From positions 1,502 to 65,501 of the forward strand of contig CALCQV010000167.1 in NCBI GenBank assembly GCA_937894795.1: a stretch of 64,000 bases of DNA. The letters are read 5' to 3'. The notes beneath the pieces are model-generated. The model worked only from the letters and a program-made list of their open reading frames with translations. It was not told where the DNA came from and did no database searches. Every line of letters starts with the position of its first letter. The stretch's first letter is position 1. Shown here in pieces: positions 1-64,000 of this stretch. The stretch is from an uncultured Bacteroidales bacterium. GTDB lineage: Bacteria; Bacteroidota; Bacteroidia; Bacteroidales; Lentimicrobiaceae. The position numbers were made by a program, and so were the translations under genes.

Positions 1-92
1 AGTTCACCCAACTGTATATGGAATCGCCGGAGTTCAATGAATTTATTCTTGCATTAAACGGCCTGTCGGGCAGAAAGGTAATCAGCCAATGA
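1..92 (+). CDS. 3' end of a gene truncated by the window edge, probably a PHP-domain protein
   Basis: Frame 3 reads FTQLYMESPEFNEFILALNGLSGRKVISQ* and its TGA (90-92) overlaps the next ATG (ATGA). The tail resembles PHP proteins I recall upstream of HATPase/hydrogenase clusters; the family call is inference. Confidence 0.5.
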   Translation, partial: FTQLYMESPEFNEFILALNGLSGRKVISQ

Positions 93-637
93 AAGATCTT
101 TCAATGCATATAATGGATATAGTCCAGAATTCCCTGTCAGCCAAAGCTACTATGATTACCATTGAGATCATAGAGAACATGGATGAAGATAGTTATGTAA
201 TAAATATTAAAGATGATGGTATTGGAATGTCCCGGGAATTTGTCTCAACTGTTACAGATCCCTATGTAACCACTCGTACTACTCGTAAAATTGGCCTGGG
301 CATTCCTTTACTTAAACAGAATGCGGAACGTACCGGTGGGCAATTCACCATTGACAGTGAAGAAGGCAAAGGAACTAAAGTAAAGGCAGAATTTATTTTT
401 ATGCATCCTGACCGTCTTCCCATTGGGGATATTGCAGGAACTGTTGTACTTTTATGTGCAGCAAATCCTAACGTAACCATTCATTATCATCATGTTACAA
501 ACAGTGGCGAGTACAATTTTGACACAACTGAAATATTGGAAACACTGGATGGCATATCAATCAGTGAACCGTCAGTTATTAAGTTTTTGAAAGAAATGAT
601 AAATGAGAATCTCCAGATGATTGGAATCTCTAGATAA
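89..637 (+). CDS. Stand-alone HATPase_c (histidine-kinase-like ATP-binding) protein
   Basis: N box DIVQNS, G1 box DDGIGM, G2-like GLGIP and GKGT. No HisKA or sensor domain. Confidence 0.85.
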   Translation: MKDLSMHIMDIVQNSLSAKATMITIEIIENMDEDSYVINIKDDGIGMSREFVSTVTDPYVTTRTTRKIGLGIPLLKQNAERTGGQFTIDSEEGKGTKVKAEFIFMHPDRLPIGDIAGTVVLLCAANPNVTIHYHHVTNSGEYNFDTTEILETLDGISISEPSVIKFLKEMINENLQMIGISR

Positions 638-670
638 TACTTACAAACAAACACAGATAATTAAAACATC

Positions 671-1066
671 ATGACACAAGTAAAATCACTGGCTGACCTT
701 CGCAGAATCAAGGAAAATCTGCAGGGAAAAATGAGCTTGAGGGAGAATAGCAATAACCCTGAAAGCCTCGTACAGATCAGAGTTGCAATGGCAACATGCG
801 GAATTGCTTCAGGAGCTAAACAAGTGATGGAATTCTTCATTGAAGAACTGGATAAGAGAAATATCCAGGCCGTCGTTACACAAACAGGCTGCATGGGTTA
901 CTGTTTCGCAGAACCTACAGTTGAAATAACCCTGCCGGGTCAGGCACCTGTTGTTTATGGCTATGTTGACATAAACAAAGCTGACAGTATCATTGAAAAG
1001 TACATCAAAAATGGTGAACTGGTTGATGGTATCATACCTGTTAATTATGAAACCATTCAAAAATAA
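671..1066 (+). CDS. Thioredoxin-like [2Fe-2S] ferredoxin subunit of the hydrogenase (HndB/HydD-like)
   Basis: MATCGIASGA and GCMGYCFAEP motifs; sits directly upstream of the NuoF-like gene. Confidence 0.85.
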   Translation: MTQVKSLADLRRIKENLQGKMSLRENSNNPESLVQIRVAMATCGIASGAKQVMEFFIEELDKRNIQAVVTQTGCMGYCFAEPTVEITLPGQAPVVYGYVDINKADSIIEKYIKNGELVDGIIPVNYETIQK

Positions 1067-1080
1067 GGGGAGGAACAGTG

Positions 1081-2874
1081 ATGGCAAAATATAAAATGCA
1101 TCTTCTGGTTTGCGGTGGCACTGCTTGTCATGCTTCTGAAAGCGAACGATTACTCGACACTCTGAAAACAATCATTGCCGATAAAGGCCTTGATAGTGAA
1201 GTACAGGTCATAGCAACCGGTTGCTTCGGTTTTTGTGAAAAAGGGCCTATTGTAAAGGTTATGCCCGACAATACTTTCTATACTCAGGTAACTCCTGATG
1301 ATGCCCGTGAAATCATTGAAGAACACATTATTAAAGGACGTAAAGTAAACCGCTTACTTTATCTGAATCCTGAAAGCAAAGAGCACGTTTCTGATTCAAA
1401 GCACATGGGCTTTTACAAGAAACAGCTTAGAATTGCTTTAAGAAACTGCGGTTTCATTGACCCTGAGAACATTGATGAGTATATTTCACGTGATGGATAT
1501 GAGGCACTTGCCAAGTGTTTGACTGAAATGACTCCTCAGCAGGTTATTGAGCTAATGAAGAAGTCAGGCTTAAGAGGCCGTGGCGGAGGAGGTTTCCCTA
1601 CCGGTTTAAAATGGGAGATTACCAGCAAATCAGTAAGTGACATTAAATATGTTGTTTGTAATGCCGACGAAGGAGACCCCGGTGCATTCATGGACCGCTC
1701 AATCCTGGAAGGTGACCCCCATTCAGTAATTGAAGCCATGGCTATATGCGGATATTGTATTGGTGCTTCAAATGGATTGGTTTATATCAGGGCTGAGTAT
1801 CCCTTAGCTATTGATCGTTTGAAAATTGCAATCAAACAGGCTCGTGAATACGGACTTCTTGGCAATGGAATTTTAGGTACCGGTTTCAATTTTGATATTG
1901 AACTCAGGTACGGTGCCGGCGCCTTTGTTTGCGGTGAGGAAACTGCCCTTATTCATTCAATGGAAGGTAAACGTGGTGAACCAACCATGAAACCTCCGTT
2001 CCCATCCGTTTCAGGGTATTTTGAAAAACCTACCAATGTAAATAATGTTGAAACATTTGCCAATGTTCCGGTTATCATCAATAAAGGTGCTGAATGGTAT
2101 AGCGCTATTGGTTCTGAGAAATCAAAGGGAACCAAGGTATTTGCCTTAGCAGGTAAAATCAATAACGTTGGTTTGATTGAAGTTCCAATGGGTACCACCC
2201 TACGCGAAGTTATTTATGAAATTGGCGGCGGTATCAGAAACGGCAAGAAATTTAAAGCCGTTCAAACCGGTGGCCCTTCAGGCGGATGTCTTACTGAGAA
2301 ACATCTTGACACACCTATAGATTACGACAACCTAATTGCAAGTGGCTCTATGATGGGCTCAGGTGGTATGATCGTTATGGATGAAGATGATTGTATGGTT
2401 TCTGTAGCCAAGTTCTACCTTGAGTTTACAGTTGAGGAATCATGCGGTAAATGTACTCCTTGTCGTATTGGCAACAAACGTCTGCATGAAATACTTGATA
2501 AACTCACAAAGGGTAATGGTACCATGGAAGACATTGACCGCCTGAAGAACCTGAGCAAGGTTATCAAGGACACCGCATTGTGTGGTTTAGGTCAGACTTC
2601 ACCAAATCCTGTATTATCAACTATTGATAATTTCCTTGATGAATATGTTGAGCATGTTACCGAAAAGAAATGCCGTGCAGGCCAATGTAAAGCGTTAATG
2701 CAATATACAATCATTCCTGACAATTGTGTTGGTTGTACTGCATGTGCCCGTAACTGCCCTGTTAACGCCATTTCAGGTGAACGCAAAGGTATACATACCA
2801 TCAATCAGGAAGTTTGCATCAAGTGTGGTGCCTGCCTAGAAAAATGTAAATTCAATGCTGTGGTAATTAAATAA
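1081..2874 (+). CDS. hydB: NuoF-like diaphorase subunit of an NAD-linked [FeFe]-hydrogenase (HydB/HndC)
   Basis: GLRGRGGGGFPTG, NADEGDPGAFMDR, GAFVCGEETAL, GGPSGG and ESCGKCTPCRIG motifs, an N-terminal Trx-like [2Fe-2S] domain and C-terminal 2x[4Fe-4S]. ATG 1081 chosen over GTG 1078. Confidence 0.93.
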   Translation: MAKYKMHLLVCGGTACHASESERLLDTLKTIIADKGLDSEVQVIATGCFGFCEKGPIVKVMPDNTFYTQVTPDDAREIIEEHIIKGRKVNRLLYLNPESKEHVSDSKHMGFYKKQLRIALRNCGFIDPENIDEYISRDGYEALAKCLTEMTPQQVIELMKKSGLRGRGGGGFPTGLKWEITSKSVSDIKYVVCNADEGDPGAFMDRSILEGDPHSVIEAMAICGYCIGASNGLVYIRAEYPLAIDRLKIAIKQAREYGLLGNGILGTGFNFDIELRYGAGAFVCGEETALIHSMEGKRGEPTMKPPFPSVSGYFEKPTNVNNVETFANVPVIINKGAEWYSAIGSEKSKGTKVFALAGKINNVGLIEVPMGTTLREVIYEIGGGIRNGKKFKAVQTGGPSGGCLTEKHLDTPIDYDNLIASGSMMGSGGMIVMDEDDCMVSVAKFYLEFTVEESCGKCTPCRIGNKRLHEILDKLTKGNGTMEDIDRLKNLSKVIKDTALCGLGQTSPNPVLSTIDNFLDEYVEHVTEKKCRAGQCKALMQYTIIPDNCVGCTACARNCPVNAISGERKGIHTINQEVCIKCGACLEKCKFNAVVIK

Positions 2875-2886
2875 TTTCAGACGATA

Positions 2887-4659
2887 ATGGAAACTATCAA
2901 AATAAATATTGACAATAAGATCGTTGAGGTTGAAAAAGGAACCACTATCCTTCAGGCTGCTAAAAAGTTCGGTATTCATATCCCTACTCTGTGCCACCTC
3001 CATTTGCACGATCTAAACATAGAAAATAAACCCGCCGGTTGCCGTATATGCGTTGTTGAAGTGGCAGGCAGAAAAAACCTTGCACCGGCATGCGTTACTG
3101 AATGTATGGACGGGATGGTTGTTAACACTCATAACATCAGAGTTCTGAATGCCCGTAAGACCGTGCTGGAACTTATCCTCTCTGACCACCCTACCGACTG
3201 CCTTATCTGTTCAAAGAACGGTAATTGTGAATTGCAGTCAATGGCGCAGGAATTCGGTGTTCGTGAAATACATTTTGAAGGTGAGAAATCTACCTACAGG
3301 GAAGATACATCACCGGCTATCATCCGTGATGTTGACAAATGTATCATGTGTCGCCGCTGCGAAATGATGTGTAATGAAGTACAAACAGTTGGCGTACTCT
3401 CAGCAGTAAACCGCGGATTCATGTCAGTTGTGGCTCCGGCTTTTGAAATGAATCTCGACCATAGTGTTTGTACTTATTGCGGACAGTGTGTTGCTGTTTG
3501 TCCTACCGGTGCATTAACAGAGGTTGATCATACCAATGCCGTAATCCGTGCTTTGGCAGATCCTGATAAAACGGTAATTGTACAAACTGCTCCTGCAGTA
3601 CGCGCTGCATTGGGTGAAGAATTCGGACTTGAGCCGGGCACATTGGTTACCGGTAAAATGGCTGCTGCCCTTCGCCGTTTGGGCTTCAACTATGTTTTTG
3701 ATACAGACTTTGCTGCCGACCTTACCATCATGGAAGAAGGTACTGAATTACTTGACAGGCTGAACCGTCATCTTAATGGCGATAAGAGTGTAGCTCTGCC
3801 AATCCTTACTTCATGCTGCCCGGGTTGGGTGAACTTCTTTGAACACCAGTTCCCTGAAATGCGTGACATCCCTTCAACAGCAAGAAGTCCACAGCAGATG
3901 TTCGGCGCCATAGCCAAAACATATTTCGCTGAAAAGCTTAATGTTAAACGTGAAAACCTGGTAGTGGTTTCTGTAATGCCTTGTCTGGCAAAGAAATTTG
4001 AATGCCAGAGAGATGAGTTTAAAACCAATGGTAATCCTGATGTTGACTACTCAATTTCAACCAGAGAGTTGGCTCACCTTATCAAGCAATTGAATATTAG
4101 CTTTAATGAACTTCCTGAAGAAGATTTTGATCATCCTCTTGGTGAATCAACAGGTGCAGCCGTAATATTCGGAACTACCGGTGGTGTTATTGAAGCTGCT
4201 GTAAGAACCGCTTATGAGGTACAGACAGGTAAGAAACTTCAGAAAATTGACTTCGAAGAACTTCGCGGTATGGAGTTTATACGTGAAGCAACCATTGATT
4301 TTGATGGACTGCCAATACGAATAGGCATTGCACACGGTTTAGGTAATGCCCGTAAGCTTCTGGAAGACATCAAAGCCGGCAAATCAGAATTCCATGCCAT
4401 TGAAATTATGGCTTGTCCGGGTGGTTGTATCGGTGGTGGTGGCCAGCCATTGCATCATGGCGATTCATCCATCATTAAAGCCCGCCAAAAAGCAATCTAT
4501 GCTGAAGATGCTTCTAAAACTATTCGTAAATCACACGAAAATCCCTACATTATCCAACTCTATAAGGAGTTCCTGGGTAAACCTTGTGGTGAATTGTCAC
4601 ATCACCTGCTTCATACTCATTATTTTGATAAGAGTAAGGAAATTAGTGTTGTAGAATAA
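2887..4659 (+). CDS. hydA: [FeFe]-hydrogenase catalytic subunit, group A3 (HydA/HndD)
   Basis: H-cluster motifs L1 TSCCPGW, L2 MPCLAKKFE and L3 EIMACPGGCIGGGGQP. N-terminal [2Fe-2S], His-ligated [4Fe-4S] (HPTDCLICSKNGNC) and 2x[4Fe-4S]. Confidence 0.97.
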   Translation: METIKINIDNKIVEVEKGTTILQAAKKFGIHIPTLCHLHLHDLNIENKPAGCRICVVEVAGRKNLAPACVTECMDGMVVNTHNIRVLNARKTVLELILSDHPTDCLICSKNGNCELQSMAQEFGVREIHFEGEKSTYREDTSPAIIRDVDKCIMCRRCEMMCNEVQTVGVLSAVNRGFMSVVAPAFEMNLDHSVCTYCGQCVAVCPTGALTEVDHTNAVIRALADPDKTVIVQTAPAVRAALGEEFGLEPGTLVTGKMAAALRRLGFNYVFDTDFAADLTIMEEGTELLDRLNRHLNGDKSVALPILTSCCPGWVNFFEHQFPEMRDIPSTARSPQQMFGAIAKTYFAEKLNVKRENLVVVSVMPCLAKKFECQRDEFKTNGNPDVDYSISTRELAHLIKQLNISFNELPEEDFDHPLGESTGAAVIFGTTGGVIEAAVRTAYEVQTGKKLQKIDFEELRGMEFIREATIDFDGLPIRIGIAHGLGNARKLLEDIKAGKSEFHAIEIMACPGGCIGGGGQPLHHGDSSIIKARQKAIYAEDASKTIRKSHENPYIIQLYKEFLGKPCGELSHHLLHTHYFDKSKEISVVE

Positions 4660-4694
4660 GTTTTATATTTGAAACAATTTAAAGAAATAAGATC

Positions 4695-5174
4695 ATGGCA
4701 ACTATAAAATTATCCGCAGACAAAATTGATGAACTCAAGGATGTTTGTAAATCATTCAATAATGAGAAGGGTGAATTGATCAACGTACTCCACAAAGCCC
4801 AGGGTATTTTTGGCTACCTTCCTGCCGAAGTTCAGGAAATAATAGCTAAAGAACTAAATATCTCAGTGGCTCATGTTTACGGAGTTGTGTCATTCTATTC
4901 ATTCTTTACCATGCTCCCGAAAGGTGAACACCCCATTTCAATTTGCCTGGGTACTGCCTGCTATGTCAGAGGAGCTGAGAAAATAATAGAAGAATTCAAA
5001 CGCGTTCTGAATATCGCTGTCGGCGAAACTACCAATGATGGAAAATTCTCACTTGCCTGCCTGCGTTGTGTGGGTGCTTGTGGACTTGCTCCTGTTGTAC
5101 TAGTTGGTGATAAGGTATATGGCCGTCTATCACCTGACAGTGTTAAGGACATCGTAGCTGAATATTCTAAATAA
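4695..5174 (+). CDS. hydC: NuoE-like [2Fe-2S] subunit of the hydrogenase (HydC/HndA)
   Basis: ICLGTACYVRG and CLRCVGACGLAPV motifs; GVVSFYSFF helix. Confidence 0.93.
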   Translation: MATIKLSADKIDELKDVCKSFNNEKGELINVLHKAQGIFGYLPAEVQEIIAKELNISVAHVYGVVSFYSFFTMLPKGEHPISICLGTACYVRGAEKIIEEFKRVLNIAVGETTNDGKFSLACLRCVGACGLAPVVLVGDKVYGRLSPDSVKDIVAEYSK

Positions 5175-5200
5175 ACGCAAGAACTACTAGTGTGATGTTG

Positions 5201-5240
5201 CGGAAGAGGCTGTCATTATCGACAGCCTCTTCCGGTTTTT
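5201..5240 (+). terminator. Intrinsic terminator of the hydrogenase operon, likely also serving convergent sucC
   Basis: 14-bp perfect stem CGGAAGAGGCTGTC/GACAGCCTCTTCCG with a 6-nt loop, followed by GTTTTT. Confidence 0.85.
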
Positions 5241-5297
5241 AATGGCAAACAGTAAAAAAGAATGCAACTGTATGTTCTGCCAAACTTAAACTTCTTA

Positions 5298-6491
5298 CTA
5301 TTGCTTCAATACCTCGGTAACCAGTGAAGCAGCTTCCTGCAATAATGTAGCAGAATAGACCTTTAAACCTGAGTTCTCAATCAGCACTTTTGCCTCTTCT
5401 GCATTGGTGCCTTGTAAGCGAACTATGATAGGAATATGAATGTTTCCAATGTTATTATAGGCATCCACAATACCCTGTGCTACCCGGTCGCACCTCACAA
5501 TTCCTCCGAATATATTGACCAGTATCACCTTTACATTAGAATCCTTCAGTATAATTCTGAAAGCTTGTTCCACCCTTTCAGCATTTGCCGTTCCACCAAC
5601 ATCCAGGAAATTGGCAGGCTCACCTCCTGATAATTTGATAATATCCATGGTAGCCATAGCCAGACCGGCGCCATTAACCATACAACCAACATTACCGCTC
5701 AACTTCACGTAGTTTAAATTGTAACGACCTGCTTCAACTTCTGCAGGGTCTTCTTCTGTAAGATCTCGCAAATCAGCATAATCACGGTGACGGAACAAAG
5801 CATTATCATCAAGCCTCATCTTGCAATCTGCCGCATATATCTTATCATCGGCAGCCTTAAATAGCGGATTTATCTCGATCATCGAAGCATCAATGCTCAT
5901 ATATGCCTTGTAAATATTCTTGGCAAATACAACCATCTGCTTAAAGGCTTCACCTGACAGTTTCAGATTATAGGCAATCTTACGACACTGAAAATCAAGT
6001 AATCCGGTCTTGGGATCAACCTCCTCAACGAAAATCAGATGTGGTGTCTTCTCTGCCACCGCCTCAATATCCATCCCCCCTTCGGTGGAATACATAAACA
6101 TCACTTTTCCTGATGCACGGTTAAGCAACACACTCAAATAGTATTCCCTGGTCTCATTGGGACCGGGATAATAAATATTCTGTTCTATCAGCACTTTGTT
6201 TACCAACTTCCCTTCGGCCGATGTTTGAGGTGTTATCAGCTTCATACCAATAATCTGCGATGCAAGCAAACCTACCTCATTAATAGATTTTGCAATCTTC
6301 ACACCCCCTCCTTTTCCACGGCCACCTGCATGAATCTGCGCTTTTACGGCAAAATACTCTGAGCCTGTTTCTCTGTTGATCTCTTTGGCTGCGTCAATTG
6401 CCTCCTCCGGGTTGTTTGCCACTAATCCCATTGGAACCAATACGTTGAAGGATTTAAGTATTTCCTTCGCTTGATACTCGTGTAGGTTCAT
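5298..6491 (-). CDS. sucC: Succinyl-CoA synthetase beta subunit (ADP-forming)
   Basis: MNLHEYQAK start; KAQIHAGGRGKGGG, GCMVNGAGLAMATMD and NFLDVGG motifs. Confidence 0.97.
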   Translation of the reverse strand: MNLHEYQAKEILKSFNVLVPMGLVANNPEEAIDAAKEINRETGSEYFAVKAQIHAGGRGKGGGVKIAKSINEVGLLASQIIGMKLITPQTSAEGKLVNKVLIEQNIYYPGPNETREYYLSVLLNRASGKVMFMYSTEGGMDIEAVAEKTPHLIFVEEVDPKTGLLDFQCRKIAYNLKLSGEAFKQMVVFAKNIYKAYMSIDASMIEINPLFKAADDKIYAADCKMRLDDNALFRHRDYADLRDLTEEDPAEVEAGRYNLNYVKLSGNVGCMVNGAGLAMATMDIIKLSGGEPANFLDVGGTANAERVEQAFRIILKDSNVKVILVNIFGGIVRCDRVAQGIVDAYNNIGNIHIPIIVRLQGTNAEEAKVLIENSGLKVYSATLLQEAASLVTEVLKQ

Positions 6492-6656
6492 TTTTATAAG
6501 TTTGGTTGGTAAATTTTAAATCACTCTCTAGAACAATATTCCCGGAATTCAGTTCAAAAAACTCTCATTTTTTTCCACATGTATAATGTGAAAGTTGTAA
6601 CAAATTGCATGATTCGTGTAAAGCGAATATCAACACCTATATGCATATTTGCAAAT

Positions 6657-7088
6657 ATGGAAAAATTTAATGAATTATATAACAACCAACAAAAAATTGA
6701 TGAAGCCATAAAAAGCATCCATAAAGGCTTTGCTTACCGCAGCGGTGAATTAGGTTACAGGGTGCTGACCAGGGATGACAACAGCAATGTTCTGGTTATT
6801 GTTCTGCCAGAAGGGTCAGAGTTTGAATCCACTCAAATTGACCGGTCAGTAATCCTTCAGGTTTTGGATGGCAGAATTAGATTCAAGAACAAATACCGGG
6901 ATGTTGAATTATCAGCCGGACATGACCTGACAGTAACAGAAAAGGGATACTATATTATTGACTGTCAGCAGGAATCTACCATCGTGTTGACAACTTCCAT
7001 TGAAAATGTTGAAACTGTCGCTAAATGGCATTCAAATCCTTACGGCGAAAATGTCGACTTTAGAAACCTGCAGGGGAGTAATAATTAA
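6657..7088 (+). CDS. Hypothetical protein with a degenerate cupin-like beta-barrel
   Basis: VLVIVLPEGSEF..ILQVLDGRIRF..VELSAGHDLTV follows the cupin pattern but lacks the His ligands. Start moved to ATG 6657. Confidence 0.55.
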   Translation: MEKFNELYNNQQKIDEAIKSIHKGFAYRSGELGYRVLTRDDNSNVLVIVLPEGSEFESTQIDRSVILQVLDGRIRFKNKYRDVELSAGHDLTVTEKGYYIIDCQQESTIVLTTSIENVETVAKWHSNPYGENVDFRNLQGSNN

Positions 7089-7102
7089 GGACTTGTCAGC
7101 CT

Positions 7103-7154
7103 TTCCGGTTTCTCATTCCGTTTTCTCATTCCGTTTTCGCATTCCGGTTTCTCA
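7103..7154. repeat. 13-bp tandem repeat x4 (TTCCG[G/T]TTTC[T/G]CA)
   Basis: Units start at 7103, 7116, 7129 and 7142. Confidence 0.9.
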
Positions 7155-7179
7155 TTTCAGGTATCAGACTGATAAAAAT

Positions 7180-7209
7180 AAAAATCGAGGAATTAACACC
7201 TCGATTTTT
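7180..7209. terminator. Likely bidirectional terminator between the convergent cupin-like and ECF sigma genes
   Basis: 11-bp stem AAAAATCGAGG/CCTCGATTTTT with an 8-nt loop and A/T tracts on both sides. Confidence 0.75.
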
Positions 7210-7256
7210 CATTTAGATTTTTCACTTAAAATAGTTATGATTCTTATAACAACAAA

Positions 7257-7328
7257 GGTCATTTTGAGACCACTGGAATATCTGCAATTCTATTCATGAG
7301 GCTGGTCATTTTGAGACCATTTGAATAT
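7257..7328. repeat. Two 25-bp direct repeats with period 47
   Basis: GGTCATTTTGAGACCACTGGAATAT (7257-7281) and GGTCATTTTGAGACCATTTGAATAT (7304-7328), 23/25 identical. Confidence 0.9.
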
Positions 7329-7826
7329 TTACGATTGAAACTCCTTCAATGATTCCATTAATTTTTTCCTGGTAAAGAAAATCCGGCTCTTGACAGTTCC
7401 AATGGAAAGATTCAGGTTTTCAGCTATCTCTTTATACTTATAACCGGCAGCATGCATCTCAAAAGGCATCCGTTGATCCTTTTCCAGACGTGATATACCG
7501 GCCTTTATCTCCTTGGTGGATATCTCTGATTCAGGTGATCCGAAATCTGACTTTTTGGGGATATTCAGATAATACAGATCCTCAGAGTTATCAACTATAG
7601 TGTTAGCTTTCTTGTTACGACGGTAATTATTAATAAAGGTATTCTTCATAATGGTAAAAGTCCATGCCTTTAGGTTAGTCTGATCTTCAAACTTATCACG
7701 ATGTGTTAGTGCCTTTAGGTAGGTATCCTGAATGAGGTCCTTTGCTTCTTCCTTATCATTGGTAAGGGTATAGGCAAAATAGAATAAATGATCGTGCAGA
7801 CTTATCAACTTGTTGCTGAATTCCAT
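7329..7826 (-). CDS. ECF RNA polymerase sigma-70 factor
   Basis: Region 2 AKDLIQDTYLKA..LKAWTFTIMKNTFIN and region 4 YKYKEIAENLNLSIGTVKSRIFFTRKKL. Confidence 0.95.
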   Translation of the reverse strand: MEFSNKLISLHDHLFYFAYTLTNDKEEAKDLIQDTYLKALTHRDKFEDQTNLKAWTFTIMKNTFINNYRRNKKANTIVDNSEDLYYLNIPKKSDFGSPESEISTKEIKAGISRLEKDQRMPFEMHAAGYKYKEIAENLNLSIGTVKSRIFFTRKKLMESLKEFQS

Positions 7827-8622
7827 GACTTTAATTATTAGTGTTTATAGATTAGTAAATTGGTAATCCTAGTGCTTAAACAGAATTAAATATTTACATC
7901 GCAAAAGTGGGTATGAATAGGAAAAAGTCTGTTACACGATTTTCATGAAATGTTACATCATTATTCATTTATATTTTCATTGTCATGGGAATTGTGCAGC
8001 AAGGAGATTTATATTCAATTCTCAGGAGGTCAAAATCGTTAAAAACCCTCATAAATTTATATGGCTCAGCGGGTTATAGTAAAAAATAAATGTGCTGATT
8101 TTTCTTCAGAAAAATATGCTGTATATTGCTGATTAACTGATATTTACCTATTAATATAGAACTACCGGAAAAATGGCTGACAAAAAGATTTCACAGAAGC
8201 ACTATTCTAAGGTAATGTGCTGATATTAACTTACTTAAACGACTTCAGCTTAGCGTAGTTTGATTTCTGAAAATATTCTGATGAAAAATGGTACTTACAG
8301 GCATTACATTGTGCCCGGATTGTTATTAATATATATACACAGCAATATGTGAAGTATATGAAGTTGCATGATCTACCATACTTTATCTATCTATAACATA
8401 ATGCTTTGATTACCAATGTGCGATTGATGAAAAGAAATATGACTATTATATAACAATCGGAAATTTAACAACTTACATCTTTGTAAAACATTTATGATTA
8501 AAATCAGCCAAAAATCTAAACAAACCAGTTAACCGGATGTGTGGCTCGCCTGCTTGTCCGGTGTACATATTGGTTATGGCTTCAGAAGTCTGAATGAAAT
8601 TAAAAATTTAATTCATCTAATT

Positions 8623-8823
8623 ATGAACAGCACAAATGTCAAGCAGAAAAGGGTTGTAAAAACCAACCAATCACAAGTGAAATTCAGAGTAACGGCCGAT
8701 GGCCGCGTTGTACTTCACTTTATTGATCCTACACTCCAAAAAATCAGGAAAGAGAACGAGTATAACGGAGAAACCCGGATAATGCAAAATCTCTCAAAAA
8801 CATTTTTGAGAAGTTCTTTATAA
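8623..8823 (+). CDS. Small hypothetical protein, 66 aa
   Basis: ATG 8623 in A-rich context. MNSTNVKQKRVVKTNQSQVKFRVTADGRVVLHFIDP... has protein-like composition. No family recognised. Confidence 0.4.
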   Translation: MNSTNVKQKRVVKTNQSQVKFRVTADGRVVLHFIDPTLQKIRKENEYNGETRIMQNLSKTFLRSSL

Positions 8824-8867
8824 ACACGCGGATAATTGTAATTTGATCTGTTGTAAATTATTTTAAA

Positions 8868-9010
8868 CAGGTTTCTAATAATCTGTTTGCAGATTTCTGA
8901 TAAACAATTTGCAGGTTTCTGACAATTTATTTGCAGGTTTCTGATAAACAATATGCAGGTTTCTGACAATTTATATGCAGATTTCTGATTATTTATATGC
9001 AGATATCTGA
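8868..9010. repeat. 22-bp tandem repeat, about 6.5 copies, core CAG(G/A)TTTCTGA
   Basis: Units start at 8868, 8890, 8912, 8934, 8956, 8978 and 9000 (last one partial). Confidence 0.92.
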
Positions 9011-9119
9011 ATAAGTGCAACTTTTTGAGTGAATACGCATCTAAAAAGTATGGATTAACAACTATTTGAAGAAATAAACCCAAGAAAATAAATTGCTCAT
9101 AACTTAATCTAACTAACGC

Positions 9120-9272
9120 ATGACTGCCAGGCTAATTTTCCCAATAATGGGACTGACAAAAATAAGGCTCATAGTAAAACGCCATTACAAATGGCTTGTT
9201 GAACTTGTTGATGCTGATTTAATGCTGGAGGTAAGAGAAGAAGATTTCATACTCGACCAGCCTTCCACATAA
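9120..9272 (+). CDS. Small ORF, 50 aa, below the ORF-track cutoff
   Basis: Hand translation gives MTARLIFPIMGLTKIRLIVKRHYKWLVELVDADLMLEVREEDFILDQPST*, followed by a strong hairpin. Alternative start at ATG 9147. Confidence 0.5.
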   Translation: MTARLIFPIMGLTKIRLIVKRHYKWLVELVDADLMLEVREEDFILDQPST

Positions 9273-9306
9273 CAGTATTGGCTTTTGCCGATTAATACTG
9301 TAGCGG

Positions 9307-9350
9307 AATAACCCTGTAATGTCAATAGTTGTTGACATTACAGGGTTATT
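9307..9350. terminator. 19-bp perfect inverted repeat, terminator-like
   Basis: AATAACCCTGTAATGTCAA (9307-9325), loop TAGTTG, TTGACATTACAGGGTTATT (9332-9350). Confidence 0.7.
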
Positions 9351-9424
9351 GATTTATAACCAACAGAGTTTCATACCTTAGATGTCAGAATTAGTTAACT
9401 TTGCCTAAAATCTGTAGTAAATTT

Positions 9425-10099
9425 ATGATAGCAGCATCAGGTATTTATAAATCGTATGGTTCTTTAGAGGTTCTGAAAGGCGTTTCTCTCAACATTGACA
9501 AAGGTGAAATAGTGTCCATTACCGGAGCATCAGGTGCCGGCAAATCAACCTTATTGCATATACTCAGCACACTGGACAAAGCTGATGCCGGAAATATTGT
9601 AGTTGATGGAATTGACGTAGGCAAGCTTGATGATAAACGGCTTTCAGATTTCAGGAACAGGAAGATTGGCTTTGTGTTCCAGTTCCATCACCTGTTGCCT
9701 GAATTCACAGCCATAGAGAATATCTGCATTCCAGCTTTCATTGCAGGGAAGAGCACTAAAGCTGCAAGGACAAAGGCTATGGAGTTGCTTGATTTGCTTA
9801 AATTAAAGGACAGAATGGATCATAAACCTTCTGAATTGTCAGGTGGTGAACAGCAACGTGTTGCCATTGCGCGGGCTTTGATAAACGACCCTGCCGTTAT
9901 TATGGCCGATGAGCCATCAGGCAACCTTGACTCGGTTAATGCCAAGCAGTTGCATCAACTGTTTTTCGATTTACGACAGGTGCTTAACCAAACCATTTTG
10001 ATAGTAACCCACAATGAAGAACTTGCCGAAATGGCCGATAGAAGGATATTTATGCGTGATGGCTATATTTTTGATCATGAACTTACTGTTGTCCAATAA
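9425..10099 (+). CDS. lolD: LolD-family ABC transporter ATP-binding protein
   Basis: Walker [10 protein letters not shown], signature [17 protein letters not shown] and VTHN motifs. Start moved to ATG 9425. Confidence 0.85.
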
Positions 10100-10145
10100 T
10101 CTGATTTTTTGAGCGTTAATATTTTCTTCAGCAAGTGAATTAAAC

Positions 10146-12221
10146 ATGACATATTTCAATTACACACGAGTACTTCTAATACTAGTCCTTCTCATTACAT
10201 GTGCCGGCCAATCAATCGGGCAAACGACCGACAAACTAAAACTTCAGCAGTTTGAAGAAGCCATCACCCGTGGTGAGGAGTTTTTGCAGGCAAAAGATTA
10301 TGCAAAGGCTAAAGCCGAATACCAGAAGGCACTAAGTATTGATCCCCAGGCTAAATTTCCGAAAGATAAATTGGCTCAAATCAGAAAATTCTATATCGAT
10401 CCTAAGGATGAAGCTGATTTCAACGCCGCTATTTCTAAAGGTGATCAGTTAATGGCTTCGGGTAATTATGCTGCTGCAAAAGATCAATACGCTGCTGCTT
10501 TAATCATTAAACCTGAAGATCGCAGTGCCAGGGAAAAGGCAACCAATGCTGCAAAACTGGCTACCGATAGAGAACAGCTTCTAAAAGAATATGCTACACT
10601 CATTCAGGCCGCCGATAAACTGCTGCTCGAAAAGAATTATAATGCTGCCACTGAGAAATATCAACTTGCCGGGCAATTAAATACCGGTGAGTCCTACCCT
10701 GCTGCTAAAATAAAGGAGATTGAAAATATCCTTGCCAAACAGAAAGCGTTGGATGATTCGTATAACAAGGTGGTCTCTGAAGGTGATGAAGCTTATATGG
10801 ACAGGAACTTTGCACTGGCAAAAGCAAAGTATGAACAGGCTTCAAAGCTCAAACCGACAGAGAGCTACCCAAAAAATATGATGGAACGGGTACAGGAATC
10901 TATTCAGACACAAGCACTCAATGCTGCCCAACAAGAAAAGGAGATCAATGAAAATTACAATTCTGCCATATCATTGGGCGATCAGCACCTTAAGGAAAAA
11001 CGATTGAACGAAGCCTTGCAATCCTATCAATTGGCCGGTACACTCAAACCCGGTGAGGCATATCCTAAACAGAAAATTGATCATATAAATAAACTGCTGG
11101 CCGAACAGGAGGCTGCTCTTAAAGCAGAAATAGCAGCAAAAGAACTGGCGGAGAAACAGAAGGAAGAGGCTCGACTAGCTGAGATTGCCGCGCAGGAACT
11201 GGCAGAAAAGCAGAAAGAAGAAGCTTGCCTTGCAGCATTGGCACTGCAGGAGAAGGCTGAACTGCAGCGGCAGGATTCCATTAAGGCTGCAAATGAAGCT
11301 ATTGCACTGGCTGAAAAACAAAAGGAAGAGGCTCGACTATCCGAAATTGCTGAACAAGAAGCCTTGGCATTGGCTGAAAAACAAAAGGAAGAAGCCCGCC
11401 TGGCGGAGATTGCAGCGCAGGAGTTGGCAGAGAAGCAAAAGGAAGAGGCTCGTCTGGCTGAGTTGGCGAGAATTGAAGAGGAAAAGGCACAGCAGCTGGA
11501 ACTTGAGCAACGGTCAAAGATTGATCAGGAGTATTATGATGCGATTGACAAGGGGAATCAACTGTATGCCCAGCAGGACTTCACTTCTGCTCAGAAATTC
11601 TATGAGGTGGCTACAGAGCTGAAACCTATGGAGGACTTACCCAAGGACCGACTGCTGCTGATCAAGAATATACTACTGGAACGCTTGCGCAACAACCTAG
11701 AAGTCTATCATAAATTCGTTAATGCCGGTGATCTCGCCTACCAGTCGAACGTTTTCGACAAAGCGATCGAAGAGTTTGAAAAAGCCATTGCAACTCGTCC
11801 TGAGGAGCCCTACCCTTCGCTCATGATTGGAAAGATCAGAAAGCTGATGGAGGATAACGCCATTACGAATTTGATAACCGACACTATTCAGTTGCCCGAC
11901 ACTACAGAGCAGAAATACAGGTTCAATACCATTGAGATGCGTTTGCGTAAAAACAATTATATAGTCATTAAAGCAAGGAAAACTTCAGAGAAACCACCCA
12001 AAGTATTCATCAACTTCGGCAAGGATTCCCAGAAAAGCGGGGGTATTGTTCTTAAGACCATTGAAAGCGATGAAATAGTTGATTACCTGCTCAGAATCAG
12101 CGCTCAGGATATGTGGTACAGGAAAGACAACAACTGGATCAGCCTGTATTCAGAGGGCGGAAATCTTGAAATTTCCAGTATGCAGATATCACAAGGTGAC
12201 ATTCAAGGCATTAAGGAGTGA
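10146..12221 (+). CDS. Exported TPR-like protein with an internal charged helical repeat and an unassigned C-terminal beta domain
   Basis: N-terminal signal-like segment, repeated TPR-like units (A..KGD..M...NYAAAK.QY..AL..KP) and five LAEKQKEEA motifs. Confidence 0.8.
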   Translation: MTYFNYTRVLLILVLLITCAGQSIGQTTDKLKLQQFEEAITRGEEFLQAKDYAKAKAEYQKALSIDPQAKFPKDKLAQIRKFYIDPKDEADFNAAISKGDQLMASGNYAAAKDQYAAALIIKPEDRSAREKATNAAKLATDREQLLKEYATLIQAADKLLLEKNYNAATEKYQLAGQLNTGESYPAAKIKEIENILAKQKALDDSYNKVVSEGDEAYMDRNFALAKAKYEQASKLKPTESYPKNMMERVQESIQTQALNAAQQEKEINENYNSAISLGDQHLKEKRLNEALQSYQLAGTLKPGEAYPKQKIDHINKLLAEQEAALKAEIAAKELAEKQKEEARLAEIAAQELAEKQKEEACLAALALQEKAELQRQDSIKAANEAIALAEKQKEEARLSEIAEQEALALAEKQKEEARLAEIAAQELAEKQKEEARLAELARIEEEKAQQLELEQRSKIDQEYYDAIDKGNQLYAQQDFTSAQKFYEVATELKPMEDLPKDRLLLIKNILLERLRNNLEVYHKFVNAGDLAYQSNVFDKAIEEFEKAIATRPEEPYPSLMIGKIRKLMEDNAITNLITDTIQLPDTTEQKYRFNTIEMRLRKNNYIVIKARKTSEKPPKVFINFGKDSQKSGGIVLKTIESDEIVDYLLRISAQDMWYRKDNNWISLYSEGGNLEISSMQISQGDIQGIKE

Positions 12222-12312
12222 TTTTTTTTCACAATAGTTCGTTATCTTCCCATTAACCTTCTTGGAGTTTGGATTAATTTTCGCAAATTTGCGCTCGCTT
12301 TAGCACGGGAAT

Positions 12313-13773
12313 ATGGAAAAGTACTTCGAAATTTTCAGACAGAATACTATTGGTTCTAATCTGCGTTACATCACACCTTATGGTGAGCAGAAATTGATTT
12401 ATGCAGATTGGATTGCAAGCGGACGACTATATGAGCCAATTGAAAACAGGCTTACAAACGAAATAGGGCCATTCATCGGCAATACGCATACCGAAACAAG
12501 TGAAACCGGCACCTCCATGACCCGTGCTTATCATCAGGCACACAATATCATAAAACGTCATGTGAACGCCGGGCCGGATGATTTGATTATTACGGCAGGT
12601 TTCGGCATGACCGGAGTTATTGTTAAATTCCAGAGAATGCTGGGCTTGAAAATATGCGGACAGTTAACTGACAATAAATGTTTTAAGGATAAAGTCAGAC
12701 CTGTGGTCTTTGTCACTCACATGGAACATCATTCAAACCATACTTCGTGGTTTGAGACGATTAGTGATGTTGTCGTACTGCAGCCTGATAAGGATCTCCT
12801 GGTAGATCCCGAAGAATTACGCAGACAGCTGGAAATATACAAGGACAGGCCGGTAAAGTATGGCGCTTTCACTGCCTGTTCAAACGTTACAGGGGTAAGA
12901 ACGCCCTACCACACGCTGGCTAAGATAATGCATGAGTACGGAGGATACTGTTTCATTGACTTCGCAGCTTCTGCACCTTATGAAGAGATAAATATGCATC
13001 CTGAAGATCCAATGGAACATTTAGATGCTATTATGTTCTCACCACATAAGTTCCTGGGTGGGCCGGGCTCTTCAGGTGTGTTGGTCTTTAATAGGGCTAT
13101 GTACCATAACCAAACACCCGATCAACCGGGCGGTGGCACCGTCGACTGGACAAATCCATGGGGTGAATTCAAATACGTTGACGATATTGAAGTGAGGGAG
13201 GATGGCGGAACCCCCGGTTTCATGCAAGCTATCAGAAGTGCTCTCTGCATTGAATTAAAGGAGCGTATGGGTGTCACCAATATGAGGATGAGAGAGCATG
13301 AACTGCTTGAAATTGCCTTTAAAGGATTAAATTCCATTGATGAACTGCATATACTCGCCCCGGAGCAAAAAGACCGTCTGGGTGTGATTTCATTCTATTT
13401 CGAGAATATCCATTATAACCTGGTGGTAAAACTACTGAGTGACCGGTTTGGAGTGCAGGTAAGGGGCGGTTGTGCCTGTGCCGGCACCTATGGCCACTAT
13501 CTGCTAGATGTTAGCTATGAATATTCTAAACAAATAACGGAGCTCATCAATCACGGCGATCTTTCAAAGAAACCGGGCTGGGTCAGGCTGTCACTGCATC
13601 CTACCATGACGGATAATGAACTGCATTCTGTCATCCATGCATTGAAGGAAATTCAGAAAAATCACAAGGAGTGGGAGAAAGACTATGTGTACAATAAGCA
13701 TACCAACGAGTTTAAGCACTTCCGTGATAACTGCGCTATAACTGACCGCGTTAATAATTGGTTTAAAATCTGA
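12313..13773 (+). CDS. Class V PLP-dependent aminotransferase / cysteine desulfurase-like protein
   Basis: HMEHHSN, ACSNVTG, SPHKFLGGPG (PLP lysine) and VRGGCACAG motifs. Confidence 0.92.
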   Translation: MEKYFEIFRQNTIGSNLRYITPYGEQKLIYADWIASGRLYEPIENRLTNEIGPFIGNTHTETSETGTSMTRAYHQAHNIIKRHVNAGPDDLIITAGFGMTGVIVKFQRMLGLKICGQLTDNKCFKDKVRPVVFVTHMEHHSNHTSWFETISDVVVLQPDKDLLVDPEELRRQLEIYKDRPVKYGAFTACSNVTGVRTPYHTLAKIMHEYGGYCFIDFAASAPYEEINMHPEDPMEHLDAIMFSPHKFLGGPGSSGVLVFNRAMYHNQTPDQPGGGTVDWTNPWGEFKYVDDIEVREDGGTPGFMQAIRSALCIELKERMGVTNMRMREHELLEIAFKGLNSIDELHILAPEQKDRLGVISFYFENIHYNLVVKLLSDRFGVQVRGGCACAGTYGHYLLDVSYEYSKQITELINHGDLSKKPGWVRLSLHPTMTDNELHSVIHALKEIQKNHKEWEKDYVYNKHTNEFKHFRDNCAITDRVNNWFKI

Positions 13774-13830
13774 TCAGTTACTGGTATTAATTTCCGGTAT
13801 CAGAAATTCAAATTATTCCTGATATTAGAT

Positions 13831-15168
13831 TTAATCAGTAAGAGTAATCAGGGTGATTTCAGGCAGTATGCCTACTCTGCCCGGATAAGCTATATGCCCC
13901 AGTCCCAGGTTCACGTACAAGCGTGAAATGTGTTTATTGGCCAACTCTTTCTTGTACATGCCTCCCCAGTTTTTGAAAACGTACTGTGAGGGGCTCCATT
14001 TTATGCCAAATCCCTGAAATCCCATTTGCATGCCGTGTGTATGACCTGAAAGCGTTAAATCAAACTGCGGGTATTTCTTTACAACCTCTGCCTCCCAATG
14101 GGTTGGATCATGCGACATTAATATACTGACATCAGCAGATGGAGCATCTTTCATAGTAAGCCTCATATCGCCATACCTGTGGAATCTGGCAATGTCACTC
14201 CAGTTTTCCACACCTGCCAACAAAATGGAGCCACCATCAATGTTAATCACTGTATGCTCATTTCGCATCAGCTTCCATCCTATTTTTTCATAGAAAGCCT
14301 CCAGCTTCTTCAGATCATTAGCCTTAGCCTCCTCATCGGGCCATGGCACATAATCGCCATAATCATGATTACCTAATATTGCATACACTCCCATCTTAGC
14401 CTTCACTTTACTGAGAATAGTCTCATAACCCTCTGTTTCATTGGAGCTGTAGTTGACCATATCTCCGGTAAAAAGTACCAGATCAGGCTTTAAGTCATTT
14501 ACAATGGCCACGGCCTTCTCCATAGGAGCCTTATTTGCCCAACTACCCAAATGGATGTCAGACAACTGCACAATTCGCAGTCCTTGTAATGATTCGGGCA
14601 GGCCATCTATGCTAACATCCACCTCACGCGTTTTAAACTTGGATACCCAATGAATACTTCCGATAAACAAACCGAAAAAAGCTAAACTTCCCAATATAAT
14701 TGCCATTCTTTTTAAAAACTTTACAATGTATAAATAAGTGCTTGAAGGCGAAGCCTTCCATTTGAATAACTTCCTGACCAACTCAAGAAGCAAGGGTATA
14801 ATCAAAAAAACAAATAATACCGTTTTGGCTATAAGTGCCATGATACCGACCCCCGGCAGGTATATTTTCAGATATTTGTTCCATTCCTGTAAGGGAACAT
14901 AAGAAGCGGAGATCAAGAAAACCGCCATCAGCAACACAGGCAGCCACCACATCACTATTAAAAAACCCTTGAATCGCTTGGTAAGCAATGGCCTGGCATC
15001 CCTGATAAAATTAAAAACGAGGTATTCTAAAAGAAGATAAATCCCCAACATCGGTACCCTGCCTGAGTATTGAGGCAGTGATGTTTTCAGCAGAAAATAT
15101 AGTGCTGTCAGTAAAACAAGTATCAAAAAGCCTATCCTGTATTTAAGCTGAACTCTCTTTATTTTCAA
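13831..15168 (-). CDS. Membrane-anchored metallophosphoesterase (YkuE/YaeI-like)
   Basis: SDIHLG, FTGDMVN, LGNHDY and SGHTHG calcineurin-like motifs after several N-terminal TM helices. Confidence 0.92.
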   Translation of the reverse strand: MKIKRVQLKYRIGFLILVLLTALYFLLKTSLPQYSGRVPMLGIYLLLEYLVFNFIRDARPLLTKRFKGFLIVMWWLPVLLMAVFLISASYVPLQEWNKYLKIYLPGVGIMALIAKTVLFVFLIIPLLLELVRKLFKWKASPSSTYLYIVKFLKRMAIILGSLAFFGLFIGSIHWVSKFKTREVDVSIDGLPESLQGLRIVQLSDIHLGSWANKAPMEKAVAIVNDLKPDLVLFTGDMVNYSSNETEGYETILSKVKAKMGVYAILGNHDYGDYVPWPDEEAKANDLKKLEAFYEKIGWKLMRNEHTVINIDGGSILLAGVENWSDIARFHRYGDMRLTMKDAPSADVSILMSHDPTHWEAEVVKKYPQFDLTLSGHTHGMQMGFQGFGIKWSPSQYVFKNWGGMYKKELANKHISRLYVNLGLGHIAYPGRVGILPEITLITLTD

Positions 15169-15225
15169 GATAAACCTGTGTTATTAAAATCCAATCTCAC
15201 TTTTGTGCTCCTTAATTTGCGGCAG

Positions 15226-15233
15226 CAAAGGTA
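15226..15233 (-). promoter_or_regulatory. Bacteroidota sigma-70 -7 element for the metallophosphoesterase gene
   Basis: TACCTTTG on the minus strand about 58 nt upstream of the ATG; matches TAnnTTTG. Confidence 0.6.
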
Positions 15234-15242
15234 TATATAATT

Positions 15243-18053
15243 TCATTTGCTCCTAAGTCTGAGGGCATTACCTATTACAGATACTGAACTAAAACTCATG
15301 GCGACGGCTGCAATCATCGGGCTGAGCAGAATTCCAAAGAATGGGAATAATATGCCTGCCGCAACAGGTACACCCAGCACATTGTAAATAAAAGCAAAGA
15401 ACAGGTTCTGCTTTATATTTTTCATTACTTCGTGGCTTAACTTTTTAGCTCTGGCAATTCCATTCAAGTCGCCTTTAACCAATGTAATCTCGGCAGTCTG
15501 CATAGCTATGTCGGTTCCTGTGCCCATAGCTATTCCAATATTGGCCTGTGCAAGTGCCGGTGCATCATTGATACCATCACCTGCCATTGCTACCATGCTG
15601 CCATTCTGTTGCAGCTCTTTAATCTTGTTGAATTTATCGTCAGGCAGGCATTCAGCCTTAAAGTCCTTAATATTCAATTCATCGGCAACAGCCTTGGCTG
15701 ATAGTTCATTATCGCCCGTAAGCATAATTACCCTGACCCCCATATCGTGCAGTTGTTCCAATGCACGTCTGGAAGTACTTTTTATCTTGTCGGCCACACT
15801 CACCATGCCTTCAATCTTATTATCCACCAGCAGGTACATCACGGTCTGGCCTGCCCGTTGAAGGTGCTCTACTGTCAACCGGTCACTGTCGGTCAGTTCG
15901 GCCCCTGAGTCCTTTAAAAGCTTTGCATTACCCAATCTGATTTGTTGTGAGTTAGCCACCCCTTCTACACCTTTGCCGGTGATCGAAATAAAACTATCAA
16001 TAGGTAGCAGGCTGATCTTTTGCTCTTTAGCTCCCTTCACAATGGCTTCAGCAAGCGGATGCTCGCTATGTGCATCAACCGAAGCAGCCAACTGTAGTAT
16101 TTGGTCGGCTGAAATGCTGCCAAAAGTCCTGAACTCCTTAAGACTTGGCTTTCCCTCAGTAAGCGTACCCGTTTTATCAACAATGAGGGTGTCAATTTTA
16201 TTCATCTCTTCCATTGCGCGGGCGTCCTTAACCAGAATGCCCGACTGTGCCCCTCTGCCGGTACCAACCATTATTGACATGGGCGTTGCCAATCCAAGTG
16301 CACAGGGACAGGCAATGATAAGCACAGAAACAGCATTCACGAATGCATATACCAGTGAAGGTTCAGGTCCCCAGACAGCCCAAATGGCGAAAGTTGTCAA
16401 GGCTATGGCAATAATTATCTGTACAAAGTATTTGGCTATGGTATCAGCTATTCGTTGTATAGGTGCCCTGGAGCGTCCGGCTTCATTGACCATTTCTATG
16501 ATCCTGGCCAGCAATGTGTCTTTGCCTACTTTCTCGGCTTTCAGCACAAAACTGGTCTGCCCGTTTATGGTACCACCAATAACTTTATCGCCCTGCATCT
16601 TTTCAACCGGCATGGCCTCGCCGGTAATCATACTCTCATCTAAGGTTGCTTCACCTTGTGAGATAATACCATCAACAGGCACCTTCTCACCCGGTTTCAC
16701 TCTCAATAAATCACCTGCCATAACATGCTCCAGTGGAATTTCTTCTTCTGAACCATCACGTATAATTCTTGCTATCGGTGGAACCAGGTTCAACAGCGAC
16801 TTGATGGCTGTATTGGTTTTATTATGGGCCCTGAGCTCCAGTACCTGTCCCAGCAGCACTAACGTCAGAATAACGGCTGCCGATTCAAAGTACAAGTGCA
16901 CATTTCCATGCATATCTTTAAACTGATCGGGGAATATGGCGGGCATGAGAAGCGCTGCAACACTAAAAATATAGGCCGCACCCACTCCTATGGATATCAG
17001 AGTCCACATGTTGGGCGATCGACGTACCACTGAGCTGTATCCTCTCCTGAAGAACTGCCAGCCCGAATAAAATACAACCGGTGTAGTCAAAACGAAGGAT
17101 ACCCAATTCAATATGCCTCTGTTGGTCATTACAAACTCCTTTAAAAAAGGAATCATCTCCGACATGCCTATAAAAAACACAGGAATTGTCAGTACCACCG
17201 CAATCCAAAACTTGCGTCTCATATTAATATATGCCGTATCCTCTTCCTGTTCCGGCCCGGCAGTCATTGGCACGAGATCCATACCACAAATAGGACAATC
17301 GCCGGGGCCATCCCGCCTGATCTCGGGATGCATGGGACAGGTATAAACGGTGGTTGATTGGGTAAAACCCTCCTCCTTAACCAGATTCATCCCACAAACA
17401 GGACATTCGCCGGGCTTGTCGTAGGTTTTATCACCTTCACAATGCATAGGGCAATAATAACGCGGCCCACCCATCTTAACCTCTTTGAATGATGAGGCAG
17501 CGGTAGCAGTTTTTTTTGTGGCTTTAGCAGCATCAGGTGATAAAGCAACTTTCTTCCTGACAGGTATACCTCCCGGAAGATCTGCAGCTGATTTCAGGAA
17601 CATATTGCATACCGGACAACGGCCGGGAGCATCGTACGTCTTATCTCCCTCGCAGAACATAGGGCAATAATACACCTCCTTCTTTTTTACTGCATCATGC
17701 ATTTTAATTTCATTGGCAGGAATGAGAAACATACCACATACCGGACAAGAGCCCGGATCTCTGTAGGTTTTATCATCCTCACACTGCATGGGACAAGCAT
17801 ACCTCACCTGGTTAGAGGGAATTTCCCCGGATGAATCAGCTTTTATACCAGCCGGCTTCTCAGCAACCATGGTTAGGGCTGAAGGCTCATTAAAAGAGTG
17901 TTTGCCGGCGGAAGCATGTGTTGATTTAACTGTTGGCACTAAAAACATCCCACATACAGGGCACCTTCCCGGTTCATTGTAAACTTTATCACCCTCGCAA
18001 TGCATCGGGCAATACCAGGTAGTGGTTTCTTTATTATCTGACAAAGCTTTCAT
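15243..18053 (-). CDS. copA: Heavy-metal P1B-type ATPase, Cu+-type
   Basis: ITGE, IACPCALGLATP, DKTGTLT, SEHPL, TGDN, GDGINDAP, YN and AMSFSS motifs, plus five N-terminal (W/Y)xCPMx..GxCPxCxM repeats. Confidence 0.93.
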   Translation of the reverse strand: MKALSDNKETTTWYCPMHCEGDKVYNEPGRCPVCGMFLVPTVKSTHASAGKHSFNEPSALTMVAEKPAGIKADSSGEIPSNQVRYACPMQCEDDKTYRDPGSCPVCGMFLIPANEIKMHDAVKKKEVYYCPMFCEGDKTYDAPGRCPVCNMFLKSAADLPGGIPVRKKVALSPDAAKATKKTATAASSFKEVKMGGPRYYCPMHCEGDKTYDKPGECPVCGMNLVKEEGFTQSTTVYTCPMHPEIRRDGPGDCPICGMDLVPMTAGPEQEEDTAYINMRRKFWIAVVLTIPVFFIGMSEMIPFLKEFVMTNRGILNWVSFVLTTPVVFYSGWQFFRRGYSSVVRRSPNMWTLISIGVGAAYIFSVAALLMPAIFPDQFKDMHGNVHLYFESAAVILTLVLLGQVLELRAHNKTNTAIKSLLNLVPPIARIIRDGSEEEIPLEHVMAGDLLRVKPGEKVPVDGIISQGEATLDESMITGEAMPVEKMQGDKVIGGTINGQTSFVLKAEKVGKDTLLARIIEMVNEAGRSRAPIQRIADTIAKYFVQIIIAIALTTFAIWAVWGPEPSLVYAFVNAVSVLIIACPCALGLATPMSIMVGTGRGAQSGILVKDARAMEEMNKIDTLIVDKTGTLTEGKPSLKEFRTFGSISADQILQLAASVDAHSEHPLAEAIVKGAKEQKISLLPIDSFISITGKGVEGVANSQQIRLGNAKLLKDSGAELTDSDRLTVEHLQRAGQTVMYLLVDNKIEGMVSVADKIKSTSRRALEQLHDMGVRVIMLTGDNELSAKAVADELNIKDFKAECLPDDKFNKIKELQQNGSMVAMAGDGINDAPALAQANIGIAMGTGTDIAMQTAEITLVKGDLNGIARAKKLSHEVMKNIKQNLFFAFIYNVLGVPVAAGILFPFFGILLSPMIAAVAMSFSSVSVIGNALRLRSK

Positions 18054-18276
18054 CTAAAGTACAATTTCATGATAATTCAATTTGCCGGCCAATTGACCGG
18101 TTAACACGACTATTAAGAAGCAATATAAAAAAGCAACTTGACGACATTATTGATCGGTTTAATGACATTAAACAACTGATGGGGTCTAATAGTTGAAGCA
18201 AAGGCCGGAACACCGCTTGTATCACGACTCAAAAAGAAATCAGCAAATATAATTACGAGAAACCAAGGCAATAAAA

Positions 18277-18308
18277 AAAGTGCTGTAATCAACGATTAAC
18301 AGCACTTT
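18277..18308 (-). terminator. Terminator downstream of the tRNA-Ser/tRNA-Pro pair
   Basis: Stem AAAGTGCTGT/ACAGCACTTT, with a T-tract on the minus strand. Confidence 0.75.
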
Positions 18309-18320
18309 CAGTTTTAAAAG

Positions 18321-18395
18321 TCGGGGCGAAAGGATTCGAACCTTCGACCCCCTGGTCCCAAACCAGGTGCGCTAGCCGGGCTGCGCTACGCCCCG
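18321..18395 (-). tRNA. tRNA-Pro(TGG)
   Basis: Minus strand CGGGGCGTAGCGCAGCCCGGCTAGCGCACCTGGTTTGGGACCAGGGGGTCGAAGGTTCGAATCCTTTCGCCCCGA; anticodon loop TTTGGGA; CCA not encoded. Confidence 0.96.
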
Positions 18396-18424
18396 AAAAA
18401 ATCTTCAATCAACTCCTCTTCACT

Positions 18425-18514
18425 TGGCGGTGAAGGGGGGATTCGAACCCCCGGTACCGTTTCCAGTACGACAGTTTAGCAAACTGTTGGTTTCAGCCAC
18501 TCACCCACCTCACC
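18425..18514 (-). tRNA. tRNA-Ser(GCT)
   Basis: Minus strand GGTGAGGTGGGTGAGTGGCTGAAACCAACAGTTTGCTAAACTGT...GGTTCGAATCCCCCCTTCACCGCCA; long variable arm; CCA encoded. Confidence 0.96.
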
Positions 18515-18525
18515 AAACGGGAGTG

Positions 18526-18533
18526 CAAAAGTA
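18526..18533 (-). promoter_or_regulatory. -7 promoter element of the tRNA-Ser/Pro operon
   Basis: TACTTTTG on the minus strand, 11 nt before the tRNA 5' end. Confidence 0.7.
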
Positions 18534-18599
18534 CAAAAGGAATCCTAATAACCAAATTTATTTTGTGATTATTAGGATAATTTTTAGGAATATTTTTTA

Positions 18600-19055
18600 T
18601 TACGGAATATAAAGGCCCTGTGCAGAAACACCGGCACCAAGAAAAGCGCCTATTTTCTCAAGGAGTACGTGTTTATCGATAGGCTTGGCAATATAGTCAA
18701 TACAACCCGAAGCATAGCAGAGCTCCACCTCATTATCATAAACATAGGCTGTTTGTGCAATAACAGGCAGGTCTTCATTAATGCTGTGAATGGCCATGGT
18801 AGCATCAAACCCATTAAGACCCGGCATATTGATATCCATAAGAACAATATCAATATTCTTTTTCTCTCTTACCAGATTTATTGCCTCTTGTCCGGAAGAT
18901 GCCCATAATACTTCGGCATTGGTATGCCTCAGTATAGTCTTCAGATAAAGGAAACTACAATCGGTATCTTCTGCAATTAGGATACATTTACCACTCCAAT
19001 CGTAGATTTTCCCTGGTGAATTATTTTGAAAATCAGTAAATAGTAGTTGTTTCAT
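18600..19055 (-). CDS. Single-domain response regulator (CheY-like)
   Basis: ILIAED, VLMDINMPGLNG, IAQTAY and YIAKP motifs. Start moved to ATG 19055. Confidence 0.92.
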   Translation of the reverse strand: MKQLLFTDFQNNSPGKIYDWSGKCILIAEDTDCSFLYLKTILRHTNAEVLWASSGQEAINLVREKKNIDIVLMDINMPGLNGFDATMAIHSINEDLPVIAQTAYVYDNEVELCYASGCIDYIAKPIDKHVLLEKIGAFLGAGVSAQGLYIP

Positions 19056-19229
19056 GAGGTTGCTTAACTTGCGCACCAAGATGCCATAGCTAAATTATAA
19101 AAAACTTGGTGCAATTTACCATTTTATTTCCAAAAAGCCGAAAAGTAACTTACAAATAGCAAAAAAAGTGCCTATTTAACTAATTTGCAGATAATTTTCC
19201 ATGACTATGGTTTAATTATTACTTTTTAG

Positions 19230-19237
19230 TACCTTTG
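19230..19237 (+). promoter_or_regulatory. -7 promoter element upstream of tRNA-Arg
   Basis: TACCTTTG about 50 nt upstream of the tRNA. Confidence 0.65.
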
Positions 19238-19287
19238 CACACCTTTCCAACAGCAGGTTGTACTTACCGGCTGATGGAATGATAAGA

Positions 19288-19361
19288 GGTCCGGTAGCTC
19301 AGCTGGATAGAGCAGCAGCCTTCTAAGCTGCGGGTCAGGCGTTCGAATCGCCTCCGGATCA
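19288..19361 (+). tRNA. tRNA-Arg(TCT)
   Basis: GGTCCGGTAGCTCAGCTGGATAGAGCAGCAGCCTTCTAAGCTGCGGGTCAGGCGTTCGAATCGCCTCCGGATCA; anticodon loop CTTCTAA. Confidence 0.96.
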
Positions 19362-19402
19362 CAAACCAAATTACTCATCTTCCATTGGTTGACGTGAAAG
19401 GA

Positions 19403-20323
19403 ATGATTAAACAAATCCTCTCTTCCTTTCTTTTTTTTATCGCCCGGCTAATTAGTTACATGCCACTGCGTTGGTTATATGCCATCTCAACTTTCGTTGC
19501 TTTTGTTCTACGAAGTGTGTTACATTATCGCAGAGATGTCATTATTCAAAACTTAAGCCGCTCATTTCCTGAGCTTAAATACAAAGAGATTAAGTCAATA
19601 ACTAACAAGTTTTATAAACACTTCGCTGATGTCTTTACTGAAGTGCTGAAGAGTATTTCCATTTCACGCAATAACCTGCGAAACCGCTTTAAAGTTGAAA
19701 ATCCGGAGCTTATTATTCAATATTATAAGGATAATCGCAATATCATTGGCCTGACAGGCCATATTGCAAACTGGGAGTGGATGAGCATCATCCCTTCACT
19801 CTACCCATTTCAATGCTTTACTCTCTATAAACCCCTTCGCAGTAAATTGGCTGAAAGCCTAATGACCAGTATCAGGCGACGCTTTGGAATGAAACTTCTT
19901 CCCATGACTAATGCAGCTCGCTTTATATTGAGTAATAAAGAGAATAAGGCATTTTATATCTTCATCGGCGACCAGTCGCCTGCAAAAGTGGAGAATGCAA
20001 CAATATTTGAATTCCTTCATCAGCCCACCACTTTCTTTACCGGTGGAGCTAAACTGGCCAGGGCAACCAAAGCCGCCGTGGTTTATATCTCTATCAGGAA
20101 AGTGAAGAGGGGTTATTATTCTGTACGGTTTATTCCAATAGTGACACCCGACCTGTCTGCTTCTAGAGAAGTAACTTCCAATGTTGCATTGCAGCCATCA
20201 GGCATGGAGGGTTCAAATGATATAGAAACGAGCATTCTCAGCTCATATGCCCGATTGCTGGAAACCGATATTCGCGCCAATCCGGTCAATTGGCTCTGGT
20301 CGCATAAAAGGTGGAAACATTAG
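19403..20323 (+). CDS. Lipid A biosynthesis acyltransferase, LpxL/HtrB family
   Basis: GHIANWE, DQSP and WLWSHKRWK motifs. Start moved to ATG 19403. Confidence 0.9.
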   Translation: MIKQILSSFLFFIARLISYMPLRWLYAISTFVAFVLRSVLHYRRDVIIQNLSRSFPELKYKEIKSITNKFYKHFADVFTEVLKSISISRNNLRNRFKVENPELIIQYYKDNRNIIGLTGHIANWEWMSIIPSLYPFQCFTLYKPLRSKLAESLMTSIRRRFGMKLLPMTNAARFILSNKENKAFYIFIGDQSPAKVENATIFEFLHQPTTFFTGGAKLARATKAAVVYISIRKVKRGYYSVRFIPIVTPDLSASREVTSNVALQPSGMEGSNDIETSILSSYARLLETDIRANPVNWLWSHKRWKH

Positions 20324-20351
20324 TTATTGATGTGTGTTAGTATAGTCAGCA

Positions 20352-21569
20352 TTGGAAACATTCAAATCACTTAAACACCGCAATTTCAGGCTGTTTTTCC
20401 TTAGCCAGCTCATCTCCCTTCCGGGCAACTGGATTCAAAGTATTGCCTTGGGCTGGCTGATCTTCCGAATGACTGACTCAGCACTGCTACTGGGTGTTGT
20501 GGGCTTTGCAGCACAGATACCCTCTTTTTTCATTACACCTCTGGCAGGAGTATTCGCCGATAAAGCTGACCGCCGCAGCGTTCTCATAACCACTCAGGTG
20601 GTTTCAATGGTTGTGGCACTGGTAACCGCCTTTGTTGTATTGACAGGGCATGTTACAGTCAACTATATCATCATCGCCTCCATAATTAGTGGCGTGGCCA
20701 ATGCTATTGACAATCCATTCCGTCATGCATTCCTGGTTAATATGATTGACGACCGAAAAGACCTGCCAAATGCTATTGCACTGAATTCCACTATGTATAA
20801 CTCAGCCCGGTTTATTGGCCCACCTATCGGGGGATTCCTCGTTGCCTATGCAGGTGAAGGCATTTGCTTTCTTGTCAATGGCTTGAGCTATATAGTAGTG
20901 GTTGCTTCCTTGATTTCAATGAAGGTCAACAGGTTTGAAAAGAGTCCTGGCAAATCATCCGTATTGGCTGATCTTGTCGGCGGTTTGAAGTATGCCTACA
21001 ATACATCGCATTTGCGGGTATTACTGATGTTGGTAATCATCATCAGCCTTATAGGACTGCCATTTCAGGTATTTATGCCGGTTTTTGCCAAGGATATTTT
21101 AAGCGGTGATTCGCAAACGCTGGGATTCCTAACCGGTTCCCTGGGAGCCGGAGCTTTAACAGGCGCTCTTATTCTGGCCAATCAATCATCAACCATCCGA
21201 TTTCCAAAAATTATCCTCGCCTGTGCTTTGATGTTTAGCATTGGATTAGGAGCATTCACCCTCTCAGAAAACCTTTTTATTTCAATGCCTGCATTGGTAA
21301 TTACCGGCTTTGGCATGGTTGTACTGTTCGCAGCCTGCAATACGCTGTTACAGACTTTGGTTGATGAAAACATGAGAGGCAGGATTGTTGCTCTTTATAG
21401 CATGTCGTTCATGGGCTTCACACCCATTGGAAGTATATTGCTGGGGAGTATGACTGAGATCATCAGCTTGCAGAACACCCTGCTTATTACCTCATCACTC
21501 TGCCTGATAACGGCAGTATGGTATTACCGCCACATGTCTCTTATTAAAGGTGCTATCAAATCGGTGTAA
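20352..21569 (+). CDS. MFS transporter
   Basis: About 12 hydrophobic helices; SLKHRNFRLFF, GVFADKADRR and MRGRIVALY loops; TTG start. Confidence 0.92.
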   Translation: METFKSLKHRNFRLFFLSQLISLPGNWIQSIALGWLIFRMTDSALLLGVVGFAAQIPSFFITPLAGVFADKADRRSVLITTQVVSMVVALVTAFVVLTGHVTVNYIIIASIISGVANAIDNPFRHAFLVNMIDDRKDLPNAIALNSTMYNSARFIGPPIGGFLVAYAGEGICFLVNGLSYIVVVASLISMKVNRFEKSPGKSSVLADLVGGLKYAYNTSHLRVLLMLVIIISLIGLPFQVFMPVFAKDILSGDSQTLGFLTGSLGAGALTGALILANQSSTIRFPKIILACALMFSIGLGAFTLSENLFISMPALVITGFGMVVLFAACNTLLQTLVDENMRGRIVALYSMSFMGFTPIGSILLGSMTEIISLQNTLLITSSLCLITAVWYYRHMSLIKGAIKSV

Positions 21570-21586
21570 CAAGTACTAATTCCATT

Positions 21587-21630
21587 AAATAAAAGAGGCT
21601 GTATTTCAATGAATACAGCCTCTTTTATTT
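21587..21630. terminator. Bidirectional terminator between the MFS and Omp28 genes
   Basis: 19-bp perfect stem AAATAAAAGAGGCTGTATT/AATACAGCCTCTTTTATTT. Confidence 0.88.
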
Positions 21631-21649
21631 TTACAGATATCAATAAGAC

Positions 21650-23767
21650 TTATCTTGAAATAACAAATCTTACGGCTTTCTCATTCTGAGTGCCTTTTGC
21701 TTTCAGAATGTATAGACCGGAAGGAATGTTGCTTACATTGATTGCATATTTACCTGAATTGCTGCTTACATCAATGGTTCTGATCAAATTACCAACTATA
21801 CTGTAGATCTCAACAGTGTTGTAATTATCAATATTGCTGATATAAAGCAGTGAATTTGAAGGATTCGGATAGAGTGAGAACTCGTTTACCGGCCTGTCGG
21901 CAACACCAATATTCAGCAAGGTGGTGAATGAAATCTCGTAATTCAGAGTTGGAATCGAGAAGTTATTCTCAACAGGAAGAATATTTAAATAATACCTCTG
22001 TAAATATTTGAGATTTGGAGTTGGAGTAATAGTAATCAGGGTCTTGGCTGCATTGATGGTAGCTGTGAAACTTACCGGCGTACCGTTAGCTTCCCCTTCT
22101 CTGAATACAATGATATCATCCACATTGTCATTAGTTATTGGAGCACCACCAATCATTCTTACGGCCTGTGAGTAACTTATGGTAATAGGTTGATCAACAG
22201 GAACATTTATAGCCTCATTGGCTACACTTGATGACATGGTTGCACCAACTTCAACTGAATAACCTGACTGAACAATCTTTTTATCTCCTTTCTGAATGAA
22301 GATAGCCACCATAAGGTCGTCCATCTCCTCAACATTGGTTGATGACATATTAACGGTATGGCTGAAGTGATAGTTCTCACCTGAAACGATGTTAACGGTT
22401 GTTCCACTTGCATCAGGTACCATTTTCATCATAACATGGTGGAATTCAGTTTCGCCGTTTGTAGCAACATTCTGGGTGGTGATCTTTTCAACTATAGCTA
22501 TGTGCAGTTTAACATTGCTGTAATTGGCATAAGGAATCAGGTCACCATTAATAATAACATTATTACCCTGGATTTCGTGGGTTGACTGAATGGCAACATC
22601 GGCAAGAGTACCACTGGTTGCATTGTAAGCGGCATTAACAGCAGCTGAACTTGTGGCAATTTTATTTCCATCAATATAAAGGTCGGGTACCGCATTTACA
22701 CCATAATAGGTACGGCGTACACCGCCTTCAGCAGTATAATAAGGATCACCTGATCCCGGCCAGTTCATCTGATATTTTATAAGTGTCAGGTCATCATCGC
22801 CATGCTGAGCAAGGAAAGGATTCAAAGTTCCACTATTAAAACTTGCACAAGGGCCACAGGTTGAGCTGGTGAACTCCTCAAAAAGCGGTTTGTAATAAAT
22901 AAGTTGATCAAGCACGTTGAGTACTCTTACCAATGTATCATTGTCAGGATTATCATCAGTTGGTAATCCATTTACATTTGAAATCCACACATAAAGATTG
23001 TAGACTCCTTCAGGTAGATCCAAAGGATCAGCACTTGCATAATCAGCTGATTGACCTAATGCTACATTCAATCCAGTCAAATTTGTGGTGTGAACGTCGC
23101 CTTCATCAACTCTCCATGATACATCAATTGAATTGATAGCTGTGCTTCCGAGGTTTGAGAACTGCCCTTCAATGGCCTGTTCACCAGCAAAAATAGGAGG
23201 CAGATTTACAGATGAGATAGCACCATCAAGATTTAATGGATTCAGTACCTCAACATTATCAATATACCAGTTCTTCATTGCTGAACTGGTTCCATTCATA
23301 ACGAAACTTAACTGGAAAGTGGCTGAGCCAACATTTGCATTGCTTACCAGTACATTTACCCCTTCTGCCGAAATGGATGTGGTGGCAGCTTGTGTCCATA
23401 TTACATTCCATGTTCCACTACTGGAACCTCTGGTGGCAACAGAAATATTTACAGCAGTAGAGCCTGCGTTATGCTCAAACATGTGTTTGAATCGAACTAT
23501 AAGCTGCTCTGATCCTGTTGTATTGATCTGCGGAGAGATAATACGCATAGTAGTTGTTGGGAATGGGGGATCGTTATCAAACTGAAGTTCAGGAGCTGTA
23601 CCACCTGCCACACTGGTATTAGGATTGGCAAAGTTGGACGTATTGCCCATAATGGTCCAACCCGGTACCGGTATAGTTCCAGCATCAAAATTCTCTTGAA
23701 ATATCAACTGCGCCTGAACACCATTTATTAATAGTGTTCCAAGGATAATGAGTAGAAGTTTTTTCAT
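21650..23767 (-). CDS. T9SS-secreted Omp28-related protein with a CxxC motif and Ig-like domains
   Basis: Signal peptide, EEFTSSTCGPCA, YYGVNAVP, ETEFHHVMMKM, Ig-like domain (LTITPTPNL) and CTD (LYPNPS..GLYILK..RFVISR). Confidence 0.85.
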   Translation of the reverse strand: MKKLLLIILGTLLINGVQAQLIFQENFDAGTIPVPGWTIMGNTSNFANPNTSVAGGTAPELQFDNDPPFPTTTMRIISPQINTTGSEQLIVRFKHMFEHNAGSTAVNISVATRGSSSGTWNVIWTQAATTSISAEGVNVLVSNANVGSATFQLSFVMNGTSSAMKNWYIDNVEVLNPLNLDGAISSVNLPPIFAGEQAIEGQFSNLGSTAINSIDVSWRVDEGDVHTTNLTGLNVALGQSADYASADPLDLPEGVYNLYVWISNVNGLPTDDNPDNDTLVRVLNVLDQLIYYKPLFEEFTSSTCGPCASFNSGTLNPFLAQHGDDDLTLIKYQMNWPGSGDPYYTAEGGVRRTYYGVNAVPDLYIDGNKIATSSAAVNAAYNATSGTLADVAIQSTHEIQGNNVIINGDLIPYANYSNVKLHIAIVEKITTQNVATNGETEFHHVMMKMVPDASGTTVNIVSGENYHFSHTVNMSSTNVEEMDDLMVAIFIQKGDKKIVQSGYSVEVGATMSSSVANEAINVPVDQPITISYSQAVRMIGGAPITNDNVDDIIVFREGEANGTPVSFTATINAAKTLITITPTPNLKYLQRYYLNILPVENNFSIPTLNYEISFTTLLNIGVADRPVNEFSLYPNPSNSLLYISNIDNYNTVEIYSIVGNLIRTIDVSSNSGKYAINVSNIPSGLYILKAKGTQNEKAVRFVISR

Positions 23768-23858
23768 TTGTGCCTGATTGTTAAATTATTACTACGTTAG
23801 GGTTATTGATGATGATTAAAAAAAGCGTGTAAAAATATACTTATTTCTTAATGCAATT

Positions 23859-25649
23859 TCATTTTATGCAGATAAATTTTCCGGAAACTTGATTTGATGA
23901 ATCATATACCCTAATGGTATAGAGTCCCGGTGAATAAACATTGCCGAATGAATAAATGCCGGCTGGATTTGCAACATTGAAAACATCAACTATTGATCCC
24001 ATACTGTTGCGAACTTCAATCTTTACATTCCTATTCATTGATTCCGGAATACGAACACTGATCTGTTCTCCATTAACCGGATTCGGATAGATGCTTAACT
24101 TGCCGGGTTGCAAATTGCTTACCCCTACTCCACTCAAATCTGCATAAGCAGCCTGGAATATTTCCTTGGTTACATTATCCTGCAGGAATATTGCAACCTG
24201 TAAATCATCCATCTCCTCTACATTAGTGGTCGACATATCAACATTATGCTCAAACTGAAAAGGTTCACCATTTTGAATGGTTGCAATGGAAGTTCCATAA
24301 CCGTCGGGCAGCAGGCGCATCATTACATGATGAAACTCAGTTTCACCGTTACTGGCAACGTTTTGTGTGGTTATTCCTTCAAATACAACAACATGCAGTG
24401 TAGCATCAACCAGATCAGCGTAGCTTATGAACTGACCCTTTATAATAACATTATTCCCATCAATGGCATAATAGCTGTCTATATCAATAAATGCAGGAGT
24501 AGCCAATGAGTTCGTAAAGGCGGCATTAACACCCGGACTGGTGGTAGCCACATTTTTACCGTCAACATATAACATCGGAACAGCGTTAACTCCATAATAT
24601 GCGCGACGTACGCCACCCTCTTCAGTGTAATAGGGATCGCCGGCACCCGGCCAGTCCATCTGGTATTTTACATATACCAACTCCTCTTCATTCTGGGCAA
24701 GGAAAGGATTGAAAACACTGTTGTTGAAGCTGGCACAGGGTCCACAGGTTGAACTGGTAAACTCTTCAAAGAATGGCATGCGCGCTACCGTTTGTGTTGG
24801 TATCCTTAGTGTTTTGGCCATGGTGTCATTCAATGGGTCATTATCAGGAATAGTTGTCCCGTTTACAGTTGACAACCATACTTTGAGGTTATGAACACCC
24901 GGTTCCGGAGTCAATGTATGTGTACTGGTGAAGTCATAAGTCTGACCAATAGCTATATTCTGGCCTACAATGATGTCTGATTTGACCTCTCCATCGTTAA
25001 GCTGCCAGTTTAATTTAAAAGATACAATATTGGAAGTGCCAACATTTGCAATGGTTCCCTTTACATCTGTTGAACCGACAAAATAGGTAGGCACGTTCAA
25101 GGCTGTAACAGCTCCGTCCAACTCATAGGGTATAGATAAAATAATATCATCAACTGACCATGAGTTTATGTTATAACTGTTACCGTTAAAGAAGATACAA
25201 AATTGGAATGTTGAACTGTTAACATTGGCATCATTAATTGGAACCATCACAGTAATCGCATCAATACTCGCAGTAACCGTTTTTGTCCAGGCATTTGTCC
25301 ATGCTCCACCATTTGAGCGTGTTGCCACTCCAATTTGGTAATTGCCACTATAATGATCAATAAAATGTTTGAATTGCAGCAGGGCAGCAGAGGCACCGGT
25401 CATATCTATTTCAGGAGAGATCAGCCGGGTCATACCATTAAATTCAGGTGACCACGACATAACAGCCTCCGGGGCGGTACCTCCTGCGTATGTTGATTGT
25501 TCTGCACTCCAGTTTGCTGCATGGGCGTCAATGGTCCAGCCGGTTGGAGGAAATGTACCATCAAATTGCTGAATTAGCACTTGTTGTGCCTGAAGTAGTA
25601 ATCCTGATAATACCAATAATGAGAGTAGAAGTCTTTTTTTCATAGGCAT
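23859..25649 (-). CDS. T9SS-secreted Omp28-related protein, tandem paralog
   Basis: Same core (EEFTSSTCGPCASFN, YQMDWPGAGDPYYT, ETEFHHVMMR) and CTD (IYPNPV..GLYTIR..KFICIK). Confidence 0.85.
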   Translation of the reverse strand: MPMKKRLLLSLLVLSGLLLQAQQVLIQQFDGTFPPTGWTIDAHAANWSAEQSTYAGGTAPEAVMSWSPEFNGMTRLISPEIDMTGASAALLQFKHFIDHYSGNYQIGVATRSNGGAWTNAWTKTVTASIDAITVMVPINDANVNSSTFQFCIFFNGNSYNINSWSVDDIILSIPYELDGAVTALNVPTYFVGSTDVKGTIANVGTSNIVSFKLNWQLNDGEVKSDIIVGQNIAIGQTYDFTSTHTLTPEPGVHNLKVWLSTVNGTTIPDNDPLNDTMAKTLRIPTQTVARMPFFEEFTSSTCGPCASFNNSVFNPFLAQNEEELVYVKYQMDWPGAGDPYYTEEGGVRRAYYGVNAVPMLYVDGKNVATTSPGVNAAFTNSLATPAFIDIDSYYAIDGNNVIIKGQFISYADLVDATLHVVVFEGITTQNVASNGETEFHHVMMRLLPDGYGTSIATIQNGEPFQFEHNVDMSTTNVEEMDDLQVAIFLQDNVTKEIFQAAYADLSGVGVSNLQPGKLSIYPNPVNGEQISVRIPESMNRNVKIEVRNSMGSIVDVFNVANPAGIYSFGNVYSPGLYTIRVYDSSNQVSGKFICIK

Positions 25650-25875
25650 TCAATAGATTTGGTTAGGTTGGACATGAGTGTTCAAATGTACATATTACTA
25701 TATTAACTCCCACCTTTTTGGTAAAAGTTTTTAATTTTTTTTAGTAAAGTCCATTTCTATCATTTCCCAACTTTTATGTGGGAATAACACAAAGTATCTC
25801 CCCCAGAGGTATCCCGTAATTTATCTGGTAGATAATCTCCCGTAAATATCAATCACTAACACAAATAGGCTTTTT

Positions 25876-26451
25876 TCAGAATCTTTCTGCAACCTTATCC
25901 CAATTGATCAGATCCCAGAAGCTTTTGATATAATCAGGCCTTCTGTTTTGATAATCAAGATAATAAGCGTGTTCCCATACATCACAGGTCAATAAGGGAA
26001 TAAATCCATCGGTCATAGGGTTACCTGCATTCGATGTCTGCCTGATGCTTAGTTTTCCGCTCTTATCTTTAACCAGCCATGCCCAACCTGATCCAAAAAC
26101 TTTGATGGCGGCATCAGAGAATTGTTGCTTGAAATTGTCGAATGAGCTGAAATCCCTCACTATAGCTTCCAACAACGCACCTTTAGGGCCTGCAGACTGC
26201 TTTCCCAATGCCTCAAAATAAAAAGTATGGTTCCATACCTGCGCTGCATTGTTGAAAATACTTCCCTCTGCTTCCATTATTATTTGCTCAAGGGTGTAGT
26301 TGCTTTCAAATTTGGTATCCTTGATCAGGTTATTCAGGTTATTTACATAGGCCTGATGGTGTTTTCCATAATGAAAACCAATTGTATTGGCACTGATAAC
26401 AGGTTCCAGTGCATCTGCTGCATAAGGTAATGTGGGTAATTCAAATTTCAT
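25876..26451 (-). CDS. sodB: Superoxide dismutase with Fe-type signature
   Basis: HYGKHHQAY, NNAAQVWNH, FGSGWAWL, SNAG and DVWEHAYY motifs. AAQ/NAG residues suggest the Fe type, but cambialism is possible. Confidence 0.92.
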   Translation of the reverse strand: MKFELPTLPYAADALEPVISANTIGFHYGKHHQAYVNNLNNLIKDTKFESNYTLEQIIMEAEGSIFNNAAQVWNHTFYFEALGKQSAGPKGALLEAIVRDFSSFDNFKQQFSDAAIKVFGSGWAWLVKDKSGKLSIRQTSNAGNPMTDGFIPLLTCDVWEHAYYLDYQNRRPDYIKSFWDLINWDKVAERF

Positions 26452-26515
26452 ATCGTTTATTTTTAAGTGTATTCACAAAGGGTAATCCAACACCACTATC
26501 GGGTAATAAAAATAT

Positions 26516-26546
26516 GGGGTGCAATAGTTTTATATTGTTGCACCCC
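26516..26546. terminator. Hairpin between pepE and sod
   Basis: GGGGTGCAA...TTGCACCCC, 9-bp stem with AT-rich flanks. Confidence 0.5.
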
Positions 26547-26551
26547 TTATA

Positions 26552-27286
26552 TCAAACATTCATTTCATTGCCGGTAATCTGCATCAGGAACTGCAAATCA
26601 CTGCCCGGATCAAGCTCCATTGGCTCCTGTCCTGATTTAAAGACCCTCATTGCATGACGGCCTCTGAGTGACAATTTATCATTTTCATACAGTAAGAGCG
26701 TTGCTTCTCTAAGTCCGGCAACATACATTCCCGGATTTGCCACCAGGAATTCCTCTATTCTCTGTTCTCTGGTTTCACCGCCATGATTGCTAGGATGGGC
26801 ATCCAGATAGTGGGGATTTATTTGAAAGGGTATGAGTGCCATACAGTTGAAGCTGTCAGGCTCTGCGATCGGCATATCATTGGTGGTTTTTAAAGTGGGA
26901 CAGGCTACATTTGACCCGGCACTCCATCCCATATATGGCATACCCTGCAATACCCGCTCTCTGATTGCCTGCATCAAACCTTTCTTTTGCATCTCTTTTA
27001 CCAACTGGAAGGTGTTGCCACCACCCACTGCTATAGCTTCAGCTTCCATAACAGCCTTGATTGGATTCGATTCTTTATGTATGGAATAAATCGTGGCACC
27101 AAGGGTTAAAAATACCTTATTCACTTTCTCTTCGTAGGTATCATAACTGAAGGTAACGCCGGCATAGGGTATAAACAACACCCTCTTGATATTATGCTTG
27201 CTCAGGTATTCCTTGATTTCTTCTCTCGGCCATCCCAGGTAATCTTCACCCGGATTTGTAGAATTGCTGATTAACAGTAGATTCAT
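26552..27286 (-). CDS. pepE: Dipeptidase E (peptidase S51)
   Basis: LLLISNST, GGGNTF, GWSAG (catalytic Ser) and HGGETREQRI motifs. Start moved to ATG 27286. Confidence 0.95.
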   Translation of the reverse strand: MNLLLISNSTNPGEDYLGWPREEIKEYLSKHNIKRVLFIPYAGVTFSYDTYEEKVNKVFLTLGATIYSIHKESNPIKAVMEAEAIAVGGGNTFQLVKEMQKKGLMQAIRERVLQGMPYMGWSAGSNVACPTLKTTNDMPIAEPDSFNCMALIPFQINPHYLDAHPSNHGGETREQRIEEFLVANPGMYVAGLREATLLLYENDKLSLRGRHAMRVFKSGQEPMELDPGSDLQFLMQITGNEMNV

Positions 27287-27540
27287 AATTTGCAGTAATT
27301 GTAGGTTTGACAAATAAGTAATTTCTACTACAAATATAGGGAATCGTTCTTAATATTTCGAATAAAAGCTCAACAAATCAAGGGATGCAACCCCTTATTT
27401 ATCAGTTGCACTTATTTATTAGGAACAGTTTATGTATAAGAGGTCAAAACCTTAACATGAGGCCTGGGAACTAGATGGCGATAGGGAAAAACGAATAAAA
27501 TCCAGATGCTAAAACCTTTGCATGATGCCTCAGAATCAAC

Positions 27541-30171
27541 TTATTTCAAAGGTTTAGTATAATACCTGTACACATTCTCAAAGCGTGAATACCATTTATT
27601 ACCGCCGGTATAGGTTTCGAGCATTAACTTGATGTTCAGATTGGGTGTTTCATTTTTATCCCTGAGGGCAACAATGCGTGCCAGATTCTCCTGCAAATCA
27701 ACCGTTTCTTCCGCAGCACAGCCGGTCAACCTGAGTCTTTCAAGCAGATCGAGTGCCTGATCGGGCTTGCCTCTGCCTGCCTGGTGACTTATAGCATGTC
27801 TGAGCATCTCCTTATCATCTGATTTTATGGCCAGGTCATAGTAACCTATATTGGCCAGTCCTGTAGTGTCCAGCTTATAATAGGTATAGATGGACTCTGC
27901 CTGCTGAATAAGGTTGGCTGATGCCTGAAATTTCTTCTCATTCAGGAGCCTGAAAGCTTCGGTTACCATCTCATCCCATTTAATCTGGTGTTGATATTGG
28001 CTGAGCATCTTGTTAATCGCTGCAGTAGTCAATCCACAGTTGGATTTCTGATAGACAAGTTCACGGGCCATGGTGGTTTTTTGCCTGGCAAGTGCAAACT
28101 TGTTGGCTTTAAAGAGCTCACTCGCCTCATTTATTAACGAATTATACTCTCCTCTTGCCTTATTACAGTAGGTTTCACTTGCCAGTTCAACCAATTCCTT
28201 ATATTGTTCCTTAATCCTTATATTGTTATTCAGGCTAAGTCTGGCCGACAAACTGAAGGCTTCATTAGCCAAACTCAGTGCACTATCAGGCTCTGATGCC
28301 CAGTGCTTGAGTCTTCCGCGTGAGAAAAGGCTGTTCAGGTAACCTATTCCCATATTTGACAGCAACGTATCGAGCTTACTATATTCAGGGAATTGGAATT
28401 TCTGATACATTTCATTAGCAAGCGCCAGCTTCTCAATCCTTTGAGGTGTTGCCGGCAGCTTGGTATATTGTATTAGTTCATTCATCATCGCCGTGTAATG
28501 TAATTCGGCTATTTTATATGTCAATACGTATACTTCCCATTTATCAGGATAAAAATCAGGGTATTCCTTTGCAAATTGCTCTGCCTTTGTCAGCTCTTTG
28601 TCAGCCTCCTCATAGTTACCCTGGCCCACCAGTATATTTACCCATTTTATTATCAGGTCATATTGCGACCTGACAGCAATTTGCCGGCCATTTTCAGCTC
28701 TTTCCTTCAATGAACCGCTATTACCTTCCAATAAGGAGGTGGCTTTTGTAAAATAATCAAGGGCAACTCCGTACTCATTCTTGTTTAATGCAATATTGCC
28801 AAGCTGAACGTACGTACCGGCCATCCTTATATAGATCTCTTTAAAGGGGCCCGTTTCCTCCTTGGTGAGGTTGTATTTGATGGTATATTTCTCAACTTCG
28901 GCCAGGTATTTCTCGGCCAGTGAAATCAGGTTCTTATCAAGCGCCTTCTGCATTATCCCAATGTAAGAAGCTATTAGGCCTTGTCGTGCAAGTACCAGCG
29001 CCTGCTGTACATCTCCCGAATTTTGTTCAAAAGGTGAGAGTTCTAAAATCTTCACGGCTCCTGTTAACAGGTCAACAGCCTCCAGAAACCTGTGTTCTGA
29101 TATCAACGCATCGTTTTCACGCAAATAGGCCCGCATCAGCTCTCTGGTTAGCTTGTTGAAATCTATGCTTTTATGGATTCGCCTGGTCACTTCCTTTTCA
29201 AACAGGTGGGCAGCCTCTTTCAACTGCTCAACCGTTATGGAGTTTGAATACAGGCGGTAATAGAAGGGACTGCTGTAATAATCAACACTTTGCGATAATT
29301 TATTGGCCTCCTTCAGGCTTTCTATATACGCTGCAGCAAATCTGTCGTACACATCGCCCTTCAGCAATGCTTTTCTGCTTTGAAGAATATAATCAACAAA
29401 TTCTTCAAGATTGTATGCCATGATTTTATTCTTTGCCTCTACTTTCAAGGGATCCTTTCCGGGAACTATTTCAGAGGATACATCCAGTGATTGCTTTAAC
29501 AGATAAAGCCCTTTAATGCCGGTGGTATACAACTTGATAATCTCTTCAAATTCACCGGGATTCTTTCGCTGGTTTTGAATCTTTTTAAGCAGCGTGTCGC
29601 CCAAGGATGCCGATGAATAATAATCCCTGATGGCAGCAAGTTCCAGTTCAAGCTTTCTGTAATTCTGTCCGGTGAAATCAATATCATTTATTTTCAGGCT
29701 GATATCAACACCTGCGCTCCATAATGAATCAGGAAAAGATGCTATCTGCACGAGCCCATCATCCATTATTATCCCTTTCCGATCCTGCATAATCACCCCT
29801 CTTACAGGATCACGAAGTGAAAAACTCACGTCATACCCTGAAGGTTCCAGAAGCTTCTCAATGTTAAAGTCCCTGATCTGTTTATCACCCTTCACATCAA
29901 GGGTTTTAACATCCAGTATAATAAAGAGAGAGTCGCTTTGTCGATAGTTGACACTTACCCTGTATCTGAATGAATAGGTAAGTGATGTTTTCTCCGGTAA
30001 TTTAAGGTGAGCCAGGGCAAGTTGGTTCAGCACATTGTTGTTGCTGCTCTTGATATATGGCTTGTACGAGAAGAGAAACCGGGAGGTGTCACTATGCTCA
30101 TAAATGGTTTGTGCATTAATGCCTGTAACAAGGAATATAATCAGAAGTATGGAAAGCTGAAGGCGGAGCAT
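27541..30171 (-). CDS. Large exported hypothetical protein, helical/TPR-like C-terminal two thirds
   Basis: 876-aa ORF with a signal-like N-terminus and TPR-like helices (YVQLGNIALNKNEYGVALDYFTKA). Confidence 0.75.
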   Translation of the reverse strand: MLRLQLSILLIIFLVTGINAQTIYEHSDTSRFLFSYKPYIKSSNNNVLNQLALAHLKLPEKTSLTYSFRYRVSVNYRQSDSLFIILDVKTLDVKGDKQIRDFNIEKLLEPSGYDVSFSLRDPVRGVIMQDRKGIIMDDGLVQIASFPDSLWSAGVDISLKINDIDFTGQNYRKLELELAAIRDYYSSASLGDTLLKKIQNQRKNPGEFEEIIKLYTTGIKGLYLLKQSLDVSSEIVPGKDPLKVEAKNKIMAYNLEEFVDYILQSRKALLKGDVYDRFAAAYIESLKEANKLSQSVDYYSSPFYYRLYSNSITVEQLKEAAHLFEKEVTRRIHKSIDFNKLTRELMRAYLRENDALISEHRFLEAVDLLTGAVKILELSPFEQNSGDVQQALVLARQGLIASYIGIMQKALDKNLISLAEKYLAEVEKYTIKYNLTKEETGPFKEIYIRMAGTYVQLGNIALNKNEYGVALDYFTKATSLLEGNSGSLKERAENGRQIAVRSQYDLIIKWVNILVGQGNYEEADKELTKAEQFAKEYPDFYPDKWEVYVLTYKIAELHYTAMMNELIQYTKLPATPQRIEKLALANEMYQKFQFPEYSKLDTLLSNMGIGYLNSLFSRGRLKHWASEPDSALSLANEAFSLSARLSLNNNIRIKEQYKELVELASETYCNKARGEYNSLINEASELFKANKFALARQKTTMARELVYQKSNCGLTTAAINKMLSQYQHQIKWDEMVTEAFRLLNEKKFQASANLIQQAESIYTYYKLDTTGLANIGYYDLAIKSDDKEMLRHAISHQAGRGKPDQALDLLERLRLTGCAAEETVDLQENLARIVALRDKNETPNLNIKLMLETYTGGNKWYSRFENVYRYYTKPLK

Positions 30172-30254
30172 AATATTATAAGTGACTCGGCAAAATTATA
30201 TAATTACCTGCAGGTAACAGGTATTTTAATTGAAATTGGATCAGGAGATTTTGA

Positions 30255-32168
30255 TCAATTTAACTGTACTACAATCATTTCGGTTCTTCTGTTCAGGGCC
30301 CTGCCTTCGGGTGTAAGGTTTGTTGCTACGGGTGCTGATGATCCATAACCTTTATATTGCAGCCTTTTTGGTTCAATACCGGCTTTGATCAGGTATGCAT
30401 GAACTGATTTTGCCCTTTTTTCTGACAGAACCTGATTGTAATCGGGGGTTCCCACATCATCCGTATGACCGTTGATCTGTATCTTCATTCCCTTGTTGGC
30501 CATGAGCAGCCGTAACAGGTTATCAAGTTCAGCTTTGGAGGCAGGGAGTAAATTAAAACTGTCCGTTTCAAAGAAGATATTGCGCAATACAATGCTTTCA
30601 CCTTCCCTGACCGGCTTAAGCGGAATATTCTTTACAAATGGATCAATGAAATTATTTTCATCTTTCAATTCAAAATGAGCCGAATAAAACAAGTATCCCT
30701 TTCTCTCCACATTCAGTGCATAATTGCAGCCTGATGGTATTACCAGCAGGTAAGAGCCATCTGTCCTGTTAGATATGGATGATATTACAGTATCGCCTGT
30801 GAAGGGATTGAGCAGCCTAATTCCGGCCTGCAGCGGTGTACCCGACACACTGTCAAATACAACTCCCTTCATATATGAAACCTTTGCCGGTTGTGTATTT
30901 TCAGGCAGTTCAAACTTGTAGATATCCTGCAATCCGAAACCATTTTCTTTAGCCGACGAGTAATAGGCATACCTGCCTTCACTGTCAACTATCATGGTCA
31001 CCTCATCATCCTCAGTATTTATGGGATAACCCAGGTTTACCGGTTCTGTCCACTCCCCTTTCACAAGTGTGGAATAGAATATATCACCCTGCCCCATACC
31101 GGCATGACCATTTGATGAGAAGTAAAGGGTTGATGCATCGGGATGTATGAAAGGCCCTCTTTCTGCTTCCGGGGTATTTATCACCTCTCCGGCATTTACC
31201 GGTATTGACCACTCGCCATTATCCAGCAGCCTGGTAATCCAGATATCACTGCTGCCCATGCCTCCCGGACGATTACTGACAAAGTACAGGGTTCGCCCAT
31301 CTGACGAAAAGCATGGTTGGGACTCCCAGTACGACGTATTTACATAAGGGCCAAGATTGACCGGCTCACTCCAATTATCGCCTGATAGTTTTGACATATA
31401 CAAATCACAGCTTCCATATCCGGCTACACTGTTACATCCTGAGAAGAACAGGAACTGTCCATCGGGTGATAGGGCCATAGCTCCTTCGTCGTCTTCTGTG
31501 TTTATAGGAGCCCCGATATCTATGGAAGGCGACCAATTGCCATTGTTTATGTTATTGCAATAATAGAACTGTTCATCACGGCGCTCTCCTTTCATCATCC
31601 GTCTTGTTAAGTAGAGTCTTTGATTGTCGGGAGTGATATAGTTTACAAATTCATATCCCTCAGTATTCACATTAGGACCCAGGTTGACCGGATTGAATGG
31701 TACCGGATTGTTTTTGGCAAATAGCCTGAACTCTGAAATTCTGAGATTCTTATTGAGCTTTGCTTTTTCTGCTTCCTTAATTTTGGGATAAGCTGCATAC
31801 TTTTTATAGTACTCTATACACTCAGCATACTCGTGCTGTTCAAAAAGCAGATTGGCAAGGATATAATACACAGGAGGAAAAAATGCAGAGTCAATTGACA
31901 CTGCTCTCTTATAACTATTCACAGCATCCTTCCTGTTCCCTTTTAACGAATGGATATCGCCCGACAACAGCCATGACTGGATAAAATTATCATCTGCTTT
32001 AAGGGCTTTGGCCGTTTCTTCCAATGCTTCAGTATAAGCTGATGCATTGTAGTATTGCAGCGCTTTTTGATGATACCTTAGGGCTTTGCTATCGTTCTTA
32101 CCCTGGCTGTAAGTATTCAAAGCAATGATAAGCAGAATGAATATGAAGACTGGAATTCTTTTAATCAT
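30255..32168 (-). CDS. TPR-PD40-OmpA family protein (PorE-like architecture)
   Basis: N-terminal TPRs, PD40 repeats (SPDGQFLFFS, SSDGRTLYFVS) and a C-terminal OmpA domain (GHTDDVG, LSEKRA, NRRTE). Confidence 0.92.
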   Translation of the reverse strand: MIKRIPVFIFILLIIALNTYSQGKNDSKALRYHQKALQYYNASAYTEALEETAKALKADDNFIQSWLLSGDIHSLKGNRKDAVNSYKRAVSIDSAFFPPVYYILANLLFEQHEYAECIEYYKKYAAYPKIKEAEKAKLNKNLRISEFRLFAKNNPVPFNPVNLGPNVNTEGYEFVNYITPDNQRLYLTRRMMKGERRDEQFYYCNNINNGNWSPSIDIGAPINTEDDEGAMALSPDGQFLFFSGCNSVAGYGSCDLYMSKLSGDNWSEPVNLGPYVNTSYWESQPCFSSDGRTLYFVSNRPGGMGSSDIWITRLLDNGEWSIPVNAGEVINTPEAERGPFIHPDASTLYFSSNGHAGMGQGDIFYSTLVKGEWTEPVNLGYPINTEDDEVTMIVDSEGRYAYYSSAKENGFGLQDIYKFELPENTQPAKVSYMKGVVFDSVSGTPLQAGIRLLNPFTGDTVISSISNRTDGSYLLVIPSGCNYALNVERKGYLFYSAHFELKDENNFIDPFVKNIPLKPVREGESIVLRNIFFETDSFNLLPASKAELDNLLRLLMANKGMKIQINGHTDDVGTPDYNQVLSEKRAKSVHAYLIKAGIEPKRLQYKGYGSSAPVATNLTPEGRALNRRTEMIVVQLN

Positions 32169-32198
32169 CGCAATAAAGTTAGATATTATAACGCAACT

Positions 32199-32855
32199 TT
32201 ACGGAATCTCATTCAGGTCAAGCAAAAATATTTTAGCCCGGTTCACTTTTGTCCTTTCTGCTGATATGGAATACACACCTTCCCTTATACAGGTGACCCC
32301 TTCTGTTTGTGTGGCCGGCAGTTCTTTGAAATCAACCCTGCGTTTATTTCCGCCAAAGAAATCGCTATTGACAAAATCACTTAGTATCCATACAAATGGC
32401 AGGTAGTTTTTATAGCCGCACAGTACCATTTGATTGGCATTCTGATCGATGGCAGCACCTGTTATCAAGCCATCTGCATTGAATTCACCCGCCGGGTATA
32501 GGATATAGTGCCCTTGATCTTTAGGCATTGCATAGAGACGACACTTATGATCTGCCCAGTTTTTGGAGAAGAGGTAGAGACTGTCGCCATAACCTATCAA
32601 TGCCTCGCAATCAAAATTATGCGTCCAATAACTACCTCGCCACCAGATGAGGCCTGATGTTTCAAACACCTTCTTAGGTAGTTTCTTAATTAAAACGGGT
32701 GGTTTTACTGAAAGAGGCTTATATATGCATGACCCATCGTTGATAACGGCTTCCCTATTGTAATTCAGCGCGGCAGTGTCTGTACATCCCTGCTGTTGCG
32801 AAAATGCAAAGGCAGGCATCAGCAAAGCCAGAAATATAAGCGCTGTTCTATCCAA
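32199..32855 (-). CDS. Exported hypothetical protein, apparently carrying an in-frame internal deletion
   Basis: Signal peptide, then GCTD..ALNYN..DGSC, then ETSGLI..WTHN fused directly to FDCEAL. Confidence 0.6.
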   Translation of the reverse strand: MDRTALIFLALLMPAFAFSQQQGCTDTAALNYNREAVINDGSCIYKPLSVKPPVLIKKLPKKVFETSGLIWWRGSYWTHNFDCEALIGYGDSLYLFSKNWADHKCRLYAMPKDQGHYILYPAGEFNADGLITGAAIDQNANQMVLCGYKNYLPFVWILSDFVNSDFFGGNKRRVDFKELPATQTEGVTCIREGVYSISAERTKVNRAKIFLLDLNEIP

Positions 32856-32867
32856 AACGAATCTGTT

Positions 32868-33746
32868 TTATTGGAAGATTTCCTTTTTATATGCCTTCAT
32901 GGTATTCGTTAAAAGCCCAATGATTGTCATGGGTCCTACTCCTCCCGGTACAGGCGTGATATAGCTGCATTTTGATGCCACCCTGTCAAAGTCAACGTCA
33001 CCGGTTATATGGTATCCCTTTTCTGATTCATCGGGAATTCTATGGATACCTACATCAATGATGACAGCGCCTTGCTTAACCATATTTTCCTTAACGAAAT
33101 TGGGTTGACCGATAGCGGCAATCAGTATATCAGCCTGCTTGGCAATTTCCTCAATATTCTCAGTTTTGCTGTGGCATAAGGTGACTGTACAATTACCGGG
33201 ATATGATTTACGCGACATCAACAAACTCATGGGAGTTCCTACTATATTGCTTCTACCCAGTACTACGCAATGTTTACCTGTTGTTTCAATATTCATGTAC
33301 TCCAACATCAACATGATGCCGGCAGGTGTTGCAGGCAGATAGGATGGCAAACCAAGTACCAACCGTCCGATATTCACGGGATGAAAGCCATCAACATCCT
33401 TAGCTGGATTTATTCTCTCTAAAACTGCGTCGGCATTAATATGCTTTGGCAGAGGCAATTGAACAATGAAACCATGTACTTCTGAATCATTATTCAAAAA
33501 GTCAATAACTTCCAGCAACTGTTGCTCGGATACATCTTTTGGCAGACGGTAAACGCTCGATGTAAAACCAATTTTCCGGCAAGCTTTCTCCTTACTGGCA
33601 ATGTATGTCAAACTGGCCGCTTCATCTCCCACAAGTATGGCGGATAAATGAGGGGCTTCACCCCCAGCATCAATAATATCAGCTACTTCTTTTGCCAGAG
33701 AGATCTTGATCTCTTCTGAAATCTTTTTACCATCAATTAGTTTCAT
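32868..33746 (-). CDS. folD: Bifunctional methylenetetrahydrofolate dehydrogenase/cyclohydrolase
   Basis: KDVDGFHP, PATPAGI, GRSNIVGTP and TPVPGGVGPMT motifs. Confidence 0.97.
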   Translation of the reverse strand: MKLIDGKKISEEIKISLAKEVADIIDAGGEAPHLSAILVGDEAASLTYIASKEKACRKIGFTSSVYRLPKDVSEQQLLEVIDFLNNDSEVHGFIVQLPLPKHINADAVLERINPAKDVDGFHPVNIGRLVLGLPSYLPATPAGIMLMLEYMNIETTGKHCVVLGRSNIVGTPMSLLMSRKSYPGNCTVTLCHSKTENIEEIAKQADILIAAIGQPNFVKENMVKQGAVIIDVGIHRIPDESEKGYHITGDVDFDRVASKCSYITPVPGGVGPMTIIGLLTNTMKAYKKEIFQ

Positions 33747-33830
33747 TCTTGGTCTATTAATGTTTGTTTATTATACTGCAATGTGCAGAAATAGATCGTG
33801 TTAGCCGGTATATTGAAGCAATGGTCAGGT

Positions 33831-35183
33831 TTAGCGTTTTCTGCCTGTCGACATGCGTTGCATATTACGCATAGCGTTCAGAGCGTTTTTACCGCCTCCG
33901 CCTGATACCATCTTCATCATCTTACGGGTATCATCAAACTGCTTTATCAATCTGTTCACTTCTGATATATCGGTGCCACTTCCCATGGCAATGCGTTTGC
34001 GGCGACTGCCATTTAAAACCGAAGGATTTTCACGCTCATAGGGGGTCATGGAGCCAATCATGGCTTCAATGCCCTTGAATGCATTATCATCAATGTCAAC
34101 ATCCTTGAGAGCCTTTCCCATCCCCGGTATCATACCAATTAAATCCTTCATGTTACCCATCTTCTTGATCTGCTTGATCTGGGCAATAAAGTCATTGAAA
34201 TTAAACTGATCCTTTATAAGTTTCTGTTGCAGCTTGCGGGCCTGTTCTTCATCAAACTGTTCCTGAGCACGTTCCACCAATGAAACAATATCACCCATCC
34301 CCAGTATACGATCAGCCATACGAGCAGGATAGAAGATATCAATGGCATCCATCTTTTCACCGAGCCCTACGAATTTCACAGGTTTATCAACTACTGAGCG
34401 AATGGTAAGCGCCGCACCACCACGGGTATCACCATCCAATTTAGTAAGTACAACCCCATCATAGTCCAACCTGTCGTTAAATGCCTTTGCGGTATTCACA
34501 GCATCCTGTCCGGTCATGGAATCAACCACAAATAAGGTCTCCTGTGGATTCACAGCCCTCTTTATTGCAGCAATCTCATTCATCATCTGTTCATCAACTG
34601 CCAAACGACCGGCAGTATCGATGATCACCGTATTGATATCATACTCCCTGGCGTGAGCAATAGCCTGTTTGGCAATGTTTACAGGGTCAGTACTTCCTTC
34701 AATGGTAAACACCTTTACATTGACCTGTTCACCTAAAACCTTTAACTGTTCAATAGCTGCCGGACGGTATACGTCGCCGGCCACCAACAATACTTTCCTG
34801 CTTCTTTTATTTTTAAGATAGTTGGCAAGCTTGGCCGAGAAGGTAGTTTTACCCGAACCTTGCAGTCCGGCAATCAGTATGACGGCGGGTGTACCTTTAA
34901 GATTAACATCCACATTTTCACCCCCCATCAGACTGGCCAGCTCATCATGCACTATCTTTACCATCAACTGTCCGGGTGATACGGCTGTAAGCACCTCTGC
35001 GCCAAATGCCTTCTCCTTAACGGTATCAGTAAATTGTTTTGCAACCTTATAGCTAACATCGGCATCAAGCAGTGCCTTTCTAACATCCTTCAGTGTTTCT
35101 GCAACATTGATATCAGTAATATATCCCTGGCCCTTCAGGGTTTTAAAAGCTCTGTCCAGTTTATCGCTTAAATTCTCAAACAT
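33831..35183 (-). CDS. ffh: Signal recognition particle protein
   Basis: GLQGSGKTT, DTAGR, TKLDGD and M domain (SRRKRIAMGSG). Confidence 0.98.
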   Translation of the reverse strand: MFENLSDKLDRAFKTLKGQGYITDINVAETLKDVRKALLDADVSYKVAKQFTDTVKEKAFGAEVLTAVSPGQLMVKIVHDELASLMGGENVDVNLKGTPAVILIAGLQGSGKTTFSAKLANYLKNKRSRKVLLVAGDVYRPAAIEQLKVLGEQVNVKVFTIEGSTDPVNIAKQAIAHAREYDINTVIIDTAGRLAVDEQMMNEIAAIKRAVNPQETLFVVDSMTGQDAVNTAKAFNDRLDYDGVVLTKLDGDTRGGAALTIRSVVDKPVKFVGLGEKMDAIDIFYPARMADRILGMGDIVSLVERAQEQFDEEQARKLQQKLIKDQFNFNDFIAQIKQIKKMGNMKDLIGMIPGMGKALKDVDIDDNAFKGIEAMIGSMTPYERENPSVLNGSRRKRIAMGSGTDISEVNRLIKQFDDTRKMMKMVSGGGGKNALNAMRNMQRMSTGRKR

Positions 35184-35216
35184 AGTATCGTTACCTTATT
35201 TCTGTAGATTTGAGTG

Positions 35217-35224
35217 CAAAATTA
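35217..35224 (-). promoter_or_regulatory. -7 promoter element for ffh
   Basis: TAATTTTG on the minus strand, 33 nt upstream of the ATG. Confidence 0.6.
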
Positions 35225-35419
35225 ACAATTATCTGATAACTCACTTCATATATGCCGCTCAATTGCATACCGCAACCAATTTTCCTAAACATTGTTTAAT
35301 CTATAGAAGTACATTGATATTCAATCTGTTGAATCATCATATCTTAAAGATAACTGATTTTAGGATGTTAAGTTTTGAATAAATTCAATTACTTATTGCT
35401 AATAATTCAGTGAGTTCTT

Positions 35420-35427
35420 TATATTTG
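35420..35427 (+). promoter_or_regulatory. -7 promoter element for the T9SS protein gene
   Basis: TATATTTG 36 nt upstream of ATG 35464. Confidence 0.6.
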
Positions 35428-35463
35428 CTCAATCAAATAAACGTTTAACAAAAAATATCCATT

Positions 35464-37605
35464 ATGAAAAAGTTATTTACTCTTATTGCTTTGGTGACTA
35501 TTTCACTCTCTTCCATGGCTCAGTGGTTACCACAAGCTTCAGGCTTTACCACTGCATCAAGAGGTATTAAGTACATGCATGCTGTTGATGCAAATGTTGT
35601 ATGGGCAACTGCCTACGACGGATCAGGAGGCGGAGCTGTAATTCAGGAATTCACCCGCACTACCAATGGTGGTGAGCTTTGGGTTCCCGGTGTTGTTAAT
35701 AATGCTGCAGGTTTAGAGTTTGCAATGATCTGTGGTGTTGACGCCAATACTGCCTATGCAGCTATGTACAAAACTTCAGGCAGCAATCCTCAGGGTATTT
35801 ATAAAACTACCGATGGCGGTCTTACCTGGACACATCAGGCAACAGCTTTGTTCAACAACTCAGCTTCATTTACCAACGTAGTTCATTTCTTTGATGCAAA
35901 CAACGGTTTTGCTCAGGGCGATCCCATCAATGGTGAATTCGAACTTTACACTACCAATAATGGCGGAACCACCTGGATGCCTGTTCTCGGAGCAAACATT
36001 CCAAATCCTCTCTCAGGTGAATGGGGAGTGGTAGGTTACTACTCAGCCGTTGGCAATACTATATGGTTCGGAACCAATAAAGGCCGCGTTTATCGCTCAA
36101 CCGACATGGGTCACAACTGGGAAGTTTTCACCTGTTCATTGGGTGCTACCTATCTTGATATTGAGTTCTCTTCTGAACTTCATGGTCTTGCACAGGATAA
36201 AGGACAAAACAGCACAGGTACTTTCGCTGAAACCTTTGACGGTGGTGAAACATGGACTACCATTACAGCTTCAGGTCCAACCCTGACTGCAGATTTTGCT
36301 TACGTTCCGGGAACTGAAATGACTTTTGTAGCTACCGGTTCAAATCCTGAGATAGCCAATCAGCTTGGTATTGCCTTCTCCTATGATGGTGGCCATAACT
36401 GGGAATTCTTCCCTGATACCGAAACAGCTCAATTCCTTGCCGTTGATTTCGTGGATCCTGAAACCGGATGGGCCGGCGCATTCAACGAAAGCGCAACCGT
36501 TGGTGGTATGTATAAATTCAACGGTAGCCTCGTTGAGCCTGTTCCTCCTACCAACTTAACTGCTGATGTTGTTGACCAGACTGTTACCCTTAACTGGACT
36601 GCCCCTGAAAACCTTGGAAGCTCTTTCCTCGGATACAACGTTTGGAGAAATTCAGTTGTTATTGCTCCTCTGGTAGCTGAAACAACTTATGTTGATGCTA
36701 ACCTTCCTTCAGGTGCCTTTGTTTATATGGTAACCGCAGTTTATGAAAACGGCGAATCACAACCATCAAATTCTGTTGAAGTTGAAATTACCGGCGGCGG
36801 TACTGTAACCAATATCGTGCTTGATTTCGAAGCTCAGGCCGATTTTGATCTTACTTTTGGCGACTGGACAGCATTGGATGTTGATGGCAGCACAACATAC
36901 GGTTTTGACGGAATTACCTTCCCTCACGCCGGTGAGCCAATGGCTTTCATAGCTTTCAATCCTCTTGCAACAACGCCTCCTGTAACCGGTATGACCACCC
37001 ATGGCGGCGACCGCTTGGGTGCTTGTTTCGCTTCTACAACTCCTCCAAATGATGACTGGTTGATCTCTCCACAGGTTACCCTTGGTGATAATCCTGTCCT
37101 CTCAATGTGGGTGAAATCATATACTGATCAATATGGCCTGGAGAAATACAATGTATTGGTTTCTACTACCGATCTGAATCCTACCAGCTTTGAATTGATT
37201 GAAGGTCCAATTTCTGCTCCAGCCAACGACTGGGCATATGTAACCTACGCTCTTGATGCTTATGTTGGCCAACAGGTATATGTTGCTATCCAGTGCGTAT
37301 CAGATGACGCCTTCATTTTCCTCGTTGATGATATTACCATCAGTTTCATTACCGGTACCAACAATGTACCTGCAGTTGAAAACCTTATGGTTTATCCTAA
37401 CCCATCCACAGGCATATTGAATGTTAAGGCTGATTCCAAATTCAATAAAGTTCAACTGGTTAACCTTACCGGCCAGGTAGTTTATGAATCAAGTGTTATG
37501 GCCAATGAAACTGTAATCAATACAACTTCAATGACCAAAGGCTTATACCTTCTTAATATTATCTCTGACAAGGGTATTGTAACCCGTAAAATCAGTGTTA
37601 GATAA
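35464..37605 (+). CDS. T9SS-secreted protein with BNR/Asp-box propeller, FN3-like and cleaved-adhesin-like domains
   Basis: Signal peptide, repeated T.DGG.TW Asp boxes, PPTNLTA..LNWTAP, DDWLISP..YVAIQC..DDI and CTD (VYPNPST..KGLYLL..RKISVR). Confidence 0.87.
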   Translation: MKKLFTLIALVTISLSSMAQWLPQASGFTTASRGIKYMHAVDANVVWATAYDGSGGGAVIQEFTRTTNGGELWVPGVVNNAAGLEFAMICGVDANTAYAAMYKTSGSNPQGIYKTTDGGLTWTHQATALFNNSASFTNVVHFFDANNGFAQGDPINGEFELYTTNNGGTTWMPVLGANIPNPLSGEWGVVGYYSAVGNTIWFGTNKGRVYRSTDMGHNWEVFTCSLGATYLDIEFSSELHGLAQDKGQNSTGTFAETFDGGETWTTITASGPTLTADFAYVPGTEMTFVATGSNPEIANQLGIAFSYDGGHNWEFFPDTETAQFLAVDFVDPETGWAGAFNESATVGGMYKFNGSLVEPVPPTNLTADVVDQTVTLNWTAPENLGSSFLGYNVWRNSVVIAPLVAETTYVDANLPSGAFVYMVTAVYENGESQPSNSVEVEITGGGTVTNIVLDFEAQADFDLTFGDWTALDVDGSTTYGFDGITFPHAGEPMAFIAFNPLATTPPVTGMTTHGGDRLGACFASTTPPNDDWLISPQVTLGDNPVLSMWVKSYTDQYGLEKYNVLVSTTDLNPTSFELIEGPISAPANDWAYVTYALDAYVGQQVYVAIQCVSDDAFIFLVDDITISFITGTNNVPAVENLMVYPNPSTGILNVKADSKFNKVQLVNLTGQVVYESSVMANETVINTTSMTKGLYLLNIISDKGIVTRKISVR

Positions 37606-37619
37606 TTACACTTTTAATT

Positions 37620-37660
37620 AATAAAAAGAGGCTGTTGTTTGGCAACAGTCTCTTTTTATT
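37620..37660 (+). terminator. Intrinsic terminator
   Basis: AATAAAAAGAGGCTGTTG/CAACAGTCTCTTTTTATT, 18-bp stem with one G-U pair. Confidence 0.85.
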
Positions 37661-37914
37661 TAACACTATATCAATAAGTTGATTGCTATCCAATAACCGC
37701 TGAATTCATATCCCAACATATTGTTTCTACAGTTCAAAATATCCATTTATTTCCACACCCTGAGTAATTGAAATCCTGACTCGTATCTTCTCATTGGTGT
37801 AGTCAGTCTAATTCCTTATATTATCTTACCTTTCTGTATCCTGATTTGTACTATTTGACTTTTTGGCAGGAAAGTTGATTCTGATTCACTTATCTACAGC
37901 AAATATTTGCATCT

Positions 37915-38286
37915 ATGGACACTGACACAATCTATAAAGAGATAGGGAGAATGGCCTATGCCGTGGCAAAATCAAACGGTGTAATAAAGGAAACAGAGGT
38001 AGAAAACGTGTACAATTTCATTGATGAGGAGTTAAAGACTACAGGTACAGATTCAGTATTATGCGTAGGGAGTGAATTCACGCGCCTTCGGCGCATGAAC
38101 GCTTCGGCCAGGGAAGCATACGCCATGTTTGCCAATTTCATGGAAACACACGGTAATACCATTCATAACCGAATAAAGTTCGCATGTGTCCGCCTGGCAA
38201 TCAGAATTGCTGATTCAGATGAAAGCCTGGATGAAACCGAAGTGGCTTTGATCAACAAGCTTATTAAGAAGCTTGAAATAGCCTAA
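37915..38286 (+). CDS. TerB-like small helical protein
   Basis: MAYAVAKSNGVIKETE at the N-terminus and IADSDESLDETEVALI at the C-terminus follow the TerB pattern. Confidence 0.6.
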   Translation: MDTDTIYKEIGRMAYAVAKSNGVIKETEVENVYNFIDEELKTTGTDSVLCVGSEFTRLRRMNASAREAYAMFANFMETHGNTIHNRIKFACVRLAIRIADSDESLDETEVALINKLIKKLEIA

Positions 38287-38326
38287 GCCTGGCTATCACT
38301 GATATTACTAACCTGAAATACCGAAT

Positions 38327-38923
38327 CTACAAACCTGTAAATTCATTGTTTATGGTAATATAATCAGGGTAAGTGATGGGGCTTGAACCAACATAAATGG
38401 TAGGTTTCGCCTTCAGCGTAACTCTTGTAGGGCGATTACCGGCACCGGCCAGATTAAGTCCGAAGTTAGCCAGTGATTCAACATTACGGGCTTCAATAAC
38501 CTTCAACAGGTCAAAGCTCAGGTTTAACGGCAATACGGCAGTACCCCCGTTTGCCGGAATGGTGATGCGCTGCTCGGTGACGCCTGTAAGCACTTCAAGA
38601 TCATCAATCAATAATATCCAATCCAGCTTGCTCATGCCGGCAGCGGTAGTATTGGGATTCTTGGCTTCCACATTAAGTGTAAAGCTAAGCGGCAGATTAC
38701 CTGTGGCATAAGCAGCCGTTACCTTTGTCACATCAACAAGACTCAGATCCTTATAGCTCTTTATATTCTGCACATTGACGCCTGCAAGCTTGGTATTGGT
38801 GAGCGTGCTGAGCCTGAACTGGCATTTTGATAGCATGGCCACCTGTGAAATCTGGTTTAATACATCACAGCTGTTTAAAACGAATGCTGATAGGATTGTG
38901 AAGATAAGAAGTGATCTTTTCAT
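38327..38923 (-). CDS. LEA_2/WHy-domain lipoprotein
   Basis: Lipobox VLNSC and VEAKNPN..LDWILLIDD motif. Confidence 0.75.
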   Translation of the reverse strand: MKRSLLIFTILSAFVLNSCDVLNQISQVAMLSKCQFRLSTLTNTKLAGVNVQNIKSYKDLSLVDVTKVTAAYATGNLPLSFTLNVEAKNPNTTAAGMSKLDWILLIDDLEVLTGVTEQRITIPANGGTAVLPLNLSFDLLKVIEARNVESLANFGLNLAGAGNRPTRVTLKAKPTIYVGSSPITYPDYITINNEFTGL

Positions 38924-38934
38924 ATTGGAATTAT

Positions 38935-40737
38935 TTATTGTTTTTGCTGACGTTTACGTTCATGTTCATCAAGAATGATCTTACGCATTCTCAATGATCT
39001 GGGTGTAACCTCAAGGAATTCATCCTTGCCGATATACTCCATTGATTCATCCAATGAGAATTTAACCGCAGGCACAATAACTATCTTATCATCAGTACCT
39101 GAAGCTCTGACATTTGTGAGCTTTTTGGTTTTTGTAACATTGATAAGCAGGTCATCAGGCCTGATGTGTTCACCAATAGCCTGTCCGGCATAGATCTCTT
39201 CATTGGGATAAACAAAAAACGTACCACGGTCCTGCAGCTTGTCAATGGAATAGGCAATGGCCTGTCCGGTTTCCATGGCTATGAGTGAACCTTTATTCCT
39301 GCCGGCAATTTCACCTTTCCATGGTTCATAAGCCTTGAAGCGGTGAGCCATAATGGCTTCGCCTTCAGTAGCTGTTAAAACATTGTTTCTTAAACCTATG
39401 ATACCTCTTGATGGTATCGAGAATTCCAAATGTATTCTGTCGCCTTTGGTTTCAATGGTGGCTATTTCACCTTTACGTTGTGTAACCAGCTCAATTACCT
39501 TGCCTGAGAAAGCTTCAGGTACATGAACGGTGAGCATTTCAACCGGTTCATGGATTACACCCTCTATTTCTTTGGTAAGAACCTGTGGCTGACCCAACTG
39601 CAACTCATACCCCTCACGGCGCATGGTCTCAACAAGGATGGACAAGTGCAGAATACCACGGCCATAAACTATGAGAGTTTCGGGCGATTCCGTTTCAACA
39701 ATGCGCATGGCCAGGTTTTTCTCTACTTCCTTGAAAAGCCTTTCACGCAAATGGCGTGAAGTTACAAACTTACCTTCCCTGCCGAAGAAGGGTGAGTTGT
39801 TGATGGTAAACAGCATACTCATGGTAGGCTCATCAATATTGAGTGGCTTTAATGCCTCTGGAAACTCATAATCGGCAATGGTATCGCCAATATCGAAATC
39901 ATCAATACCCAATATGGCGCAGATTTCACCCGGGAAGACGTCAGTTTTTATCTTTTCTTTACCAAGACCCTCAAAAACATACAACTCCTTTATCTTTGTC
40001 TTGAATGATCGGCCGTCCTGTTTCAGCAATGAAACATTCATACCTCCGCGCAACACCCCACGTGATAAACGCCCCACAGCAATGCGACCAACATAAGAAG
40101 AATAGTCAAGTGATGTAATCTGCAACTGGGTATTTCCCTCTTCATGCTTGTACTCAGGTATATATTCAATGATGGTGTCAAGCAGGTGGGTAATATCCGT
40201 AGTTGGTTTGCGCCAATCGTCCGACATCCAACCCTGTTTGCTCGAACCATATACAGTGGGGAAGTTCAATTGGTCTTCAGTTGCGTCAAGGTTGAACATC
40301 AGGTCAAAGACTGCTTCCTGAACACCTTCAGGATCACAATTAGGTTTATCAACCTTATTGATAACAACAATAGGCTTGAGATTAAGGGCCAATGCCTTCA
40401 TCAATACAAACCGAGTCTGGGGCATCGGACCTTCAAAGGCATCAACCAGTAGCAACACTCCATCAGCCATATTGAGCACCCTTTCAACCTCACCGCCAAA
40501 ATCACTGTGTCCAGGTGTGTCAATAATATTAATCTTAACTCCCTTATACCTTACAGAAACGTTCTTTGATAAAATGGTAATACCACGCTCACGCTCCAAT
40601 TCATTACTGTCGAGAATCAGATCACCCATCTCCTGATTATCTCTGAAAAGTTTTACCTGGTATAAAATTCGGTCAACCAGAGTTGTTTTGCCATGGTCAA
40701 CATGGGCTATAATTGCTATGTTTCTGATGTTCTGCAT
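38935..40737 (-). CDS. typA: Translational GTPase TypA/BipA
   Basis: [38 protein letters not shown] and EVTP..LRMRK motifs. Confidence 0.98.
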
Positions 40738-40768
40738 CCGCTTTTTGCTAAGTTTTTATTTGAGGGTG

Positions 40769-40776
40769 CAAAAGTA
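40769..40776 (-). promoter_or_regulatory. -7 promoter element for typA
   Basis: TACTTTTG on the minus strand, 31 nt upstream of the ATG. Confidence 0.65.
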
Positions 40777-40896
40777 GTCATTTTAACGGTACAACGAGAG
40801 GTGTTAATAATCAGCAATCTGTAATTGAGTTATCACAGGTTTCAAATAAAAGGAATAACAGAAGATTGTTAAACTATCAGTAATGATTTCTTAAGC

Positions 40897-40989
40897 TCAA
40901 CTCCAGTTCAACTCCAGTTCAACTCCAGTATAACTCCAGTAATTTCCATCAATTACTGGACCTGAACACCACTTGTACTGGACCTGAAC
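40897..40989. repeat. 11-bp tandem repeat x4 plus two inversely oriented related units
   Basis: TCAACTCCAGT at 40897, 40908 and 40919, ATAACTCCAGT at 40930; TACTGGACCTGAAC at 40954 and 40976. Confidence 0.85.
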
Positions 40990-41229
40990 TGAAGGTGAGC
41001 CAAATTTGATCAAAAGTTGAATCAACTGAATCCTTGAATCTGATATGGTAAAAGTGAAATAATAGTCGGGGAAGAAACGATCTGTTATATTTCATATCCA
41101 TAATACTAATATGCTATTTGTTGGCAGGTGTTTGTTAATATTATAATTGATAATCAACAACTTCCCGAACAGTGAGAAAAATAATGAAGGATTTTTAAAA
41201 AAATGCATTGCTGTTACGAATAAAGTTTA

Positions 41230-41237
41230 TACATTTG
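41230..41237 (+). promoter_or_regulatory. -7 promoter element of the Rrf2 operon
   Basis: TACATTTG 24 nt upstream of the GTG start. Confidence 0.6.
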
Positions 41238-41261
41238 CGTATTCAAATACCGAAATACCAA

Positions 41262-41675
41262 GTGGCAAAAATAATCAACATATCAGAAGCGGCATCCATA
41301 GCTGTACACAGTATGGCCATGATTGCAAACAGCAGCGAGATGCTGAATGTGAATCAGATTGCCGATCGTACTCACTCATCCAGAAACCATCTGGCTAAGG
41401 TGATGCAAATACTGGTGAAGAACAATTATCTGAGCTCCGTAAGGGGGCCTAATGGAGGATTCTCACTTAAGGTAAATCCTGAACAGATAAGTTTACTGGA
41501 AATCTATGAATTGATTGATGGCAGTATGCAGAGTCATTATTGTGGTATTGATGAAGATAAATGCCCGTTTGAAACCTGTGTGTTTGGTCCAATGCTTAAC
41601 AAATTTTCTGCTGAATTCCTTGAATACCTCAAGAATAAAAAACTATCGGAACTCATTAAAATTAAAAACCAGTAA
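41262..41675 (+). CDS. Rrf2 family transcriptional regulator with three Cys, putatively Fe-S binding
   Basis: HLAKVMQILVK..LSSVRGPNGGF, ISLLEIYELIDG and C-X6-C-X4-C. GTG 41262 chosen as start. Confidence 0.93.
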   Translation: MAKIINISEAASIAVHSMAMIANSSEMLNVNQIADRTHSSRNHLAKVMQILVKNNYLSSVRGPNGGFSLKVNPEQISLLEIYELIDGSMQSHYCGIDEDKCPFETCVFGPMLNKFSAEFLEYLKNKKLSELIKIKNQ

Positions 41676-42595
41676 TGAAGAGAACTATTATTAAAATTGA
41701 CGAAGAACTTTGCAATGGATGTGGCTTGTGTGTACCCAATTGTCATGAAGGTGCCCTGCAGATCATTGATGGAAAGGCAAGACTTATCAGTGACCTGTTT
41801 TGTGATGGGTTAGGCGCATGCATCGGCCATTGTCCGGAAGGTGCCATTACCCTGGAAGAGAGGGAAGCTGAACCATACGATGAAATTAAAGTTATGGAGT
41901 TAATGGTACCTAAAGGCCGGAACACTATTTTGGCTCATTTGGAGCACCTGCGTGACCATAACGAAACCGAATTATTGCAACAGGCCATCAATTACATTAA
42001 AGAGAACAACATTGATATGAGTCCCAAAGATGGGAACCTTGACACCCCGGTAACACCATTGCCGGTTTTTGATTCCATAAAGGAGGCCCGGATGGCTGTA
42101 AAACCGGAATCATCAGGTTGTGGTGGCGGATGCCCCGGTTCCAGGGAGATGAGCTTTGACATTGACATGAACAAAGTGAACGGAAGTTCAACCACAGCTG
42201 TCACCGATGCCCCATCAGAGTTGCGTCAGTGGCCTGTACAGCTTCACTTGCTGAATCCCGAAGCCGGCTATATCAAAAATGCCGACGTAGTGCTTGCCGC
42301 TGATTGCGTTGCCTTTGCCATGGGTAATTTCCATAACAAGTTTCTCAAAGGCAAGACTCTCGCCATAGCCTGCCCAAAACTCGATTCGAACAAGGAATCG
42401 TATGTCGAAAAGCTGACCGCTATGATTGACCGCAGCAATATAAACACGCTGCATGCAGTGACCATGGAGGTACCATGCTGCTCAGGATTGGTGCAACTAG
42501 CAATGATTGCCCGTCAGCAGGCATCAAGAAACATCCCTATCAAGAAGACTGTTATTAGTATCCAGGGTGAAGTCTTATCAGAAAACTGGCTATAG
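41675..42595 (+). CDS. 4Fe-4S dicluster-domain protein
   Basis: CNGCGLCVPNC, CDGLGACIGHCP, GCPGS, QWPVQL, ADCVAF, CPKLD and MEVPCC motifs. Start overlaps the Rrf2 stop. Confidence 0.9.
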   Translation: MKRTIIKIDEELCNGCGLCVPNCHEGALQIIDGKARLISDLFCDGLGACIGHCPEGAITLEEREAEPYDEIKVMELMVPKGRNTILAHLEHLRDHNETELLQQAINYIKENNIDMSPKDGNLDTPVTPLPVFDSIKEARMAVKPESSGCGGGCPGSREMSFDIDMNKVNGSSTTAVTDAPSELRQWPVQLHLLNPEAGYIKNADVVLAADCVAFAMGNFHNKFLKGKTLAIACPKLDSNKESYVEKLTAMIDRSNINTLHAVTMEVPCCSGLVQLAMIARQQASRNIPIKKTVISIQGEVLSENWL

Positions 42596-42647
42596 ACACC
42601 ACAACTCAGGTAGAAAAAAAATATTTAACATTAATAAAGAAATTACA

Positions 42648-42977
42648 ATGGACAAGACAAAATTCATGACCGGCAAACCATTCATTTTTGCCAATGAGAT
42701 AGATTACTCCGACGGAGGAATAGTAAGCATGAGAGTAGTAGAGCAACCTACTGGCAATGTAAGCCTCTTTGCTTTCGACAAGGGGCAGCGCCTCAGTGAG
42801 CATACCGCTCCATTTGATGCCATGGTGAATGTGGTTGAAGGAGAAGCTGAGATTGTTATTGGTGGCAATCCAAACAAACTCACAGCAGGCATGGCCATTA
42901 TTATGCCGGCAAACATCACCCATGCTGTAAATGCCACTGAAAGATTCAAAATGGTACTAACCATGATTAAAAAATAA
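42648..42977 (+). CDS. Cupin domain protein
   Basis: FDKGQRLSEHTAPFDA..EGEA..MPANITHAV..FKMVL. Start moved to ATG 42648. Confidence 0.93.
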   Translation: MDKTKFMTGKPFIFANEIDYSDGGIVSMRVVEQPTGNVSLFAFDKGQRLSEHTAPFDAMVNVVEGEAEIVIGGNPNKLTAGMAIIMPANITHAVNATERFKMVLTMIKK

Positions 42978-42997
42978 CTCCTCATTAGCCTGCATTA

Positions 42998-44557
42998 ATG
43001 AAGAAACTTCGCAAATACCATAAATGGCCATCTTTAATAGTTGGCCTTTTTATTCTGTTTTTCTGTGTTTCAGGTATTATCATGAACCACAGGTCTATAT
43101 TCGCCACGTTGAATTTCCCAAGGGCACTCATGCCGGGTGATTACCATTATAAAAACTGGAACCTGGCTTCCGTAAAGGGATTCTTACCCCTTAATGATAC
43201 GGAAATGCTGGCCTATGGAAATGTTGGTATATGGAAAACAAACCGGCAGTTTACCGGCTTCAGCGATATGAATGCAGGTTTTCCGAAAGGAATTGACTAT
43301 AGGAAGATATTTTGCATGACCAAAACTGAGGATGACCGGTTATTTGCCGGTACCCTCTTTGGCTTGTATGAATTTGACCATTCAAAGGCTGAATGGCAAA
43401 AAATCAAACTGCCGGAAGACAATCAGAGAGTTGTTAAATTATTGGTGCAGGATAATAAACTTATAGTACTGACCCGCTCTGAAATGTGGGAGATGCCGCT
43501 GAATGCAGCACCTGTCTTTAAATTGATTGATGTACCTGCCACCGAAGATCACGAAGGAAAAGCCGGAATGTTCCGCACACTGTGGGTGATACACAGCGGT
43601 GAAATATTTGGTTTGACCGGAAAACTGATTGTTGACATGGTGGGACTGGCTGTCATCTTCATGACTTTAACCGGCTTCTTTTATTTTTTCCTGCCAAAGT
43701 TTGCCAAAAAGATAAGGGAACAATACCGCAAGAAGCTGCAGAAGCTTAACCGGAGCGCCATAAACTGGCATACCCTGTTGGGAGTTTACGGTTTACCTAT
43801 TCTCATTGTAACAACCCTCACGGGGATGTTCCTCCGCCCTCCCCTGCTTATACCCATTGCCAATAAAGAGATGGCTGCCATTCCGGGTACAATCCTGGCT
43901 AATGAAAATGTATGGCACGACAAGTTCAGGGATGTTGTTTACGACACCCTTTCCAATGAATACATCATCTCAACCAGCGAGGGATTCATAAAGCTTGACG
44001 TTAATCATGACTCCAATAAGACCAGGAAGATGGAAGCACAGCCTCCTGTGAGCGTAATGGGAATAAATGTTTTTCAGGATCTTGGCAAGGGCGAGTACCT
44101 GGTTGGTTCATTCAGCGGTATTTATAAATGGAACACCCTAACCGGCAACAGCACAGATGTAATAACCGGTATGCCTGCACAAGAACAGGCCGGCGGCAAT
44201 CCCTTTGGAGCCATAGCTGTAGCAGGTGTCTATATGGATAACAATCAACCGGTTGCTATTTTTGATTATGGGGCTGGTTGGATGAACCTTGAACCTCAGA
44301 ATAAACCTGAAATGCCTTCTGTAATTGCAAAACAACCCATATCATGGTGGAACCTCGCTCTGGAAGTGCATACCGGAAGAATATTTGCATTTATATTTGG
44401 TGACTTTTACATTCTTTACGTACCTTTAATGGGCATTCTGATACTGGTAATCCTCACAACAGGATTTTTAATGTACTGGAAATCAAAGAAACGCAAATCA
44501 AAAGCAAGGAAACATGGAAATATTGAACTTACACAAAGCACCAAAAGTGCCGTTTGA
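42998..44557 (+). CDS. PepSY-associated TM-helix (iron-regulated membrane protein-like) protein
   Basis: RKYHKW..SGIIMNH, IHSGEIFG, NWHTLLG, TGMFLRPP and EVHTGR motifs with four TM segments. Confidence 0.85.
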   Translation: MKKLRKYHKWPSLIVGLFILFFCVSGIIMNHRSIFATLNFPRALMPGDYHYKNWNLASVKGFLPLNDTEMLAYGNVGIWKTNRQFTGFSDMNAGFPKGIDYRKIFCMTKTEDDRLFAGTLFGLYEFDHSKAEWQKIKLPEDNQRVVKLLVQDNKLIVLTRSEMWEMPLNAAPVFKLIDVPATEDHEGKAGMFRTLWVIHSGEIFGLTGKLIVDMVGLAVIFMTLTGFFYFFLPKFAKKIREQYRKKLQKLNRSAINWHTLLGVYGLPILIVTTLTGMFLRPPLLIPIANKEMAAIPGTILANENVWHDKFRDVVYDTLSNEYIISTSEGFIKLDVNHDSNKTRKMEAQPPVSVMGINVFQDLGKGEYLVGSFSGIYKWNTLTGNSTDVITGMPAQEQAGGNPFGAIAVAGVYMDNNQPVAIFDYGAGWMNLEPQNKPEMPSVIAKQPISWWNLALEVHTGRIFAFIFGDFYILYVPLMGILILVILTTGFLMYWKSKKRKSKARKHGNIELTQSTKSAV

Positions 44558-44825
44558 CCTCAACGGACACATTCTTTGCAAGCATAAAAATCTGGAAATT
44601 GTTCATCTTACTCTAAAACCGGGTGAACGAATTGAAAAACATGTTAATCCCAATGATGTAATCTTCTACGTACTGGAAGGCAAAGCATTGCTTGAAACTG
44701 TCAATGAACGCATCCTCGTGAATAAGGATGACGTTGTAAAAGTGGAAGCCGGCAGAGAAAGAGGATTTGACAATATCTCTGTTTCATTATTCAAAGTGAT
44801 GGTTATTAAGTTCTTACCTGAATAA
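44514..44825 (+). CDS. Cupin domain protein
   Basis: LTLKPGERIEKHVNP..FYVLEGK..RGFDN; overlaps the upstream stop by 44 nt. Confidence 0.85.
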   Translation: MEILNLHKAPKVPFDLNGHILCKHKNLEIVHLTLKPGERIEKHVNPNDVIFYVLEGKALLETVNERILVNKDDVVKVEAGRERGFDNISVSLFKVMVIKFLPE

Positions 44826-44958
44826 CCTCAACCCATTCTTATTGAATTTATGTTCCTTTCGTAACAGGAAATTACTATCTTTGGATGGTGGAATATCCTT
44901 TAATTCAATGCGTTCCACATGTAATGATTCTGTCGTTGTACTAAATAAAAAATTATCA

Positions 44959-47900
44959 ATGAATAATTTTTTACGCTCGTCAGCCTACGCTATACTCTCA
45001 AAAAATAGTATATTATTTTTTGTATTATTCGCCATTTCCTTAACATCATCAGGGCAGGGAAATTCCTATAAAAATCATCCCGGATTGAATGCCAAGGATT
45101 ACAGGCGTTCAGAGGAGTTTGCCAGTTCACGGGCCGATGAAAACGGCAGCATGAAAGGGTATATTGAGGCGATGCAGAAAGTGAAGGATTCACTGAGAGT
45201 TGCCATTGAAAGCAAACAGATGCATGAGGGGGATGGCAATTACAGGAATAGTTACAGGCGAACACAGTTCTATCCCCTTGGTCCTTCAGTCACTACCGAT
45301 CCGGTGCTGGCACAATTAGGACTGGTTTCCGCACTTTGGGTTGACACATCAAATTACACTACCCTGTATGCCGGCATGATGGCGGACAGAACTGGCACCC
45401 CAAATCAGACAACTACATCACTACCGGCATACTTGGAATAGAAGTTGACAGAAAAGACAAGCAACACATATTTGTCGGCACGGGGCACTGGGGATTTAAC
45501 AGGGCATACGGACAAGGTGTTATGGAAAGCAGGGACGGCGGTAATACATGGGCTCCAACAAGCCTGAACTCAGGTATCATGACTGCCGGCTTTCTGGTGC
45601 ACGATGTAAAACAACACAGCACGCATGCCGACACACTTTATGCGGTCCTCAATACGGAGTTTAAAGCGAAAACAAGCATCTACCGATCGACCGACAAAGG
45701 CATCAATTGGGAACAAACCTTCACCCAAAACAATGAAGAGCTGTTTGATATAGTGCTGACGCCGGGTAAACCCGATAATATATTTGTTGTTGGCAGTCTG
45801 CTGCTGCGAAGCCGTGACGGCGGTACCACCTGGCAGGATTTAACATACCGCATTCCTATTAAGCCCGACCATAAGATATCACGCCTGGCTTTGGCTCTGT
45901 CAGACAGCATTCCGGGATTGATACTTGTTTTCACGGAATCATATGACACCCTTACTCCCGGTGTATGGGCGCATCAGCTTTTCAGATCAACCAATGATGG
46001 CAGGGATTACTTCCGCATTGGCATTGATTATCTTCCTTTTGTAAGTTACTGGAAGATGGAGTTGCAGATTTCACCCACTGATCCGGCAGAATTCTACCTT
46101 GGCGGCATCTGGTTCAACAAGTACCGTCTTGAAGCAGATTCAGCTATTCACCTTGATTTCCGCAATCATAAGTACCATAAGGATGTGCGCGACCTTCTTG
46201 TGTTTAAAGGTGATACTGCAGATGTAGTATTCATGGGAAATGACGGTGGTGTCACCCGGTCAGATGATGGAACGGTTACCTGGAGGGATATCACACGCAA
46301 CGGTATGCAATCAACACAGTTGCATAACATAACCATTGGTGATAACAGCAATATGGTATATGGGGGCCCTCAGGACGGGAATCTTTGCTTTTATAACTAT
46401 GATACCAAGGAGTGGACAAAGGAAACACATGTTGGAGATGCATACGATGGGATGGTTGATTTTAACAACCCCGGGAATGTGTATATGGTCACTATTCCAC
46501 CTAAGCTAAACAGACGAAACATCTTCCTGTTAAAATCAACCGATGCCGGCTTAAGCTTCAATTACCGTGGAGTACCTGATACCACTGAACAGGGAAGAAA
46601 TAACATTCCTGTTACAATGCATCCAACAGATTCAAAGACTATATATGCCGGATTAAAAAATGTATGGAAATCAACCGATGGTGCAGAAACATGGGAGCAG
46701 ATAAGCAGCTTTAACCCCCTGAATCAGCATAAGATACAGGCGCTTGAGGTGTCAGAAGCCAATCCCGATATTATCTGTATCAGTTTTGAAAACCCGTCGT
46801 GGGGTAATATACAGGAAGAGAAAATAATGCTCACCATAGATGGGGGCGACAGGTGGACAGATATTACACCGCGGGGCAGCCTGTCAATGCAGTACGTCTC
46901 TGCAACTGATATTTTCATACACCCTGATAAACCGGGGACCATATACCTAACACTCGACCGTACCTGGGTAAACAGGCGCATATATGTAACGCATGATGGC
47001 GGAAGAAGCTGGGAAAACTTCTCGGAAGGCATTCCGGCCATACCCGTGAATGCCATACGGTATTTTAAAGGCGCCGGCTATGATATTTTCCTGGTAGCCA
47101 CTGATGCGGGTATCTATTACAGGGATGAAAACATGGCTGCATGGGAATATTTCGGCGAGGGTTTGCCCCTGACTATCATCTCAGACATTGAAATAAACTA
47201 TGCCAGAAAGAAACTGGTAGCAGGCACCTTCGGCCGCGGTCTCTGGGAAGCCGATTTATGTCTACCCCTGAATGAGACTTCAATGGTAATCACCGATACG
47301 GTAAGCTGGACTGTAGGCAAAAACCTGCTTAGTGACCTGGTGCTTATGCCCGGCAGTAAACTCACCATAAATAACCGGGTGGAAGTTGGTGATGGCAGAA
47401 CCATTAAGATTATGCCGGGAGCCCAACTGATACTGGACAAGGCAGTACTCACCAACAATTGCGTTAGCCTGTGGGAAGGCATCAAACTGTATGGAAACAG
47501 CGACTATGATTCAGGTTTGCCACAGGGTAAACTCACGTTGATACACGGGGCCGTGATTGAGAATGCCTATACCGGTATCGAAATGATTGAGATGGATGAA
47601 AATGGCCTGGAGAATAAGAGCAGAGGCGGAGGTATTATATATACCAATAAAGCCGTTTTCAGGAATAACCTACGTGCAATTGACATTAAACCCACCAAGG
47701 GAAGAAATCCATCTAAATTCATATTGACAGAGTTTACGCTCAGGGAACAACCCTGGCCCGGTGAGAAGATGAAGGAATTTGTTAGAATAAACAATAATAA
47801 AGGCCTTGAATTTGTCAGCTGTACATTCAGGAACGACCTGCCGTATTCAAAGCTGCCGGTCAATGAACGCGGCAATGGAATAACCGCTTACAACTCATCG

Positions 47901-49805
47901 TTGAAAATATACCGTATCCATCAGGATTCCGTCCCCTTCGGCTTATCCACCAAGCCTCTGTTTTATCAGCTGAAGAGTGGCATTGATGCAACAACATCCA
48001 CTCCCGGCTATGCCTTTTACACAGAAGATGTACAGTATAAAAACAATTTCACGGGAGCCTATTTATCGGGTTACAGCATTGTTGAAGCCAATAGATGTGC
48101 CTTCGACTTATCGGCTCTGAACAACATTGGCAGTACGCATAAGGAAGTTACCGGCCTCTATCTTGACAACTGCACCTATTACAGCATTCTTGACAACAAT
48201 TTCAAGGGTGGTGCTTTACCGGGTTACAACAACGAGTTAGCCGGATTGGTAGTCAATAACTGCGGAGAACAAAACAACATTGTTGCCGGTAACAGTTTCA
48301 GCAACCTTAACTATTCACTCTTAGCCCAGAATACCAACCGCTCCGTTGACGGCTACAAGGGTTTGCGCCTATACTATAACTGGTTCAACAAGAATGAATA
48401 CGATATATGCATTACAACCGACAGCACAAAAGCCAACAATGGAATTGCCTATTATCAGGGAGCCATTGGAGCATTACCCATAGAACCGGCAGGCAACCAG
48501 TTCAGTTACGGCAAATTCCATCGCACCGGTGACTTCCACAACGATGGCGAGCCTGTATTGTATAGCCATTACAGCAATTCACCTGCAATATCGCGACAAC
48601 AGCCCCGGTTATATGCAAACATCCTGCCGGTACCGGCGGCATTCAGCATGCCCCCCGACAGCAATTACCTGCCCGAATACCTCACCATTACCAACGACTT
48701 GCTCAACCAAACAAGATCAGCCTGGGATGGAACAGCTTCCACTGCCCTCAAACAACTTAATGACACCAGAGATGGAGGCAATACCAACGCACTCATTGAT
48801 GAGATAAGGAATTTTTCACCCGAATCATTGGTGTTGTTGAATAAAAAACTGCGCAGCCTGGATTCTAAACTGTCGGTTGATGCACTAGAAGCGCTTTTAA
48901 AGAATAATAACTTCCATAACACTTTTCTGATTGAAATACTGATAAACAATCCCATCATTTTCAGGAATAACCATTTAATGCAGTTGATAACCGAGCGGAA
49001 TCCTGAGATTCCCGACTTTATGCTTCATCGTCTGGCACTACTCTATAATCAATACAGTTTGATAGAACTGATGGAGGGCAGAAGCAATAATGCCGTAGCC
49101 ATTAAGGACGGCTTGCTGAATCGCGAACGGGGACATCTCTTCTTTAAAAGCTGGGGCACTCCTGAAACACAGCTTACAGATCATTTAAGAAATGATGCAA
49201 AAGCTCATAATGATTTACTGCTCGCATTTATATACCAATTATATGGCGATTCAACACAAGCACAAGCTACGCTAAATGATGCCGGGATGAAATACCCAAA
49301 TTACTCCTCCGACATTGACAACATGAAAGAGCTGATTGAAATACATACTGAAATAGCAAATAAGAACAGCGATACACTATCCACCTCTGTTTATGAGCGA
49401 CTGCTTGAATTACTTGACCGGGAACCCACCTTCATATACGCAGTTAATATACTCAGGCACTATAACAAAAGTGATTATACGGAACCTTATATACTGCCGG
49501 GGAATCCGCGTACTCCTGTGATATTTGATATTCCTGAGATCAATATCAAAGGAAGTCAATTCAAGCTGTATCCACAACCGGCATCTGAATATCTGATTGT
49601 AGATTATTATTATGAAGCCGGCTTTACAAAGGGAGAGCTCGAATTGACGAACCTGACAGGGCAAATAATAGCACGGTTTCCATTAAAATCATCCTATGGA
49701 CAGCATGTTTTTGATACAAAAAGTCTGTTACCGGGATTATATATTATGCGTTTAGTATCAGATAACTCGGTACTTGAAAGGCAGAAAGTGCTGATCATAA
49801 GATAG
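44959..49805 (+). pseudogene. Frameshifted ~1600-aa T9SS protein with VPS10/BNR repeats (or an assembly error), split into 44959-45441 and 45522-49805
   Basis: Frame 1 gives a signal peptide and ..LGP..LGLVSALWVD..TLYAG. From about 45378 the other frame continues DGGQNWHPKSDNYITTGILGIEVD.. openly into the 1427-aa ORF, which lacks its own signal peptide and ends in a CTD (LYPQPAS..GLYIMR..KVLIIR). Confidence 0.8.
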
Positions 49806-49884
49806 TTTAGATTCAGTCATATATAGCGTAAAAAATTATTGTCGGAAAAGTTGATAATTGTTATTGGATTTATTGAAACTTCCT

Positions 49885-49892
49885 TATATTTG
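49885..49892 (+). promoter_or_regulatory. -7 promoter element for nrfHA
   Basis: TATATTTG 33 nt upstream of the nrfH ATG. Confidence 0.6.
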
Positions 49893-49925
49893 TTAGGTTG
49901 AGTGCCAAATTAATCCATCCGGAAT

Positions 49926-50525
49926 ATGAAAAAAATAATCAACTTCATCGGACCTCCAGATAATTGGCGGTTGCCTGCTATTATTCTCACCGGTACCATT
50001 GTTGGGATCATAATTCTTCTGGTTTACTCATCGAGAGCCCACTCATACTTATCCGACAATCCGGAAACATGCATTAATTGTCATGTGATGTATCCGCAGT
50101 ATGCCACCTGGATGCATAGCAGCCATAGGGAAAAAGCAACCTGCAATGACTGTCATGTGCCGCACGACAATGTATTCCGAACATATTTCTTCAAAGCAAA
50201 AGATGGTCTGAGGCATGCCACAATATTTACTGCACGCGCTGAACCACAGGTAATACAGATAAAGCAGGCCGGTATAAATGTAGTACAGGAGAACTGTATT
50301 CGCTGCCATAAGGGACTGGTTGATTTTGTCAACATTGTCCAGGTAACCGGTGAGAACCATGAAGAAGGTGTTGGTTTCAGGTGTTGGGATTGCCATAGAG
50401 AAACGCCTCATGGCACCGTCAATAGCCTGGCAGCCACTCCCTATTCACTGGTGCCGCGCATGAAATCAATTGTACCCGATTGGATGCAGAGATTTGTGAA
50501 TGATAATACTGATGAAGCAAAATAA
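49926..50525 (+). CDS. nrfH: Cytochrome c nitrite reductase small subunit
   Basis: N-terminal TM and four CxxCH motifs (CINCH, CNDCH, CIRCH, CWDCH). Confidence 0.96.
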   Translation: MKKIINFIGPPDNWRLPAIILTGTIVGIIILLVYSSRAHSYLSDNPETCINCHVMYPQYATWMHSSHREKATCNDCHVPHDNVFRTYFFKAKDGLRHATIFTARAEPQVIQIKQAGINVVQENCIRCHKGLVDFVNIVQVTGENHEEGVGFRCWDCHRETPHGTVNSLAATPYSLVPRMKSIVPDWMQRFVNDNTDEAK

Positions 50526-50554
50526 ATAACCCAAATCCTTCAAACACACGTTAC

Positions 50555-52033
50555 ATGAAACCGGTATCAGAAATTACAAAAAGAAAACCTTGGGTAGCCT
50601 GGTTGATCTTTCTTGGCACAGTGGTAATAGTATTTATCCTTGGGCTCCTGGCCTCCTCAATCATTGAAAGAAGAAGTGAATCAAAGGTCTACTTCCAGAT
50701 GGTAAGTGAAATTCCAGAATGGGAACCACGGAATGAAGTATGGGGCAGGAACTTCCCCCGCGAGTATGAATCATATGAGAGTACACTTGACACCAGCTTC
50801 CTTAGCAAGTATGGAGGCTCAGGTACCCGTGACTACCTGGAGGAACATCCTGAAATGGTGGTTATGTGGGCAGGTTATGCATTCTCACGTGAATACAAAC
50901 AAGCAAGAGGACACTACTATGCCATCAATGATATCAGGCAGACTCTCCGCACTGATGTACCCCAGCCGTCAACCTGCTGGACATGCAAAAGCCCTGATGT
51001 GCCCCGTTTGATGAATCAGATGGGAGTTGAGAATTTCTATAAAGGTAAGTGGACAGATCTTGGTTCAGAAGTAGTCAATAATATAGGATGTCAGGACTGC
51101 CATGATCCCAAAACCATGAACCTGCGCATTACCCGTCCCGCCCTGATTGAAGCATACCAGCGCATGGGCAAGGACATCAACAAGGCAACACACCAGGAAA
51201 TGAGGTCGCTGGTTTGTGCACAATGCCATGTTGAATATTACTTCAAGGGAGAAAACAAATATTTGACTTTCCCATGGGATAATGGATTCACTGTTGAAGC
51301 CATGGAAGCCTATTACGATAGTGTAAAGCATGTTGATTTTGTCCATGCTCTAAGTAAAGCTCCAATGTTGAAGGGGCAGCATCCTGATTTTGAACAGTAT
51401 ACTACGGGCGTGCACTTCGACAGGGGTGTTGCCTGTGCCGATTGCCACATGCCATATAAGCGTGATGGTGGTATGAAATATACCGATCATAAGATTCAAA
51501 GCCCATTGGCAAACATATCAGGCTCTTGTGTTGTGTGTCACCGCGAAGGGGAAGAGAAGCTGATGGAGAATGTAGTCAGCCGCCAGAACAAGATTTATGA
51601 ACTCCGCCGCATAGCTGAGAAGAACATTGCCAGGCTCCATATTGAAGCAAAAACCGCCTGGGACAATGGCGCCACCGAACAGGAAATGGAACCCGTACTT
51701 ACCCTTATTCGTCATGCACAATGGCGTTGGGATTATGTTGCCGCCGGCAATTCCATGGGATTCCACACTCCGGCTGAAGCATTGCGTATCTTAGGCACAT
51801 CCATCCAAAAAGCTCAGGAAGGAAGATTGTTGCTTAACAGTATTCTCATTAGTCACGGCGTTAAAACACCTATTCAGATGCCCGATCTCTCAAACCGTGA
51901 AAAGGCTCAGGCTTTTATCGGTCTTGATATGCCGGCACTCCATAAGAGCAAAAATGAATTTATCAATACGGTGCTGCCTGAATGGACAAAGAAAGCCGTT
52001 GAACGGGAAGGCCAAATGATACAGATACAATAG
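50555..52033 (+). CDS. nrfA: Ammonia-forming cytochrome c nitrite reductase
   Basis: CWTCK (Lys-ligated active-site heme) plus CQDCH, CAQCHVEYYF, CADCH and CVVCH; KGQHPDFE. Confidence 0.97.
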   Translation: MKPVSEITKRKPWVAWLIFLGTVVIVFILGLLASSIIERRSESKVYFQMVSEIPEWEPRNEVWGRNFPREYESYESTLDTSFLSKYGGSGTRDYLEEHPEMVVMWAGYAFSREYKQARGHYYAINDIRQTLRTDVPQPSTCWTCKSPDVPRLMNQMGVENFYKGKWTDLGSEVVNNIGCQDCHDPKTMNLRITRPALIEAYQRMGKDINKATHQEMRSLVCAQCHVEYYFKGENKYLTFPWDNGFTVEAMEAYYDSVKHVDFVHALSKAPMLKGQHPDFEQYTTGVHFDRGVACADCHMPYKRDGGMKYTDHKIQSPLANISGSCVVCHREGEEKLMENVVSRQNKIYELRRIAEKNIARLHIEAKTAWDNGATEQEMEPVLTLIRHAQWRWDYVAAGNSMGFHTPAEALRILGTSIQKAQEGRLLLNSILISHGVKTPIQMPDLSNREKAQAFIGLDMPALHKSKNEFINTVLPEWTKKAVEREGQMIQIQ

Positions 52034-52053
52034 TTTACAAGTTAGATTACGGT

Positions 52054-52090
52054 ACAAGCCTGAAAAATTGAACTTTTCAGGCTTGTTTTT
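52054..52090 (+). terminator. nrfHA terminator
   Basis: 13-bp stem ACAAGCCTGAAAA/TTTTCAGGCTTGT followed by TTTT. Confidence 0.8.
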
Positions 52091-52118
52091 CTTTATTATA
52101 GCTGTCTATTTTATAACC

Positions 52119-53123
52119 ATGCGCTGCATTTTAAGAAAAGAAACCGACCCTTATTTCAACCTCGCAGCTGAAGAGTATGTATTCAAACACTTCGCTGATG
52201 ATACCTTCATGCTTTGGCGGAATGATCCATCGGTAATTGTTGGTAAGCATCAGAATACATTCGCTGAAATCAATCATCAGTTTGTAAATGAAAAGGGCAT
52301 CAAGGTAGTACGACGAATTTCAGGCGGTGGCACTGTTTACCATGACCACGGCAATCTGAACTTCACCTTCACATCACGGGCAGAGCATAACCAACTGGTT
52401 GACTTCAACAAATACAACCGGGTAATTGTCAGTGTACTCGGCAAATTAGGCATTGATGTATTGACCGGGCCACGCAACAGCTTATATATTGGCGGTAAGA
52501 AGATTTCAGGTAATGCAGAACACGTTTATAAGGACAAAGTACTTCATCATGGCACACTATTATTCAACAGCAATATTGAAAACCTGCAAAATGCCATCAA
52601 ACCTGCAAACCTGAGCTATGATGATAAAGCCGTAAAATCAATAAACAGTCAGGTGGTCAATATCACCGATTCACTCAAGACATCACTGACTATTGAAGAA
52701 TTTGCCGAATTTATTATTGCCGAAATGCTGAAGATGGATTCTGAAGCCCACTTGTATGCATTCACCCCAGAGGATATCAGGCAAATCAATCTTTTAAAAG
52801 AAGAGAAATACACTACCTGGGAATGGAACTATGGCTACTCACCCATTTTCAACTTATCCACAACATTCCAAACAGGAAATCAACCGTTTAAAGTAAGCAT
52901 AACAGTCAGGAACGGAACAATAGATTACATTGATAGCAGTAATCATGAGCCTATTGCAGAAGAGTACCATAAACTCATCAACATACTGATGTCCACACGG
53001 TTAAAAGAAACTGACATAGCAAGCAAATTGAAACAACACTATTCAGAAGAACAAATACAAAGTGTCATACAATCGTTGTTTGTCGGCGATAACGCTGAAC
53101 ATTTGAATAATAACTATGTTTAA
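52119..53123 (+). CDS. lplA: Lipoate-protein ligase A
   Basis: PYFNLAAEEY, VRRISGGGTVYHD, KISGNAE and LHHGTLLF motifs. Start moved to ATG 52119. Confidence 0.95.
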   Translation: MRCILRKETDPYFNLAAEEYVFKHFADDTFMLWRNDPSVIVGKHQNTFAEINHQFVNEKGIKVVRRISGGGTVYHDHGNLNFTFTSRAEHNQLVDFNKYNRVIVSVLGKLGIDVLTGPRNSLYIGGKKISGNAEHVYKDKVLHHGTLLFNSNIENLQNAIKPANLSYDDKAVKSINSQVVNITDSLKTSLTIEEFAEFIIAEMLKMDSEAHLYAFTPEDIRQINLLKEEKYTTWEWNYGYSPIFNLSTTFQTGNQPFKVSITVRNGTIDYIDSSNHEPIAEEYHKLINILMSTRLKETDIASKLKQHYSEEQIQSVIQSLFVGDNAEHLNNNYV

Positions 53124-53144
53124 AAGCAAACAAAACGACAAAAC

Positions 53145-53957
53145 ATGAAGCAGGCACAAGCGGTATTTGATAAACTATGGTCAGATTATATCACACAAAA
53201 TCCTTCAGCCAAACAGGTATATGATCTCTTCATTGGCAGTGGCGAAGAAGTATTGAATGACCATATAGCATTCAGAACATTCAATGATTCCAGGGTTAAT
53301 ATTGATGTAATGGCCCAGGAATTCATCAATGCAGGATATATTTACAAAGGTTCGTACAACTTTGAAGAAAAGAAACTGAATGCACGGCACTATGAGCACA
53401 AGGAGTTCAGGGATGCACCACGGGTATTCATAAGTGAATTAAGAACCGAAGAATTCTCACCATTCCTTCAGGAGACGGTAAAGAACATTCTCAACAACAT
53501 ACCCGCAGAGCATGTTGGCAAAGGAGATCTAATATTTAAGGGAAACCTATGGGGAACACCATCGTACGAAGTTTATAATAAGCTGAGGGATGAGTCGGAA
53601 TATGCCGCATGGGTTTATGTATACGGTTTCAGAGCCAATCACTTCACAGTGAGCATTAACGGCCTGAAGAAACTAACCGAGGTGGAGCAGGTTAACCGGT
53701 TTGTTGAAGAGCACGGATTCCGCATCAATGATTCGGGTGGCAGGGTAAAAGGTACACCTCAGGAGTTACTGGAACAATCAAGTACCATGGCAGGCAAGTT
53801 ACCTGTTAAGTTTCAGGAAGGCATTTATGAAATTCCCTCTTGTTATTACGAATTCGCCAAGAGATACCCTGATACGGATGGTAACTTATATTCAGGATTT
53901 ATTGCCAAATCCGCTGATAAGATATTTGAGAGTACCAACTACTACAAAGGAAATTAA
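53145..53957 (+). CDS. DUF1338 domain protein (HglS/YdcJ-like 2-oxoadipate dioxygenase/decarboxylase family)
   Basis: NDHIAFRTF, PRVFISEL, SEYAAW, ANHFTVS, LLEQSSTMA and YYEFAKR motifs, with a putative His/His/Glu metal triad. Confidence 0.85.
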   Translation: MKQAQAVFDKLWSDYITQNPSAKQVYDLFIGSGEEVLNDHIAFRTFNDSRVNIDVMAQEFINAGYIYKGSYNFEEKKLNARHYEHKEFRDAPRVFISELRTEEFSPFLQETVKNILNNIPAEHVGKGDLIFKGNLWGTPSYEVYNKLRDESEYAAWVYVYGFRANHFTVSINGLKKLTEVEQVNRFVEEHGFRINDSGGRVKGTPQELLEQSSTMAGKLPVKFQEGIYEIPSCYYEFAKRYPDTDGNLYSGFIAKSADKIFESTNYYKGN

Positions 53958-53982
53958 CATTTGCCACAAAGTATTTAAATTG

Positions 53983-54019
53983 ACCGCATTCCCGCGAATA
54001 GGGCAATGCGGTTTTTTTC
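53983..54019 (+). terminator. Intrinsic terminator after the DUF1338 gene
   Basis: ACCGCATT(CCC)..(GGGC)AATGCGGT followed by a T-tract. Confidence 0.75.
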
Positions 54020-54130
54020 TGATGCAGATAAAATGATAACTTTGACGCTACTTTGAGACTACAATTAAGCTGAATTGGATTTGCTTTAGCGCTTATTTGA
54101 AATTACAGTTAATAATCACAACAGGCTATA

Positions 54131-57049
54131 ATGATACCGATCAATAAATGGAATGAGTTACGTGAAAAACTTAAAGGTGAGCTCTTTACCGGCGAAACCA
54201 TGCGCATACTCTATTCCACTGATGCCTCAGCCTATCGTGAAATTCCACTGGCAGTAGTTGTACCAAAAGATGAAAGCGACATAGTTCAGCTTATCAGGTT
54301 TGCCCATAAAATGAAAGTCACCCTCATACCGCGTACCGCGGGTACTTCATTGGCCGGACAGGTTGTTGGCAACGGAATAGTGGTTGACGTATCCAGGTAT
54401 ATGAACCGGATACTCCAGGTAAACGCTGAGGAGAGATGGGTGAGGGTGCAGCCGGGGGTGGTGCTAGATGAACTGAATAAAGCATTGGCTCCAACAGGAT
54501 TATTCTTCGGACCTGAAACATCCACTTCCAACAGGTGTATGATTGGCGGCATGGTAGGCAACAATGCATGTGGTGCCCACTCATTGGTATACGGCAGCAC
54601 ACGTGACCATACACTGGAAATTACAGCCCTGTTAAGTGATGCCACTAAAGTTACTTTCAGGTCGCTTACTAGTGATGAGTTTAAGGTTAAATGCTATCAG
54701 GATGATCTTGAAGGCCGGATATACAATAAAATAAGTGATATACTCCGTGATGCGAATAACCGCGAAGAAATCAGGAACAACTACCCTGATCCCCGGCTTG
54801 AAAGAAGAAACACCGGTTATGCACTTGATTTGCTATTGGATACTCAGCCTTTTCAGGAAAAGGGAACCCCCTTCAACCTGTGCAAACTGTTGGCAGGCTC
54901 AGAAGGAACACTGGCATTCTCCACAGAAATCAAGTTAAACCTTGTACCCATCCCTCCCAAAGAAAAAGCGCTTGTCTGTATTCATTGCAATTCATTGGAA
55001 GAAGCATTCAAAGCCAACCTCATAGCCTTGAAGCACAACCCGGTAGCGGTTGAACTTATTGATCACTTCATCATTGAGCGCACCGTTGACAACATAGAGC
55101 AACGTAAAAACAGGTTTTTCATCAAGGGAGAGCCTGCAGCAATACTGGTGGTTGAATTTGCCCTTCACACCATAGAAGCCATTGATGAAGCAGCCAGGCT
55201 GTTGGTGCAGGATATGCAGACAGCAGGATATGGATACCACTACCCGGTAGTAAAAGGTAATGATATCAGCAGGGTCTGGGCACTTAGAAAAGCAGGACTT
55301 GGCTTGCTGTCAAATATCAAAGGTGACAAAAAGCCGGTTGCTGTAATTGAAGATACAGCAGTATTGCCTGAACTGCTGCCCGCCTATATGGAAGAATTCG
55401 CAGCCATGCTTCAACAGTATGACCTCAACTGCGTTTACTATGCACATATTGCCACCGGTGAACTCCACCTGAGGCCGGTACTTGATTTGAAAGACCCGCA
55501 TGATGTTGAACTCTTTCATACCGTAGCATTGGAAACCGCAAAAATTGTAAAGAAATACAGGGGTTCCTTAAGCGGTGAACATGGCGATGGCCGCCTGCGC
55601 GGTGAATTTATACCCCTGATGCTGGGAAATCATGTTTACGGATTGCTAAAAGAGATAAAGCACAGCTTTGACCCAAACGGAATATTCAACAACCGGAAGA
55701 TCACTGATACTCCGGTTATGAACACAGGCCTTCGATACGAGTCAGGACAGAAGACAAGGGAAATAGAGACCGTATTTGATTTTTCTGACAGTATGGGTAT
55801 CGTAAGAGCCGCTGAACAATGCAATGGCTCAGGAGATTGTCGTAAATCAGAGCAGTTTGCCGGTACCATGTGCCCCAGCTACCAAGCTACACGTGATGAA
55901 AAGGACACTACCAGGGCAAGGGCAAACATACTCAGGGAAATGCTTACCCGCAGCAATAAGGATAATCCCTTTGATCACAAGGAGATATTAGAGGTCATGG
56001 ACTTATGTATCTCATGCAAGGGATGTAAGTCAGAATGTCCATCGAATGTTGATATTGCAAAATATAAAGCCGAGTTTCTGCAGCACTATTACGATGCAAA
56101 CGGCACACCACTACGTTCACTCCTGATAGCCAATATCACGGCCTTCAACAAACTCGGCAGCCTTCTCCCCTCACTTTATAATGGATTGCTCAGCAATAAG
56201 CTATTTTCAGGCTTGCTAAAGAAATTCATTGGATTTGCACCCGGGCGGGAACTTCCTCTTCTGCAGAAGCAAACACTAACAGGCTGGTTTAGGAAATACG
56301 GTAAAGAGCAGCCTGATGGAAGGACAGTTTACCTTTTTGCCGATGAGTTCACCAATTACAATGATGTGAATATTGGCATCAAAGCAATTATGGTACTCAA
56401 TAAACTCGGTTACAAGGTAGAGATACCAAAGCATAAAGAGAGTGGACGCACCTTCCTCAGCAAGGGGTTGTTGCGAAAAGCCCAAAAACTGGCCGTCGGG
56501 AATGTGCAGTTGCTTTCAGATGTAGTGACTGCCGAATCCCCTCTGATTGGAATAGAGCCATCAGCCATACTCACCTTCAGGGATGAGTATATTGATCTCA
56601 CCAAGGGGGAATTAAAGGAGAAAGCAAGACTGCTGGCCGCCAATACATTCCTCTTTGATGACTTCATCATGCGTGAAGTCAATGCCGGAAGAATAGATAG
56701 CTCCGGCTTCACCGGAAGCACCCGGCAGATAAAACTGCACGGCCATTGTCATCAGAAAGCACTGGCATCCACTGCATCAACAAAACAGATGCTCAGTCTG
56801 CCGGCCGGTTACCGGGTTGAAGAGATCAGGTCAGGATGCTGTGGCATGGCCGGTTCCTTTGGCTTCGAAAAGGAGCATTACGAGGTATCTATGAAGATTG
56901 GGGAACTGGTATTATTCCCTGAAGTAAGAAGATCGGAACAGGAGGTCACCATTGCCGCTCCGGGTACCAGTTGTCGGCAACAGATTAAGGACGGCACAGG
57001 CAAATTGGCATTGCATCCTATTGAAATACTCTGGGAATCATTGCTCTAA
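54131..57049 (+). CDS. FAD-binding, Fe-S-binding oxidoreductase (YdiJ-like 2-hydroxyacid dehydrogenase)
   Basis: RTAGTSLAGQ, GGMVGNNACG, GEHGDG, CNGSGDC, CISCKGCKSECP, HGHCHQK and GCCGMAG motifs. Confidence 0.9.
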   Translation: MIPINKWNELREKLKGELFTGETMRILYSTDASAYREIPLAVVVPKDESDIVQLIRFAHKMKVTLIPRTAGTSLAGQVVGNGIVVDVSRYMNRILQVNAEERWVRVQPGVVLDELNKALAPTGLFFGPETSTSNRCMIGGMVGNNACGAHSLVYGSTRDHTLEITALLSDATKVTFRSLTSDEFKVKCYQDDLEGRIYNKISDILRDANNREEIRNNYPDPRLERRNTGYALDLLLDTQPFQEKGTPFNLCKLLAGSEGTLAFSTEIKLNLVPIPPKEKALVCIHCNSLEEAFKANLIALKHNPVAVELIDHFIIERTVDNIEQRKNRFFIKGEPAAILVVEFALHTIEAIDEAARLLVQDMQTAGYGYHYPVVKGNDISRVWALRKAGLGLLSNIKGDKKPVAVIEDTAVLPELLPAYMEEFAAMLQQYDLNCVYYAHIATGELHLRPVLDLKDPHDVELFHTVALETAKIVKKYRGSLSGEHGDGRLRGEFIPLMLGNHVYGLLKEIKHSFDPNGIFNNRKITDTPVMNTGLRYESGQKTREIETVFDFSDSMGIVRAAEQCNGSGDCRKSEQFAGTMCPSYQATRDEKDTTRARANILREMLTRSNKDNPFDHKEILEVMDLCISCKGCKSECPSNVDIAKYKAEFLQHYYDANGTPLRSLLIANITAFNKLGSLLPSLYNGLLSNKLFSGLLKKFIGFAPGRELPLLQKQTLTGWFRKYGKEQPDGRTVYLFADEFTNYNDVNIGIKAIMVLNKLGYKVEIPKHKESGRTFLSKGLLRKAQKLAVGNVQLLSDVVTAESPLIGIEPSAILTFRDEYIDLTKGELKEKARLLAANTFLFDDFIMREVNAGRIDSSGFTGSTRQIKLHGHCHQKALASTASTKQMLSLPAGYRVEEIRSGCCGMAGSFGFEKEHYEVSMKIGELVLFPEVRRSEQEVTIAAPGTSCRQQIKDGTGKLALHPIEILWESLL

Positions 57050-57116
57050 CACGACCTCAGATTCCTCATTGGGAAACCCCTAATGTTTGTATTTTTGCAC
57101 AAAATCAACCACGTTA

Positions 57117-57839
57117 ATGGAAATACCCCAATGGCAGGAACGCACATTACTGCTGACAGGAAAAGAAAAACTTGAGAAACTGGCAAAGGCGCATGTGCTT
57201 GTTTGCGGTTTGGGAGGTGTAGGCTCATTTACTGCCGAACAATTAGTGAGAGCCGGTATAGGGAGCCTTACAATTGTTGATGGCGACACCCTGCATGACA
57301 CGAATAGAAACCGCCAATTACCGTCACTTATAAGTACTCTGGGAGCCTATAAGGCTGATGTTGTGGGGCAAAGATTACTCGATATAAATCCAGATCTTAA
57401 GTTGACCGTTATTAAGGAATACCTGAAAGACCAGACAATCATTGATACCCTTGATCACCCCTATGATTATGTTATTGATGCCATTGATACACTCTCACCA
57501 AAAGTTTATTTAATTTACCATGCATTAAGATTTGGATTGCCTTTGGTGAGCTCCATGGGCTCCGGTGGGAAATATGACCCCTCACTTATCAGGGTAAGCG
57601 ATATTGATGATACCTATAATTGTAAATTAGCCTATTATATTCGCAAACGACTGCATAAGCTGGGTGTATGGATAGGATTTAAGGCCGTTTATTCAACCGA
57701 GGTGGTCTCACGTAGTGCTGTTGCCCTGATGGAAGGTGAAATGAATAAAAAATCAACTGTAGGTACAATTTCATATATGCCAGCCATGTTTGGCTGTTAC
57801 TGCGCTTCAGTTGCAATTAGGGAGATTATGGAATTGTAG
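57117..57839 (+). CDS. tcdA: tRNA threonylcarbamoyladenosine dehydratase (ThiF family)
   Basis: GLGGVGS, TNRNRQL, DAIDT, SSMGSGGK and GTISYMPAMFG motifs. Start moved to ATG 57117. Confidence 0.9.
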   Translation: MEIPQWQERTLLLTGKEKLEKLAKAHVLVCGLGGVGSFTAEQLVRAGIGSLTIVDGDTLHDTNRNRQLPSLISTLGAYKADVVGQRLLDINPDLKLTVIKEYLKDQTIIDTLDHPYDYVIDAIDTLSPKVYLIYHALRFGLPLVSSMGSGGKYDPSLIRVSDIDDTYNCKLAYYIRKRLHKLGVWIGFKAVYSTEVVSRSAVALMEGEMNKKSTVGTISYMPAMFGCYCASVAIREIMEL

Positions 57840-57981
57840 GTGCATGTTGCCAATGAATGAAGCTGAATAACAATTATTGTTTTTGATATAAAATTTTTAA
57901 TATTTGTATGAGCCGTATCGAATATTTTATAATTTTACTGAAAACACACCAATTGACTAACCGGTTATCAATAACTGACAG

Positions 57982-59739
57982 ATGATAAGCACATCTTTTG
58001 TAAAACCAACGTCAGTCGAAGAAAGCAACTTCCTTCAAACAGAGACCATACAGAATATTCAGAGGGTATTTGGCAATACTGTTAAAGCTTCCGTACTTAT
58101 TACATCCTCTGAAGGGACTCCCCTTACCAAACCTGATCTGTTGCCACCTTTTCAATCCAATGGAAGCACAACAGGTAAGTTGTGGAATTGCTGTGAATCA
58201 ACCATATCAAAGCTTTATCAAACACCCTCTGAAGTAAACACGCCAACTTTCATCACCTGCGAATGTGGTCATGAAATATCTCTTATCAGGATGAAACTGG
58301 TTAACCAACAATTGTTTAACCTCATACTGATTCAGCTGACCGATAAGCATAACAACAAGCAAAAATTCATCGCCAAAGCGATTGAAAATAATTATAACAC
58401 CCAACAGGCAGAGGAAGCGTATAAGCTGACAGAGGTTATTGATTACGACAAGTTTACATACTCCTGTTCAATGCTTTTCCATCAAACGGAGTTATTCAAC
58501 ACCCTGCTGCAAAACAGCGTGCAGGTTACACGGCTTAAAAACGAAGAAGAAAGAAGTATTCATGAGGAAGCCCTGATAAAGGCTAAAAATGAAGCAGAGG
58601 AATCAAGCAGACTGAAGTCTTCACTGCTTGCCAATATGAGCCACGAGTTAAGGACACCCATGACCGGTATACTCGGCTTTTCAGAAATACTGCATGATGA
58701 ACTGGACGACAACAGGCTTAAAAGTATGGCCTCAACCATATACAAGTCGGCCAATCGCCTCATGACAACATTGAATTCCATTATGGACCTGTCGGCCATA
58801 GAATCCAACAGGACAAACCTGACGTTGAAGCCGGTAAATATCAAGATTATATTTATGAATCTCTTGCGCAATGCCTACACCATTGCGAGCGACAAGGGCT
58901 TATATATAAGAACAGCACTCCCGCCCAGCATCAATGTAATAGCTGATGACAAATTGTTGGGGCAGTTGCTGCACCATCTTATTGACAATGCCATCAAATT
59001 CACTATTGACGGGGGAATATCCATCAGTGCCTATGCCGGATTGCGTGATACATCAGATGTAGTTATAAAAATAAGCGACACAGGTATTGGAATTGCACCA
59101 CAGCACCATAAGCTCATCTTTGAAGAGTTCAGGCAGGTAAGTGAAGGATTATCACGCACCTTTGAAGGTAGCGGTCTGGGTCTTTCACTGGTAATGAAAA
59201 TATCGAAGTTGTTGAATGCCAGGGTGTGGGTGGAAAGTGTACCCGAAAAAGGCTCAGACTTTTATGTAGCTTTACCATCGGCTGCCGTTGTCAATGAAGA
59301 CATCACCACCCCTGTTGAAAAAGAAGAGCCCATCAGCACTATCAGGTTGGGCAGAGGCAATGTGCCGGAGGTACTGATAGTAGAAGACAATGAAATTAAC
59401 AGAAGGTTGGCGGCATTGTATCTGCGTGAGATTTGCAATATCGATATGGCTGAAAATGGCTACATAGCCATGAACAAGATTAAATCAAAGAAGTATGATG
59501 CCGTGCTTATGGATATCAACCTTGGTGCCGGCCCCAATGGAATACATATTGCACAGGATATCAGAGCCATAGACCATTACAAGGACATCCCGATTATAGC
59601 AGTTACCGGTTATACCATGCAGGGCGACAGGGAGAAGCTTCTTGCCAATGGCTGTTCACACTATGTGGCAAAGCCTTACGACAAGAAGACGCTGATAAAA
59701 CTATTCTCAGGTATATTATACAATCAGAAGGCCGGTTAG
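57982..59739 (+). CDS. Cytoplasmic hybrid histidine kinase/response regulator with a PocR-like N-terminus
   Basis: H box MSHELRTP, N box DNAIKFT, DTGIG, GSGLGL and receiver (VEDN, MDINL, AVTG, KP). No TM segments. The PocR call is inference. Confidence 0.9.
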   Translation: MISTSFVKPTSVEESNFLQTETIQNIQRVFGNTVKASVLITSSEGTPLTKPDLLPPFQSNGSTTGKLWNCCESTISKLYQTPSEVNTPTFITCECGHEISLIRMKLVNQQLFNLILIQLTDKHNNKQKFIAKAIENNYNTQQAEEAYKLTEVIDYDKFTYSCSMLFHQTELFNTLLQNSVQVTRLKNEEERSIHEEALIKAKNEAEESSRLKSSLLANMSHELRTPMTGILGFSEILHDELDDNRLKSMASTIYKSANRLMTTLNSIMDLSAIESNRTNLTLKPVNIKIIFMNLLRNAYTIASDKGLYIRTALPPSINVIADDKLLGQLLHHLIDNAIKFTIDGGISISAYAGLRDTSDVVIKISDTGIGIAPQHHKLIFEEFRQVSEGLSRTFEGSGLGLSLVMKISKLLNARVWVESVPEKGSDFYVALPSAAVVNEDITTPVEKEEPISTIRLGRGNVPEVLIVEDNEINRRLAALYLREICNIDMAENGYIAMNKIKSKKYDAVLMDINLGAGPNGIHIAQDIRAIDHYKDIPIIAVTGYTMQGDREKLLANGCSHYVAKPYDKKTLIKLFSGILYNQKAG

Positions 59740-60650
59740 AGATAAAAGGTCACCCCCTCTTCAGCAATAATTGTTTCACTGAAAGTGTTTCTTGCTTCCT
59801 CAAGCAAGGGTATCAGATCATCATAACGGGCAGAAAAATGCCCCAGCATCAGTTTCTTCACCTGAGCTTTCAACGCAATAGTGGCAGCTTGTATATTGGT
59901 GGAATGCATTTTCTCCATGGCTGCCTCATGCATATCACCACCGAAAGTCGATTCATGATATAATAGATCACACCCTCTAATGCTCTCAATGATATCTTCA
60001 TCATAGATGGTATCAGAGCAAAAAGCATACGATCGGGAAGGCTCTGAAGGGCTTGTTAACAGGTGATTCGGAACCCGTTCACCATCATCATTGATAAAGT
60101 CTGATCCACGTCGTAAAGAATTATAATATACTATTGGAACGCCATACCTGTCAGCAGCATTTTTATTGATATGCTTAGGCATCTCCTTTTCTTTGAAAAA
60201 GAAACCGGTAGTTGGTATTCTGTGCTTCAGGGGAAATGAACTTACTGTCAATTTCCCGTCATCATATATCACCTCTTCAGTCAGTGTATTTGTTTCCTTG
60301 AAATTCAATGGATAATACAGGGTAGTGGCAGATGCTTCTAGCTGCAGTTGAATAATCTCTTTCAATAAAGGGGGGCCGTAAATGGTAAGCTCATCTGTCC
60401 TTCTCAACAGATGCATGGTTGAAATCAACCCAATAAGGCCATAAAAATGATCGCCATGCAGATGGCTTATAAATATATGCTTTATTTTTCTGGTGCGCAC
60501 TTTAAGTTCACGTAAGCGGAATTGGGTCCCTTCGCCACAATCAATAAGGAACAACCGATCACAATGGTTTACGAGGTGTGATGTGAGATTTCGTTCAGGA
60601 GTTGCAATGGCAGCGCTACTCCCCAGTATCGTAACAGAAAATTCTTTCAT
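59736..60650 (-). CDS. rnz: Ribonuclease Z
   Basis: DCGEG, HLHGDH, HRIPT, HESTF, MHST and GHFSARY motifs. Confidence 0.96.
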   Translation of the reverse strand: MKEFSVTILGSSAAIATPERNLTSHLVNHCDRLFLIDCGEGTQFRLRELKVRTRKIKHIFISHLHGDHFYGLIGLISTMHLLRRTDELTIYGPPLLKEIIQLQLEASATTLYYPLNFKETNTLTEEVIYDDGKLTVSSFPLKHRIPTTGFFFKEKEMPKHINKNAADRYGVPIVYYNSLRRGSDFINDDGERVPNHLLTSPSEPSRSYAFCSDTIYDEDIIESIRGCDLLYHESTFGGDMHEAAMEKMHSTNIQAATIALKAQVKKLMLGHFSARYDDLIPLLEEARNTFSETIIAEEGVTFYL

Positions 60651-60980
60651 GATATGCTATAGTAGTTAATGATATCCTGGAATCCTTAGGATGTAAAGTT
60701 ACAAACTGTATCATTAAGATATTGCGTTAATGAAAGGCTTATTGCCATCTTTCTATAAATGGAAGTGTAAGGCTTAAAATTAGTCCGGTACTTTAGGGAA
60801 CACAGGTATCATTGGATTCATCTGTTTAAAGCTTCAGGCTCTAAAGAATTTACTTACAACAAATATCACAGGTGTCAGAGTCGTTTCCTGCTTTATGGGG
60901 AAGACTCTAAAGTATTTACGTACAATAAAAGCACATAATATGGGAGAGATCACTTGAGTGTAGAAGGCTGAATATCAATA

Positions 60981-61019
60981 AAAAAAAGAGGCTGTATTCA
61001 TGTTATGATACAGCCTCTT
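60981..61019 (-). terminator. rpsA terminator
   Basis: AAGAGGCTGTAT/ATACAGCCTCTT stem, with a T-tract on the minus strand. Confidence 0.85.
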
Positions 61020-61037
61020 CTGAATTATGTAGTCTGA

Positions 61038-63077
61038 TTATTCTGACTTCTTGTTTGATTTTGCAGCTTTTTCTGACTGTTCCATATCGGATTTCAGATT
61101 AGCGAGAGCTTCAAGGTCACCGAGGGTAGTTTTCTCGAGATTATCCTTGAGTTTCTTTACAGCGCGTTTGGTTGTAGTTTCAGCACTTTCTTTAGCTGAT
61201 GCCACTTCCTTATTCTTCTCGGCAGCAACATCCTGGAATATGCGTGAATGTGAGAGTATGATTTTCTTGTTCTCTTTTGAGAACTCAATAACCTTAAACT
61301 CAAGAGTTTCATCAACCTTAGCTGAGCTATTGTCTTCCTTCACGATATGACGAAGTGGAGCGAATCCCTCAACACCATAAGGCAGGGCAACAACAACGCC
61401 CTTATCACTTGCAGCGGTAATGGTTCCTTTGTGAACTGAGCCCATGGAGAAGACTGTTTCAAATACATCCCATGGATTTTCTTCCAGTTGTTTGTGACCA
61501 AGGCTCAACCTGCGGTTTTCAACATCAACATCAAGAACAATCACATCAATCTTTTCACCAATCTTGGTAAATTCAGCAGGATGTTTGATTTTCTTCGACC
61601 ATGAAAGATCAGAGATATGGATCAATCCATCAACGCCTTCTTCCAATTCAACAAAGATGCCGAAATTGGTGAAGTTACGAACGGTAGCAACATGCTTGGA
61701 GTTGATAGGATATTTATCGCGGATGTTAGTCCATGGATCAGGTATAAGTTGTTTGATACCCAATGACATCTTGCGCTCTTCGCGATCTAAAGTCAGGATA
61801 ACAGCATTCACTTCATCACCTACCTTCAGGAAGTCCTGAGCAGTGCGTAAGTGCTGTGACCATGACATTTCAGAAACGTGGATCAAACCTTCAACACCGG
61901 CAGCAATTTCAATAAATGCACCATAGTCGGCAATAACCACTACGCGGCCTTTAACCTGGTCACCCACTTTGATGTTTTCATCAAGTGAATCCCATGGATG
62001 AGGAGTAAGTTGTTTGAGACCGAGGGCGATACGCTTTTTGTTTTCATCGAAATCGAGGATAACAACGCTGATTTTCTGATCAAGCTGAACTATTTCTTCA
62101 GGATGGTTGATACGTCCCCATGAAAGGTCAGTAATATGAACCAAACCATCAACACCACCAAGGTCAACAAATACACCGTAAGAAGTAATGTTCTTAACGG
62201 TACCTTCAAGAATCTGGCCTTTTTCAAGTTTGCTGATAATGTCAGCTTTCTGGTGTTCAAGTTCGTCTTCAATAAGAGCCTTATGTGAAACAACCACATT
62301 CTTATACTCCTGGTTGATCTTAACAACCTTAAATTCCATTACTTTGTCAACATAGACATCGTAATCCCTGATAGGTTTAACATCGATCTGAGAACCCGGA
62401 AGGAATGCTTCAATTCCGAATACATCTACGATCAAGCCACCTTTAGTACGGCATTTAACATAACCGTTAATAATTTCTTCTTTTTCAAAAGCCTGGTTAA
62501 CGCGCTCCCATGAACGGAGGATGCGGGCTTTCTTGTGCGACAGTAATAACTGGCCGCCCATATCTTCTTGGCTTTCAACATATACTTCAATCTTATCACC
62601 AACTTTTAGATTGGGATTATATCGCAGTTCCGATTGTGGAATAACGCCATCAGATTTAAAACCAATGTTAACAACAACCTCACGGCTGTTCATGGCGACA
62701 ACGGTGCCATCAATTACTTCATGCTCAACAATAGAGCTGAGAGTCTTGTCGTACAAGCCTTCCAGTTTGTTTCTCTCGTCAGCTGTGTAGTTTTCGTGTT
62801 TTTTACCAATAGCATCCCAGTCGAAGTTCTCTAAGGAGACCTGTGCAACCAGTGGTGCTTTCAGTTTTTCAACAGTAGGTTCATCATCATCATCAAAAGC
62901 AGGGGCTTCTGCTGGGACTTCTGTACTTACTGTGGTTTCCGGGGTTTCAACTGCAGAGGCTTCTGCCGGTTGCTCAGTGTTTGCAACCTGATCTTCAGTA
63001 GCTTCAATCTGCTCCTCGGCAGCCGGCTCCTGGTTTAATAATTCATCATTATTGACGTTCAATTCGTTGTTCGTCAT
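61038..63077 (-). CDS. rpsA: 30S ribosomal protein S1
   Basis: Six S1 domains (GLIVDVFGIEAFLPGSQID, YGVFVDLGGVDGLVHITDLSW) and the Bacteroidota ENFDWDA lead-in. Confidence 0.98.
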   Translation of the reverse strand: MTNNELNVNNDELLNQEPAAEEQIEATEDQVANTEQPAEASAVETPETTVSTEVPAEAPAFDDDDEPTVEKLKAPLVAQVSLENFDWDAIGKKHENYTADERNKLEGLYDKTLSSIVEHEVIDGTVVAMNSREVVVNIGFKSDGVIPQSELRYNPNLKVGDKIEVYVESQEDMGGQLLLSHKKARILRSWERVNQAFEKEEIINGYVKCRTKGGLIVDVFGIEAFLPGSQIDVKPIRDYDVYVDKVMEFKVVKINQEYKNVVVSHKALIEDELEHQKADIISKLEKGQILEGTVKNITSYGVFVDLGGVDGLVHITDLSWGRINHPEEIVQLDQKISVVILDFDENKKRIALGLKQLTPHPWDSLDENIKVGDQVKGRVVVIADYGAFIEIAAGVEGLIHVSEMSWSQHLRTAQDFLKVGDEVNAVILTLDREERKMSLGIKQLIPDPWTNIRDKYPINSKHVATVRNFTNFGIFVELEEGVDGLIHISDLSWSKKIKHPAEFTKIGEKIDVIVLDVDVENRRLSLGHKQLEENPWDVFETVFSMGSVHKGTITAASDKGVVVALPYGVEGFAPLRHIVKEDNSSAKVDETLEFKVIEFSKENKKIILSHSRIFQDVAAEKNKEVASAKESAETTTKRAVKKLKDNLEKTTLGDLEALANLKSDMEQSEKAAKSNKKSE

Positions 63078-63192
63078 TTACTTTTTCTTTGTGGTTCTTG
63101 TGGAACCTGGTTAATACTCAGTTAATTACACGTTCAGCCAGATAGGTACTACACAAAATAAAATTATAATGCGAGCCGGCCAAACAGGGGTG

Positions 63193-63200
63193 CAAAGGTA
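63193..63200 (-). promoter_or_regulatory. -7 promoter element for rpsA
   Basis: TACCTTTG on the minus strand about 115 nt upstream of the ATG. Confidence 0.7.
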
Positions 63201-63326
63201 GTAATTATTTAATTAAATAAAACGCTAATAGATTAATTTACAAGTAGAATTCAACAACTTTTAAATCCTCCTTAATAGAGAATTTTCAGTATGATCAATC
63301 AATGGGAAATTGTGTACCAGGCAATG

Positions 63327-63761
63327 TTATAAGGTCCTGTTCTCCCCTATCATCTTGTCGTAGGCTTCATCATTGGCCTCCCAGAGTTCTAATTTCAAGC
63401 CTTCAGGATCAATGATATGTGCAAAGCGGCCGTAATCAGTTTCTTCAATGGCCTTTAATCTATAGACTCCATTTTCAGAAAGCTTAGCTAGAATGGCTTC
63501 CAGGTTATCAACCCTAAAATTTATCATTACTTCTTTATCAGAAGGCTTGAAATACTCACTGGCTTGCGAGAAAGGTGACCATACAGTGAAACCTCTTTCT
63601 TCAGTGTTATGGCTTTTACGCCATTCAAAGCTGGTACCATATTCATCAATATTAATACCCAGATTGTCGGCATACCACTTTTTAACAGCTTCAGGATCAT
63701 TGTATTTAATGAAGATACCGCCTAAACCGGTCACCCGGCCAATTGATTTATGCTCATTCAT
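63327..63761 (-). CDS. VOC/glyoxalase family protein
   Basis: RVTGLGGIFIK, MINFRVDNL and YGRFAHIIDPEGLKLELWE motifs. Confidence 0.92.
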   Translation of the reverse strand: MNEHKSIGRVTGLGGIFIKYNDPEAVKKWYADNLGINIDEYGTSFEWRKSHNTEERGFTVWSPFSQASEYFKPSDKEVMINFRVDNLEAILAKLSENGVYRLKAIEETDYGRFAHIIDPEGLKLELWEANDEAYDKMIGENRTL

Positions 63762-63773
63762 CTACCTGAATTA

Positions 63774-64000
63774 TTAACGTTTTTTCTGTTGTTGTTTCGC
63801 CATATCTTCCAACCTCTTCTGGAAGTTTGATTTCTTGACGGGCTTTTTCTTGTTCTCCTGTATCTGGGCATGCAATTTCTTCTCGTCAACAAACCTCCTT
63901 ATGATATACATCTGCGCAAAGGTGAACAGATTGGCCAGCAGGTAATAATAGCTCAAACCTGATGAATAGCTGTTGAAGAAGCCCAGGAACATTACCGGCA
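63774..64000 (-). CDS. yidC: 3' end of membrane protein insertase YidC, truncated by the window edge
   Basis: PVMFLGFFNSYSSGLSYYY..NLFTFAQ..KKSNFQKRLE is the Bacteroidota YidC C-terminus. Confidence 0.9.
   Translation of the reverse strand, partial: PVMFLGFFNSYSSGLSYYYLLANLFTFAQMYIIRRFVDEKKLHAQIQENKKKPVKKSNFQKRLEDMAKQQQKKR

Follow-up and report, generated by a model that had tools for sequence, protein, structure and literature searches.

Both enzyme types considered here, the HglS family (DUF1338) and the YdiJ-type dehydrogenases, are already known. Rice FLO7, Arabidopsis At1g07040, E. coli YdcJ and P. putida HglS all form 2-hydroxyglutarate (2HG) from 2-oxoadipate (2OA); the His/His/Glu Fe(II)-binding triad of the family has been defined, and an arginine (Arg74 in HglS, Arg64 in FLO7) binds the distal carboxylate of 2OA (PMC7286885). 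In the same study, 2OA was both bound in the crystal structure of FLO7 and converted by the enzyme, and HglS as tested was strictly specific for 2OA (PMC7286885). E. coli YdiJ is a strict D-2-hydroxyglutarate (D-2HG) dehydrogenase, with a role in serine-linked D-2HG recycling (PMC9504171). The work of Thompson et al. 2019 (bioRxiv 10.1101/450254) places DUF1338 genes beside a "glycolate dehydrogenase" in Actinobacteria, Alpha-/Betaproteobacteria and Cyanobacteria; as in our locus, the HglS-family gene is paired there with the gene of a GlcD-type FAD dehydrogenase. As read here, it describes neither a Bacteroidetes context nor a link to lplA, and reports no hglS beside ydiJ in P. putida, whereas in the locus studied here the adjacency is conserved and the partner is of the long YdiJ fusion type.

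In this study, we have explored a forward-strand locus of an uncultured Bacteroidales bacterium within a stretch of 64,000 nucleotides (the window). Three genes, each one intact ORF, follow one another: lplA, encoding a lipoate-protein ligase of 334 aa (52119..53123), a DUF1338/HglS-family gene of the short FLO7/3LHO subfamily encoding 270 aa (53145..53957), and the gene of a YdiJ-family FAD/Fe-S oxidoreductase of 972 aa (54131..57049). These genes form a cluster conserved across Bacteroidales which, judging by homology and genomic context, fairly probably finishes lysine breakdown. The Bacteroidales cluster and its lplA link are apparently new: our literature search found no description of an lplA-DUF1338-ydiJ cluster in Bacteroidales, in line with the original prediction. 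The ORF list and our reading of the sequence place the ATG of lplA at 52119 and the end of its stop codon at 53123. A longer lplA ORF with a TTG start at 52068 was rejected, as that start falls within the intrinsic terminator 3' of nrfA (52054..52086, forward strand; a 13-bp stem, then a T-run), which marks the upstream limit of the lplA-DUF1338 unit. The gap between lplA and DUF1338 is exactly 21 nt, as originally described, and the 972-aa gene does lie downstream on the same strand beyond a terminator. The latter, a likely intrinsic terminator in the DUF1338/YdiJ-like interval (53982..54018, forward strand), is a bulged hairpin of -18.3 kcal/mol (z = -3.6, with 0 of 200 shuffles as stable) followed by the U7 tract UUUUUUU; a consensus scan overlooked it because the stem carries a bulge. 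Both the DUF1338 and the YdiJ-like genes are single-copy in the 3.32-Mb genome.

The DUF1338 protein scores 106.9 bits with PF07063 (HGLS; cut-off 25), although of the 386 profile positions the best stretch for this 270-aa protein spans only about 173-282. Its matches to solved structures are PDB 3LHO (E 3e-84) and rice FLO7 (6W1K, E 2e-37). Residues H40, R44, H166 and E236 are invariant across 16 homologues. H40, H166 and E236 match up with three blocks of FLO7 and 3LHO (DHxxFRTF, NH and EF(A)xR), the positions of the Fe(II) triad, and R44, which lies in NDHIAFRTF four residues past the first histidine, aligns with the substrate arginine Arg64 of FLO7. On these grounds the protein is predicted to be an Fe(II)/O2-dependent 2OA dioxygenase/decarboxylase yielding D-2HG. 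It belongs to the same short subfamily as rice FLO7, Arabidopsis At1g07040 and Shewanella frigidimarina 3LHO, with which it shares the triad and the H-x3-R arginine. In contrast to plant FLO7, it is a bacterial, cytosolic protein with no transit peptide, its activity is predicted from sequence, and its gene has as neighbours lplA and the gene of a YdiJ-type dehydrogenase, not of a mitochondrial-type D2HGDH. With P. putida HglS (PP_5260) and E. coli YdcJ it shares PF07063 and the predicted reaction, 2OA + O2 to D-2HG + CO2. The Val402/Ser403 loop of HglS is, however, absent from the short subfamily, and identity between FLO7 and HglS is only about 15%. The suggestion that the short subfamily might have a different chemistry loses its footing here, since rice FLO7, which makes 2HG from 2OA, is itself a member and the catalytic residues are invariant.

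The 972-aa protein combines FAD_binding_4, FAD-oxidase_C, a 4Fe-4S dicluster (Fer4_17) and a GlpC-like C-terminus (E 9e-64), that is, the YdiJ architecture, in which a single chain of about 1000 aa carries a GlcD-like FAD domain, a 4Fe-4S dicluster and a GlpC-like C-terminal domain. The FAD, 4Fe-4S and CCG domains are colinear end to end with those of E. coli and Pantoea YdiJ and of P. putida PP_4493; in a BLASTP comparison with E. coli YdiJ (b1687), 31% of 1027 aligned columns are identical (E 7e-152), and the alignment with this protein places a GCCGMAG (CCG) motif in the C-terminus. The best NCBIfam match is YdiJ (NF049975), whose 663.3 bits exceed the 216 bits of the runner-up, GlpC, and stay below the equivalog cut-off of 1350 bits. 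We describe the protein as a predicted D-2HG dehydrogenase; a strict preference for D-2HG over D-lactate and glycolate is putative, with indirect support from the conserved neighbourhood with HglS. The gene setting also differs, as ydiJ adjoins menI in E. coli and is linked to lplA in Bacteroidales. The Shewanella D-lactate dehydrogenase Dld-II, attributed to Pinchuk et al. 2009, is said to have the same architecture. For both the DUF1338 and the 972-aa proteins, the homology to biochemically proven enzymes is good (PMC7286885; PMC9504171) and supports the original prediction.

To follow gene order, we used 80 related Bacteroidales DUF1338 loci with varying flanks and restricted the counts to assessable loci. 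The lplA gene is directly upstream of DUF1338 in 45 of 74 loci; 39 of 56 have a YdiJ-like gene at most three genes downstream, and 27 of 54 have both neighbours. Median gaps in the cluster amount to 38 and 65 nt, and some gaps measure just -4 to +5 nt. The same order recurs where DUF1338 is only 58-66% identical to that of the window and the flanking genes differ, and the DUF1338/YdiJ-like pairing is found again in another order of the phylum (locus L126). The adjacency of lplA, DUF1338 and ydiJ is not due to chance, and the conservation that the original prediction wished to see checked is strong. DUF1338 and ydiJ are parted by a terminator in the window or by one or two unrelated genes in other loci, so strict co-transcription of the two is not general.

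Presence of the genes was compared across 401 Bacteroidales genomes, as raw counts that ignore kinship. YdiJ-like orthologues (at least 59% identity) occur in 270 genomes and DUF1338 in 97; 96 of these 97 also have the YdiJ-like gene, as do 174 genomes with no DUF1338. Relics of DUF1338 are found between lplA and ydiJ in some of the DUF1338-negative genomes. HglS is an accessory gene, repeatedly lost from the lplA/ydiJ interval, and the YdiJ-like protein is the older, more general component of the cluster. As the latter is far commoner than DUF1338, it has a role of its own, and the notion of a dedicated two-step module is not supported; by analogy with E. coli, it probably also recycles D-2HG from other sources. 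Again with kinship ignored, an LKR-like gene is present in 94/97 DUF1338-positive versus 140/304 DUF1338-negative genomes, and a P6C/AASA dehydrogenase in 59/97 versus 54/304.

In the genome of the window, LKR and SDH are split and of the animal/plant type of the saccharopine pathway; their genes overlap by 4 nt, with LKR matching the LKR domain of human AASS (E 1e-80) and SDH matching Lys9/AASS (E 1e-85). A lysine source pathway for the cluster (LKR/SDH) is encoded in this genome. LKR/SDH-type lysine catabolism would precede the hydroxyglutarate synthase, as it does in the plant FLO7 system. The saccharopine-pathway genes present are those of LKR, SDH, HglS and the YdiJ-like protein, with no gene assigned to the aminotransferase step. 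P6C/AASA dehydrogenase is absent from this genome (96% complete, 168 contigs), whose single ALDH is a P5C dehydrogenase (TIGR01236), and this leaves a gap in the route to 2OA. The gap may reflect the assembly, a promiscuous enzyme filling in, or a real loss; the enzyme is also missing from 38 of the 97 DUF1338-positive genomes, this one included. Other orders of Bacteroidota have DUF1338 next to genes for an L-piperidine-6-carboxylate dehydrogenase (scores of 765 and 826 bits, above the cut-off of 730) as well as an SDH/LysDH-like gene.

An O2-consuming enzyme in an anaerobe, beside O2-sensitive hydrogenase metabolism, had been put forward as a puzzle. Genes are present for subunit I of an aa3-type cytochrome c oxidase (CtaD, 675 bits; cut-off 670.75), for cytochrome bd (CydA match, E 2e-161) and for 2-oxoglutarate dehydrogenase (SucA and SucB, both above their cut-offs), so that an O2-dependent enzyme is unremarkable here and there is no paradox. 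Anaerobic machinery is encoded as well, namely NrfHA and an [FeFe]-hydrogenase; the latter, at 1078-4659, is 48 kb from the cluster and hardly beside it.

In our model, split LKR and SDH would take lysine to aminoadipate semialdehyde, which would be oxidised and transaminated to 2OA. The DUF1338 enzyme, with Fe(II) and O2, would convert 2OA to D-2HG and CO2, and the YdiJ-like flavo-iron-sulfur enzyme would oxidise D-2HG to 2-oxoglutarate, its electrons probably passing to the quinone pool; the whole would amount to the plant-type ending of lysine catabolism. If this is true, many environmental Bacteroidales end lysine catabolism the plant way (LKR/SDH, FLO7-type HglS, D-2HG dehydrogenase) and not via glutaryl-CoA. 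Such an O2-dependent route would make the DUF1338 gene a genomic marker of (micro)aerobic capacity in lineages usually called anaerobes, and its repeated deletion between lplA and ydiJ would track adaptation to strict anoxia. Our data also add a highly conserved clade from Bacteroidales to the YdiJ family as defined by experiment.

Other readings of the locus deserve consideration. The YdiJ-like protein could be a housekeeping D-2-hydroxyacid dehydrogenase that either repairs D-2HG produced by SerA-type enzymes or oxidises D-lactate in the manner of Dld-II, with DUF1338 placed in an old lplA-ydiJ block and its product handled elsewhere. The 174 genomes with a YdiJ-like gene (at least 59% identity, out of 270/401) and no DUF1338 would fit, as would the lplA-ydiJ adjacency lacking DUF1338 in 6 of 20 sampled genomes, the terminator or inserted genes before ydiJ, the score below the YdiJ equivalog cut-off and the serine-linked recycling by E. 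coli YdiJ. We nevertheless regard synteny with no shared pathway as unlikely, because all but one of the DUF1338-positive genomes retain the YdiJ-like gene, DUF1338 lies immediately upstream of ydiJ far more often than by chance, at times with the near-zero gaps given above, and the pairing recurs in locus L126 and, with "glycolate dehydrogenases", in other phyla according to Thompson et al. 2019; moreover, housekeeping and pathway roles can coexist. It is also conceivable, though improbable, that the short Bacteroidales enzyme acts on another 2-oxo-dicarboxylate or independently of O2, the cluster then being no 2OA module. The short-subfamily members with assayed activity are the plant ones, with none of the 270-aa bacterial proteins among them, and the 38 genomes lacking P6C dehydrogenase, like the [FeFe]-hydrogenase and NrfHA, are compatible with this view. 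Against it stand the invariant metal triad and distal-carboxylate arginine, the binding and conversion of 2OA by FLO7 of the same subfamily, the strict 2OA specificity of the tested HglS, the lysine-catabolic neighbours in other Bacteroidota and the O2 reductases encoded in the genome. That the genes are juxtaposed by chance, with no functional meaning, could appeal only to the terminator that separates them in the window and is effectively refuted by an order kept across divergent loci with different flanks.

The lysine-terminating cluster that we favour does not by itself account for lplA. The ligase is well assigned (TIGR00545, 327.9 bits against an equivalog cut-off of 280; PF21948, LplA/LipB catalytic domain, 209 bits). 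The rationale first offered for its presence, that 2OA needs a lipoylated dehydrogenase, is not enough, because lplA also goes with the ydiJ locus in genomes that lack DUF1338. The link of lplA is with the ydiJ locus itself, and we flag it as apparently undescribed. Our genome search did not find lipA in this genome, nor in 13 of 23 same-genus genomes searched, which leaves the ligation of scavenged lipoate by LplA as the only lipoylation route detected; LplA would serve SucB and a second E2. A previously unrecognised functional tie of lipoate salvage with D-2HG/2-oxoacid metabolism in Bacteroidales is a speculative proposal, and probably wrong. HglS and YdiJ might, for one, act as a lipoate-independent bypass sparing or protecting the lipoyl-dependent 2-oxoglutarate/2-oxoadipate dehydrogenase; for another, the HdrD/GlpC-like CCG domain of the YdiJ-like protein might communicate with protein-bound lipoamide. 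The fuller version, in which lplA, DUF1338 and ydiJ act together as one unit serving the lipoyl-dependent metabolism of 2-oxoacids in an organism auxotrophic for lipoate, be it through a lipoate-independent 2OA bypass when OGDH lipoylation is limiting or through a CCG domain-lipoamide interaction, we hold to be very unlikely. The frequent upstream position of lplA (45/74), its place beside ydiJ in DUF1338-negative genomes, the missing lipA, the presence of SucAB and the CCG motif all speak for it. Such a unit nevertheless lacks precedent, D-2HG oxidation with a lipoamide acceptor would be thermodynamically uphill (our estimate from standard potentials), lplA is missing from many loci, and co-regulation of 2-oxoglutarate-related functions could alone account for the adjacency. 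One further observation on its favourable side is that lplA has a second paralogue in this genome, at a contig edge (C70:1-626).

The lplA-DUF1338-ydiJ arrangement is a real, conserved cluster. Its anatomy in the window as described in the original prediction, namely lplA, DUF1338 after a gap of 21 nt, a terminator and an ORF of 972 aa, was borne out by the ORF list and the raw sequence. The lipoate-protein ligase gene lplA (52119-53123, ATG start; TIGR00545, 327.9 bits against a cut-off of 280) is followed by DUF1338 (53145-53957; PF07063 HGLS, 106.9 bits, cut-off 25) and then by the YdiJ-like ORF (54131-57049), which combines a GlcD-like FAD domain, a 4Fe-4S dicluster and a GlpC-like C-terminus. 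The terminator 3' of DUF1338 was not reported by a consensus scan; folding revealed it as a hairpin with a bulge, followed by a U7 tract, at 53982-54018 (-18.3 kcal/mol, z = -3.6). Close homologues bear Lentimicrobium/Bacteroidales names. Directly 5' of lplA lie the genes of an ammonia-forming nitrite reductase (49926-52033; nrfH, 49926-50525, upstream of nrfA, 50555-52033), an order shared by several lineages (loci L101 and L106 among them), some of which are without DUF1338. A strong terminator follows nrfA (52054-52086), and the start of a longer, TTG-initiated lplA ORF falls within it. On the other side, 3' of ydiJ and tcdA, is a hybrid histidine kinase with an N-terminal PocR sensory domain (57982-59739), whose position is conserved at few loci only.

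A scan of GTDB species genomes gave 80 loci with DUF1338 proteins 58-85% identical to that of the window, labelled as Bacteroidales, Bacteroidota or a member taxon (one only as "bacterium"), and their neighbourhoods were compared by tblastn and ORF clustering. lplA is found immediately 5' of DUF1338 on the same strand at 45 of 74 assessable loci; a YdiJ-like gene lies at most three genes 3' of DUF1338 in 39/56 assessable loci, being the immediate neighbour in 20 of those, and both genes accompany DUF1338 at 27 of 54 loci. Median gaps are 38 nt on the lplA side and 65 nt on the YdiJ side, with several DUF1338-ydiJ gaps of -4 to +5 nt, and the outer flanks vary widely (nrfHA, folP, typA, aconitase-family genes and others). 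The same order recurs with short gaps and differing flanks; the DUF1338/YdiJ adjacency is thus conserved across these loci, and on this point the original prediction is not refuted. Some loci carry, between DUF1338 and ydiJ, a secreted protein of about 440 aa without a Pfam match, others an outer-membrane-like protein and an AHSA1/SRPBCC protein; a metabolic clue was sought in these inserts and none was gained. In two genomes (G136 and G256) DUF1338 and ydiJ seemed to form one open frame, of 1283 and 1286 aa, but a fusion was rejected because the DNA shows the two genes separated by a TGA stop, with an in-frame gap of 30 nt. At locus L092 (5281-5313, on the L024 contig) the two genes share a frame, with only the TGA and 30 nt between them (1286-aa open frame).

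The enzymes HglS and YdiJ are already known from the literature, as is the occurrence of DUF1338 beside "glycolate dehydrogenases" in other phyla (bioRxiv 10.1101/450254 for the latter). Neither the Bacteroidales cluster nor its link to lplA was found described in our literature search. Conversion of 2-oxoadipate to 2-hydroxyglutarate (2HG) has been shown for FLO7, At1g07040, E. coli YdcJ and P. putida HglS, the latter consuming O2 and 2-oxoadipate 1:1 (PMC7286885). The YdiJ proteins of E. coli and Pantoea are strict D-2HG dehydrogenases (PMC9504171). In P. putida, the D-2HG dehydrogenase role downstream of HglS is filled by PP_4493. Judging the enzymatic steps from homology and context, we consider it probable that HglS and then the YdiJ-like enzyme finish lysine catabolism through lysine-ketoglutarate reductase/saccharopine dehydrogenase (LKR/SDH). 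HglS would convert 2-oxoadipate and O2 to D-2HG and CO2, the YdiJ-like enzyme would convert D-2HG to 2-oxoglutarate, and together they would close the LKR/SDH pathway in the fashion of plants; the YdiJ-like enzyme would additionally serve in general D-2HG recycling.

The window's genome (3.32 Mb in 168 contigs, 96% complete) encodes a split LKR that is a full-length match to the LKR domain of human AASS (contig C124:22576-23973, E 1e-80), overlapping by 4 nt an SDH gene that matches Lys9/AASS-SDH (C124:23970-25289, E 1e-85). Co-occurrence was assessed by Fisher tests in 401 Bacteroidales genomes, with p values that ignore phylogeny. On this basis, any LKR-like match was found in 94/97 DUF1338-positive versus 140/304 DUF1338-negative genomes (odds ratio 36.7, p 1e-22), strong LKR-like orthologues in 57/97 versus 72/304 (odds ratio 4.6, p 4e-10), and the P6C/AASA dehydrogenase of the aminoadipate-semialdehyde step (NF050084) in 59/97 versus 54/304 (odds ratio 7.2, p 6e-15). 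The P6C dehydrogenase was not found in the window's own genome at its 96% completeness, where the sole ALDH is a P5C dehydrogenase (C81:2240-3910; TIGR01236, 769 bits), which leaves one gap in the proposed route; P6C dehydrogenase is present in three of the four same-genus genomes of the order-wide sample. Few Bacteroidota genomes outside Bacteroidales carry the short DUF1338 (12/350). There, L-piperidine-6-carboxylate dehydrogenase directly flanks DUF1338 in 4 of 12 loci (L120 6203-10715, L115 7608-10016, L124 and L125), those tested scoring 765 bits (L120) and 826 bits (L115) against a cut-off of 730, with ALDH7A1 among the PDB matches of the L120 protein; an SDH/LysDH-like gene is also in the cluster at two of the four, L120 and L124. 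Because of these neighbours, the non-Bacteroidales loci are independent genomic evidence for the short DUF1338 subfamily in lysine catabolism. Among the non-Bacteroidales loci, a YdiJ-like gene flanks DUF1338 in one and a shorter FAD oxidase in another, and a divergently transcribed LysR-family regulator is annotated beside the L120 cluster. A homoaconitase route to 2-oxoadipate was also considered, an aconitase-family gene (c4) flanking 13 loci, and was dropped because the window's genome is without a close c4 homologue (best 27% identity).

Other readings of the cluster have to be weighed against this one. It may be a case of synteny only, in which the YdiJ-like protein has a housekeeping role or acts as a D-lactate dehydrogenase; we consider this fairly unlikely. 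The best NCBIfam match of the 972-aa protein is YdiJ (NF049975), at 663 bits under the equivalog cut-off of 1350, and its alignment with E. coli YdiJ covers the full length (31% identity, E 7e-152). Its C-terminal similarity to GlpC is based on NCBIfam and on a CCG-type motif, GCCGMAG, close to the C-terminus; a Pfam search of the last 372 aa gave no CCG domain, even at E 0.01. Orthologues of at least 59% identity occur in 270 of the 401 Bacteroidales genomes, including 96 of the 97 that have DUF1338, and the YdiJ-like protein is therefore a general, highly conserved component to which HglS is an add-on. Among 20 DUF1338-negative genomes fetched, six have lplA immediately 5' of ydiJ, two of these in the nrfHA-lplA-ydiJ order of the window, and two of the 20 retain DUF1338 relics at the expected place. 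One relic, upstream of ydiJ (L110 9520-9693), joins DUF1338 residues 7-40 to residues 243-268; the other, between lplA and ydiJ (L104 8881-8952), is a 24-residue N-terminal piece. These relics are evidence of DUF1338 loss through internal deletion and, along with the lplA-ydiJ neighbours, they show that DUF1338 was repeatedly deleted from an lplA-DUF1338-ydiJ arrangement.

It was also proposed that this 270-aa subfamily could perform a different chemistry, and a DUF1338 enzyme with another substrate or reaction is an unlikely alternative on the following grounds. The window's DUF1338 protein is closely related to 3LHO, a structural-genomics protein (E 3e-84), and clearly related to FLO7 from rice (PDB 6W1K, E 2e-37). 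The metal ligands are a His/His/Glu triad, and an Arg at position +4 from the first His holds the distal carboxylate (PMC7286885). Across 16 aligned homologues H40, R44, H166 and E236 never vary, and they match the FLO7 residues; the "short subfamily" is therefore that of FLO7, which makes another chemistry unlikely. A unit centred on lipoate is slightly less probable still. lipA was not found in the window's genome, and LplA is thus the sole lipoylation route detected; lipA is likewise absent from 13 of 23 same-genus genomes searched. The genome has another lplA paralogue, truncated by the end of its contig (C70:1-626), which is 69-79% identical to the cluster-linked lplA of other genomes at the closest loci, versus 48-57% for the window's lplA. 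Because this paralogue resembles the cluster-linked lplA of many other genomes more than the window's gene does, the DUF1338-adjacent lplA here is the divergent copy. Chance juxtaposition, with the order recurring as it does, is scarcely credible.

The original prediction had remarked on an O2-consuming enzyme in an anaerobe, beside hydrogenase metabolism. This puzzle is dissolved: two O2 reductases are encoded in the window's genome, cytochrome bd, whose CydA matches at E 2e-161, and an aa3-type cytochrome c oxidase, whose subunit I scores 675 bits with TIGR02891 (cut-off 670.75). Also encoded are SucA and SucB, both exceeding their cut-offs, and a second E2. The hydrogenase genes, a NuoF-like HydB (598 aa) and an [FeFe]-hydrogenase HydA (590 aa) side by side as in bifurcating-type hydrogenases, are at 1078-4659, 48 kb away from the cluster, and the presumed closeness of hydrogenase and cluster does not hold. 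Since HydB/HydA and both oxidases are encoded together, anaerobic and aerobic machinery coexist in one genome; the organism is genomically facultative or microaerobic, and an O2-dependent HglS is therefore unsurprising. The cytochrome bd genes (C59:4917-7705) are on the same contig as the aa3-type oxidase cluster (C59:10919-17250), at a distance of about 6 kb. A heme-copper family protein of about 740 aa without an NCBIfam match (C32:37765-39987) is a candidate quinol nitric oxide reductase. The window also encodes, on the minus strand (15243-18053), a P-type heavy-metal ATPase with five tandem HMBD heavy-metal-binding domains.
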